In this document: positions 1-64,000 of the stretch, piece by piece | Layout of the letters: every line of letters starts with the position of its first letter | Position numbering within the stretch: the first letter of the stretch is position 1 | Assembly: GCF_028641065.1 (NCBI RefSeq) | Contig: NC_073396.1 | Coordinates: forward strand, 4,650,001-4,714,000 | From: Leucoraja erinacea | Taxonomy: Eukaryota | DNA length: 64,000 bases | Reading direction: 5' to 3' | Notes under the pieces: generated by a model | Databases searched by the model: none | Seen by the model: the letters and a program-made list of their open reading frames with translations, nothing else | Told to the model about the DNA's origin: nothing | Translations under genes and position numbers: made by a program

Positions 1-110
1 AAAATGCAGATTGTTATCCGTGGTTATATTGGAATGCAAAATCTGATGCAGTGCAAACGTAGCTGCCAACAATTCACCTGTCGCCGCACATCACTCCTTA
101 ATTCTTCAAT

Positions 111-1721
111 TTAGTCCAATTTCCTCTTCCCACCTGAAGATATTTTGACAAGTAAAGCTTTAAGCAATTTACACGCCAGATAAAGGGCAAGCGTCGACAC
201 AGCAACGAGGATGGCGATGACATCCAGCAGGTAGTACTGATAGAAGGGCAGCTCAGTGCCCGCGGCTCGCAAGTGAGCGGCGCCTCGGTGCCTAATGGTG
301 TATTCAATCCAGAAGACCGCCAGCGCTTTGGGTTCCAGCGGGACATCCCGGTGCAAGGCGGATATTCGCTTCATGTTCTCCCCGTAGGAAGGGATCTCGA
401 TGACAGTCTTCACCGCCTGGAAGATCACATCGCTTGTTAAATGAGCCAAGTCCAGCATGATCGCCGCCCCTCGCGTTTTGAGGCGCAGAAGGTTGTCGTA
501 CTGATCGCCCAAAACTGGGATGCCGACCAGAGGGACGCCGTGATAAATGGCCTCGTAGAGCCCGTTCTCCCCACCGTGGGTGATGAAGGCTCTGGTCTTC
601 GGGTGACCCAGCAGATCGTTTTGAGGAAGCCAACTCATCACCTTGGTGTTATTCCCTAAGGTGGATGGCGCGTCTCCAACCAAGCGCCAGACCACTCTCT
701 GGGGTAGGCGGGCCAGTCCCGCCGCCAATTCAGTCGCCAGTTCTGGTGGGTAGATGCTCACCACACTTCCCAAGGAGAAGATCACGACCCCTTGGTCCCC
801 AGAACCGTCCATGAACCGCTGCAGTTCAGCAGAGAGCGGGCGGCCCGCGCTACACTGAACACCCCCGATGTAAACCAGGTTTGGCATGGTGGGCCGGGGA
901 TAATCAAAGGCAAAGTCAACCTTCATCAGGACCATGTCAGCCTTGGCATAAAGCTCTTCCACCGTGATGTCGCTGTCCAGGTAACGCCGACACAGCTCGT
1001 TATAGGCGGGGTAAATGTAGAAGTAACTTGTGAATCTGGACATCTCATAGATCAACACGTTCTTCATCCTCTCCCACACCGACATCCTGTCCGACAAGCG
1101 GGAATTTACCACGGGCACGAAGGAAAGTGGCGACGGAGCCAAGTTAAAGTGGAGGTCCCCGGTGATCATCCACCTGCCAAAGAACACCAGCGGCGTGCCC
1201 AGTACCTGTGCCAACATGGCCCCGGCCGCATGGTAAGGGTCGGCTAAAGTCAGGTCAAACCCTGCTCCTTTCAGTCGCTGCAACAGTGCGCGGTCGTCAA
1301 ACAACGCGCGGATGACCGGGATGGTCACCTCTTTGTTGAGTAGGAATAAGCTCAACATGCTGCGGGCGGCGGCGAAGCTGGAGAGGAAGCCGTCTTCCAC
1401 GTAGAGCGAGTTGAAGACAATGTCACGGATTTCGCTCGCGTTCCGCGTTTTGCGCGACTCAGCTGCCGGCACCAGGATAGTTTCCAGCGTGAAATCCTCG
1501 GATGTTGTTTCCAACCCCCGCGAGTCGTTGCTCCTCAGCACCGTCACTTGGTGCCCGCTCGCCACCAGTTCCAGGAGCAGGGTCTTCATGATGATCCAGT
1601 GGCTCCAGTCGGCGGGCACGGCCAGGATCTTGGCCGCTTCTGAGCCGCGATTCCCCGCAGAGGAGAAGAGCGCGGCGCCCAGCAGGAGCGCCAGCAACGA
1701 CGCCCTGCTTCTCACTGACAT
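111..1721 (-). CDS. UDP-glucuronosyltransferase, intronless CDS (UGT5-like), copy 1, 536 aa
   Basis: Signal peptide, catalytic His motif PADWSHW, UGT signature WLPQNDLLGHPKTRAFITHGGENGLYEAIYHGVPLVGIPVLGDQ, C-terminal TM helix and KxKxx tail (KRKLD). First ATG at 1721; the ORF-track start at 1745 is a TTG. Subfamily inferred from the intronless CDS. Confidence 0.93.
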   Translation of the reverse strand: MSVRSRASLLALLLGAALFSSAGNRGSEAAKILAVPADWSHWIIMKTLLLELVASGHQVTVLRSNDSRGLETTSEDFTLETILVPAAESRKTRNASEIRDIVFNSLYVEDGFLSSFAAARSMLSLFLLNKEVTIPVIRALFDDRALLQRLKGAGFDLTLADPYHAAGAMLAQVLGTPLVFFGRWMITGDLHFNLAPSPLSFVPVVNSRLSDRMSVWERMKNVLIYEMSRFTSYFYIYPAYNELCRRYLDSDITVEELYAKADMVLMKVDFAFDYPRPTMPNLVYIGGVQCSAGRPLSAELQRFMDGSGDQGVVIFSLGSVVSIYPPELATELAAGLARLPQRVVWRLVGDAPSTLGNNTKVMSWLPQNDLLGHPKTRAFITHGGENGLYEAIYHGVPLVGIPVLGDQYDNLLRLKTRGAAIMLDLAHLTSDVIFQAVKTVIEIPSYGENMKRISALHRDVPLEPKALAVFWIEYTIRHRGAAHLRAAGTELPFYQYYLLDVIAILVAVSTLALYLACKLLKALLVKISSGGKRKLD

Positions 1722-2029
1722 TCTTCCACCAAGTTTGTATCCCAACCAGGAAACAAATGTTTGTATCCCAACCTATTCCTACCTTTGGGATCGAATTACA
1801 CTTCCTGGTTAGTTATCAACTGGCCACCACTGAACACATCCCGCTGAACCGCCGATTAAATCAGTTGTCGTTCCTACAGAAGCAAAATAAGCGAAATTAA
1901 CTCGAATTGAATTGTTTTACAAATTCTTTCCCCACACTGCATGGTTCATTCTTTTCTCAGATCCCCGGTGAGTGCTTTTTGCTCCTTCACTGAAAAATTT
2001 CCATTAAGATCTGACTAATCTTCAACATT

Positions 2030-2350
2030 TCACTTCTGGCACTCGGGCCAAACGCACGAGTTACTCACGAGTCACTACGGTAAACTCGCGGGCCACTACG
2101 TTCTTACAACGAGTTTAAATGTTTCAATTTTTTTAATCTCAGGAGTAAATTTGACTCGCGGAAAACTTTTAATAGTGAAATTGTTCAAGAGTTAACACGT
2201 TTCACGGGTACCTGCCGTTGGCGCCACGAGTCGCTAAGTTGCGTCCAAGAGTTCCGACGTTCCCGCTACGTTCATTGTACGTGATTACGAGTTTAATTTG
2301 TTTTAAACTCGGGGTCACTCGTGGGTCGACTCCCACCGTGAGACAGGGTT
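2030..2350. mobile_element. Fragment of a non-autonomous DNA transposon related to the MITE at 57221
   Basis: CpG-rich with repeated actcg/cgagt motifs; ends in gtgagacaggg, resembling the TIR gtgggacaggccc. Confidence 0.45.
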
Positions 2351-2709
2351 TTTTTTAAGGTGGTTTCAAACGGGGAGGAAGCAGGAATATTCTATGGCGC
2401 TATAAATTCTTGTCCCTTTCTTGCAAGGAAATGCAGATGCTGGTTTATGCCAAAGATGTACACAAACGGCTGCAGTAACTCAGTGGGTCAGACGGCATCT
2501 CTGGGGAACATGGATAAGCGATAAATGGGTTTCTGGTGCGATCCTACTTCAGATTTCTAGTTTACACTTGCTCCGAGTTGTGCAATATTAAAACATTTGC
2601 CAAGAACAGGAAACTTGTGATCACATCAAAGGGCAGCTTAAACAGAATACATTTGTAGTTTAACGTTTGACCAGTTAAAACCAATCACGGATGAATTCTA
2701 CAGAGTAGA

Positions 2710-2925
2710 AACAAGGAACTACAGGTGCAAAATAAAAAATTACAAAGTGCTGGAGTAACTTAACGGGTCAGGCAGTATATCTGGAGAACATGGATAGGTG
2801 ACTTAGAACTTCGAACTTCTGCAGACGACCCGTCTAATGGCCCCGACCCGAAACGTCACCCATCCATGTTCTCCAGAGATAATGCCTGATCCGCTGAGTT
2901 ACTCCAGCGCTTTGTGTCTATCTTC
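2710..2925. repeat. Inverted pair of Penelope-derived terminal repeats
   Basis: gctggagtaact...catggataggtgac followed by its reverse complement gtcacccatccatg...agttactccagc. Confidence 0.7.
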
Positions 2926-3011
2926 GGGAATGCATCTTGTGTGTCGGCTTGAATGTGCTTTCTTTTAATATGCCATGAAATATCCTTGAACAATATTAGC
3001 AACAATATGAG

Positions 3012-3225
3012 CAAGAGGGAACTGCAGATGCTGGTATAAACCGAAGGTAGACACAGAAAGCTGGAGCAACTCAGCGAGACAGGCAGCATCTCTGGAGAGA
3101 AGGAACGGGTGATGTTTCGGGTCGAGAAGTCTGAAGAAGGGTCTTGACCCGAAACGTCAAATATTCCTTCTTTCCAGAGATACTCCCTGATCCGCTGAGT
3201 TACTCCAGCTTTTTTTGTGTCCGTC
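3012..3225. repeat. Inverted pair of Penelope-derived terminal repeats with hammerhead-like core
   Basis: About 90 bp arms centred near 3127; ctgaaga-agggtcttgaccc-gaaacgtc at 3131-3158. Confidence 0.75.
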
Positions 3226-3294
3226 TTTAGCAACATTATGCTTTGGTTTTGCACGGGTCACTTTAAAAAATGTCTTGTCACATCTCAAGAGAAT

Positions 3295-3510
3295 CGAGAC
3301 AATAGGTGCAGGAGTAGGCCATTCGGCCCTTCGAGCCAGCACCGCCATTCAATGTGATCATGGCTGATCATCCACAATCAGTACCCCGTTCCTGCCTTCT
3401 CCCCATATCCCCTGACTCCGCTATCTTTAAGAGCACTATCTATATCTCTCTTGAAAGCATCCAGAGAACCTGCCTCCATCGTCCTCTGAGGCAGAGAATT
3501 CCACAGACAA
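3295..3510 (-). mobile_element. CR1-type LINE 3' end
   Basis: Minus translation LWNSLPQRTMEAGSLDAFKRDID plus 3' UTR; near-identical to copies at 12765 and 18615. Confidence 0.85.
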
Positions 3511-4544
3511 GTCAAGAGAGTTTTATTGTCATATGTCCCAGATAGGACAATGAAATTCTTGCTTGCTGCAGCCCCACAGAATGTGTAAACATAGTACATA
3601 GCGGGAGAAAAAAAAAGTTGAATGTGTGTATAAACACTGAACTTGGTTACACTGGCGGGTGTTCAGTGGAGCAACGTGAACCAGCCGAGTGACACAAGGT
3701 CCGCTGCGCCCCCCAGTGGCCCTCTGCTGTCACCGGTACATCTGTGGAGCACAGACGTGACCCTGTGTCACTGGGCTGGGCTCACGGTGCGCTCCTGCAC
3801 ACGCGACCTCCTCCTTGCAAAATAGCCCGAACGTCTGCAAATGTCAAATGTCAGTGTGTAGAAAGGAACTGCAGGTACCGGTTTAAACCGGAGATGAACA
3901 CAAAGTGGTGGTGTTACTCAGCGGGTCAGGCAGCATCTATGGAGAAACAGCATGGGTGACAGTTTCGAGACAGGTGCCGTCTTCAGATTGAAAGTAGAGG
4001 GGAGGGAACTGGAGGTAATAAAAGGCAGGAACAAAGCCGGGCCGGGCGGCAACAGATGACCAAGGAAGGGTGGAGCCCACAACGGTCGATTGTTGGCTGG
4101 GGAAGAGATGACCAAGGAAGGGTGGAGCCCTCTGCGTGAAGGACCAACAAGGGACCATTGTGACCACACGTTATTTGTAGTTTCGATATTAGAATCCTTC
4201 AATCTTCCCTTGAACGCTCATTGCTTTATCCCGGCCATTACTAATTATAAACACGATCCCGAATTACATTTATGCATAGTTTCTCTTTACAGTGTGGGAG
4301 GAAACAATCCAGCGTTTCCACATCTGGATGCCAGCATTTCCCCGTGCAGCTGTGGGAAAGGCAAGGGTTCCCTCACAAGGATGAGCTCACACGGAATTCC
4401 CAACTCGCTGACAGACCTTTGCCGCGGTCATTGCAACGTCTGGTTCCCCCCGGCGAGGAGCCAGCCTCTTCCTGCAGTTTTGCACCAATTCTGATGCTAA
4501 ATCTGCCGACTGGGCTTATGAGGGGGAAATATTTACGGTGCTTT

Positions 4545-4830
4545 TAAGTGACGCTGGAAAAATTTAATATGAATCTGAGGGGTAACCTTTTCACACAAAA
4601 GCTGGTGGGTGTATGGAACAAGCTTCCAGAGGAAGTAGTTGGGGCAGGGACTATTGTAACGTTTAAGCTACAATTAGACAGGATAGGAAAGAATTTGAGG
4701 TATTGGGCCAAACGCAGGCAAGTGAGACAAGTGTAGATGGGACATGTTGGTTGGTGTGGGCATGTTGGGCCGAAGGGCCTGTTTCCACGCTGTATGACTC
4801 TATGACTCCATCACTATAACTCTAAGATTC
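4545..4830 (+). mobile_element. CR1-type LINE 3' end with tandem tail
   Basis: RGNLFTQKLVGVWNKLPEEVV, gggccgaagggcctgtttcc stem-loop, (tatgactc)n tail. Confidence 0.8.
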
Positions 4831-4899
4831 TATGAATGACTAACCCTATGATTCTATCACTCGATGACTATCACTCTAGGACTATGATCCCATGACTCC

Positions 4900-5077
4900 A
4901 TCACTCACTCACTCACTCACTCACTCACTCACTCACTCACTCACTCACTCACTCACTCACTCACTCACCCACTCACTCAAGCTCACTCACACTCACTCAC
5001 TCTCACTCACTCACTCACTCACTCACTCACTCACTCACTCACTCACTCACTCACTCACTCACCCACTCACTCACTCA
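4900..5077. repeat. (TCAC)n microsatellite
   Basis: Tandem TCAC array with few interruptions, adjoining the CR1 tail. Confidence 0.97.
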
Positions 5078-5384
5078 ACCACTCTGTGACTATATGACCA
5101 TGACTCTGACTCGACCACTCAATCATCTAGCACTCTAAGACTGCATCTGATAACACGAGTCACAGGTTCAGCAAGTCCTCTCAGTAGCGCCAAGAGGGGC
5201 AGGTGTAAGGGAGAGAGGTCAAAAAACAATAGTTCCTACAAATCTTTTCAATGTGTTGAATTTTTTATTTTTTTGTTTTTATGGCATTTCTGCATTCATT
5301 TTCAATTTATTTTTTGTAAATCTTCATGATGCATTTGCCCACCAATTCAGCCCGTGGTCCGGCTTCACCGGCAAACGAAGAACA

Positions 5385-6125
5385 CTGGAGCAAAACAGAA
5401 AGTGCTGGAGTAACTCAGCGGCTCAGGCGGCGTCTGTGGAGAGAGGGGGCGGGCGACGTTTCAGGCGGGACGCGTCCCGATGCTGCAGGAGCGAGGCTGG
5501 GTCAGAACATGGTGAGACAACAGCAGAACAACGGGGATCATGGAGGGGGGGGGGGGGGGGGGGTGGTGTGAGAGAGGGTCTCACAGAACTCTCACCGGAA
5601 TTAGGAAGAAAACCTCTTCAACGTGGGAAGGACGCAAAGTGCTGGAGTAACTCAGCAGATCAGTCAGCATCTTTGGAGAACATGGAAAGGTGACATTTCG
5701 GGTCGGGGCCCTCCTTCAGAGTGAAGGCACAAGGAACCGCAGATGCAGGTTTACAAATAAAAAGACACAAAGTGCTGGAGTGTAACTCAGCGGGACAGGC
5801 CGCATCCGTGTAGATGGGTAGGTAACGGATCGAGACCTTTCTTCAGCCCCTTCTTCAAAGTAGGCATACCTTGAGGAGATTCGGCAATGGGGCATAAAAC
5901 GCAGACACAAAGAACTGCAGAAGCTGAAATCTTGAAAGCTGAAGTTACTCCGCGGGTCAAGCAGCATCTTTGATGAACGAGGATAGATGATGTTTCGTGT
6001 CGGGGGCCCTTCTTCAGACTGCAGACACAAAGAACTGCAGATAAAAAAAAACACAACGTGCTGGAACAGGCATTTGGAACATGGATGGGGTAACGTTACG
6101 GGTCGGGACCTTTCTTCAGGCCGCT
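5385..6125 (-). repeat. Cluster of about five tandem Penelope-derived terminal repeat copies
   Basis: Repeated gctggagtaactcagc...gcagcatc...gtttcgggtc..gacccttcttcag units in the same orientation. Confidence 0.7.
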
Positions 6126-6213
6126 TCTTCTAAACAGAGGGTGATGGTCAAGAGATGGGTGTGAGGAGGTGCGAGAGTGTCCGAATGATCAATAGACCGA
6201 CTGGCACTGACAA

Positions 6214-7842
6214 TCAATCTACTTTCTTCAATTTAGTCCTTGTCCTTCTTCCAACTGAATGCATTTTGACAAGTAGAAATATCAGCAATTTACACGCCAG
6301 ATAAAGGGCAAGCGTCGACACAGCAACGAGGATGGCGATGACATCCAGCAGGTAGTACTGATAGAAGGGCAACTCAGTGCCCGCGGCTCCCAAATGAGCG
6401 GCGCCTCGGTGCCTAATGGTGTATTCAATCCAGAAGACCGCCAGCTCTTTGGGTTCCAGCGGGACATCCCGGTGCAAGGTGGATATTCGCTTCATGTTCT
6501 CCCCGTAGGAAGGGGTCTCGATGACAGTCTTCACCGCCTGGAAGATCACATCGCTTGTTAAATGAGCCAAGTCCAGCATGATCGCCGCCCCTCGCGTTTT
6601 GAGGCGCAGAAGGTTGTCGTACTGATCAAATAAAACTGGGATGCCGACCAGAGGGACGCCGTGATAAATGGCCTCATAGAGCCCGTTCTCCCCACCGTGG
6701 GTGATGAAGGCTCTGGTCTTCGGGTGACTCAGCAGATCGTTTTGAGGAAGCCAACTCATCACCTTGGTGTTATTCCCTAAGGTGGATGGCGCGTCTCCAA
6801 CCAAGCGCCAGACCACTCTCTGGGGCAGGCGGGCCAGTCCCGCCGCCAATTCAGTCGCCAGTTCTGGTGGGTAGATGCTCACCACACTTCCCAAGGAGAA
6901 GATCACGACCCCTTGGTCCCCAGAACCGTCCATGAACCGCTGCAGTTCAGCAGAGAGCGGGCGGCCCGCGCTACACTGAACACCCCCGATGTAAACCAGG
7001 TTTGGCATGGTGGGCCGGGGATAATCAAAGGCAAAGTCAACCTTCATCAGGACCATGTCAGCCTTGGCATAAAGCTCTTCCACCGTGATGTCGCTGTCCA
7101 GGTAACGCCGACACAGCTCGTTATAGGCGGGGTAAATGTAGAAGTAACTTGTGAATCTGGACATCCCATAGATCAACACGTTCTTCATCCTCTCCCACAC
7201 CGACATCCTGTCCGACAAGCGGGAATTTACCACGGGCACGAAGGAAAGTGGCGACGGAGCCAAGTTAAAGTGGAGATCCCCGGTGATCATCCACCTGCCA
7301 AAGAACACCAGCGGCGTGCCCAGTACCTGTGCCAACATGGCCCCGGCCGCATGGTAAGGGTCGGCTAAAGTCAGGTCAAACCCTGCTCCCTTCAGTCGCT
7401 GCAACAGTGCGCGGTCGTCAAACAACGCGCGGATGGCCGGGATGGTCATCTCATTGTTAAAGAGGAGTGAGGCATACATGCTGCGGGCGGCGGCGAGGCT
7501 GGAGAGGAAGCCGTCTTCCACGTAGAGCGAGTTGAAGACAATGTCACGGATTTCGCTCGCGTTCCGCGCTCTGTACGCCTGAGCTGCCGGCACCAGGATA
7601 GTTTCCAGCGTGAAATCCTCGGATGTTGTTTCCAACCCCCGCGAGTCGTTGCTCCTCAGCACCGTCACCTGGTGCCCGCTCGCCACCAGTTCCAGGAGCA
7701 GGGTCTTCATGATGATCCAGTGGCTCCAGTCGGCGGGCACGGCCAGGATCTTGGCCGCTTCTGAGCCGCGATTCCCCGCAGAGGAGAAGAGCGCGGCGCC
7801 CAGCAGGAGCGCCAGCAACGACGCCCTGCTTCTCACTGGCAT
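6214..7842 (-). CDS. UDP-glucuronosyltransferase, intronless CDS (UGT5-like), copy 2, 542 aa
   Basis: Intact ORF nearly identical to copy 1; same catalytic His, UGT signature, TM helix; KKxx tail (KKVD). Confidence 0.93.
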   Translation of the reverse strand: MPVRSRASLLALLLGAALFSSAGNRGSEAAKILAVPADWSHWIIMKTLLLELVASGHQVTVLRSNDSRGLETTSEDFTLETILVPAAQAYRARNASEIRDIVFNSLYVEDGFLSSLAAARSMYASLLFNNEMTIPAIRALFDDRALLQRLKGAGFDLTLADPYHAAGAMLAQVLGTPLVFFGRWMITGDLHFNLAPSPLSFVPVVNSRLSDRMSVWERMKNVLIYGMSRFTSYFYIYPAYNELCRRYLDSDITVEELYAKADMVLMKVDFAFDYPRPTMPNLVYIGGVQCSAGRPLSAELQRFMDGSGDQGVVIFSLGSVVSIYPPELATELAAGLARLPQRVVWRLVGDAPSTLGNNTKVMSWLPQNDLLSHPKTRAFITHGGENGLYEAIYHGVPLVGIPVLFDQYDNLLRLKTRGAAIMLDLAHLTSDVIFQAVKTVIETPSYGENMKRISTLHRDVPLEPKELAVFWIEYTIRHRGAAHLGAAGTELPFYQYYLLDVIAILVAVSTLALYLACKLLIFLLVKMHSVGRRTRTKLKKVD

Positions 7843-7937
7843 TCTTCCACCCTGTGGGACCGTGAGAGCTCGCCACCGTGGCGCCGTGAGAGCTCGCTTT
7901 GATGCTGAGATTTGTCTTGCACAACCCCCCTTCAGAT

Positions 7938-8260
7938 GGACACAAAGTGCTGGAGTAACTCAGCGAGTCAGGCAGCATCTCTGGAGAACAAGGGTGAGCG
8001 ACCTTTCGGGTCGAGACCCTTCTTCAGACTGGTTGTAGCAGCGAGAAGGAAAGTGGACAAGGGTTGAGGCAGAACCAACCGCGGGGGTCATGTCGACATC
8101 GGTGATTGGCGGTTTTGACAGGCAGATTATTGGAACCAGGCCACGGGGGAATGAAGCGGAGGGGAGGGAGTGTTTTGTGTGTATGAGTGGGGGAGCGGGG
8201 GTGGTATTCTGTAGAGTTGACCTAACATTGGAATATTCAATGTTCCTACATTGGGTTGTG
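7938..8260 (-). mobile_element. Penelope-like element 3' fragment (GIY-YIG C-terminus remnant plus terminal repeat)
   Basis: 8222-8260 reads on minus, with one frameshift, QPN-x-RNIEYSNV, resembling the LGSLQPNGMNIEFSNF end of Penelope ORFs; contiguous with the terminal repeat at 7938-8030. Confidence 0.65.
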
Positions 8261-8334
8261 CTAGATGCTGAGTTCTTCCAACACTTTGTGGCCTTTTATA
8301 TAAAACAGTATCAGCAGTTCCTCGTTTCTCTCCA

Positions 8335-8490
8335 CGATCCTGACTACGGGTGCTGTCTGTACGGAGTTTGTACGTTCTCCCCGTGACCTGCGTGGAATTT
8401 CTCCGGATGCTCCCGTTTCCTTCCACACTCCAAAGACGTGCAGGTTTGCAGGTAACTTGGGTCGTTGTAAATTGGGATTTTTTTTTCTCC
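8335..8490 (+). mobile_element. V-SINE (HE1-like) fragment
   Basis: V-domain ggagtttgtacgttctccccgtg...ctccggatgctcccgtttcc; homologous to the copy at 14303. Confidence 0.8.
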
Positions 8491-8844
8491 ACTACCCAAG
8501 CATGCAGATAGTATATGGATAGCGAGCTTTATTGGTGTCAAGGATTACAAAGTGTCGAGGGTTATTATATAAAGAGTAGACGTTGTTTCCTCTTCAATGC
8601 AGATGTACGGGGCAAGTATTTCACACGAGCATAGTGGGGGCCTGCAATGCCTTGCCTTGCCTTGGTGGTGATGGAGGCAGATACAACAGTGATGTTTAAG
8701 TGACTTTTAGATAGGCACATGGACATGCGGGGGGGAATAGATCCTGTACAGGCAGATGAGTTCAGTTTAGCTTGGCATCATGTTCGGCACAAACGTTGTG
8801 GGCCGAAGGGCCCGTTCCTGAGCTGCGCTGTTCTGTATAGAAAG

Positions 8845-9042
8845 AAAGAACAGCAGATGCTGCTTTGTACCAAAGATAGACACAAGTGCTAGAGTATCTC
8901 GGCAGGCCAGGCAGCATCTCTGGAGAAAAAGGGTGGGTAGGTGAGACAGTCTGAAGAAGGGTCCGGACCCAAAACGTCACCCATCCTTACTCGCCAGAGA
9001 TGCTACCTGATCCTCTGAGTTACTCCAGCACTTTGTGTCTAT
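8845..9042. repeat. Inverted pair of Penelope-derived terminal repeats
   Basis: Arms gatagacacaagtgct...ctggaga and ccagaga...agcactttgtgtctatc; core at 8951-8978 with GAAA changed to AAAA. Confidence 0.72.
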
Positions 9043-9984
9043 CCACTGTATTGTTCTATGTTCCTATACCTTGTAGATGCCGGAGATGCCATGGAATGCC
9101 AGGGGGTGACTCAGGTGCCAAAGGTACCATCCCCTAACATGTTCTTTGGCACCATTCTGTGTGGCTGTTGGAGTTCCTGGTCAAGGGCGACCACTTGCCA
9201 ATGCTACAAGCCACTTATCTAACGACCTCTGATATAGCCACGAATGTCTTCACTCTCTGAGAAGCTGCAAATATGCTGAGCATTCTGTAATTAGAGTATG
9301 TCCAGGCTTCTACCTTAAAATGGAATTAAGATTACTGATGAAACAGTTGGAATAATCGGATCTAGAACTCTGAACACTGTGAGGGACATGGGGGGGGGGG
9401 GGGGGGGGGGGGGCAATGTTCACAGCGTTCAGGCTATTGACCATCTATCTTATTTTTCTCCAAGTTGACTTTAATCACGTTTTCCTTTTTCCCGCCTGTT
9501 TCCCGGTGACTGTTACCTTTCTTATACTCCTTTGGTCACACCTGGCCAAATGTGTTCTTGGTTCCAACAGTTGTCACATTTGCCTCTCTCCTGGAATTCG
9601 ACTGCTGTGTCCATCTTGGCTCAAATGAGGTCAAATTGTCTTAGCGCCCCCAGTCTGAGCATTGGCGAGAAAGTTTGTTTCAAATGAGCAAATGGTCCTG
9701 GATAGCATGGTAAACAGCACCTTGCGTCCATCAGCTGATGACTGAAGTATACCGCTGAGCTTTTACCTTCTATGTTGTGACAGTAACTGTGTTTGTAACT
9801 AGATATATCAATTTGTTAGGACCACAGCCAGACATGTTCAGGGTGCATAGTCTTTGCTGTAACCAATACACTCTGCCATTTCTTGATATCATGTGAATAG
9901 AATGGGCTGATTTACCTGCCAGTTACCTGCTGTTGATGATTATGCACCTCAGTTGACCAAGCCCTGGAAATCACTCCCTGAAAC

Positions 9985-10300
9985 AACTCACCCTTCTCAC
10001 CCTGGCCACAAACTCTTTGAATCACTTCCCTCTGGAAGGCGACTCCGGACTGTCAAAGTTGCCACAGCCAGACATAAAAACAGCTTTTTTCCATGAGTCA
10101 ATAACCAAAAATCTGTAGTCTTCTTTTGCTCTGGTATTTTATTTAATTCATATGTTTAATCAATAATGTTTTATTATTAATGTATAACGTTTTATGTGTC
10201 ATTCCTAAATGTCACGTGTGTCGTTGTCACTTGCGGGCGGAGCACCAAGGCAAATTCCTTGTATGTGAATACTTGGCCAATAAACTTATTCATTCATTTG
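9985..10300 (+). mobile_element. Rex1/Babar-like non-LTR retrotransposon 3' end
   Basis: Translates PSHPGHKLFESLPSGRRLRTVKVATARHKNSFFP, then 3' UTR ending aataaacttattcattcatt. Confidence 0.75.
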
Positions 10301-10407
10301 TTCACCTCCCTCTTCTTCAGACAGTCCAACATTTTTGAATTCTCCCATTTTAAGGAACACTTCCCTCCCCTTCTCACTTCCACGTGTCCTCCTCAGTACC
10401 CCTCACC

Positions 10408-10630
10408 CCAGTTGTGGAACTCATTGCCACAGTAGGCTGCGGAGGCCAAGTCAGTGATATTTCTAAAGTGGAGATTGATAGATTCTTGATTAGGAACGCT
10501 GTAAAGGGTTATGGAGAGAAGGCAGGAGAATGGGGTTGAGAGGGAAAGGTAGACCAGCCATTGTTGAATGGCGGAGTAGACTTGGTGGGGTAATGGCTGA
10601 ATTCTGCTCCTATAACTTATGAATTTATGA
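10408..10630 (+). mobile_element. CR1-type LINE 3' end
   Basis: LWNSLPQ motif, ggttatggagagaaggcaggagaatgggg and (ttatga)n tail. Confidence 0.8.
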
Positions 10631-11427
10631 GCAAGAATATCTCCAGCAGAGAGTGATCTAGAAAGCTTTAAGGTAAGGAAGTGTGAAGGAAACATGTGGG
10701 GCAAGTTTATTTTGAAAAGGAGAGTGGGGATGCATAGAACGCACTGCTAGGGGGATAGATTAGTTTAGTTTAGTTTAGTTTGGTTTGGTGCAGTGTGCTG
10801 GAAGCATACAATAGTGGCATTTAAGAGGCACGTGGATATACAGGCTATGGCGGGACATGGATCACAAGCAGGCAGAAGAGATTAGTTGAGCTTGACATTA
10901 TGTTCGGCACATTGTGTTCCTGCGCTATACTATTCTATGTTCTACGTTCTAACCAATAATACTCGTCACCACTTACATAGTTTCTCTTTCTTCATCCACG
11001 GAGAAATACTTTCCACTTCGTTGTCAATGTTAATTACGACAAAATATAGTTTTCCGTTTAAAAAACCAATGATCTTTTCCCTCCAGTTGTCCAAGCCACA
11101 GCCCTGTTCAAAGTGCTAATGCTGAAGCAATATCCAGCACAGATCCATTGTACTGCACAGAAACATGTTCAGCATCCAAACCCTGGATCTCTGCATCAAT
11201 CAGTCTCTTCTCCAGTTGTCCAAGTGTCCTATCCTGCAGACCCATTTTCTACATGGTGTCCCCTTGTAATTAACACAACGGGGCTTTCCTTATGCAACAG
11301 GTTCTTGCTCACAACGTGCTTTTCCAAGATCAGACTTTTGAGAGACATTAAAGTTGCAAGTTAAGCACCCACATGTGGCGACTCTCTGACTGCTGTTCCA
11401 GAAGAGTAATATATTGTACTCATAGCC

Positions 11428-11592
11428 AGACACAAAATGCTGGAGTAACTCAGAGGCAGCATTTCTGGAGAGAAGGCATGGGTGAGGCTTCGGGTCGAGA
11501 CCCATCTTCAGACGTCTCAACCCGAAACCTCACCCATTCCTTTTCTCCATAGATGCTGCCTGCCCCCCTGTTACTCCAGCTTTTTGTGTCTG
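11428..11592. repeat. Inverted pair of Penelope-derived terminal repeats
   Basis: agacacaaaatgctggagtaac ... gttactccagctttttgtgtct. Confidence 0.72.
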
Positions 11593-12424
11593 GATTTGAC
11601 TGGATAGCATGCAGGCCAAGCTTTTCACTATACCTCGATATACATAACAATAAATAAACTAAACTAAATAGTCCAGCTGCTGAATTAGGGAACTAAACCA
11701 CTTAAGAGATATGGCTGTGGTAAGTGTTTCGGCCCGAAACGTTGCCTATTTCCTTCGCTCCATAGATGCTGCTGCACCCGCTGAGTTTCTCCAGCAATTT
11801 TGTGTACCTTCACTTAAGAGATGCTTTGCAGGTTGACAAGCAGAAAACAAGCTGTCTTGTACCCTCCCTGCAGTTATCAGCTAACATTGCCTCTTAAGAA
11901 CAGTTTGTCAGTTTCACCGCTGGCCTCCATTGACCCGTGATCACCTCTATTGACACTTGTGCATTGATACTCCATTAGAGAATGTACCACACAGCCTTTT
12001 GTATATTTAATTTTCAGTAACAAAAAAAAAACATAACTGCTAAAATGACCTTTATTTTTTTATAAACTCATGCAGGAAAAATAATTTTGTTGCTGCAAGT
12101 CTGAAACTCTCTAGCACCCAACCAACTTTGGCTCGTTGTTGACACTTGTTTTTTTTATGATGCGATTTTCTATAACGCAAGGTTTCTTGGAATGAAACCA
12201 TCGAGTTATATCAAAACTACTTGTACTTCACCAGCCGATGTAGCAATGCGCGGGGGCAGAGGATCCAAGTTACAAAGAAGAGGTCCGCGTACATCACACA
12301 TATAATGTCTCCCAGCAGAGGGGGAATTCCTATTGCAATATCACTGCATCGTTAACCATTCTTCTGCCTTTTGCGCAGGAACTCTGAATTTGTGAACTAC
12401 TTGGTGATCTTTTTTAATTTCTTA

Positions 12425-12648
12425 CGTTCATAACTGATAGGGGCAGAATTAGGCCATTCGACCCATCAAGTTTACTCCGCCATTCAATCGTGGCTGATCT
12501 ATCTTTCATTTCTTACCCCATTTCTCCTGAATTCTCCCCACAACCCCTGGCACCCGTATTAATCAAGAATCCACCTATCTCTGCCTTAAAAGTATCCATT
12601 TGGCCTCCACAGCCGTCTGCAGCTAAGAATTCCACAGATTCACCACCT
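12425..12648 (-). mobile_element. CR1-type LINE 3' end
   Basis: Reverse-complement homolog of the 10408 and 47245 tails. Confidence 0.75.
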
Positions 12649-12764
12649 GACTTTATTGAACTGTTGCATTTTCTTCTCAAAACCAAAAATATGTTGGTGT
12701 TAATATTGGTGTCGGGCTTATTGTTTTAATATCTATTTATTGCGTGTAACGAAAGAATGTAAGT

Positions 12765-13186
12765 CAATAGACAATAGACAATAGGTGCAGGAGTAGGCCA
12801 TTCGGCCCTTGGAGCCAGCACCGCCATTCAATGTGATCATGGCTGATCATCCCCAATCAGTACCCCGTTCCTGCCTTCTCCCCATATCCCCTAACTCCGC
12901 TATTTTTAAGAGCCCTATCTAGCTATCGCTTGAAACTATCCAGAGAACCGGCCTCCACCGCCCTCTGCGGCAGAGAATTCCACAGACTCACAACTCTCTG
13001 TGAGAAAAAGTGTTTCCTTGTCTCCGTTCTAAATGGCTTACTCCTTATTCTTAAACTGTGGCCCCTGGTTCTGGACTCCTCCAACACCGGGAACATGTTT
13101 CTTGCCTCTAGCGTGTCCAAACCCTTAACAATCTTATATGTTTCAATAAAATTCCCTCTCATCCTTCTAAACTCCAGAGTGTACAA
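12765..13186 (-). mobile_element. CR1-type LINE 3' fragment, young
   Basis: YTLEFRRMRGNFIETYKI...RGHSLRIR...FFSQRVVSLWNSLP; (ctattgt)n tail. Confidence 0.9.
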
Positions 13187-14302
13187 GTCATATGTTTAAT
13201 GGAGTATTGTTGTGTCTATACCAATAGAAGTGATCGTTTGCCAATTTGTCGCTGGCAAGGCGAACTTTACCTTCCTACTTTACCTTAATTTAACTTTAAA
13301 AATCTTAATGTATAACAACATTCAAAATTCATCTTGTCAATTGACCTTTCCACCAGAATCAAAAAATTAAAAAATTAAAAATAACACACACAATATTCAC
13401 CAGCAGGACGGCCTGGTGATTTTGATTAAACCATGTCGGTGGATATGTGAGAAGATTCGGCACTTCCATGTAAAACCATACCCGACAACTGCAGTGTGGA
13501 GGAAGGAACTGCAGATGCAGGTTAACACCGAAGATAAACACAACATGCTGGAGTAACTCAGCGGGTCCGGCGGCATCTGGACCTGGAGAAAAGGTGACGT
13601 TTCGGATAGAGACCCTTAATCAGATCCAGTTTACCCCCCTCCCAGTAACAGCATCAGTACCAGTGCAGTTACTGCCAAACGCGGCGACCCCGCACCTCTA
13701 GTATTTCACATCCTGCTTCGCTCACGGATCAAGTAAGTAAACAAATTGGGGCTTTTATTTGTTTACACTTAAGAGTTCAATTATTGTTTCACAAGCAAAC
13801 ATGTTACCAACTGCCCCGAGCTCCACATCTCAGCGCTCCCCTACCAGACTCGCACATTGCCCCGGCTGCTACCTCCACGCCCACAATACCCTTCCATTGC
13901 CGCGGGGACCACAGTGGAGAGCGCGGGTGTGCAGCGAGCCCCCGTTAAAGGAAAGACTCCCCCCCCCCCCACACCCATAGAGGTTTCAAGTTACACACGA
14001 TGCTAAACTTCAGATGAAGGGTCTACCGTCTATGTACCTTCACGAGGTGTTCACGGTGTGAGTGCCGGGCGGTGGGAGCTGTGGAACACTGGACTGACTG
14101 CCAGTGCCAAGACTGTGAGCGGAGGCGGGAGACACATAAATCTCCCAGACACTTTCCCACGGCTGCTGCCTCCAGCGACATCGAATCTGAAACGCGTGTT
14201 CCGTCTACTAGTTATTGGGTAACATCTGGGCAAAGGCACTGAGCCAAACTACCCAACTGCACCCTGCGGAAAGATCATTATCATTTTTCCTTTTTAAAAA
14301 AA

Positions 14303-14615
14303 GGGGCGGCACAGTGGTGCAGTTGTAGAGTTGCTGCCTCACACTCAGCGCCAGAGACCCGGGTTCGATCCTAACTCCGGGTGCTGTCTCTGCACGGAGA
14401 TTGTGCGTTCTCCCCGTCACTTGCGTGGGTTTTCTCCGGGTGCTCCGGTTTCCTCCCACACCCCAAAGACGTGCAGGGTTGTCGGTTAATTTGGCTTTCA
14501 TAAAATTGTAAATTGTCCCTAGTGTGTTGGATAATGTGAGTGCGCCGTTAGTATGTGATCGTTGGTCGGAGCGGCCTCGGTGGGTCAAATGGCCTGTTTC
14601 CAGGACAGTGTCTAA
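14303..14615 (+). mobile_element. Full-length tRNA-derived V-SINE (HE1-like)
   Basis: A box tggtgcagttg, B box ggttcgatcc, central V-domain, LINE-derived tail gggtcaaatggcctgtttcc. Confidence 0.88.
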
Positions 14616-15329
14616 GAACAGGGATCTGATTCTCCAGGCTTCTCGTCTAGTTTGCATCTAACCTCGTCGTCCTTTCCGCACTCAAAGACCACTGAGGAAT
14701 TGACACCAAGTTGCGGGCGTCAGTCGCTCTTGAAACGATACATCGCTGCAGCGGAGAGTTCACTTCAAAACTTTAAGTTATTCAACTTTGTCGAATTCGA
14801 GAGGGGAGCCATTTCAGTGTTATAACTCATCCGTGGACGGAAGAAACCGCTGTCGAAATATCTTCAACAGTCCAAATCATTTGTTGGAACAAGTATATTT
14901 ATTCGTTCGAATCCACCTCTTCTTTGGCTGGGAATTTTTTTCTTTTTAAGATAGATCTCAACTCTAAACGTTGTCTGTCCATTCCCTCCACAGATGCTGC
15001 CTGACCCGCTGAGTTACTCCGGCACTTAGCGCTTTGCTCAAGACTCCAGCATCTGCGGCTTTTGGTGTCTCCTCTTATTTGATTAACGACGCGTTGATCA
15101 GAAGACATAATGCGGACATTATGTTAATATGGAGCAAACTGCAAGTGAGAATGACATTGTTCTGTTTGGGACCTATGACAATAAAACAACTCTGACTCAC
15201 TCTTGATTAATATATATCATCTGGGTAGTATTATTGATCTGATTTGCCTGCGTAGAAATAATCTTTGTTAACAATATTGTAGGTGAATTGATTCAAAAGT
15301 GTTTGGTTTAGAAGGAACGGCATTTGGAT

Positions 15330-16370
15330 ATGGAGGTGCCAGGTATTGGCACTCAGGGTAACTTGTCCACCATTGGAAACTTTTCCTCTTCAGCCCCAGG
15401 GCAAGTGAATGAGAAACTGCTGACAATATTGCTGGGGACCATTCTGAGCGCCATGTGTTTGATGGGAGTTATAGGCAATGTCTACGTCCTGGTGGTGATG
15501 AATTTGTCCATGAGGTTCACTGGCTCCATGTACACCTACATAGTAAACTTGGCTTTGGCCGACCTCCTCTACCTCACCACCATCCCATTTGTGGTGTGCA
15601 CCTACTTTGCGAAGGACTGGTACTTTGGAGAACTTGGCTGTAGATTCCTGCTCAGCTTGGACTTCCTGACTATGCACGCCAGCATCTTCATATTGACTGT
15701 CATGAGCATTGAGAGATACTTAGCAGTGGTGAAACCCCTGACGACGTATAGGAAAAACAACGGCTACAGGAGGGTCATCATTAGTGTGGTATGGCTGGTT
15801 TCTATTCTCCTTGCCCTTCCTACGATGGTAATGACCGATCTCAGAGAATTTGCCAAGAACGGGACAATAAAACGCATGTGCGGCTCCACATGGCCAAAAC
15901 ATACTTACAGAATCTATCTGACTGTGCTTTTTAATACTTGTATACTGACTCCAGGGATATTAATTGGATTCTTATACATAAAGTTAGCTCGTACTTACTG
16001 GACATCCCAAAGCAGGAAGGAAGTGACAAAGGCACCAAAGCTGAAAATCCTCTATATGATTTTTGGGATTGTCCTAATATATGATATCTGTTACTTGCCT
16101 TTTTGGGTATGGCAATTGTTTCATCTCTACATTGAATCTGCAACTATTTCTCCCACCACAGTTGCCATCGTTAATTTGTTTGTGACATGCCTGGCATACT
16201 GCAACAGCTGCATCAATCCTTTCCTCTACACCTTACTGACAAAAAATTACAAAGAGTATCTGAGGAACCAAAAGGCAAAGTTCTCCAAAAGGAAATGCCA
16301 CAGGGTTTTGTCCCAAAGATCAACGTCTTCTGGACATCATCCGTGCACAGAGAGTCTATCGTACACTTAA
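15330..16370 (+). CDS. Urotensin-II receptor-like class A GPCR, intronless CDS, 346 aa
   Basis: Seven hydrophobic segments; NLALADLL, UTS2R-typical LLSLDFLTMHASIFILTVMSIERY, LPFW, NSCINPFLYTLLTKNYKEY; N-terminal glycosylation sequons. First ATG at 15330 (ORF track starts at an upstream TTG). Subtype not assignable by eye. Confidence 0.88.
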   Translation: MEVPGIGTQGNLSTIGNFSSSAPGQVNEKLLTILLGTILSAMCLMGVIGNVYVLVVMNLSMRFTGSMYTYIVNLALADLLYLTTIPFVVCTYFAKDWYFGELGCRFLLSLDFLTMHASIFILTVMSIERYLAVVKPLTTYRKNNGYRRVIISVVWLVSILLALPTMVMTDLREFAKNGTIKRMCGSTWPKHTYRIYLTVLFNTCILTPGILIGFLYIKLARTYWTSQSRKEVTKAPKLKILYMIFGIVLIYDICYLPFWVWQLFHLYIESATISPTTVAIVNLFVTCLAYCNSCINPFLYTLLTKNYKEYLRNQKAKFSKRKCHRVLSQRSTSSGHHPCTESLSYT

Positions 16371-16993
16371 AACCAGCTACAGAGGAGGCCTATGCGTTAA
16401 GTATGTGAGTATAACAGATATGGAATTTATCTATAAAATTATTTTCCTTTATCCGTGGACCACAGTCAACAATAATTCTGTTCCTCCTATTTGCTAAACA
16501 CAAAGTGCATGGGTCAGGCAGTATCTCTGGAGGGAATCGACTGACAATGTTTCAGTCCGGGACACATCTTCAGAGTGAAGATTCCAGCATCTGCAGCTCC
16601 TTGTGTTTCCCTGCCCATTTGCGACCCTTTCAGAGAGGACATCTTGTGTCATGACTTGACCCATTTAGATCAGTTAAAAAAGATCGTTTTGATCATCTTC
16701 CTTTTCTCCAAAAATGCCGCCCGGCCCGCTGCATTTGTGTCCAGCATTTTGTGTCTATCTTCGATCATCTTGGCATGTTGGCCAGTCATTCATATTAGTT
16801 TTTCAGCTTCCTTCCCTAAATGTAAAATTATTAAAATAATTTGTTTCCTAATAAGGTTCAATTCAAAGAGAACAGGAATCTAGGAAGAGAGTCATTCATT
16901 TAAAATACAAAAAAACAATTTTTACAAATGTTTGGACTGGTTTAAAAATCTGCTTTGACTTAAAAGCTCTAAAGTACCCTTTCATTTATTGAA

Positions 16994-16999
16994 AATAAA
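16994..16999 (+). terminator. Candidate polyadenylation signal of the UTS2R-like gene
   Basis: AATAAA about 620 bp after the stop, followed by T-rich sequence. Confidence 0.3.
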
Positions 17000-18614
17000 C
17001 AAATCTTTTGAAATGTATTCAAAAATATTGCTTATTTTGATGAGACATCTCATTGCTTGATAGTTTTTTTTTAATAGTAACAAAACCACCTCTGCATTAT
17101 TTACACAAATTGAAATGAAAGCATCAGAAACCAAAACACGTATTATTTTATTGAATAGCTAAAAGCACGAGAATGGTGTTTAATATAGAGCAGAAACATA
17201 ATCAGTGACTCTCCAGGAGAGACCTTTCATCCGACCAGGAGGAGAGTAGAAGGATTATGAGGTGAGGATGGTTTAGAGGAAGAAAATGCCATTAAGGAAA
17301 TTCTCTTGAAAATTGTTTAGAGAGAAAGATAGGTCAGATTCGATGGGCCAAATGGCTTAATTCTACTGCTAGGACTCATGAGCTTCTTTGTGAGATCATT
17401 TGGTCTTTCTAAAGTAGAGAAGACCATGCATGAACAGTTGACAGAATTACAAGCGATCTTCAGTCTCACATGAGCTGTGTGTTTGGGCTCTGCAAAGAGT
17501 AGAGAGGAAAGGACAGGCCTTGTACCTCCTACACTCACACACACAGGCAGGTATCACTGAAAGAGCAGCGTTGTTGGGAATGATTGGATCACAGGTTTGT
17601 GGAGGGAAGTAGGTCCATGGGAATCTGGAGAGGAGGGAAATGTGTTTAGTCATGATGATGGTGGCAAAGTGGCAGGCTTGAGATATTGAATAAGGCTTGT
17701 GAAATGGAAATTGGATGAGAGGTATGCTCATAAAGGTGCTGAATGGGAGGATGAGAGGTGTTCATGTGTCAATAAATGATGGCCTTGCCAGTGATGCATC
17801 ATCTGATGATTATTTTTTAGTTGAATGCATTCCTTTGTGCATTAGTTGCATTGATTATAGCATTAATTGAATGTCTAACATTATAAGCTGTGGGGTGATG
17901 TGCGGGGCAAGATTCTTCTAAACACAGAGTGGTGGGTGTCCAGAATGCCCTCCCATGGTGACGTTGGAGGCAGCATAGTGGTATTTAAGGATACCATAGT
18001 GGTATTTAAGAGGCTATTAGATACAGTAGATGTGTGGATATGCAGTGAATGGAGGGATATAGATCATTTGCAGGCAGAGATTATTTTAACACGGCATCAT
18101 GTTCAGCTCAGACATGGTGTTCCTGAGCTGCACTGTTCTGCGTTTGATGTACAGCGTGAATATGGAAACACAACTCCTTTGGCAGATGAGTTGGCAAACT
18201 GCTTTTGAGATACAATAAGCAAAATCAAATCTTCAAGGAAATATGGGGCTTTGGTATGATGCATATTGTTGTAATCTGGCATATGCGGTTTAAAAAGGAA
18301 GCAGATCAAGTAATAATTTTTAACAGGAAACTGGATGTTTACTTGATAGAAGATATTTGGCAGGGTTATGGGAAAAAAAGCAAGAGGATCATGGCTAATT
18401 GCACAGCGATTTGTGGGAGTGGGCACAAACGTGATGGATCAGTGACCTCCTAATGATGTAGGAATCTATAGTTACCCTTTTCTCAAATATAAAATCTGTG
18501 GGCCCGGTGACATTTTGGTTCTCATAGAAATATTGGCATGAGTTTCCCATGACTTGCCATCCTGGATATTAAATGGGCCATAACATCAGTTTCTTTCTGC
18601 AGTTGTGCAGAGCC

Positions 18615-19185
18615 CTAGTGAGACCACACCTGGAGTGTGCAGTTTTGGTCCCCTAACTTGTGGAAGGACATTCTTGCTATTGAGGGAGTGCAGCGTAGGT
18701 TTACAAGGATAATTCCCGGGATGGCGGGACTGTCATATGCTGAGAGAATGAAGCAGCTGGGCTTGTACACTCTGGAGTTTAGAAGGATGAGAGGATATCT
18801 TATTGAAACATATAAGATTGTTAAGGGTTTTCGACACGCTGGAGGCAGGAAACAGGTTCCCGATGTTGGGGGAGTCCAGAACCAGGGGCCACAGTTTAAG
18901 AATAAGGGATAAGCCATTTAGAACAGAGACGAGGAAACACTTTTTCCTCACAGAGAGTTGTGAGTCTGTGGAATTCTCTGACTCAGAGTGCGGTGGAGGC
19001 ATGTTCTCTAGATGCTTTCAAGAGAGAGAGCTGGATAGGGCTCTTAAAGAAAGCGGAGTCAGGGGATATGGGGAAAAGGCAGGAACGGGGTACTGATTGG
19101 GGATGATCAACCATGATCACATTGAATGGCAGTGTTGGCTCGAAGGATGAATGGCCTACTCCTGCACCTATTGTCTATTGTCTAT
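18615..19185 (+). mobile_element. CR1-type LINE ORF2 3' fragment
   Basis: LVRPHLE..QFWSP..KDILAIEGVQRRFTR..LGLYTLEFRRMRG with frameshifts; (ctattgt)n tail. Confidence 0.92.
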
Positions 19186-19379
19186 TAATGGCTATTGATT
19201 TCACTGTCAATGGGAATGTGGGATTAATTATAAAACACGTCTTGAATAAAACATGTCAAGGTTTTTCCACTCAAAGTCCAGGCCCATTGCTGTCAGGTGT
19301 CCAGGGGATATAGTAGGGATGCTGCTGGTGCCTGCCTTCTCTATCCGAATTATCCCAATTCCAGAATTATTAAGGTGGA

Positions 19380-19843
19380 AATTGCAGAGAAAATTTACAA
19401 AGACATTGGCAGGACTTGAGGGTCTGAGCTACAGGGAGAGGTTGGGCAGGTTGGGAATTTATTTCTTGGAGAGCAGGAGGCTGAGGGGTGATCTTAGAGA
19501 GGTGTGTAAGAGGGAAATAGATTGTGTAGATGCATAATGTATTTCACCCGGGTAGAGGAATCAAAAACTAGGGCGACAGGTTTAAGCTGAGAGGGGATTT
19601 AATAGGAACTTGTGAGGTGACTTTTTCCACAGTAAGAATGATGGTTATATGGTATGAGCTGCCAGAGGAGGTGGTCATGGCAGGTACAATAACAACATTT
19701 CAAATACATTTGGACAGGAACATAGATAGGAAGGGTTTTGTGGGATATGGGCCTCATGCAGGCAGGCAAGATTAGTGTAGAAGGGGCATCTTGGTTGGCA
19801 TGGGTGAGTTGAGCCGAAGGTACTGTTTCTGTTTCATATGACT
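19380..19843 (+). mobile_element. Degenerate CR1-type LINE 3' fragment
   Basis: LQRKFTKTLAGLEGLSYRERLGRLG..LESRRLRGDL. Confidence 0.8.
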
Positions 19844-22800
19844 AATTTGGTACGAAACTGATGCCACTCAAAATAATAATGAGCTGCTGGTTTTATCTTA
19901 GTTAGATCAAATATATTAAACTAAATACAATACTCCATTGTTACAAAGGAAGAGAGGTTTCTCAGGATACGATTGAGTGGAAAAATAGTTGTTTTTGGTG
20001 ACGTCCAAGACTAATTCATAACATGATTGAGGTTTTCATTTAATTATGTGAGACCTTGGGGATAGGACACAAAATCCCCCAGTATTAATGTATACCGCAG
20101 GAGAATGAGACCTTACTGTGCACCACAATTGGGAAAATCACTAGGCACTGGGAAATGAAGTCAACAACATTAGTATTCCTGGCACTAGATCATCTCAAAT
20201 TTATAACATGAGATTTCTGGTCCCAAGAAATCCAACGAGAAAAAGGTCAGGGAAGAAGAGTCTCAACCCGAAACGTCACCCATTTCTTCTCTCCAGAGAT
20301 GCTGCCTGGCCCACTGAGTTACTCCAGCATTTTGTGTCTAAGGTCAGGGAAGCTTCAGTGTTAGACTCCCGAAAACCCAATTTTACTTCTGCAAACCCTA
20401 ATCAAAGTTGACCTTCTACAGTACTTGTTTGGGCCGATATATAGTTGGGAGTATGAGTATTTACATTTTATTTATAAAACCTTAACAATGAAAACTTGAA
20501 ATAGCACTAATCATAGATAATCTCAGGTTGATACCTGCTCGGTATATTTTCTAACTAAAGAAAAAAAAAAACAGTTTAACAAGGGACAATTCTGGCAGTC
20601 AAAGACAAACTTGCCTCGGAATGATTTACAAAAGTGAAGGATCACTCACTGTGTCATTATGTTCGGATTAATCTCACCAGCCATTGTGATCTTTGCTTCT
20701 GCATGGTCAGAGTTTGCGGGCACTGGAGTCTACAATAACATGACATCTGAACTTCTGGACTCAAATCCCTGACTGATGAAGATCAACATGCCAAACACCT
20801 CCTTCACCATCCTGTCAAGTCAATTTTTATTCCATGGATGAGGGGCTTTAGTTGCCTGGATAGACTGGAGAAGTTGGAATCATTCTCTTTAGAACTGAAA
20901 AGGTCAATAGGGGATATGAAAAAAACCTTAAAATTACAAAGAGCAGCTGAACGGATGGAGTAGGCTCCTGTTGACCAAAGGGTGAGGAGTGAAAGTGATT
21001 GGCAAAACAACTCATTGTGATATGAGATGATATTTCTACTTTATTGTGCCCCTGGGGTATGGGCAGGGTCTGCAAATGTTTGCTGAGGGTTGTAGTAGTG
21101 GCAGATTCAGTTGTTTCATTCAAGAAGGAACTGACTAAGTAGTAGAAACGATAAATAAAACACCATGCAAAGAGGGATACTGGAATTTGCAAGAAGCTTG
21201 CAACAGTCACTGATTGTACATGTTTTAGCTTGAACCAGTGTAATCTGATTTGCTCACGAATTGAGCTGATCAAGAGTCAAATGTACTGACAATGGAACAA
21301 TTATATTCTTACTTGCAGCAGCATATCAGGACTGTAAACACGATACTCAGACGTATAATAAACAAGAATTCAATAAATCAGACATATTGGTGCAGACACA
21401 TTGGACTGAGTAGCCTCTTTCCACACTATAACCTTCCTGTTATGTTGATAATTGTGATAATTCTTATTGCAATTGCACCATTTAACACTGTGGACCCTCA
21501 TAAAGTCCCAGGAACCATCAGCAGTACGTGCCCAGCCTATGAAACACCACTGCGACTTACATCCCATGTACACATATAGCATACATTCCCATGATTTTCA
21601 GATATCATTTCCTGGAACCAAGATAGCTTTGAATTAAAAACACATGTAATGTTACTCACTGTGAGAATTACATCTTGCACGTCATATGCCATTGGAATTA
21701 TAAACTATTCTAAAAGAAAAAAAAGATGAGAAAATAAATTATCTGCCTAATTCAGTTAACTTTGCCTATTATTAAAAAATAAAGTAGCCTATTGGTGATA
21801 CTCTGAACATTGAGTATTGATACCGTGATCACTTTTATCTTGTTAATGGATCTTCAAATTACAAATATTCCTTTATTAACAATGTTATCAATTTAGGTAA
21901 TTATTCATCTAACTTCTATCATGAAGTATTTTGGAGAGATCTTTTATTGCTGTTGGAAAAAGAATTAAAGGGCTCCATAAGTGTGGAATCAATCTCTCTG
22001 ATGGGCTTATTTCAACTACAGAAGTCTTGTCTTCCAGTATTCTTGAATTCTTGGGACCTTGGTGGACTGACACATTCACTGGATTATTCATAACCCAATC
22101 CACTTTTTAAAAATAAATGTTACATCGTAGTATAATACAATACAAAGCTGGAGTAACTCAGCAGGACAGGAGGCACCTCTAGAGAGAAGGAATGGGTAAC
22201 GTTTCGGGTCGAGACCCTTCTTCACTGTCGCTGGGATTGTTACAGTTACAGATTCCTGACATCTTTCAGCCCTCTTGCTTTCCCATGGAAAGCATAAAAA
22301 GAAATTTCTTTAAGAAAAAGGCAGGTATATTTTAAGACACATAAAGAAAAAGTGCCAAAAGTAACACTGCAATTATTGGTGGGAATGCATCCAATGATGC
22401 AGTTTAAGGTACTTTACTGAAATGTGAAGTTGTTAATCACACTATTCTTCGTTTTACTGCACTCATCAGGATTAACAGACAAAAACAAATCAAGTGCTGG
22501 AATGTACAATAATGACATTGTGTTAAACAGTTTCCTTACACTAAAGTTGTAATGTAAAAAGCTCTAAATATTTGCACATAAATGCTTTTTTTTTGTTTTT
22601 CATCTTTAAATGATTTTCACTCTCCCATTATGACCTGGAGAATCAAGCAGGAAACCTTCTTGACAAAAAAATAATTTTAGGATTTCCTAATGCAGTTTAG
22701 TCAAAAACCGCACTTTAAAATTACACTTTAAAAATGTAATTGCAATAACATTAATAAACAAGTCAATTTACACCCCAACCTTTTACAAAGTATAATCCTA

Positions 22801-23059
22801 TATCATATAATGTAGTCTGATATGGTTGAATGAGAATTCTGTATTCTACAGTATATTAGATATGATCCTAGGTAGCACAAAGAAAGAGGGCTCTTGAAGT
22901 ACATGTCCATGTTTAGCAAGAGGTTTGTTGTAGTGAATAATATATTTAAACTTAAAACTTGATTTTGTATTTTTTACTTCATTCTAAGACGTGCTTTATT
23001 GTGTTCCGTTGATGTTCAAAAAGTATTAAGATCGAACCAAGAAATTCAAATCAGCACAG

Positions 23060-26000
23060 ATATTTAAAGTTCAAATTTTATTGCATGTAACAAAAATGAA
23101 TGTGGCCTTGAGTCCAACATCTACTCAACTACCAGCCATCAAATTCAGTCCATACCTCATTCAATACCATCAATAATAAAAAATACCTCGATTCACAGTT
23201 AAAACAAAGATTTTATACACTGTTCACGACAAAACTGGTGCTAAAAGACTTTAGCAGCAACAATGAAAAAGTTAATACAGCAATAAATTTTCCTCAGATT
23301 AGTTACTAGTTAATAAATATGTGTCAAAACAATTTAATTTGCAAAAGTAAGTTTATTACAGAAAATAAAAAGGACAGATCTCTTACATAAAAGACTGGGT
23401 GTGTTTCAAGAAAGGAGCAAAGCAGCTTTGAACCTTTTGACTATTACAGAGCTTTCACCTTCAGGAGTGCTATCTTTAAAAAAATTATTCCAGAAAAGCC
23501 CACAAAAGTCAGTGTAGAACCTCTAACTCTCATGGGTAACTTCTCTTTATCAGACGATCTTGGTGTGGATATTGTTAACAAACGGCAAGAAAGCTACACA
23601 ACTGCAAGTTATATTGGAAATGGCACTTTTTTGTTCAATATTACAAGGGGAAAGTGAAATAAGGGTTGGCTAAAATTGCATCATCCAATATTTATTAAGC
23701 TATGATTATTGCAGTTATATTTCTGTCATTATATAAATTTAGGAGACACGTTAGAAAACTCTAGGGTTATTATATATTATACAGTAGTTTTCCTTAATCT
23801 GGAATTATATAAGCAAAAATCACTAGATTAATACAGTGAGATGCTGTTGTTATTTGCAATGCTGCATTGCATTGGCCAACCAAAGGATTAAAAATAGCTT
23901 CAAAATAGATGTTAGCATCAATGGACTTTCACCATTGCTTACTTGCATCATACCACTACCTGTCAGGTCCAGTGGCAAACAATGAATCTACCAATATATG
24001 TGTGAGTGATTTACTTGGTCATTGACTGAGCCCACGGACATAGGGTTCTTGCAGAACATAAATCACTCAAAGAAAGGAATTGAAAAGATATTAGGAATCC
24101 ACAGGTGTAAATGAATGTCCCGTCTCCTCAGTTTAGTGATCTTTTACTTGAAATCTGAATTTGGTCCTCTCCCCTCATTTCCTCTTTTAGCTCCACGTAT
24201 ACCATCATTTCACAGAAATAATCATCTAAATAGTCAGGCCGCTACTATTTCGAGAGGTCAAAAAGCAAGCGGTTATTTCAAATGGTGTTACACGCATTCA
24301 AGTCTTACCCCATTCTTCCCTGCCTATCGTTTGCATGTCCTCATAATTTACACTAATCAATGCACTGCAGGAATTTTACGTCATTAAAGAAAAAACAAGC
24401 CCAAATTTAATCAACGGCAGCACTGTTAAATGCTAATTTGGTGGGGTCAGAAGATCTTTCCCAAAATAATTTCTTCGCAGAAATGCAAGAATGGCAGAGA
24501 GGGGAGTATACCCCAAGTATTTCTACAGCACTTCAATAATTTTAAGGGCAGACACACCATCAGCTGAGGTAAATTAATTATGTTTTACTTCCAGTACTCC
24601 ATCAATAAAGCCAACCCTTTAAACTATCACTGGGACAAAAGTGTGGACATGCAATAAGTGCACCAAAATACTGCAATACGCATGAAGCTGGCAACATTCA
24701 CTGATCGTACATATTTTAGCTTCAACCAGTGCAGTCAGATTCAATTCTCAATTAAGATTTGCACGGCAATCATATCTGTCTTCCTTAATGAAGCAACAAA
24801 TTTAGAGCATCAGAGAACGAAGAAAGAGCTATGGCTATTCATTTATAGACAGACTTTACCACATCTTGCTGAGTAATTTTTTTACTCCCTTCAGTTCCAG
24901 TGAGTACATATCACAGATAGGAGCAGAAGAAAACAAAACATACTTGATTCTCCTATTCCTCTCCCACCCTAACCTGGAGAATGATTTCACTGTTTGAAAA
25001 CACAATAACCTCTGTAATGCGTTATACAAAGACTAAACATTAGATATGGTTCTGCAATGGTTGAGAAAATATGCTCTGGAAATTTTTCTAAACAATCCCT
25101 AGATTTTGAAAATCAGCAACTAATAATCTCAATTTTTATATTAATTTTTCAGCACTGATACTGGCAACAGCAGCATTACAGTCACACCAGAATTGAAGAA
25201 CTTCATCCAAAACAGCAACAAATCGGAGTTCAACGAGCAAGATATTTCTATTGCAACAGAGGAATAATTAGCATCTATGAACCTCCTCTCCTCGTTCTAT
25301 TTACCATAAATGTCCCAATTCATCCAATGCATTCATTTGTGCAAAATTTTGGCCTGGTAAAAAGTCTGTAAATGTCTTCTAACCATTGAAGCATTTTTTT
25401 CCATTCTATGTGACTGACAAAATGAGAACTGCATCAGCATAAATTCAGTTTATAAGATTTAAGTTCATTCCTCTGGGCTAAGCCAGAAGAGTGAATTTTA
25501 AAATATAAATATTCCACACCAAATCTTTCCTATCAAACAATAGCATCAGGTCTTCCAAAATACTCATTTAACACACATAAATTTACTGCTTAGAAAAACT
25601 GACCTTATGTATGTTCTGATAATCTCAGACTTCTCCTTAGATGCTGCCTGAACTGCTGTGTGCTACCATTTTTGCTATTATGGGACAAACTAGCTGTTGT
25701 ACTTCCTACAATTGTGGCAAGACCTCAAATATACTGAATTGGCTGCATTTGGGGCACATGCGATTGTGAAATGTGCTATCGAAATGGAAGTTCGACCTGA
25801 ACACTTTGTTGATTTACATCCAAGGTTTATAAATTTCAATTTAGATAGGCTGGTGTTCTTTTGCCATAGGATTAGATGGAAACAAATCCAGGGGGGGGGG
25901 GGGGGGGGGGAAACCCTGAACATACTTCTTTGTAAATATGGTCTTCAATTATCCTCCCATTTTCTAACAGAGATGGTTCTGAAAGGTGCATAGATTTCAT

Positions 26001-29000
26001 AACCTACCCAAACTACTTTGTTCTACAATGCAATTAATCCATTAAAAAAAATTAAGTGGAAACACATTGTATTTTATATGTAAAATCAATATATTAAAAT
26101 GTTTTCTGCCTTTATGATCTTGTTGCATTTATATTTGTCATTCAGTTAAGAATTTGTGTACTGGTGATGTCTTTACTATTTATTTCATTCCGCTTACATG
26201 TTTTTACTCTATTTGCTAAATTTTGTAAGGTGTCCTTGAGACTCTTGAAAGGCGCCCATAAAATAAATGTATTATTATTATTAGTTAGTTAAAAATCAAT
26301 GATTAAAAACATTTCCCCCCCCCCCCCCCTCAATACCCAACTTTACCACCAAATGTTTCTCTGTAGCCAATTGCTATTTAGTTGAAGAATTCCAAACTAA
26401 TTTCCCCTTCTCTGCCAGTTATGTACATAATAGTAACCTGCATTTTAATAACTGTTAATTTGAAGTACTGCAATTATATCTTACTTTTGGAACATTGGAC
26501 AATTAGTGTTTAACGTTAAAGTGCTATAAGATTAAATGTTCAACTCTTTCCTCATCACTGTGGCTTCTGAAAGTAACTTGCCTGACCAGCTAATATTGAC
26601 CGAACAAAGTATCACCATCCTGGATTCATCTTATGCTGCAGAATTATAATTTTACTCTACAATGTAAAGGCTGTTTTGAATATATGTATTATGTTTCACA
26701 AAATATTTCAGAATTATAATCCTTGAATTCTGTTCTCTTTTGAAACTGCTGATTTTTCTTCTAAAACTTGCAACACATAAGTTCCTGCAGTCACTTTGTT
26801 TTTTCTGTTGTCCTTGGCTTAGTCCTTTATGGGATTGGGAAAGAAAAGTCATTGTGACGTCTGTGTTCCAAATTTAGAACATCAGAGAAAGAAAGAGCTG
26901 AAAGTTTTTTTCAGAACTTTCTTTCTATCTTACTGCATAACATCCAGAACGCCTGTGCACGCAAGTTTTAAAACTGTAACGTCCGTGCATTTGCAAGATA
27001 TAATATCCTAAAACTGCAAGGAAATACATGGTTTTGCATTTTTACACAACAAAATTGACATTACAATTGAAACTGCGCAGAAATCTCAGCTGCTGGAATG
27101 CGGTGACATAAAATTAGCATTTAGTCTGTTTAATCCCATAGAATTAAAATGTTTTCCAAAGTTAGTGGTAAAAACAACAATATTCTTTGCAGCACAACTT
27201 TGAAACCAGTAAATGCCAATTTCACATTATCCAAATATTTCTTAAGTAATCAAGTGACCAAGTTAAAAAAAAACCCTAACATTCAGTATCAATTTCAAAA
27301 TTCAATTGAAAACCACAATTCCAGCTCTGATTTGAAACGCTTCCTTTATCGTCAAACGCACGTCTTTTGCTTTGGGATTTGTACGGAAGGGAATCTTACT
27401 GGCAACGTGCAACTTAACACGCCCAATTTGTAAAATTAATTTTAGTGATCAGTGATCATCTGTACATCAAACAATCAGGTACCTACTGAGTCAAAGGGTT
27501 ATATAAAGAAAATTAATCAATTTGCAAAGAACACAGTAACCACTCATATGACATTATTTCATGGTGCTGCTAATTCAAGCAAAAAGGCAGAGAATTGTTC
27601 TAGATATCTCTCTAGGATTTACTAGAGTTAGCAGTAAAAAATTCATAACGTGTACTTTATAAATTTAGTGTCAGGTTACGTCAATGTAATAGTTACAAAA
27701 AATAATAATCAAGGAATAATATTTGGAAAGGACTTTAAATTATATCATGGACCCATAAATTAGGGAGAACTTTAGATATAAAAACTGCTTAAATACAGTG
27801 CATTAATAAATGTAGAAGTAAATCTCTCTGATGTCTAATAGCACGAGACAACATATTGTTGACAAGCACTCAACTTTTATATGCAATCAGCATTGAAATA
27901 TTATGAAAATGTAATTCTTTTGTCATATCAGTGAAATTGAAATCCCCTTTCTAGGCTATAAAATATAACTCTCCCCAAACCTTCTCCACACACTTTGCCA
28001 AACTGTAGTATCCGAGACTGAGATTTCAGTTCTGCTTCAATAATATTGAAAATAAAATCCAATGTTTTAGACAAATAAATTGATTTCTATGCTACATTGA
28101 TTAAAGATTTGAATTGGTTGGTCACTGTGTAAAATCAATGAGTGCAATATGCTTTTAATTTTTTCTTGAATTTATGCAAGATTTATTAGGTTCAGTGAGA
28201 CTGCAATGAGTTGAAAGCTGTGATTTTTGTAGAACACAGGGATTTTGTTTAATCCCAGATTATAAAATAAAAATTGTTTCTTCAAAATGAATCTTTAGAG
28301 CAGGTGTCTAAACTTTTCAGTAGTGATCAACAGCGACATAGAAAAAGCACTAATAAGTAGATTTGATTTTGTTCAAATCCTTAACATGGAATTAAAACAG
28401 ACATGATATTGGTCACAATTCCTTTAGTTACCCGATGTAAAAATGAATTCATTTCTACGAGTGTTTACACCATTGTTGTTATCAAACTATTTTGATTTAT
28501 AGCCACACAATATTAGCTTGAAATCTACACAATTTAAGGTCATCAAATACAAGAAAAAGGAATAAATGTCTCATTTGAAAAGGGGCGGAAGAACATGGAA
28601 TTCAATGTATGGTTTAACAATGTATGGTTTAAACTCATACACGGCTCCCGTTTAAAGTTCCAGAGTCTTCCTTAATGTTGACGGCACTAACACAGTTTAA
28701 ATAATTTCCTTTTTTGCTTATTCATGTCTTCAGAAGCCTTCATGAACTTAATTAAAAATAACCTCAATTCAGCATCCCGAAACAAAAAGGCAAAAACTTT
28801 TCAGCAAATTGTTAAAACATGGATGTAAATATCATGATAATAAAATTTCATAACTTAATATGCTTAGTCTCTTGGAATGGTCTTGCCCGTAAATTGTCAT
28901 GTAAACCAGTTTCACACTTGGCACATTTCTCTAGTTTTCTTGAGATTGGGTGCTTCACGGATGTCTGCTATTATAGGTTCCCAGCTAAGGGAAAGGTGGC

Positions 29001-29991
29001 AAGGGAACAAGGAGATTCAGAGACAAACCCGATTTACAGCAAAGTAAGACTGAGGAGGGAAAAAAAAAAATCACCTCAGCAGCAATGTCTGTCAATTGTC
29101 CTCCATTAACTCTTTCAACGCTGGACTCCGAATGGATCAGTCTTTGAGTACTGAAAGACACTTTCATGTTTCTATACATTCAGCTCATATTTTTAAATTA
29201 ATTCTGTAAAAATTGATGTTTGTTTTATGTGCATTGTGAAGTGGAATTCAAGGAATAAATAGAGGATACCTTACCTCAAGCTGTTCGTAAAACGAACATT
29301 TGAGCATGACTACAATGTTAATTTTGGAGCCAAAACATGACTGCAGTATTAAAGGATTCATCACAATAGAACAAGATTTGTTGTAAATATTCCTAAAAAC
29401 AGTTACCTATCATATTGTTGAGGAATACAATTCTTTTAACAAAATATAGATAAAAATAATCTGATTTGATCAAAACGCACCAAGTACAGTTACTGTCTGC
29501 GCTGAAAGAGTTGATAAAAAAGGAATACTCAAGCTAGAAAATTACCTATTTCTAGTTTAGCATCCAGTATTTTTAAACGTCAGTTTCAGCTTTTGGAAGA
29601 ATGAAACATTTCCGTTGGACCATTTTTATGAGGGTGAATGGTTAAAAGAATATAAGGAAGTGAAATGTGCAAGGATCTGTCATCGTTCACTGTGCAAAGT
29701 TTTTGAAATAAAGTTTCAAGCACACAACTTAAAAATGTATGATACAACTGAAACAGGTCCATTTTTCTGTCTGTCAGTATCTTCTTTACTTGAGCTCCCC
29801 GGTTTCCTCTTTTCGAAATCCTGCTGCCTTTCAGTTTCTGAGCGATCAGCGTCTTTACATCATTCGTAAGTTATAGCACCCGTGTGAGTGAATTGTTAGT
29901 TCTCTCAGTTACACAGTGCGCCACTCATTCTGATGCTTGCAGAAATTCCTTTCTGTAGTGTTCCTAACAGCTTCAAAAGGACTGGCGTACT
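23060..29991 (-). other. SMURF1: Probable long 3' UTR of SMURF1
   Basis: AT-rich, almost free of the repeats that fill neighbouring DNA; minus-strand AATAAA at 23077-23082 and 22995-23000. True end not determinable from sequence. Confidence 0.45.
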
Positions 29992-30123
<132 letters not shown>

Positions 30124-30132
30124 TTAATGAAA

Positions 30133-30315
30133 AAGGAACTGCAGATGTTGGCTTATACCAAAATGGTAGAGTAACTCATCGGGTCAGGCAGCATCTCTGG
30201 AGGAAATGGACAGGTAATGTTTAGGGCTGTGACCCTTCTTCATTCTGACCTGAAACATCTCCTATCTATTCTCTCCAGAGATGCTGCATGACCCATTGAG
30301 ATAGACACACAATGC
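30133..30315. repeat. Inverted pair of Penelope-derived terminal repeats in the last SMURF1 intron
   Basis: gggtcaggcagcatctctggag ... ctccagagatgctgcatgaccc. Confidence 0.7.
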
Positions 30316-30774
30316 TAAACTATGTTAAACACAGTATTGGTTACAGTTGATTTAATTTATCTTCAATTCATTATGTATTTCTGGAAGGCAATTGGGACTG
30401 AAAACAGGCACTGAAAACAAAATCCACTGAATTATCATTCTGTAGTAATTTGACTGAAATAATGTTACAAAATAAATTGATAAAACAAGGTTTATGGGCA
30501 GCATGCCAAGTCAAAAATTTGCAAGTCAAGCAATTCATTATGGCCTCCCAATGAATATTTTCCACTTCATACAACCCTAAAGGAATCTTCGAAGAGATTA
30601 CAAATAGATTTCCAAAGCATTCTATTAATATATTGAGCATGTTGGATAAGCAGGAAATGCACTTTATACAATTAATTAACTGGCAGAAGGCCAGAATTTG
30701 TAAACTACGGTCTTGAGGATTCCATATTTGACCATAGAGTGAATGCTCTCCGTTTTTATAAAAGTAAAACTCAC

Positions 30775-30859
30775 CATGTATGTGCTTTGGGAAGGTTTTC
30801 TGTGTTGGCATCAATCAAATGGATGGTGAAAAGCCTTGGGCCTGCAGCACCTGTAGAAC
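30775..30859 (-). CDS. SMURF1: SMURF1 exon (HECT: GSTGAAGPRLFTIHLIDANTENLPKAHT)
   Basis: 85 bp, aag / gtgagt; catalytic Cys codon split TG|T by the last intron; an alternative in-frame acceptor lies 9 nt inside. Confidence 0.93.
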
Positions 30860-31771
30860 CTTACAAGTACAAAATCTAGTTAAACCATACAGCAAGTATA
30901 AAACATTTTAACGTTTAACTTCTAAGAGACTATCAATGGGAACATGCAAAGCAATTGAATCACTTCAAAAGTTATCCACTCTGCATCTATCGAAATGAAA
31001 AATACAAAGTGAATATATAATGTGGAAGTAGATTACAATGAAAACAATGATCATTTTATTTCTTCACAAATACCATAAAAAGTAATAAACAAAGATGATG
31101 GTATTGATGACCAACGCAAACACAAATACTGCGGGATACTATAGGGTAGACAGTCAAATTCTCTTTCCCGGATGGAAATATTAAATAGTAGAGAACATAG
31201 CTTTAAGGTGAAAATGGCAAAGTTTAAAGGAGAAGTGCCGATCAAGTTGTCTTTTACACAGAGGGTGGTGAGTGCATGGAACACACTGTTGGGGGCAGTG
31301 GGGAGGTAGATAGGTTAGTGGCATTTAAGAGTTGGTCTTGGCATCATATTCAGTACAGACACAGTGGGCCGAAGGGACTGTTCCTGTGCTGTCCTGTTCT
31401 ATGTGCGATCTATTTTTGGCAGGTAGCCCAATATCAATAGTACAAAAAGGCCAGTGCCCAGCCTATGGGAACATAGTGGGGGGGGGGGAAATATATGATA
31501 TTCCAAATCAGTGGTGAGTGTTGCTAAGCTGCTCCACACTGCTTAAGCAAATCAGTTTTCATTTTAAACATTTTATCTTTGTTTTCCCGAATCAATATCT
31601 CATTAGTAACATTGGGATTGCAGCAAATACAAATAGATGGCCCGAAATAATGAAACAATTTCCACAAACCGTCATTTTTATAGTTCAGAGTTTATAATGG
31701 AAATGCCTTCCACCTACACAGCAATATATAATCAACCCATTTTAGTAAAGTATGATCCATCTGATAATCAC

Positions 31772-31973
31772 CTTGTAGTGCCTTGAATCCCTGCAGAGGT
31801 ACTCTGGAAGAACCAGTTACAAACTGAAGTAGTCGTGCTCTTCGCTCCTCATCAAACATCTCCACCGTTTGCCAGAACCACTTCACAATGTTGCTGTCAG
31901 ACGTGCAATGCTTTAAACGTGTGTTAGCTTTCCAGTCCTTTATGTCAATCTTCCCCAACCCACCAATAATAAG
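31772..31973 (-). CDS. SMURF1: SMURF1 exon (HECT: LIIGGLGKID...LLQFVTGSSRVPLQGFKALQ)
   Basis: 202 bp, tag / gtgatt. Confidence 0.95.
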
Positions 31974-32521
31974 CTACAGGAAAGAAAAACAATCAGATGC
32001 AGAGATTCTACCAACATAGATGGTTATCCATGTTTCAAAAATGATTACCAATGCTACTACATACAAACATATATGCACAAATTGTTAACAAATCTTAGTT
32101 GACATAACTACTTCAAATGTATCAGCACTGAGATATTTTTTAAAATTATGTAAAGAAAATAAAAACGACAAATATTGTAATCATGGACAGTCTTTCCATC
32201 GAGTAGATGGTAAGCAACAAAAAAAGCTTTTCACTGTACCTCAGTACACATGACAATAAAATAAAGAGAAACAGACAATGTAGGAAACACTCAGAACTAT
32301 CCAGGATGAGAAACAAAAGAAATACAAGTTAGTTTTCAGTCGGAAAAGAGGAAAAAAATTTGAAAAGTGACATGTATTTCTCTTTTTTCATGTTCCAGTC
32401 CGGGTCCAAAACATGAACTGCTTTTCTGTCCCCAAATATTACTTGACCTGTTGAGGGTTTCCAACATATCAGTTCCTAATTATGTTAACCTGCCACAGTA
32501 TTTTAAAACTGTCAGTGCTTT

Positions 32522-32935
32522 CATAGAATCATAGAAAGTAGGTGCGAGAGTAGACCACCAGGTCCATCGAGCCCGCACCGCCATTCGCTCATGGCTGAAC
32601 ACTAAACAGACACACTTACCCACAAACAGTAGACACAAGACACAGAACACAAGACACTACCCTCCCCTTTTTACCGCTATCACCCCTCTCCACCCCAAGA
32701 ACCTCGTGATCTCCTGGGGGAGGCAAAAAACCGGATAAAAACCCAGGTCCAATTCGGGAAAAAAAATCCGGGAAATTCCTCTCCGACCCCAATCCAGGCG
32801 ATCGACACTTGTCCAGGAGATCACTCAGGTCTTACTATACTAACCATACCTAGGTCCATATCCCTGCCCTCTCCCCGTAGCCCCTTATCCCCTTGGCAGC
32901 TAAAAAACCCCTTGGCAGCTAAAAAACCATCTATT
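32522..32935 (-). mobile_element. CR1/L2-type LINE 3' UTR of a distinct family
   Basis: catagaatcatagaa tail, aggtccatcgagcc stem, GC-richer than the intron; 21 bp tandem duplication at the truncation point (32889-32929). Confidence 0.6.
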
Positions 32936-33473
32936 GGTTGAATCTAGGCAGTTTTGAAGTGCATGGTGTTTGGAATTATATATTTAAACTGCAAAGAACT
33001 TTTAAAAGCGGTGCCGAGAGACTATGAACAACGAGGAAGGAGCATCTTGAATATTAAATTTGCCGAGCAAGTTCACAATATTCAGTGTGCAAATAACTGG
33101 CTATCCAATTTAATTTATGAGTTGAAATTGAGCGAGTATTAGAAGTAGAGGGAAGCATATGGATGCTATGGGAATATGTGCAGATTTTTCTAGTTCATTG
33201 CTAACATTCTTTATCCATTCTTTACTGGCTTCCAGGCCTTGTATCTTCTCAACATCTACCCGAATACTCCAATCTTACAGAACTTTCCTGTGTTCTCCAA
33301 CTTTTACAATGGAAAGTAAAACTAATCATAATTTTTTTTGGTTTCTGCACTATTAATCACAAAAAAGTAGCAGGTTGATTAAAAAGAAGAGGGATGGCAG
33401 TTGGGAACAATTAAACAGTTTGGTCACCAATTAAATGTAGTTACATCTTCATTCATTTGAAAAAAATTGTTAC

Positions 33474-33594
33474 CTCAATTTCTTTCTGATCAAAAGGTTT
33501 AAGGAGATGCTGTGGAATAAGCTCATTAAATCCCTTCTGCAGAGCCAGAAACTGTGCCTCAATTCCTCTCATAAATCTCCAGTTCACGTAAAGC
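33474..33594 (-). CDS. SMURF1: SMURF1 exon (HECT: LYVNWRFMRGIEAQFLALQKGFNELIPQHLLKPFDQKEIE)
   Basis: 121 bp, cag / gtaaca. Confidence 0.95.
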
Positions 33595-34916
33595 CTGAAA
33601 CAATGCAAGATGGGTTATGTAATATACAATGACTTCAAAAATGAACATTCAAAATTTAAACTTACAAACATTTTGGGTTAACTTGATCATTCCGATGTAA
33701 AATACAAAATGTGTGCCAAATGTTCATGTTAAGAGCTCAACACACTGATCAGTTAAATACTGGGTAAATGATAAAGGAAATAAATTACAATAAAGCAGAA
33801 AGAAGGCCAAGGAAAGTCACAAATAACTGCATCATTTTCAAAGAGCTGTGTTTAGGGAAAATAAAGGCGAAAAATGTGATAGGATTGTATGTGTCAACTA
33901 TATACAGGACGTTGTTTCACATAAATAACTAACTGCGTACGAGGTGTCAGTAGGCTTAGAAAAATGACTTCATTGTGAAAACCCTATTAACAAGCACATG
34001 TGGAAAATAGCGGTAGACAGTCAGAACCTTTATCCCCACTGGAAACGTCAAACACGAGAGGGCTTTAAGGTAGGAGGGTCAAAATTTTTAATGAGATGTG
34101 TGGGGTATGTTTCTTTTAACTCAGACAATGGTGGGTATCTGAAATGCACGGCAAGGAATAGTGGTGGATGCAGATACAATAGTGGCATTAAGGAAGCTTT
34201 AGGATTGGCTCATGGACGTGCAAGGAATGGCGAGATAAGGAACTGAAGGAAATTAGTTTAACTTGGCAGCATGTTCAACACGGATACTGTGGGCTGAAGG
34301 ACCTGTTCCTGTACTGTACTCTGATACATGCACTCTATGTATGTACTTATTACAAATCATTTTTACTTCTGCAGAAAATTATAATTTGCATTTACTGTAT
34401 TTACAGAACTAAATAAATGCTGAGCTGTGTCGGCCTGGTCACCATTTAAAGCAAAATTATTGCTTGTTGGGAAATTGATGGCTTAAGATGCAAAAATTCC
34501 TTGATAATGCATTCTGGAAATGATAAGTCAATTAGGCTTATGTGCAATCTAAGATAGACGCAAAATGCTGGAGTAACAGCAGGTTGGGCAGCATATTTGG
34601 AGAAAATGAATAGGTGAAATATCTGGTCGGAATCCTTCTTCAGACTGATGTGCAATCTAGATAGAGAGATAGACGAATTAAGTTAATGTGCAATCTACTA
34701 GTGTTAGTATTTGTATGATAATGGGAAACATTTTTTTCCAGGTAAAATGTTCCTCAATCTATTAAAATACGTTACTTTCAAAAAACTAGGGATGAAAAAG
34801 GTCATAATGAACTTGCTTGAGCTGAGAATGTACAGTATATTTTTAAAAATCTGCATTAATGATCAATGCAACAAAACTTTCAATCACAGCCAGCAACGTG
34901 AAAATAAACGCTTTAC

Positions 34917-35054
34917 CTAACATATTCTCGCTTATTCTCTTCTGTTACAGGAACATTTCTGCCATTTGGTTTCAGCTCTTGTTGAATAATCCGACCAAAA
35001 CAGTTATGTTCTACACAAAACGTGTGATCAAGCACTGGCGTAATATCATTTTCA
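34917..35054 (-). CDS. SMURF1: SMURF1 exon (HECT: ENDITPVLDHTFCVEHNCFGRIIQQELKPNGRNVPVTEENKREYVR)
   Basis: 138 bp, cag / gtaaag. Confidence 0.95.
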
Positions 35055-35450
35055 CTGTAATAAAAAAAGGGTTATTAAATTAGTTGGATGGATGTTGCTC
35101 ATTGCATTCTAAAATATAAATTGCACCTTTGTACATATACCATGTTCAAAACAATAAATTAATTTATTTTACATGTTCAAAGGTGTCATGTTTTACTAGT
35201 ACATAGTTATTAACATATGTATCTTCTGTCTCATGGTAATTAAAATTGAATATAAATATAAATAATTAGAACATTTTACACAATATATTCTTTAGAAGAA
35301 ACCAGAAAATCTGTAATCTGAATTATAATGTGTATTTCAAGAAACATGAATAATTGTTTCAACTGTATCCTCTTTTAGCCAGGACGTTAATTGAGAGGAA
35401 AAAGTCAGAGGTTAATTCTGTTGTAATATAACTCCGTTAATTCAACTCAC

Positions 35451-35629
35451 AGGATCCAAACCAAGCTCTTGTGCAATTCTGGGTCCACAGTTTCCAAGTC
35501 TGATAACTGGATAGGTTTTCCTAACAGCTGCTTATAAAACGGTAATGTGAAACCACCGTTAATGTAGTGTCCATGGAATACAGCCAGTCCCATTATCCGG
35601 CCCACAAAATGGAAATATGACAAGTGCTC
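35451..35629 (-). CDS. SMURF1: SMURF1 exon (HECT: EHLSYFHFVGRIMGLAVFHGHYINGG...LHKSLVWIL)
   Basis: 179 bp, cag / gtgagt. Confidence 0.95.
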
Positions 35630-35819
35630 CTGTAGAAACAAAATCAGTCACTGGCTCAAGTAAAGAGTATAACACTGCAATCCGGTACATACAGCACCAG
35701 AAACCTTCACACAATCTTCCCAATATCATGCTCTTTATTTATGTAACATTAACACGTGAATATTAAATCAAAACCAGAGTATATTAACCCGATACAACCA
35801 AACAAAGTTTTTTCTGTCA

Positions 35820-36265
35820 TCGCCATACAGCATGGAAACAAACCCTTTTAGCTCAACTCGTCCACGCCAACCAGGATCCCCCTCAACGCTAATCCAATTT
35901 GTCTGCATTGGCTTATAGACCCCTAATCCTTTTCTATCCATGTAGCTCTCCAAGTATCTTTTAAATGCTGTTATAGTACTTGCCTCAACTACCTCCTCTG
36001 GCAGCCCATTCCATGGACCTACTACCCTCTGAGTAAAAGAGTTCCTATGGTGAGAGTTGCCTCCTCTCACCATAAATCCTATGTCCTCTGGTTTTTGATG
36101 CCCCTACCCTCGGTAAACTACTCTCTGCATTAACCCAATCTATTCCACTCATGAAGTTATACACCTCTATATATCATCCCTCAGCCTCCTATGTTCCAAA
36201 GTCCTAGGCTGCCCTACCTCTCCCTGTAGCTCAGGCCCTCTGGTCTTGACAATATCCTTGTAGAA
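35820..36265 (-). mobile_element. Degenerate CR1-type LINE 3' fragment
   Basis: FTQRVVGPWNGLPEEVVEASTITAFKRYL. Confidence 0.8.
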
Positions 36266-37678
36266 TGCGCTCACCAAACTCCAAAATATATTCAGTATGC
36301 GATCATCACCAGGTAAGGCCATGTTTTAAAGTGCAACAATGTAAAGTGAATTATGTGGTATTGTTGCCTTTACAGACTTGAAGCAAGATGCAACATTTAT
36401 TATAACCATATAACAATTACAGCACGGAAACAGGCCATCTCGGCCCTTCTAGTCCGTGCCGAACACAGAAGCAGGACCACTATTACCAGCAGCCAAACAG
36501 TTGCTGGTTTTTTTTTTAACGGAGGCAGATTCTTGACCAGCCACAGACTTACAAATGCAAAGCACTAATAACATGTTTTGTTTAATATATTTAGCCACTT
36601 TTCATGATAAGTCAACCCGAAATAAAATTAACAATATCAATTTCAAGTATATTTGTGTATAGTCAGTAATGAAATGGATGTTTTCAGAAAGTGGCTTTGG
36701 GGTAAGAACCTATTTATGGTAATGCTGTCCTTATTGCTAACAAATGATAGAAATGAATCCATTTCATCAGCAAATATATTTCCATGTTAAAAATGCCTAA
36801 ATGAATTTGCTCAAAACTCAACCTAAAATGAAAAAGACTGCCGAGATTATCATATCCAAAGCAGCTTTATCCCAAAGAGAAAGTTGCATAAAAAGAGTTT
36901 AAAGGTTTTGAAATCTTACAGCTAGCTGCATTGGAAAGGTTGCATGATGTACTTTCTAAATCATTAAAGTCAAACTCTGAAAGGCAATGTGAACCAAATG
37001 TACAAATTTATGGTCACATTATATCAAACTTATACAATGCTTTATAAATGCCAGAAATGTGAAGCCAATTCTTCAACTTGGCATTAAAAAACAATTATAT
37101 AAATTAAACAGAAACAAAATCCCACACAAAAAGGGGTATAATATTAAGGAAGTGAATAAAAGAAAAGTAAAATCTGCAGAAGATGCACAATTTCCTGTTT
37201 GGAATTATACACTTAGTAAAATAAAAAGCTTAGAGAATGAAGGACAAACATTAAATACATTTAATTGAGCAGTGGTTGAAATATTTACATGATTTCACTA
37301 TGAAATATTGAAGTAGCTTTAATGAGAAACCCCAATGGCCAGAAACCAAATAATTATAAAACAATCTTCTAAAAACCTCTCCTAACACACAAACTTTTAT
37401 TTGAGGCGGAGAAAGATGGTCATACTTCAACGAGCAAATAATCTTAAGGAATATTAATAAATATATCCCATAATTATATTTGTGCATTTTTTTCCAGTTT
37501 AACTTTTAAGCTCCGGCTCTTTTTTATCAGGTGGGGGGGGGGGGGGGGAGAAGACAACGTCATGGGTAAAGAGAATGCTCCATGTGACAAGTCCTTGCTC
37601 ATCACGTAGAACACTGTCAAAACAAATTCTTATTAATTTACAATAATTCCAACTCTCACTGTGGCCGCAAATACTCAC

Positions 37679-37793
37679 GGGATTGACTGCGGAATCTGGA
37701 TTGATCTGTAGTGTGTAGATATTATCAGTTGAATATTGAAATAGCCCATAGTAAGGATTCAACATCTCATGACAGAGCAAATACAACCACTCC
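37679..37793 (-). CDS. SMURF1: SMURF1 exon (HECT: [38 protein letters not shown])
   Basis: 115 bp, tag / gtgagt; LLCHEM and STDNIY are SMURF1-type rather than SMURF2-type. Confidence 0.95.
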
Positions 37794-38129
37794 CTAGAAA
37801 GCAAGCAAACACAATTATTAACAATTGGCACAAATAGGGTATTTATGCCCTCAGCTTTCTATTTAGTCACAATCGCAATTCTATTATTTTGACCCCAATT
37901 TCTGACTTGTTATGGACATTAGTTTCATACTCATGTTTATTAAATAAGTACTTACTTTCTTTTTAAATACCACCATTGACTTTGCACTTAGGTCAGTTTA
38001 CCCACATTTACAGCCTTGTAAAACATATTTTTCCTGTATCTACTTAAACTACATGAGATTTTTTCTATTACAAATCTCAAATTGTGGAGTACAGAGGCAA
38101 ATAAATAAATGATGGGTCTTTGTCCCAAA

Positions 38130-38322
38130 CATTACAGAGGGCACTGTAGATGTATTCAAGAGAGAGTTAGATATAATTCTTACAGCTAACAGAATCAAGG
38201 GATATTGGGAGAAAGCAGGAACGGGGACTGCTTCTGGATGATCAGTCATGACCATATTGAATGGCGATGCTGGCTTGTAGGGCCGAATGGCGTATTTCTG
38301 CACCTATTTTCTATGTTTGTAT
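38130..38322 (+). mobile_element. CR1-type LINE 3' end
   Basis: FKRELD motif, gggccgaatggc stem, (tatgtt)n tail. Confidence 0.75.
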
Positions 38323-38952
38323 GTTTCTCCTGTGTTATTTAATCTGATTCCATGGCAATGTTCTTCAATTTTTTCCCCTATAAATTTAATTAATATTCCC
38401 TTCACTCTTTCAGCTTGGGCTGTTTGTGATCTGTTTGTTTGAGGATGATTAATACAATGTTCACTGATGGATCCTGATCTGACTGTCATAATTCTCAAGT
38501 TTCTGTTCATTTATATATATTTCAACTTTTTAAATGTAACAGCACATGGCCTGGTTTTATAGAAATATTTCTCTGCCACTGCTCAAATTGCAAACCCTTG
38601 TCTTCGCTCAGTTCACCCAGGCTACATGTTCTTTGTGTGTGCCGAGAAACCCCAAGATCTTGCTAGAATATGGCACAGGGTCTACATGCTTAGTGGGATT
38701 GTTTCTTCAACTGGATATTCTGGCATTGTTGCAATGAATTCTGACGGACGTATGAATTTTAGCGACATCAACTGATTCCAGAAGTACATCTTTCATTTTA
38801 AAATAACAGAATGTTGTTAAGGTCATCCACTGCAAACGATGCGATGTTGCAAGTATATTAAATCCTTCCTCAGTGATATGACTTACTGATTAACCAAAAA
38901 ATTAAACTATTGACCGTAAACCATCCTTACCATTTTTGAGCCATAAATCTTA

Positions 38953-39057
<105 letters not shown>

Positions 39058-39189
39058 CTATTTCATACAAACTGATGATGAGTCTCCATACATACACAAT
39101 ATACATTTTACTAAAATGTTGCTTATAAATGCACTCTAAGGCTCTCTGGAAATTTATACTAATGAAGAGTGCTTGGAATGTGAAGTTAC

Positions 39190-39394
39190 CTCAAAGATCT
39201 CATCCCGGGAGACTTCAATACGACAATGCCCTGCTTGTGGTTGTTGCAAAGCAAGCTCATGCCTCAGGACTTTCAACTTCTGCACCAGATCTCGCTCACA
39301 TCGTGGGACAGACCACTCTCCCTCTCCTTCTTCCACTGGTACCTCAGGTGGTGCAGGCAAGGTCTGATTTGATTCCTTCAACTGACTGGGATTA
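39190..39394 (-). CDS. SMURF1: SMURF1 exon (WW-HECT linker to ERDLVQKLKVLRHEL...EVSRDEIFE)
   Basis: 205 bp, cag / gtaact. Confidence 0.93.
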
Positions 39395-40469
39395 CTGCAA
39401 GAAAACATCAAAAGATTACCACATTTATATATGGTTTGAAGAATATAATGGCCTGATGTGCATTTTTAACAATGGTGTGAAGGCTGGTGACATTTAAGGA
39501 ATTGATGGTGAGTAAAACTGTAGAGGTAAAGGCATTAACCAGGGACTAAAAATATATTAAAATGGTTTAAAAAAAACAAAACTAGGATCACTGGCAGGCC
39601 AATGAGATAGCCACAAATGTAGGTCACTAAAAAGTAATCAGTACAAAAACAATAACGCTAATAAAAGCTTTTATTTTAGAATGAGAATGCTAAAATAAAA
39701 ATATGGAAATGTGTCCCATTTCAGCTACACCGAGCCAAAGTTACATTGGATTTGGAGCATTGTACACAATTATGGACATGGCATTTCAGAAATAATTTAA
39801 TTCCAAAAGGAATGTAGTATTTCAACTAAAGTTTACATTTAGGTTAGATTACAAGAAGAGTTGACATAAATTAGATTTATATTACTGGGAAAAAGCACAT
39901 AAAACCTGTGAGGAAGCAGCTCTACCAGCTGTGACACTGTGATGCCCTTCTCAACTATTTAACTTTCCAATGCTGATAATTTACATTACATTCATCTCAC
40001 ACAAGATGGCATCAGAGAGTGGTGACATTTTACGTTCAACATTTTACGTGGTTACTCTTGGGGTATTTATAATTACTGTATGTATTCTGTTTAATCTGTG
40101 AGCATCACGAGAACAAAGAATTCCACTGCATCCTAGTAACTAAACTCAAATTTCATTACGATACATTCAGCAGTGTGAAGAAGTGGCCCCAACCCGAAAC
40201 ATCCACTATCCATGTTCTCCAGAAATGCTGGCCACAGGGGTACTCCAGCACTTTGTGTCTTTATTTGCTTTACTTGTTTCGACATACAGTGATATATTGG
40301 GACATGTAACTGGGCATGTCATTGGCCACCTCAGTTTCATAATCATTCTTAAATCTGCTTCCAACTCTTGAATTTATTAGCTAATAAAAATGTGGAATAA
40401 TATAGCATGACGCTTTGCAAAAATTCAAATTCCCTTGCAAATGATGCTGGTCAGGTGTCAGGAAACTGA

Positions 40470-40822
40470 CAATCACCTTTGATTACCTTCGACTACCATC
40501 AATTATCTACGGATAACATGATGACCTACTACGACTAACTTCGACTAAACCCATTTATCAATTTATTCCATGGCGACCTTTTTTTACTCGTGGACATTTT
40601 TCAGCATGTTGAAAAAATACACCGCAACCTAGCTGAGTACGCGGGGACTACTCTCAAGCATGAAGGAGAGTTACAAAGACCTCCTAGGACCCCATGTCAC
40701 CATGCTGCGAGTACGAGTCGAGGGCAAACGCTTCTAAACTCGCCAATTAGGTCGCCACAGTGGGACAGCCCCTAAACTCTTCTAAACTCGCCAATTAGGT
40801 TGCCGCAGTGGGACAGCCCCTT
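40470..40822. mobile_element. MITE fragment with a tandemly duplicated terminus
   Basis: tctaaactcgccaattaggt(c/t)gcc(a/g)cagtgggacagcccct occurs twice (about 40733-40773 and 40781-40821); body resembles the right half of the 57221 element. Confidence 0.65.
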
Positions 40823-42160
40823 TACAATGTCCAACATAGAAAGGCAGAACACAGGAACAGATGCTTCAGCCCACCATGTGCCAAGATAATTTAATCTCAT
40901 CTGCCTACACATGAGGAGAAACGTTCTATTCCCGCATGTGCCTTTCTAAAAGCATCTTAAGAGCCACTCGTTCTCTTGAATGCCCTGGAAGAAATACTTG
41001 TGGAATTAAACAGCAGACTGGTCTTTACCCTGCTCCTGAAACAAACCATATTTTACATCACTCATAGATAGGTGCAACTACATTGACTTGTACAACTATA
41101 TTTATATTCTAGAACTCCATGCAACAATATCCTGATAAGATGGGAGCCACCAACCCCAAAAGTGATCATCCTCAAATAGAAAAGCTGGTGATGTAATATT
41201 CACTTCTTCAAATCAAAAGAAGCTTATGTATTTATGATGTAATTGCAATCTTATTAACGTAACTGAAAATCAATGTCTCTAATTCTCAGGCGGTGCTGGC
41301 TCGAAGGGTCGAATGGCCTCTTCCTGCACCTATTTTCTAATCAGGAGCCTGCTGTCCACAAGTGTGCTGATCCCAGAAGGGTCTAAAACTTTGTAGAAAC
41401 ATGAACATCTACAACATATTTTGATAATGCAGTAGAGACAACTGCAAAGGCTCATTTCAAGTGTGCTGTCCAACGTCTCGGGGACCAAAACAATTCAGTG
41501 GCACTGCATTTGACTGCAAATGATGTTGTATTTAGGAAGGCCAAACAGTCATCTACAACAGATACGTATAAATCCATGAAAACCCCCACAAACCTAAACA
41601 AAAAATTTGGAAACATGGAACATTCATTATTACAGCTTGTTTGAGATAATATCTGCGTGCCAGTCTTTCTTAGCGATTGTTTTTTTTGTTTTAGTAGGTA
41701 AAAAGAAATTGGAATTGAAACTTCCAACCCAGAAGAAACATTTATTTTACCTTCATTGATAAACGTTATGCCAATAATAAATGGCAACCAAGCAGATTTT
41801 AAGTTTTGTTGTCTGAAGGTTAGATGCCAGTTTTAAAACCCACACCGACTGCTGACCAACCCGATTTGGCCATGGGATGTTGTGGTCACTGACGGTGATG
41901 AGGAAACCAGGAAAAAGCGGAAATGGATCGAAAAACACAGCACGTGTGATCATGTTGAAGAAAATTATAATTCTATCAAAGTTGTTCAATCAGAGGGTCA
42001 GGCAGTATCCCTGGACAACGATTCTGCTCAGGGTCCTTCTTCAATGTTTGAAGGGTCTAAGTAAAACTGGAAATAAATACCTAACCCAAATGAAACAAAA
42101 TCTGAACACTGCAAGACGTAGTCATTCTGAAGGAGGGTGAATTGCGATTTGAACTATTTA

Positions 42161-42391
<231 letters not shown>

Positions 42392-42400
42392 TCAATTAAC

Positions 42401-42485
42401 CTTGGTATTCGAGGATCATGCCAAGTACTGACTCCAGTCTGTGTGTGCAGGAAGTAAATCTGTCCCTGTACCGTTGTTCGCTGCT
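42401..42485 (-). CDS. SMURF1: SMURF1 exon (first WW domain: EQRTTVQGQIYFLHTQTGVSTWHDPRIP)
   Basis: 85 bp, cag / gttaat. Confidence 0.94.
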
Positions 42486-42779
42486 CTGAAAACAAATAGA
42501 CAACGATTTAAGTTTCTTAAAAATATCCTGTCATGTCACCTGCTTTTCAATGAATACATCCTGCTCAAATATGCAGTTCAAAGCCACATAAGATCAACAT
42601 GTTTTGCCAACCCATCATTTTAACATTTGTAGTAAAAGTTAGTTTACAAGTTTGCTAATAGAGCAAGGCTTTGAGTAGAGATGACACCAGACTAATTGAT
42701 TAAAATTCAGTGTGAAGTTACAGCCTGTTTTTCTTTCTTAATTAAAGATCTACCTAGATGATAGAAGAGTTGCCACACT

Positions 42780-43412
42780 CCAGCTCATGCTCAACAGCAT
42801 CACACCATGATCCCATCCAAATTCATCCCCAAACTCCTGGACCAAGAAGTCAATATCTCCCTCTGCCACTTTGACCCATAAACCATAATCATCAAGGTTG
42901 GGTGACAAACCCTCCCACGCAACAATTCTCAACACTGGTGCCCTACAAGTATGAATTGTCAGGCCCTCACTATAATCCCTATACACTCACGACTGTGTGG
43001 CCAAGTTCTGTTCAAACTCCATCAACGTTTGCAGATGTTAATATTGTGAACAATACTTTGTTCAGATTTTGAACAATCATGAGATGGAATACAAGGAATA
43101 GAGAGGTTTGTAATATGGTGTCAAGACAACAACCTCTCCCTCAGAAGGGTCCCAACCCGAAACCTCGTCTATCCATTCCCCCCACGGATGCTGCCTGATC
43201 TGCTGAGATACACCAGCACTGTGTTTTTCCTCAAAATTTCAGCATCTGTAGCTCCTTCCTTGCATGTCCAATCTCACCCTCAATGTCAGCAAGATGAAGG
43301 AGCTTATTAATGACTTCAGAAAGTGTGGTGGAGTACATGCCCCAATCCGCATCAATAGTGCCGATGTGGAAATGATCGAGAGCTTCAAGTTCTTAGGTGT
43401 AAATATCACCAA
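42780..43412 (+). mobile_element. Rex1/Babar-like reverse transcriptase remnant, interrupted by a Penelope-derived repeat (43141-43265)
   Basis: Decayed LNTGA.Q, YTHDCVAK, FAD, WCQDNNLSL and LNVSKMKELINDFRK..ESFKFLGVNIT motifs. Confidence 0.8.
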
Positions 43413-45187
43413 CAAGAATGTTGGAAACATTATTACTCTGTGCCCAACTTTCCTTGCACTTTTACTGCATAGTTAAATGCAACATCTCTAACAATTACAT
43501 TGACACAGCTGCATGCATATTACATGCAACATTTTACGCACAGTAATCATTTTATGAAGTTCTATTATCAGTTTCAAAAATGTATTCTCATTGAAACCGA
43601 CAATATATTTTGTATATTTTTGAAGGTTTTTTAAAGAATCAGTGTGTCACAAAAAGTGAAAGGATTTTCATATAAGCATATTCATTAATATGTTGTACTT
43701 AATGAGCTTGAATGAAAAGTAAGATGAAAGTTTCATACTTCAAGGAAGTTATGTGGATTTAGCATTGGTAGCACTGATTTCTGCTTTTCTAGACCCATTT
43801 TTACTTTTCAGTATATATTCAGAGATCAGCAGGAAATTGGGTGTAGATTTTGGCAAGATGGGAAAAATTCCAGGTGAAGTTTCCAAATTGAGATCCCATA
43901 GGAAATTCCAACTTTTTTCCTCCTAAGTATTAAAAAAAAGTTCAGACCTCAAAAGCAGTCAAAATGTGTGAGTACACAAATGTACACAGAGTACATAAAT
44001 GTTACTAAAAGGGCATCATTTAAAACAGTTAAAACTGTTTGCCACAAAATAAAATGTTTTATTTTAATACAACTTAGGGTGACAAATAGATGAGAAAAAG
44101 GGAGAAGATAAAAATTGATACTTGGATAACAATCAAGGTGACCATTTGGAAAATAAGCCATTGGTATGTTCTCTGGTTTTGACTGAATATGGGTAAATAA
44201 GAATGAAACCAAACTATTTTGGAACTAAGGCAGAGGTGGAGACCCTACTGAAGAAATTCAAGTAAATATTTCAAGACATAAAAAGAAAATGGAAAAGTTC
44301 TGGTTTAATTGTATGCTCGTTTCTGATCCAGGATTTACTGTCAAAAAGCTGCTGGCAGTTGGCTTCTGGCAGTGCATCACCATAACGTGCTAGTGTAACT
44401 CAGCGGGTCAGGCAGCATTTGTGAATTTATTTTTACAGAAAGAGGCAGGCGCCCAGAATGTGCTGCAAGGGGCGGTGATGGAAGCAGATACACGAGTGGT
44501 GTTTAACATGGAGAGATATAGGAATGGAGGGATATAGTTCACCTGCAAGTAGAAAGGATGAGATGGCATTATATTTGGCATTTGCATCATGAGCCAAAGG
44601 GCCTGTCTCTGTGCTGTACTGTTTGACGTTCCAGTCATTAGGCTGGAAGACTGATGAACTCTGAATCACTGTGGAGGAAGGGGTCAGTGGACGGGTGTAT
44701 CCAGAATGGTTGCACAAGTCGTGCAAAGGGATGGGCGATTCGGAGTTCACTTATTCTCGTGGAACTTGACACTACGATGGATTACATTATTCTTGCAAAT
44801 AAATTTTATAGGTTAATTGGCTTCTGTAAATTGCCCCGAGTGACATAGAACTAGTGTACATGTGATCATTGATCGGCGCAGGCTTGGTGAGCCGAAGTGC
44901 CTGTTTCCATGCTGTTTCTCTAAACTAAACTCACAAGCAGAGATCTTTACCAAACGCACAACGAAAGTAAATGTCATTTAAGCAAAATAAAACTCTGTCC
45001 AAAATAAACTGACAACGTTTCAAGTCCAAAAACAGAAATCTGTGCAGTTTTCTTAAGGAGTCCATCTGTGCCAGTGTCTAGTGTATTTCTAAGGGACAAT
45101 TAAATATTGATAATCAGTGGGTAGCCACTGGATATCGGTATTTTTCTTAGGTATATTTTTTTTAAAGCACTACTGAATCCAAGTTAC

Positions 45188-45426
45188 CGTATCCCTCTGG
45201 TAGCACAGGAGACTGATGTCCATGAGGTCGGCTCTGTGGCGTGTGCATTTGAACTCGAACACCAAAGTTACGGATTCGCTGAGCCTGCAGTCTCTGTTCC
45301 TGGTTTGGAGACTCTATCAACTGGCAATTCCCTCCACCCGCAGCACCAGTTATGTCTGGATATGGGACTGTGTCTTCCATGATACAGCTTAGCGGCCTTC
45401 CAGGTCCAGAATCTTCAAAAAGTGGC
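45188..45426 (-). CDS. SMURF1: SMURF1 exon (linker PLFEDSGPGRPLSC...HGHQSPVLPEGY)
   Basis: 239 bp, cag / gtaact; SMURF1-specific linker. Confidence 0.93.
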
Positions 45427-46210
45427 CTGACAATAAAATAATGTAGCATCACTGAAGTGGCACAGAAGTTATTTAGAAATTGGCATTCTTGTTAAAATAT
45501 GGATACAGTAACCAAATACAAATGTGCTTAGATTTTTAAAGTAAAACCGGTCGACCACGGCCATCAATCACACTACATTTGCAGCTCGTTCCTTTTATTA
45601 TCCAACTAAAAGTGAGGATTAGATAAACAGAACAGAGATAAAAAATAATACAGCACAGGACCAGGCCCTTCAGGCCACAATGTCAGTGCTGAACGTGATG
45701 TCAGGTTAAAATAATCTCTTCTGCCCAGCGTGATCCATGTCCCTCCATTCGCTGCATATCCATGTACCTATCTAAAAGCCTCTTAAATGCCACTCTGCTT
45801 CCATCACCATCCATGGCAGCACATTCCAGGTGCTTTGAGTGGTCTATTTTTCTCACAAATCTCAGTACAAAAAATATTATCCAGGTAACTTCCCGTATAA
45901 AAGTGTTCATACTATATGTTGTATTAAATAATTATGCTGCTTAATGGTTCACTGTGTATTTGCTGCAACATACTGTGTAAAATACTTTTTTTTGAATACT
46001 ATTGGACATGATGATTTAGGGGAAAGATAAAGTTAACTCATATTTAAGCTTTTGTTCACTCTGGTTACTTTTGTTAAGAGAACAATGCTGAAAATTGAAC
46101 TTAATTAGCTGATTTAATTCTTCCATTGGGCTGGGCCCAAGACATTGTGACTTAATTGCACACAAAATGTTTTCCAAGCAACAATTCAAAGAGAAAGGGT
46201 CACAACTCAC

Positions 46211-46295
46211 CCCTCAGGTAGATCATTATCTAGTATTCCTCTGCAATCGACAACAGGACCACCAGTTCCTATTCGATCTCGAGTTTGTAAACTTA
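46211..46295 (-). CDS. SMURF1: SMURF1 exon (VSLQTRDRIGTGGPVVDCRGILDNDLPEG)
   Basis: 85 bp, tag / gtgagt. Confidence 0.92.
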
Positions 46296-46813
46296 CTAGA
46301 AAAGAAAACCACAAAATTCAGGTAATGCATTATATTTAAGTTATGCAATTGAAAGTCTCCAAATAGCCTCGGGACTTGGAGCCACATCCTAATGTTGATG
46401 GGTGGGTAATTTTCCTATGGTTTCATGATAAAGTGAGGCTTAACCCATACTCTGAGATGGATTCCTGCAGTATTTCCTGCCCCTCAGAAGGGGCGAACTG
46501 AACCTGATAACTACAACATTTCGGGCATATTCCTTTTACTAATATTTAGAATGAAATTCAACACCGGAAATACTTAAAGATAGATATGAGAGACAGAGAA
46601 AGTGATAGTCAATTTAATCATAAAGATGTTTCGCCTCTGAAGACTTTCAGATTCATGAACTAGGAAGAAATACAACCTGCACAATCGATACGAAACGGTT
46701 AATGAGATACTCAATATATAGCTCACCACCTCTGTATCACCACCCAATTTACACAGAACGTATTCTACAAATACTTTTTTCAGTAAACATGCCACTGGAA
46801 CTTGAATATTTAC

Positions 46814-46879
46814 CAACTATTTGTCCTCGTATTGTATCGCCGTCTGTGGGATTGAGCTTGCATAGATCCAACCGCTGAT
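46814..46879 (-). CDS. SMURF1: SMURF1 exon (YQRLDLCKLNPTDGDTIRGQIV)
   Basis: 66 bp, cag / gtaaat. Confidence 0.93.
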
Positions 46880-47244
46880 CTGGCAAAAAAGGATGCAATA
46901 TTACCCGAACTGAGTAAACACATCAAACCAGTGAAACAAACCCTACAATCTTATTCCTTTATGCAGTGCAAGCGACTACTTAATATATTTTGCATCACAT
47001 TTAGCTGTGACATTATTTCAAATGTACGATATCCAAGCCAATTGAGTGAATTCCTGAAGCCAAGTAGCTCATTATAGGCTCTGAGGATGGCTTGTATTCA
47101 ACCCATCCCTGCTTCCTGCAAATCCCACAACCATCCCCTCTCCACCATTTCAATGACCATCAGGAAAGGTGTATTTCTACCTTGACCGAATATTATCTTG
47201 CAAGTATCCAACACAAAATATTACACAAGTGATATTTTTGACTA

Positions 47245-48575
47245 TAAGATCATAAGATCATAACTGGTAGGAGTAGAAGTAGGCCATTCGGCCCATCAAG
47301 TCTACTCCGCCACTCAATCATGGCTGATCTATCTCTCCTTCCTAACCCCATTCTCCTGCCTTCTCCCCATAACCTCTGACACCCGAACTAATCAAGAATC
47401 TATCCATCTCTGCCTTAAATATATCCACCGACTTTGCCTCCGCAGCCTGCTGTGGCAAAGATTTCCAGATTCACCACCCTCTGACTAAAGAAATTCCTCC
47501 TCATCTCTTTCCTAAAATAACCTCCTTTAATTCTGAGGCTATGACCTCTAGTCCTAGACTCTCCCACAAGTGGAAACATCCTCTCGACATCCATTCTATC
47601 CAGCCTTTCATTATTCTGTACTTTCAATGAGGTCCCCCTCAATCTTCTAAACTCCAGCGAATAAGGGCCCAGTGTCATCAAACGCTGATCATATGTTAAC
47701 CTGCTCATTCTTGGAATCATTCTTATAAACCTCCACTGGACCCTTTCCAGAACCAGCACATCCTTCCTCAGATATGGTGCCCAAAATTGCTCACAATATT
47801 CCAAATGTGGCCTCAGCTTTACATCCCTGTTTTTGTGTATTAACCTTCTTGAAATAGATGCTTGCATTGAGTTTATTTTCTTTACTACCGATTCGACTTG
47901 CAGATTGACTGATTAACAGGGAATCCTGCACCAAGTCCCTTTGCACCTCCGATTTCTGGATTCTCTCCCCATTTAGAAAATAATCTACACCTTTATTCCT
48001 ACGATCAAAATGCATGACTCCACACTTTGGTACACCATATTTCATCTGCCACTGCCCATTCACCCAACCTATCCAAGTCCTGCAGAATCCCTGCTTTCTA
48101 TACACTACCTGTCCCTCCACCTATTTTCGTATCATCCGCAAACTTGGCCACAAAGTCTTCAATCCCCTCATCCAAATCATTAATATACAACGTGAAGAGC
48201 AGCGGAGCCAGCACTGAGCCCTGTGGAACACCACTAATCACTGGCAGACTACCAGAAAAAGCCCCCCTTATTGCCACTCTTTTCTTTCTGCCGTCCAGCC
48301 AATCTGATAATCCTTGCTAGTATCTGCCGTTTGATACCATGGGCTCTCATCTTCCTTAGCAGCCTCCCATGTGGTACCTTATCAAATGCTTTCTGAAAAT
48401 CTAGGTATACTACAGACTCCCCTTTGTCTGTCCTGCTATTTACTTCTTAAAAGATTTCCAGCACATTTGTCAGGCAAGACAAAGCCATGCCGCCTACGCC
48501 CTATTTTATCATGCACTTCGGAGGACTCCATAACCTCATCCTTTATAATGGACACTAAAATCTTACCAGCCATCC
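47245..48575 (-). mobile_element. CR1-type LINE ORF2 3' 1.3 kb, degenerate
   Basis: GVPQGSVLAPLLFTLYINDLD, KFADDTK, RPHLEYCEQFWAPY, RGHSLRIKG motifs with frameshifts; (tcttatga)n tail. Confidence 0.92.
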
Positions 48576-49074
48576 TATAGTTCCCACTTTTTAAAATAAA
48601 AATTGCACTATTTTATAAAAACGTCATCGTAAGTTGCCTTTTCCTTAACACTTTGGATAGAAATAGTACCATGTAAAAAATCAAATCTCTTGCAGTGAAC
48701 CCATCAACAAAAACACATGCAGTTAAATACAAAAAGTGTACTTTTTCATGTTTTCCTCCAGAATCAGAGATGCAAATATCCCAGAGGCCCGAGAATAAGG
48801 GCCATTTTGGCAGGAAGACAGTCAAGAGTTGAGTCAAGAGTGTTTAATTGTCATATGCACTGAAATAAAACAATGGAATTCTTTCTTGCAGCTGCAAAAC
48901 AGACTATTTCAGACTCTTTTTCATTGCTTGGTTAGTAAGTGAAAACCTAAAAAGGATATTTATGGTGCATTTTCTCAACAATTCGTTTCATCAAGGGGCT
49001 GACCTGCCATTAGAGTTGGCAGCTCCAAATTCTTTTCAGAAGTCAGAATAGCATGTCATCAAATATTCTTAAAC

Positions 49075-49325
49075 TTTCACAGTTGCACTGTAGAAAGTAG
49101 TCTGAATGGTTGTTTATGGTTTGGTACAGTAATTCCAATGCACAGGAATGCAATAGGTTGCAGATAATGGCAGACTAAGCCCAATTCATGACAGGCACTG
49201 CTCTCCCCACCATCAAAAGCACCTACATGAGGCACTGACTCGAGAAGGCATCATCTATCGTCAACAATCCCCGCCATTGGGCCATGCCGTCTTCTCGCTG
49301 CTACCATGAGGCAGGAGGCACAAGA
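49075..49325 (+). mobile_element. Rex1/Babar-like 3' ORF remnant
   Basis: Decayed CTVESSLNGCFMVWYSNSNAQECNRLQ and FSLLP..RR motifs. Confidence 0.6.
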
Positions 49326-50218
49326 GGCTGTGGTTCCACGTGAGATTTGACGTTATCAGTATCTTATCTTATTGTAACAATTCCCTATTCCTAACTTCCA
49401 ACCCTCGTGTAATGATGGCCATTATGTGATCTGCCTTCCGCACACTTACCCCAAAAACAAATTTCTTGGAGTGAGAAGGCTACCAATTCAAATTCTACTT
49501 GAGAATCTTAAATATATAACTGAGGTGACACTTTAGCACAATTGAGCATGCTGTGTGTTGGAGACACCATCTCTTAGTTTCGATGTAGTAGATGGGAAAG
49601 ATACTCTTGAATTTTTTTTTTGAAGAGGAACATTGTTTTAATTTCCTTCCATTGTTTAACTCTTAATACCACAAACAAGTCTTTAATCTTACCATTGCTC
49701 AACTGTCTTAGCTGTTCAGAGATTTGTTGCCATTTTTATCCGTGTCACAATAGTGATTGGCTTTTTAATAAATTAATGGGATACTATCCTTTCTTTCAAA
49801 GAAAATCACAACGTGGGTCGCATTCATAAAACATTTAGAAGCAAGAGAAAACAAGCATTCTAAGCCAATAAATTTTTAAGGTGGCCTCCTCTTCTCATGA
49901 TCACAAAGTTAGAAAACTAACATTACTTTGGATCAACTGAATATGTTCTCGCAAATATCAGACTGTTCTGTACTACTAGGTTTGAAAAGTGAACAGGAAG
50001 CTGCTGGCTGTACATTTTAGCATGAGGAATGCATTGTATGCTAGCAATGACATATCCTTCAGTAGAATACAAATATGAATCCGACGACGAGAGTAGACAG
50101 TGACAAGCAGAGATTCATCCTCGGTTATAGCCGCCTTCCACCATTACAACTGAATAATCAATCCTTCCATAGACATTAGCTTTTCTGCTAAAAGAAAATC
50201 AAGAAACAGACTACATAC

Positions 50219-50352
50219 AGCCAGTATCCTTTAGTCTACTGATGGCATTTGATAGCAGCCGAACACAACCCAGGAAGCCAGCTCCCTGTTTCTTATGTAT
50301 TTTCTTGTGATTCCATATGCTTATAGTAATTGAGTCTGCTTTTCCAATGTAC
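50219..50352 (-). CDS. SMURF1: SMURF1 exon (C2: YIGKADSITISIWNHKKIHKKQGAGFLGCVRLLSNAISRLKDTG)
   Basis: 134 bp, cag / gtatgt. Confidence 0.95.
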
Positions 50353-51967
50353 CTGAAATGGAAGAAATTAATCGTTATTAGAAAATAACACGAGAATATC
50401 TCCCAAAATCTCCAACTGGGCAATTGATTAACATTTTACAATCTATTTGGTGCTGCGGGAGGAGGTTAAACTAATTTGCCAAGAGAACATGCATAAGGAG
50501 AAAACAGTAATGAAATCGGCACAAGCAATCAAGAAGCAAGTTGCTTTAATGAATAAACAGTTTTTCAGAAATAAGAGGGATCAGATTAGGAAAAGGATGT
50601 TCGATGTAAGATTCCAGCATCTGCAGTTCCTTGTGTCTATCCTTTTCCTAATCTGATCTCTCGTCACCTATCCATCCAGAGTCCTCCAGAGATTATGCCT
50701 GACTTTATTTCAGGTTGATTTTGTTTGAGGATTTATTTTGCCAATCTCAGCTGTTGGACGCTGTTGCGAGTTTAGGAACAAAGTGCTGGAGTAACTCAGC
50801 GGGTCAGGCATAATCTCTGGAGGACTCTGGATGGATAGGTGACGTTTTGCGTTGGGACCCTTCTCAGGACTTAGGAACCCTTCTAGGAAAAGAGCAGGTA
50901 GACTAAATCGGATTGAAGTACAAGTTTAAAAAAATCAAGATGACCCTGCAAGTCTGCACTGCTCTACACATTGTTTGCCTAATCTCCATTAACCCCCAAA
51001 TCTTTACTATCCAAGAAATGATCAATTTCAGATTTGAATATAATCAACTGCCAAGTATCCACAGTCTTCTAAAAGAGAATTTAAAAGATTAAGAAATATC
51101 TCATCTCAAACCTGTTTATGCATGCTGACTTTCTCACAAACCGACACCCCCACAACTCCTGTGACCTAGTGGTTCATTTTTAAGAGGAAGAAGAGGTGCC
51201 ATAACGGTAATGGCAGAAAGCCAACATAGGTGGCAGAGAAGAGAATACAAAACATAAGAGCACAAGATTATTCAAAATTGCCCACAATATTCCTGACTTT
51301 AAAACCAAGGGAGTAATCCAAACGAGTTGGTTCCCATCTACACTATCGCTTTGCCTTAAATTTCAGGAAGAACATCGTCGTATGACAACTACAAGAGATT
51401 CACTAAAATAGTGGCAAAAATGAAGGGTTTTAGTCATGTAGACATTTCAGAGAAAATGGCATTGTTCTTCGGAGAGAGAATACCAAGACCAAATTCCCAA
51501 TCATGATGGTTTCAGCAAGTAAATAATGAGAAATACCTTCCAATGGCAGAGAGGTCAGCAACCAGAGATTAGAGGATAGTTAAGGTAAATAAATATTGAG
51601 GCAGAGATGAAATGAGCAAGAAAGAATTTGCAGGAATAACAATCCAGAAAATATTGAAAGCACGGCAGAAGCAGATACAATAGTAAATTTGAAATAGAAC
51701 TGGATAAATAACATAAAGAGAAAAGGGGGTAATTAGTTATTTCAAATGCATTGATTGAATGGACACATTGTTCAGGACTTCCAAGTTGAATAAACATTTG
51801 CAGAAGTTCCAAATGTACAGATACAAATCATAATTTCCTGAAAATTCAAGAATATGAAATAGTTAAACTGCACTAATTTAGATGTCCTTTAAAGTGTAAT
51901 GAATTTGTCTCAAAAAATCCATTGAACTTCAGAAATAAAATGGTAGCTCAGATTAAATTATACTCAC

Positions 51968-52076
51968 AAGTCATAGTGTTGGTTCCATTTTGGATCAAGT
52001 GTGTTTTTTACTGTGTCTGTCGAATGACATTGCCCGGAGCCATCAACAATAATTTTAGCAAAAGGGTCAGGTAATC
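51968..52076 (-). CDS. SMURF1: SMURF1 exon (C2: RLPDPFAKIIVDGSGQCHSTDTVKNTLDPKWNQHYDL)
   Basis: 109 bp, tag / gtgagt, phases compatible with neighbours. Confidence 0.95.
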
Positions 52077-53926
52077 CTATGCAAGGCAAAACAAACCTTC
52101 ATTGATATCTGAACAAATTCCTTTTCAGATTAAAAAAATTATCAGCAATATTTTAAAATATTTCAAACGTTATTCCTGACTGAAATCCATGAAAGATGAT
52201 CTTGAGAAATAATATGAATTATATTTCAATATCACAAACTCCTAATAAAATATTATAACTGTTATCTCTTAACGCTCAGAGAACTGCAGATGGTGTTTTT
52301 TTTAAACAATAAAAAGACAGTGTTAAAGTTAATCAGTGGGCAAGGCAGCAATTCTGAAGAATATGAAGAGTCTGAAGAAGGATCACAATAAAAAATGTTG
52401 CCTATCCGTGTTCTATTTGTTTGTTTACTTTAATGTCACATGTACAGAGGTACAGTGAAAAGCTTTTGTTGCATGCTATCCAGTCAGCAGAAAAAACAAT
52501 TGATTACAATTGAGCCATTCGCAGTGTATAGAGTAACTCAGCGGGACAGGCAGCAACTCACTTTAGAAGAGTCTCGACCCGAAATGCCACGCATTCCCTT
52601 TTGTTTGTTCATTTGTTGTTTAGTTTATTGCCATGTGTACCGAGGTACAGTAAAAAGCTTTTGTTGCATGTTTTCCAGTCAACAGAATGGCAATACATGA
52701 TGACAATCGAGCCATTTACAGATTCTCCACAGATGCTGCCTGACCTGTTGAGTTACTGCAGCGCTGCCTTTTTATACCTCTTAAATACTTAATTGATCAA
52801 TCAATAGATTTGCTTAAAGTGTTGAAAGGTTTTGAGGTAAATGAAAAGAGAACATTTCCACATGTGGGAAGGTATATCAATGTAGGCCATATTATAAGTA
52901 AGAAAGTAAGTCAGAAATCAATTTGGGAACTCAGAAGAAACTTCATTGACATAAACAATAGCCTGACTGTGGGATTTGCTTCCGCAAAGTGGTTGAAACT
53001 AACAGTGCATTTAAATGCTAAAATGTATTTAAGGGAAGATTCGACAAGCATGTGAGAGAAAAGGGAATGGTGAACTATGCCTCTGAATTTGGATGAGAAA
53101 ATAAAGGAGGATGCGTAAATGGAGCATAAATGCCAGCATGACCTGATGAGTCAAATAGCCTTGATCTAGGCAAATATATCTGACACCAGTCATAATACAG
53201 CTGAATTGGATGCACCTGACCTCGTTGAGAGGTGTTCTCTGGATTTATCTCAGTTGCTCAGTGATCTTTGAAAGTCATTAGCATCGACACCTGAACAGAT
53301 CTCTGGGATTGCATTACGAGTATTAAATCCAATATCAAGGAACACTGAAGCCACGCTCGTCAGAAGCCTTTCCCATGGCTGCCACATTAATGTGACATAT
53401 GAAAGGTGTACATTTTTTCAAAGCCAGCATTGGTGCTGTGCCATTAGATACCAGTAACCATGCAATGCATAAATAATTCAAGAATTATTTTAGCCCCAAA
53501 AATCTGTTCTACTACTAAATATGACTGCAACTGATTTTTTCCCTTAATGGTATTTCCTGCACTAACAATTCCTTCAATACCCAAAGAATCTGTCTTGCGT
53601 GTACACAGCAATGGAGCCACTATGTTCATCGCAAATAGTATTGATATGGACTTAATTTGATTTGAAACATTAATCTTTAAGCATACTAATCTTAGATAAG
53701 AATTTTGCATAAGACCTAAGCAGAATATACCAGATTTGAAACAATGGTTCAATTTGTAAAAGAAAGTAACGATTGACATTTTAATTTACAATACAGAACT
53801 GAGTAATAATCTTTCCCCAGCTGTTGGTGGGCGCAAAATTATTATGGCCCTACTGTTTCCAGAATGGAGCAATCAAGCTTCTGTTCCTCAGAAATAAAAT
53901 TATAGACACCAAAGTTTAATACTTAC

Positions 53927-53965
53927 TGAAGAAATCTTTCTTTGCCAAATTTTTCGCGCACAACA
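53927..53965 (-). CDS. SMURF1: SMURF1 coding exon 2 (C2 domain: VLCAKNLAKKDFF)
   Basis: 39 bp, cag acceptor and gtaagt donor; matches SMURF1 N-terminal C2 sequence. Preceding exon not found in the window. Confidence 0.9.
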
Positions 53966-56900
53966 CTGAAAAACAAAAAAATTGGATTTAGTTTCATATA
54001 CTTCCTCGGAACACTCTCCCCTTTCTTAAAACATATGTCTCACAGACACCAACAACTTCACAATCCCTTTCTGATTAATTCATTTTCTATTAATCTGAAC
54101 AATACATGACGTGGTTGTTATGAACAATATTTAAGTTAACACCAATTTAATTTAGTCATTCTGGACTTGCAGAAAATAATATGGTTCCACAGGAAACTGT
54201 ACATGTGCTTAAAATTGGAGGTAATCTTATAATATGGGTTTTAATTATTATGGAAGCAGGAGACAGAGAATGGCAATGAGAAGCCTCATCGCTGGCCGGA
54301 TGTGATCAGAGATTTGTACTGGGGGCTCAGTTTCTCACCATAATAGCTTTGCAAAGAAATCTAGTTGTGTATTTAAGATTCCAGATGTCTTTCGTGTTTT
54401 TGGGGTTGGAGCAGACTTAATTTTAATCAGATTTAATTTTAATAGAGAAAAAGCTATTTCAACAATCTTTACTGGTGCAACACAACCGAATGACTGAAAT
54501 CTGCTCGCACTGCAGAACTGCATTTTACCTCCTGGTGTCACTAACTAACTGCTCAAAGCATTTAAAAATAAGAACTAAAAGGCACAAGGCTTTTAAACTG
54601 ATATATGCAAATTAAACTGAATATACATTACAAGAATGGGTCACTTCAAAAAATTAAAACAGTAGGGCGATTCATTGTTAAATGCTGCGTAACCAACTAA
54701 TTCAGAACACTACAAAAAGTAATTGTTTGTTGACGGGAGTGGCATGCACAACATTTACCGATATCAGCTCAAGGCTATATTGCTCTCATTTTAACAATGC
54801 TAATCCAAATGCAACATTGTGAATAAATCAGAAAGTCATTTTCCAAGTCCTCAAAACTAGAATCCATAAAATGTAATTACAAAGACACAAGGAACTGCAG
54901 ATGCTGGAATCTTGATCAAAACACTAAATGCTGGAGGAACTCAGAGGATCAGGTAGAATCTATGAAGAGCACACAGAGTAGACAGCTAACATTTCGGATC
55001 AGGATCCTTCGTTGGTCTTAAGAAGTGTCCCAACTCAAAATGTTGTCTCTGCCCATTCCTTCACAAATCAAATTTCGGACTGTGCTACATGTTTTTTTAT
55101 ATACCAACATTTCAAGAAAACTTCATATCAAAGTGGTTTGGTATAGCCTTCAGTCATGAAATGTACTGTGAAAATGTAAATTATTTTGTACGTTTATAAA
55201 AATTAAATTCTCAGAGGATTGTATTTTTACTTAAAAGAAAGCCATTAGCAGTCAATAAGTGGAATTTTGGCATTAAAACAGGACATTTTACAAATACATC
55301 TGCATGGGATTTCATGCAGTGCTGTAAAACACATATGTAAGCATTAAATAAATACAAAATTTCACAGTTGTGATCTTTACCATCTCTCTCATTTATTACA
55401 GAAATAACATATTTACACAGTGCCTTTTATTGGCCTCAGTGCCAAATTGCTTTAAAATTACTTTTTTAATGTTGGGACTATTATTCTATATGAAAGACGA
55501 TGGCCTAATGTGGACAGTGCACTAATGTGATTATCCTCAAAATAATCTGTCCTAAAGATTAATAATTGCCCTGTAAACTTCTTTGCCTTAAAATAGAGAT
55601 CCAAAACAGGGCCTTAGTTTAAAAGTTCTCATTTCTGAAAGACATCACCTCCCGTGGAGCCTCACAAGCTCCTCTGCACTGAATAAGCAGTATGCATTGT
55701 ACTCACTTTTCAGGAGTTATACAAACATAAAGAGTTGTATCTAGGCAACTGAATAGTCACTTCTGCAAGGTCGCTACTATTCAAAGAAATTCGATGCTGG
55801 ACATCTGAAATAAAAGTAAAGATGACCCTTCTCTACCTGAAACATTAACTCTGTTTCTCTTCCAGCAGATGCAACCTGACCCGCTATGTATTTCCAGAAT
55901 TTTATGTTTTTAATCAATGATATTCAGCGTGATATTGTAATGGATGAATCCTGTCTGGGTGCCAAAGAATCAGTACTTCTCTGCAGTCAAATCATTTGTT
56001 TTTATTGTCTCATTTTTCATGGATTATGGGAAAAATTATGAAATCCAAGATTATGCAGTGGTTATTAATTAAAATAATTATTTTTACACCTTCTATTCTA
56101 CTTTGAACGCATTTTTGGTTGATAACTTCACACTTGTCAACATTGAAACCCATTCCTTCCCATTCAACCAATAACATTCCTATGTAAATTAATGCATTCA
56201 ATACATTGCTTTTAAGAACTATCTTCGCATTATTAGCAACTTAGGAAATCTGGCTCTCGATACCATATACCGAGTCATTAATAAATAGTGAATAGTCGAG
56301 ACGTCAGAGATGTCACTGGTCACATTTGGGGATTTTGAGCACCTGCAGGATGTCACTGGTTATGTCTTACTATTTTGAACATCTGCCAATATCTCCATTT
56401 GCCTCCTGCATCTCAGTAATCACCCAATAGATGCCAAGTGTTAACTGTAAATAGCAGCCTCTTACAGAGGAAATCAATACAACAGTAACTTCTTTGTACT
56501 GTACTGCAGTCATCCCTTCAAAAAAAATAACTTGAAATTGGCAGTCACAATAATATTAATTCAGCCACTTCCTAATTACCCAAGAACTCAATTCTGAATT
56601 GGCTGTGTATACTGCCGATGCAATAATTAGCCAGAGTGGGAATGAATAAGAAATTCCTATGTCAATCAAGTTTAGTGGCCACGTTGCTCTCAGAGATTAA
56701 CATAGATTTTATTTAGAGAATTTGTATCAAACAAAACGCTGCATATGCAATTATTTTGTCCTGGAGAAATCACATTGTTTTATTGGGAGAGGGTGCTACT
56801 ACTGCACTTCCTTCACCGTGAAAAACATTTCTCTCCATGTTTCCCTTTTCACCTTTCTAAAGAATTTCTTGGAAATTGAAAGATCAAAATCAGAGTACAG

Positions 56901-57220
56901 GCATTTGCATTATTCCTATCTTCTACTCTTTTAAAAGTTGCAGAACAAAATCATCTGCTCCACTTTTCCAGTTCAATTATTTTTGTTGTTGCCATTGCTT
57001 TTGACACACCCTGGCACACAAATGAACATTAGCTTCAGATGTTCAGATCAAATGGCAGTACACTATAGCAGAGGAGGAAGTGGTCAAGAGAAAGACTCCA
57101 TAATTCCACAAATAAATATATTGCTGCAAGTGCAATGGTTACAACTAAATACAGAATAGCAGATGTAAAAAAGACTACATAATATTCCACCTCTGTTCAA
57201 CAATTAAATCAGAGGAATAA

Positions 57221-58071
57221 TGGGCCTGTCTCACTTAAGACGATTTTTCAGGCGACTGCCAGCGACTGTCAAGTTGCCGGCAGTCGCCTGAAAAACCAGC
57301 AACTGGAACGGCGACTGTGAGAATGGAACGCACACACACACACAAGTCGCCAGCATTCGCCTGAAAGCCCGACAACTGTCAGAGTGGAACACACACACAC
57401 ACACACACACACCGCTTCCTTCACCAGCCAGTTATGCAGGCAGGGGACAGGGCACGCGGGTGGAGCGCTGTCCAAGTGATATTCACACGGTGCAAAGCCA
57501 AGGTGATACAGACACACACCGCGATGAACAGGAAGGTTGGCACTGTAATTAAGATGGTGAAAGCACATTGTACGATAAGTCCTTTAAAAGAGGGGGGAGA
57601 AGGAGGGAGAAAGAGTGGAGACAACTTTTAAGAAGCCAGAGATTCACGGCTGTGAAACTCGGCGGACATTAACATTACCGTCGGTTATCCTTGGTTCTGA
57701 AAACTACTGCTTACGTTTTTTTTCCCCAATGAGCCAATGAAATTCACCGGTCAGCACCAACTACAACCTACAAGAACCTACGAGAACCTTCGACCTCCTG
57801 GCAACCCACTAGGACCTCCTGGCGACCCACCTATGGCACGAGAATTTTCGCTACTCTCCTTGGCGGCTTCATTCTGGTCGCCACTAATTTTTTTCAATGT
57901 TGAAAATGGAGATATTGGCAGATGTTCCCATAATGAGGCCGTGACTAGTTCCCAGAATGTGGGAACTCTTCACGACCATGAAGGCGACTCCCCAGCAACC
58001 ATCTGCGAACATGTGGCAACCGCAGAGTCTCCTGTAGTCGCCTGAAAAGTCGCCTAAGTGGGACAGGCCCA
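57221..58071. mobile_element. Complete non-autonomous DNA transposon (MITE, PIF/Harbinger-like), about 850 bp
   Basis: TIRs tgggcctgtc(t/c)cactta..cga.ttttcaggcgact at both ends, flanked by TAA and TTA; subterminal ggcgac/gtcgcc repeats; no transposase ORF. Confidence 0.8.
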
Positions 58072-60287
58072 TTAAACTCATAATGGCCCTGGTGTGATCG
58101 AGGAATACCAGCAGCAGTACCAGTAGAAATGTTAGCACTTTAGGCAATAGCACGAATCTGAGAGTTCATAACTGGAGCCATGTTAAGATAAGTAAGGATT
58201 AATGAAACCGTACCACAATCATAAACTGTAAACTCTAACTCTAACTTGGACTGATAGTCCGAAATAATTAAGTCAGAGCCTTTTTTGAAAAAGCAGTTGA
58301 TTTGAAAATGAAGGTGGGTTTCATGGATAAAATAAACCCATGAAGTCATGAGGAGAGACAAGAGAAACCCGAATGGAGTGGGGAGGTTGCTGGAGAATAT
58401 TGGACTTTGTGAGCCAGGTACAGTAAGTAGGGAGGCAGGAAACACAGCTGTGAAGATGTTTTCAATCTTAATGTCTCAGAGGAATAGAAATAAGTGGTTG
58501 GCAAAAAAAGCCCAGTCATCACCATTCTCTTAAAATAATCGTGGAGATATAAAAAGTTATGATGCAAGTCCTTAAGAATGATGATTTAGGCATAACTGAC
58601 AAACAGTTAGTTTGACATGTTTACGTTTGCATCTCAGAATCAGGATAGAATCAGGAAGAAATTTTCAAAGTGAGGACAGCTGATGGTTAATTTAACTTTG
58701 TGACGATGGAAGCACGGCCAAACTCAAAAGGGCAAGAGTAATTCAAACTAGCATTTAAGGTTAAGCGTAATCACTTTTATTTGTCACATTAAGTTAATAT
58801 ATGTTAATAATCAATGGTTATCAATACCGAGACAGATTTTGGCAACATTATCCAATTTTAGTGTTGAGTAGACAGACTGGATAGCAATGAGGTTTGTCAT
58901 GAACATACTCCTAGAATGTACCCTGCTGAGGATTAGCATCTATTCCACAAGACTGAAGAGTATTAAGCTTCCTTCTGAATTAGACTGTTACTTTATTCTC
59001 CACTACAAAAATCAGCATTTCTGCTGCGTACGTACATGAAGTTTCTGACGAAAATATGTTAAATAAGTTAATAATTTCTCACTCTGTAATATACGTTTAA
59101 TGCAAACAGTCGATTGCACAAATATGCTTCCTATTTGTTAACAGTCAGAAGCAGCTTAGGTCCAGACTACACTTCAGATACCTCTGCATTTTAAAATGTA
59201 ACCTTTGCCTTAGCCTTTCATCCCAGTATTCCTCTCAGCTGCCATGTCCATTTTCTTTTCTGCATCGCCTTAAATGTGTTAAATTCCCTTTTTATCTCCT
59301 GAACAAGCAAGATTTTATGTAACATCCATATCCTTACATAACTACTGGATGCCATTATTTTGAACTTAGTTTATGCTTTCACATCTGCCTTCATTAAAAT
59401 TCCAATGCATAAATAAGAGCTTAAACAGAATTTAAAATTAAATTGCCAGTTAAGAAATTACCTTTTCTGACCAAATTGGTGTTCAATGCTTCTATTTAAA
59501 TATTCATCTGATTACTCGTGTCCAGGCTGAACAATCCTAAACTGAATGCACTTTATGCATTTGGTGTAGTTTATTTGTTACAAATATTGTCTTTATAGTT
59601 TTTTAATAGTTCTTTGTATTCTGTCATCTCCTTTGAAATAAATGTATTAAGTTCGACAATTAAATCTACAGACAAGACTAAATACGGGTATTGGCTGAAT
59701 TTGATTATATGAAGGCCATGAACAGCTGGTTAAAAGGATGGCTTGTGGATAAATGGAAGGGCCAGATACTATGATTTGATCCAAGAAATTGGGGAAAGCC
59801 GTGTAGCTTAATTGTAGCTGTAGCCATTAGGGGCTTCTTTGTCTACAGCATCATATGATATCAACCACAGTCTCACACAGAAAAAATAGTGAAGCAGACA
59901 GAAAGAGAAAAAAGAAAGATGCAGTAAAGAGAATTAACGAGGGAGAATCCAGATCGGAGACATGAAAAATGTAATACAAAACATAGAGACAAAAGGATCA
60001 CCTAATTCTCCAAACTTCTATGTGCAAAATGACATGTCATTCATCAAAATTAAACTGGCGTTCTGAGACAAGAGCAACAAAGAGAGAATTATCCCTGGAT
60101 ACTTTAAAATGATGAATAAAAAGACATTGGGCAAGAAGCAAGAAATTAATTTAACGACCAGCATCCAAAGCCAATTTCAAAAATTTGGTTGCAAAATGTG
60201 AACTGATGAAAACACAAGGCAAAATTAGTTAGGAAACCTCAGTAAGCAGATACAAATCAGTGACCAAAAGCAAAACAAAACCAATGT

Positions 60288-60380
60288 GACTGAAGAAGGG
60301 TTTCGGCCCGAAACGTTGCCTATTTCCTTCGCTCCATAGATGCTGCTGCACCCGCTGAGTTTCTCCAGCTTTTTTGTGTA
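60288..60380 (+). repeat. Young Penelope-derived terminal repeat with hammerhead-like core
   Basis: ctgaaga-agggtttcggccc-gaaacgtt at 60290-60317; nearly identical to the copy at 11726-11810. Confidence 0.72.
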
Positions 60381-63300
60381 ACCTGACAAAAGATTAACAT
60401 CTGTACCACATGCTGTGGACATCCAAATGTTTCTCCAACTCCTCTGACAATCTTACTGGAAGCAGTGAAAGTTGAGGGAGCACAAGGACATCTTCTGTGG
60501 ACATTTCAAAATGAAGACAATGTGAGTGAAAGTCGACACTACACTGGAGATTAACTGGTTTGGAACATGTATACGGGAAAGATTAAAATGTAACATCAAG
60601 ATGTCAAACATTGAAGTTTGCTTTTATTTGCACTTTCTCCTCAACTACCAGGTTCACAGTGGGAAACTTGTGGAACTGAGCTCGACAAAGCAGCCCAAAC
60701 TTAAGTGTTCTGTGGGTTACATTTTGTTATAGAAAAAGTACTAAATAATGCTCACAAGAATACAGTCCAAAACAATTAGTTTGCATTTATTTTCAAACTG
60801 ATGTTAAATATATAGATAATTAAAAAATTGAAACGATTACATTTTCCAATTAAAGCTGCAAACTATATTTGAGCGTCAAATTTAGACCACCAGGGAAATA
60901 ATTACAATGACCTTTATTATAAGCTGCAGCCAGACGTTACCATAGAAATAATATTCCAAAGCAATAATACAGGCTCTATTTTGAAATGGAGCGAATGGCA
61001 TTAAAAAAAAAAAATAAGAGCAGGAAATGCTATTCCAGCCCCTCGAACCTGCATGAATAGAATCAAGGATGATATGTCACCTGAAACAACTATTTTCTTG
61101 CTTTGAATTTTTCTTTGAATGCAATCAACGGTCCTCTCAGGTGCACAATACCAAAGATGAGTTTTTAAAAAACTGATTTCAGCCCTACATAGCTTAGTTC
61201 TTAATTTGCCATTCTGTTTCACAGATGTACCACAGTGAATCTAGCCTCACTTCAACAATGGAATCCCAAGTTCAAGTTGGAGAAACCTTCTGTATATGTC
61301 ATTGTCTAGGTAAACAGACTTCCCATGTGGCCTAGGATGCATATTTCAGTTGGCTGAACAGCTCTACCTTGTCTCGCTCAGAAAAGGTAAGTGGGAGAAC
61401 AGGACTGATGGGCAGCATAGACCCAATAGCCTCCTCCTGTATCATAAGAAATGACAAATCCATGATAGAAATTTGGCAGAAACTTTTTACAGGTATTTGC
61501 CATCTGCCAACATCCCAATGCAACATCACATATTTAAATCTATGCCAATATTCAGTTGTTCCCACCAATGCACCCACAATTACCCCCCACCTCACAGAAG
61601 CTGTCTTGCTTACCAAGTTCCACACTTTGAGGGCTTTTATACTGAAAGAACACTTTCAAATATCATATTGATATACATTTGACCTTCAAAATTAAAATTA
61701 TTTAATAAGTGCTGGTCAATTATTAAGACATAACAATAACATAACCAGTTCACCATAATGGAAAGTAAACTTTTTAGGTAATACACAGCTTTTAATGGAC
61801 AAGCACAATTAAGTCAAGATATTTTGCCTTTTTCTATGTGCATTTATGTGTATAGTGCATTTATATACGCACTGGTTTTGTAACACAGGTAAGATAATAG
61901 TGTAGGCAATGGAACTTTTGAGGTACAGGAAATGCAAAATAATTTTATGCTGAGATTCATAAATATCAATAGCTTTTAACTTGCACGTAAACTGGCGGAT
62001 GTTAATTTGTGTTTATTGTGTGTTTTGTTGTTTATTATTACATGTATGGCTGCAGGCAATGACATTTCGTTCAGACCGAATGACAAATAAAGGATCTAAG
62101 TCTAAGTCTAAGTTAATGGTTAGAGGAAAGTCTTAAGCAGAATGATTTCCAGAACAGGAGGTGTAGCCAAATGGGACAGCATTAAAAGCTGAACATACAA
62201 GAGAACATGTGCAGAGGACAACTAAGTAAAGGCAAGTGTGAACCGTTTCAATTTAGTTTATTGTCACATGTACCAAGGTATAGTGAAAAGCGTTTGTTGT
62301 GTGCTATCCAGTCAGCAGAATGTTTACAGAGTACTATGTTTACATATCTGTTGTGCTGCTGCAAGTAAGAATTTCATTGTTCCATTTCGGAACATATGAC
62401 AACAAAACACTTTTGATGACTCTCTTGACTCTTGAACTTATCTAAAGCAAAATCAAGGAGCACAGAGACTGAAAAATTGAAGGCTTTTAAAACAGATGCT
62501 TTCTTAAAATTGCTTGTAGGTGAATATTAAAAGTCACAATCTCAGCTACTTGTGTTGCTGAATACTTAAGCAATTACACCAGAAGTTTTACACTGGCGGG
62601 GAAAGCAAAGGGTCCAAAATCATATGCAGCTGGTGGGATAGTACATGATATCATATACAGCTGGTGGTATAGTACAGTGTGTCCTGCTTCAGTCCATGGT
62701 GAACGATACCTACCCACATTGGCAACTTAATGCCGGAAATCAGATCCTGATCAACAAGACCCTTCTTACTGAAAACCAAAGTATCACTCCCAGAAAGGTT
62801 TAAGCAGAGTGCTGGGACTTGTCCAGGCCCAGCAGCCATCAAAAGGCATTGAATGTATGTGAATATCTCAACATTCACATTTTGAAAAATATCTCAAAGG
62901 TGTTAAATCAAACAATTTACCGAAGAATTCAAATATAAACAACTGAAAACGTGATTAGAAACACTAACGCTACCAAGTTAGTAAAGGTGACAGCAAGGCA
63001 GGAGAATGGGGTTAGTAGGGAGAGATAGATCAGCCATGATTGAATGGCAGAGCAGACCTGATGGGCCAAATGGCCTAACTATGCTCCTATCACTTATGAC
63101 CTTTTGGATGATTATGTGTTTACTTAATTATCTCACTTTGGGCTATTTCTCAGCATTGAATAAATATTGCAGTTTAATCTACAAGAAGTCTAACTTGATA
63201 AAGACTCTGCCCCATAATTCCCCAGCTTCTCAACATCACATGCACAAGTGACAAAAATATTTTGGGTAAAATAAAGTACCTCAAATTTTAACCTTCCATT

Positions 63301-64000
63301 TGATATTCTAGTCAAGTTTAAATCCAGCCAGTGTTATTCAACAAGCAAATGAATAACAATGCTATCCACTACATCAGTTTTCTTCAGAAATGGCCACATT
63401 ATCAACTCGGATATTTGCAACTTACACCAAACCTAACAAGTATTTACTTTTAACACCAATCCTATCTGTTTTATGTCAGAAATAAATGTTTTTAAATTCC
63501 AACTTAGAACAATCCAAAAATATACATCAAATATTTAAATGAAACACTTCAATAACTTAACAATCCAACTTTAAAACAGTGTCTTAATTACAGCAAGACA
63601 AGACAATGCAAACTCACTATGTATATATGACTACGATTTATACTTTCTTGTAAGGCAAAGCTGGAAAATTTAGATTCCAATTTTTTAACATCATACATTA
63701 CTGCTGGATCGGATGTGTTGCTGAATGATATTTAATTGTTAAATATTTGTTGCACTGATCAAGAACAGAGGCACAATTCATCACAACTTGATGATTTTTG
63801 TCCATTTTTTCCTGATCTAGCATTTATAAAAAAAGTTAATTCAAATGCAACATACATTTTCCAAAAATGAATGCAAGATAACAAAAGGGTATGGATTAAG
63901 GCTCCCTCATTTTAACAGCCGCATCAACCTGCAATAATTAGAAATTTGATATTCCTTACTAACCCAATCTTCATGTCCTTGCCCGCTGAAAGGTAAAAAA

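What the first reader, a model, noticed from the sequence alone, without database searches (positions are those of the whole stretch)
3131..3158. The most abundant repeat in the window carries a minimal hammerhead-ribozyme-like core
Seen: CTGAAGA + A + stem GGGTC-TT-GACCC + GAAA + CGTC. The same motif recurs well over a dozen times on both strands (e.g. 8951, 60290 on plus; 5989-6017, 8000-8027, 22198-22225 on minus), and the GGG/CCC stem is largely kept while the loop varies. Known: the hammerhead core is CUGANGA-stem II-GAAA-stem III-UH, and Penelope-like elements carry minimal type I hammerheads with a very short palindromic helix III thought to work as dimers. Here helix III reduces to the palindrome ACGU with cleavage after GUC. 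Inference: these are relics or active copies of a ribozyme-bearing retroelement family. Caveats: an extra A follows A9 and helix I is only about 2 bp (GU/AC), so many copies may be inactive.
Basis: partly seen in the sequence, partly recalled or inferred. Interest (0 to 1): 0.7.

Follow-up and report, generated by a model that had tools for sequence, protein, structure and literature searches.

The report
Penelope retrotransposon stubs carrying minimal hammerheads
The repeat is the clipped end of a known kind of jumping gene (a Penelope-like retrotransposon) that carries an already described miniature hammerhead ribozyme motif; most copies, including this one, are likely unable to cut, but their shared front edge likely marks where the element's RNA begins.

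Summary
The motif is real: 18,833 exact genome-wide matches (control 0). It is the minimal type I hammerhead in the pseudo-LTR of an endonuclease-bearing Penelope-like element (Neptune/Nematis type), in what is likely a cartilaginous fish. It lies 88-117 nt behind an RT + zinc-linker + GIY-YIG ORF in 26 of 30 loci, and one partial tandem carries two motifs 3,975 nt apart. Invertebrate relatives keep the core at the same place, with compensatory changes in helices I and II. The 'extra A' is a conserved class feature described in 2014. About 0.9 million arms are extrapolated, roughly 10% with an intact core; copies decay neutrally. The window copy has a 1-bp helix I and is locked in a fold-back, so it is likely inactive. 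Copies span the cleavage site (223 of 303; 3 start there), so insertion likely uses uncut RNA. Half of the intact motifs lose similarity within 4 nt upstream of the core, at a TCAGT initiator match: likely run-off at the RNA's 5' end (inferred). The scan noted this family and this front edge before, on other DNA. Cleavage was not tested.

The parts
3131..3158 (+). Minimal type I hammerhead motif: C3-A9, extra A, 4-bp stem II with 4-nt loop, G12-A15.1, ACGU palindrome, predicted cut after GUC. Core intact, helix I only 1 bp in this copy.
3128..3221 (+). pLTR stub, subfamily A, from -3 to +91 relative to C3 (short 3' end class); right arm of a fold-back
3019..3123 (-). Inverted 5'-truncated pLTR arm (+15 to +122, lacks the CUGANGA half); predicted to pair with the right arm and bury the motif
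60290..60384 (+). Stub of the young subfamily B (stem II GGGU/GCCC, GUU triplet); core intact, helix I absent
8947..9041 (+). Subfamily A stub with G12>A; inverted arm at 8844-8929 (-)
7939..8031 (-). Subfamily A stub; helix III palindrome broken
22147..22224 (-). Subfamily A stub with C3>G
5935..6021 (-). Decayed stub; stem II disrupted, G16.2>A
11428..11591 (.). Fold-back pair of arms (11428-11513 minus, 11520-11591 plus), both motifs broken
11722..11811 (+). Subfamily B stub truncated inside the core

Best explanation
The motif is the minimal type I hammerhead in the pseudo-LTR of an endonuclease-bearing Penelope-like retrotransposon, and the window's copies are short pLTR stubs without the ORF that are likely dead. 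Shown: the anatomy. The ORF (RT, CxxxxCxxC linker, GIY-YIG) ends about 100 nt before the motif; copies end about 94 or 125-133 nt after C3 (the PLE tail); in a partial tandem the next ORF's ATG lies 164 nt after C3; there are 9-15-bp target duplications and frequent inverted 5' arms. Inferred, step 1: in a more-than-unit transcript the two motifs would pair through ACGU to form a dimeric helix III and cut after GUC/GUU, slowly and probably only with protein help, because helix I is 2 bp and a competing hairpin is predicted to win. Inferred, step 2: insertion likely uses uncut RNA, with reverse transcription starting internally at the two tail sites. Inferred, step 3 (about 50%): the RNA starts at a TCAGT initiator 2-3 nt ahead of C3, so priming in the 5' pLTR runs off after 100-135 nt and yields the stubs.
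For: 18,833 exact motifs, control 0. Motif 88-117 nt behind the ORF end in 26 of 30 endonuclease hits. RT + linker + GIY-YIG frames of 752-1193 aa in 20 loci; the pairs with L186 and L187 that were printed are 92-98.5% identical. Pfam RVT_1 E 7.8e-7 and GIY-YIG E 0.006, both just under their cut-offs. Partial tandem L184 with two motifs 3,975 nt apart. Core-only search behind the ORF in invertebrate relatives: 12 of 29 loci, 11 distinct; helix I 32 of 33 pairs at the first three positions (shuffle mean 17.7, 0 of 10,000); stem II 42 of 44 (mean 33.2, 1 of 10,000); N7 free. In a 17-row alignment 7 of 8 pairs change on both sides and the 15 invariant columns are core, the extra A, G10.1-C11.1 and G16.2. 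3' ends: 154 short, 94 long, 55 other of 303. TSDs in 19 of 48 clean copies, control 1 of 234. 223 of 303 copies span the scissile bond, 3 start there. 20,492 of 40,789 intact motifs lose similarity within 4 nt upstream of C3, with the largest losses at -3 (21.7%) and -4 (19.5%).
Against: No cleavage or RNA-end data. Within this genome the helix changes seen are one-sided (U-A to U-G), so covariation rests on distant relatives. 17 of 29 relatives gave no motif in the 450 nt behind the ORF. The 12 relatives in the 17-row alignment were picked with a descriptor that needs stem II, and relatedness is not controlled. The hammerhead fold is 2-5.5 kcal/mol above the MFE in three real copies, P(helix I) at most 0.002. 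The young subfamily has a GUU triplet and a U-G first pair in helix I. For step 3: the boundary is spread over -8 to +1 rather than one base; the cap-G signal is modest (G at -4 in 41 of 100 listed, 29% expected, p 0.009; none at -3, p 0.2); inverted junctions are included in the genome-wide counts; by my reading only about 2 of 11 relatives show an initiator match at the same place. Neptune versus Nematis was not resolved by a tree.
Confidence: 0.88

Rival explanations
1. The stubs are an independent non-autonomous element (retrozyme or SINE-like) that copies itself through ribozyme-cut, circular RNA.
For: Very high copy number (323 arms in 800 kb), defined ends and TSDs. Tandem retrozymes derived from pLTRs are reported in vertebrates, one chondrichthyan included (bioRxiv 10.64898/2026.07.22.740005). 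Occasional head-to-tail pairs occur (L025).
Against: Units are not bounded by the cleavage site: 3 of 303 start there and 223 span it. Stubs carry the same subfamily-diagnostic bases and the same two 3' ends as ORF-bearing copies. 5' ends form a continuum into the 3' UTR and ORF. None of the stubs examined stood in a long tandem array, though I ran no tandem-array search.
Confidence: 0.07
2. The PLE identity holds, but the pile-up of 5' ends just before C3 comes from RT stalling or template switching by microhomology (poly-C tract and small hairpin upstream; UCUG/CAGA and UCAG/CUGA self-complementarity), not from the RNA's start.
For: 101 of 311 (strict) to 139 of 303 (loose) copies have an inverted arm upstream, and 31 of the 85 boundaries at -8 to +1 are inverted. 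Boundaries are spread and carry short extra bases. The 5' core is predicted to pair with sequence 35-47 nt downstream.
Against: Non-inverted copies also peak there: 8.7 per nt at -3 to -1 versus 0.4 per nt at -40 to -9; 46 of 54 remain after removing shared upstream sequence; TSDs abut directly; small G excess at -4.
Confidence: 0.4
3. In this lineage the motif no longer cuts and is kept as a promoter or protein-binding signal; the hammerhead look is inherited.
For: Helix I is 2 bp here against 3-5 bp in relatives. The fold is disfavoured. The young subfamily has GUU. With A(-3) as +1 there is an exact TCAKTY match and a 9 of 12 MTE match at +18 (p 0.003 at a fixed position; consensus from PMC1475891). 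Anole PLE insertion in vitro did not need cleavage (PMC11167929).
Against: Every catalytic position, the extra A and G10.1-C11.1 are the same in subfamilies whose 3' UTRs are unlike. Helix I pairs are kept through U-A to U-G. A 2-bp helix I is described for Drosophila virilis Penelope (PMC4209133), and the anole motif cut once protein was added (PMC11167929). The MTE match overlaps CGAAAC, which the ribozyme fixes anyway.
Confidence: 0.3
4. Chance resemblance: a palindromic repeat that happens to contain CUGANGA and GAAA.
For: Rfam gives no hammerhead hit. Genomic copies show no excess core conservation.
Against: Same position behind a homologous ORF in distant animals with compensatory changes. 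All 31 descriptor hits in 800 kb belong to this family, controls 0 and 0.
Confidence: 0.01

Closest known systems
Minimal hammerheads (min-HHR) in pLTRs of metazoan PLEs: Xena, Poseidon, Neptune (Cervera and De la Pena 2014, PMC4209133; parts 1-2 of 4 read, supplements not seen)
   Same: Type I core without loop 3, palindromic 15.2-16.2, a nucleotide between 9 and 10.1, G10.1-C11.1; mostly solo, dispersed, sometimes opposite-strand pairs; a few inside full PLEs
   Different: Helix I is 2 bp here (4-5 bp in their schistosome families, 2 bp in D. virilis) and helix II 4 bp (7-8 in schistosome). About 85,000 intact motifs extrapolated here versus about 4,000 (coelacanth) and 9,000 (Xenopus). The parts read name no cartilaginous fish.
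EN+ PLEs of the Neptune/Nematis type (Craig et al. 2021, PMC8557442; passages read)
   Same: RT, CX2-5CxxC linker, C-terminal GIY-YIG; 5' truncation, partial tandems, inverted 5' copy, 30-40-bp tail, HHR in the pLTR
   Different: A long proline-rich N-terminal insert; clear 9-15-bp TSDs; extreme excess of ~100-135-bp stubs
PAc, Poseidon of Anolis carolinensis (Frangieh et al. 2024, PMC11167929; parts 1-2 of 4 read)
   Same: Two internal RT start sites defining the tail; uncut RNA as main template; protein-assisted hammerhead
   Different: In PAc the ORF starts at stem II and the RT sites lie 111-118 nt inside the ORF; here the motif and both 3' ends lie in the 5' UTR, ATG 164 nt after C3. Different clade.
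Non-LTR retrozymes (bioRxiv 10.64898/2026.07.22.740005; parts 1-3 of 5 read, supplements closed)
   Same: pLTR-derived, non-coding, type I hammerhead
   Different: Defined as tandem units with an intact HHR each; the copies examined here are mostly solo or fold-back stubs
Pr77/L1TcRz of Trypanosoma cruzi L1Tc (PMC3383444; search listing only)
   Same: Precedent for a promoter and a ribozyme in the same first bases of a retroelement
   Different: HDV-like ribozyme in a non-LTR element; there shown, here only inferred

Membership tests
PLE min-HHR (type I hammerhead) | Core C3 U4 G5 A6 N7 G8 A9 ... G12 A13 A14 A15.1 ... U16.1 H17 | tested here: met
   Intact at 3131 and 60290; invariant in 17 aligned motifs with N7 and H17 free
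PLE min-HHR (type I hammerhead) | Helix II with G10.1-C11.1 and covariation | tested here: met
   42 of 44 pairs in a core-only search, 1 of 10,000 shuffles; 3 of 4 pairs change on both sides; within this genome only one-sided changes seen
PLE min-HHR (type I hammerhead) | Helix I closing around the cleavage site | tested here: met
   32 of 33 pairs in relatives, 0 of 10,000 shuffles; 2 bp in 19 of 31 intact copies of this genome, 3-4 bp in 4, 0-1 bp in 8; 1 bp in the 3131 copy
PLE min-HHR (type I hammerhead) | Extra nucleotide between A9 and 10.1; palindromic 15.2-16.2 | tested here: met
   31 of 31; A in 10 of 11 relatives
PLE min-HHR (type I hammerhead) | Self-cleavage as a dimer | not testable with these tools
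   Needs a bench assay; folding disfavours the active form in naked RNA
EN+ Penelope-like element | Single ORF with RT and C-terminal GIY-YIG | tested here: met
   YIDD motif, LIYC...YIGE motif; Pfam hits just under the curated cut-offs
EN+ Penelope-like element | pLTR from partial tandem, inverted 5' copy, 30-40-bp tail | tested here: met
   L184; inverted arms; 3' ends about 38 nt apart
Neptune clade | CX2-5CxxC linker between RT and EN (shared with Nematis) | tested here: met
   20 of 20 loci
Neptune clade | RT phylogeny with named Neptune references | not tested
   No named reference set at hand; filed as Neptune/Nematis type
Non-LTR retrozyme | Tandem units, each with an intact HHR, bounded by cleavage | tested here: not met
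   3 of 303 copies start at the cut site; window copies are solo or fold-back. No genome-wide tandem-array search was run.

The most novel reading that the evidence does not exclude
The pLTR's first 35 bases are both a Pol II core promoter (TCAGT initiator, downstream elements) and the hammerhead. The RNA starts 2-3 nt before C3, which is why helix I is 2 bp. Internal priming near that 5' end mass-produced close to a million 100-135-bp run-off copies, which would explain the solo minimal hammerheads of animal genomes and map the start site and both RT priming sites from DNA alone. A young subfamily with long open frames offers a direct test.
Probability: 0.45. Interest if true: 0.5.

Novelty: new member of a known kind. 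Interest (0 to 1): 0.27.

Why it matters
The class is known, so the motif itself is no surprise. What remains useful: (1) scale, about 0.9 million arms and about 85,000 intact cores by extrapolation, roughly ten times the counts published for coelacanth and Xenopus; (2) the copy ends are a large natural record of PLE insertion and say that the ribozyme is usually not cut in the template, which bears on the open question of what PLE hammerheads are for; (3) a young subfamily with near-identical long ORFs would give a Neptune/Nematis-type system to set beside the one Poseidon element studied in vitro.

Tried and rejected
Rfam scan: no hammerhead family at E<=5. PDB sequence searches with the ORF and with the profile: nothing meaningful, so the telomerase-like RT was not confirmed this way. 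Sequencing runs: no RNA holder listed; the four runs laid were contigs of uncertain kind and cannot show starts, cuts or splicing; their loose ends fall at the two 3' ends only. Splice-acceptor idea (CAG|U after a pyrimidine tract, as at the D. virilis intron end) as the cause of the 5' edge: rejected, because flanks are unshared in 46 of 54 and TSDs abut directly; an intron in full-length RNA is not excluded. Cleavage-defined ends: rejected. Selection on individual copies: not seen; in 40 subfamily A copies non-CpG core divergence is 7.4%, stem II 8.6%, downstream 9.9% (the last includes subfamily-diagnostic sites), and G12 in a CpG 30%. ORF remnants in the window: none. Luense et al. 2017 (dimer cleavage of small PLE hammerheads) is not held; I know it only by title and a review passage. 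Six literature searches listed no paper on this family or on a start site at the PLE hammerhead; the library lacks most subscription journals and Repbase/Dfam, where the family may well be annotated.

Full report
Observation. The 28 bases at 3131-3158 read as described and the five other cited sites are copies. Eight matches at up to 3 mismatches stand against none in 100 shuffles. The genome (2.19 Gb) holds 18,833 exact matches to the pattern, control 0, and 63,547 to a looser one. The motif heads a longer repeat. A profile built only from the 66 nt after the motif finds 37 arms in the window and 323 in 80 evenly placed 10-kb stretches (reversed control 0). That is 4.0 +/- 0.4 arms per 10 kb, about 0.9 million by extrapolation (the stretches come from the 31 first contigs and were not drawn at random). 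A minimal-hammerhead descriptor finds 31 intact motifs in those 800 kb, all of this family and all with the extra base (controls 0 and 0), and 2 in the window.

Parent element. Upstream of several exact matches lies the end of an ORF. Searching the genome with it gave 120,109 first-look candidates, 150 scored. In 26 of the 30 loci returned the motif lies 88-117 nt behind the ORF end. Longer frames hold an RT (YIDD), a CxxxxCxxC linker and a GIY-YIG-type domain; Pfam RVT_1 and GIY-YIG match just under their cut-offs. The named relatives with the highest identity are shark and ray proteins at 59-67%, so the host is likely a cartilaginous fish. Twenty loci picked for long frames have 752-1193 open codons; the pairs printed are 92-98.5% identical and 18 show the motif behind the ORF: a young subfamily. 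L184 is a partial tandem: truncated copy, motif, ATG 164 nt after C3, ORF with one frame change in a C-rich stretch, second motif 3,975 nt later. This fits the description of EN+ PLEs with the Neptune/Nematis linker (PMC8557442, passages). The window holds no ORF remnant.

Is it a hammerhead? In 80 metagenome loci encoding relatives, 29 had the ORF end plus 200 nt; a search for the core alone found it 83-148 nt downstream in 12, 11 distinct. Helix I paired at 32 of 33 first-three positions (shuffle mean 17.7; 0 of 10,000), stem II at 42 of 44 (33.2; 1 of 10,000), N7 took all four bases, and the extra base was A in 10. Seventeen gave no motif. A 17-row alignment (5 rows from this genome, 12 relatives chosen by a descriptor that requires stem II) has 15 invariant columns (core, extra A, G10.1-C11.1, G16.2); 7 of 8 pairs change on both sides and slid controls fall to 24-40% paired. 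These shuffles ignore relatedness. Cervera and De la Pena (PMC4209133, parts 1-2 of 4) describe this variant in Xena, Poseidon and Neptune pLTRs, list the extra base as conserved, and found no monomer and low dimer cleavage.

State of the copies. In 40 subfamily A copies spanning the core, non-CpG core bases diverge 7.4%, stem II 8.6%, downstream bases 9.9%, and G12, in a CpG, 30%: neutral decay. The 3131 copy keeps the core but has a 1-bp helix I and is the right arm of a fold-back predicted to bury it (z -12.6). In three real copies the hammerhead fold lies 2-5.5 kcal/mol above the MFE; in several the 5' core or the G-rich strand of stem II pairs with downstream pyrimidines. This copy is likely inactive.

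What the ends say. 3' ends fall in two classes, 154 at +84 to +100 and 94 at +120 to +133 of 303, about 38 nt apart in the young subfamily: the PLE tail, which in the anole element marks two internal RT start sites (PMC11167929, parts 1-2 of 4). 223 of 303 copies span the scissile bond and 3 start at it, so the template was likely uncut (or re-ligated), as found in vitro for the anole element. TSDs of 9-15 bp flank 19 of 48 clean copies, control 1 of 234 (60 of the 90 loci were selected for GT before the core). Inverted upstream arms occur in 101 of 311 (strict) to 139 of 303 (loose). 5' ends of non-inverted copies pile up at -3 to -1 (8.7 per nt against 0.4 at -40 to -9); 46 of the 54 at -8 to +1 have unshared flanks. 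Genome-wide, of 40,789 intact motifs 11.1%, 11.1%, 21.7% and 19.5% drop out at -1, -2, -3 and -4; half are gone by -4.

Mechanism. The sequence there is TCAGTC, an exact match to the initiator TCAKTY and to YYANWYY (PMC1475891, passages), with A(+1) at -3. MTE matches 9 of 12 at +18, and GWYV falls at +29 (DPE position recalled, not from a call). I therefore favour, at about even odds, transcription from an internal promoter overlapping the ribozyme, with run-off cDNAs from priming in the 5' pLTR. D. virilis Penelope has an internal Inr/DPE promoter (PMC2377424, passages). Against it: the spread of boundaries, the many inverted junctions, and an initiator match in only about 2 of 11 relatives. 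Stalling or template switching is the main rival.

Verdict. A new member of a known kind: a very abundant chondrichthyan Neptune/Nematis-type PLE with the published minimal hammerhead. Earlier notes of this scan, unchecked, reached the same filing on other windows and genomes; I had written the start-site idea down before reading them, and they are not independent support. Supplements of the cited papers were not seen and may list chondrichthyan motifs.

Noticed in passing
window 111-1772 (-) and 6214-7959 (-): Two near-identical single-frame UDP-glucuronosyltransferase genes in tandem (Pfam UDPGT E 5e-145 and 1e-142; 94% identical over 300 nt). The 3131 fold-back lies between them on the opposite strand.
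   Followed up: partly
window 15312-16370 (+): Intronless rhodopsin-family GPCR (7tm_1 E 3e-52); resembles a urotensin-II receptor (recalled, not tested).
   Followed up: no
window 3285-3508, 12764-13187, 18762-19146, 47251-47912: A second abundant repeat family, probably CR1-type LINE 3' ends (recalled, not tested).
   Followed up: no
window 4807-5126: Array of an 8-nt unit about 2 kb upstream of one UGT gene.
   Followed up: no
L181-L200 (e.g. G000:C4:106336500-106344000, G000:C1054:72000-79500): Young PLE subfamily with open frames up to 1193 codons and a long proline-rich, internally repetitive N-terminal insert that the invertebrate relatives printed do not show.
   Followed up: partly
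L143, L137, L083, L090 (upstream of the motif): A further 3' UTR subfamily with a different pyrimidine-rich upstream sequence and the same ribozyme core.
   Followed up: no
L015 and L018: The same stub inserted in the same position of another repeat in two loci 67 kb apart, 98.5% identical over 412 nt: a local duplication after insertion.
   Followed up: no
L258:2650 (+): A distant relative (34% identity) is followed by a canonical-looking hammerhead: no extra base, 8-bp helix I, 4-nt loop 3.
   Followed up: no
P0003, P0049, P0105: Host gene models named as kinase-domain, chitinase-domain and XIAP isoforms match this PLE ORF over 66-99% of the query: likely mis-annotation or exon capture.
   Followed up: no
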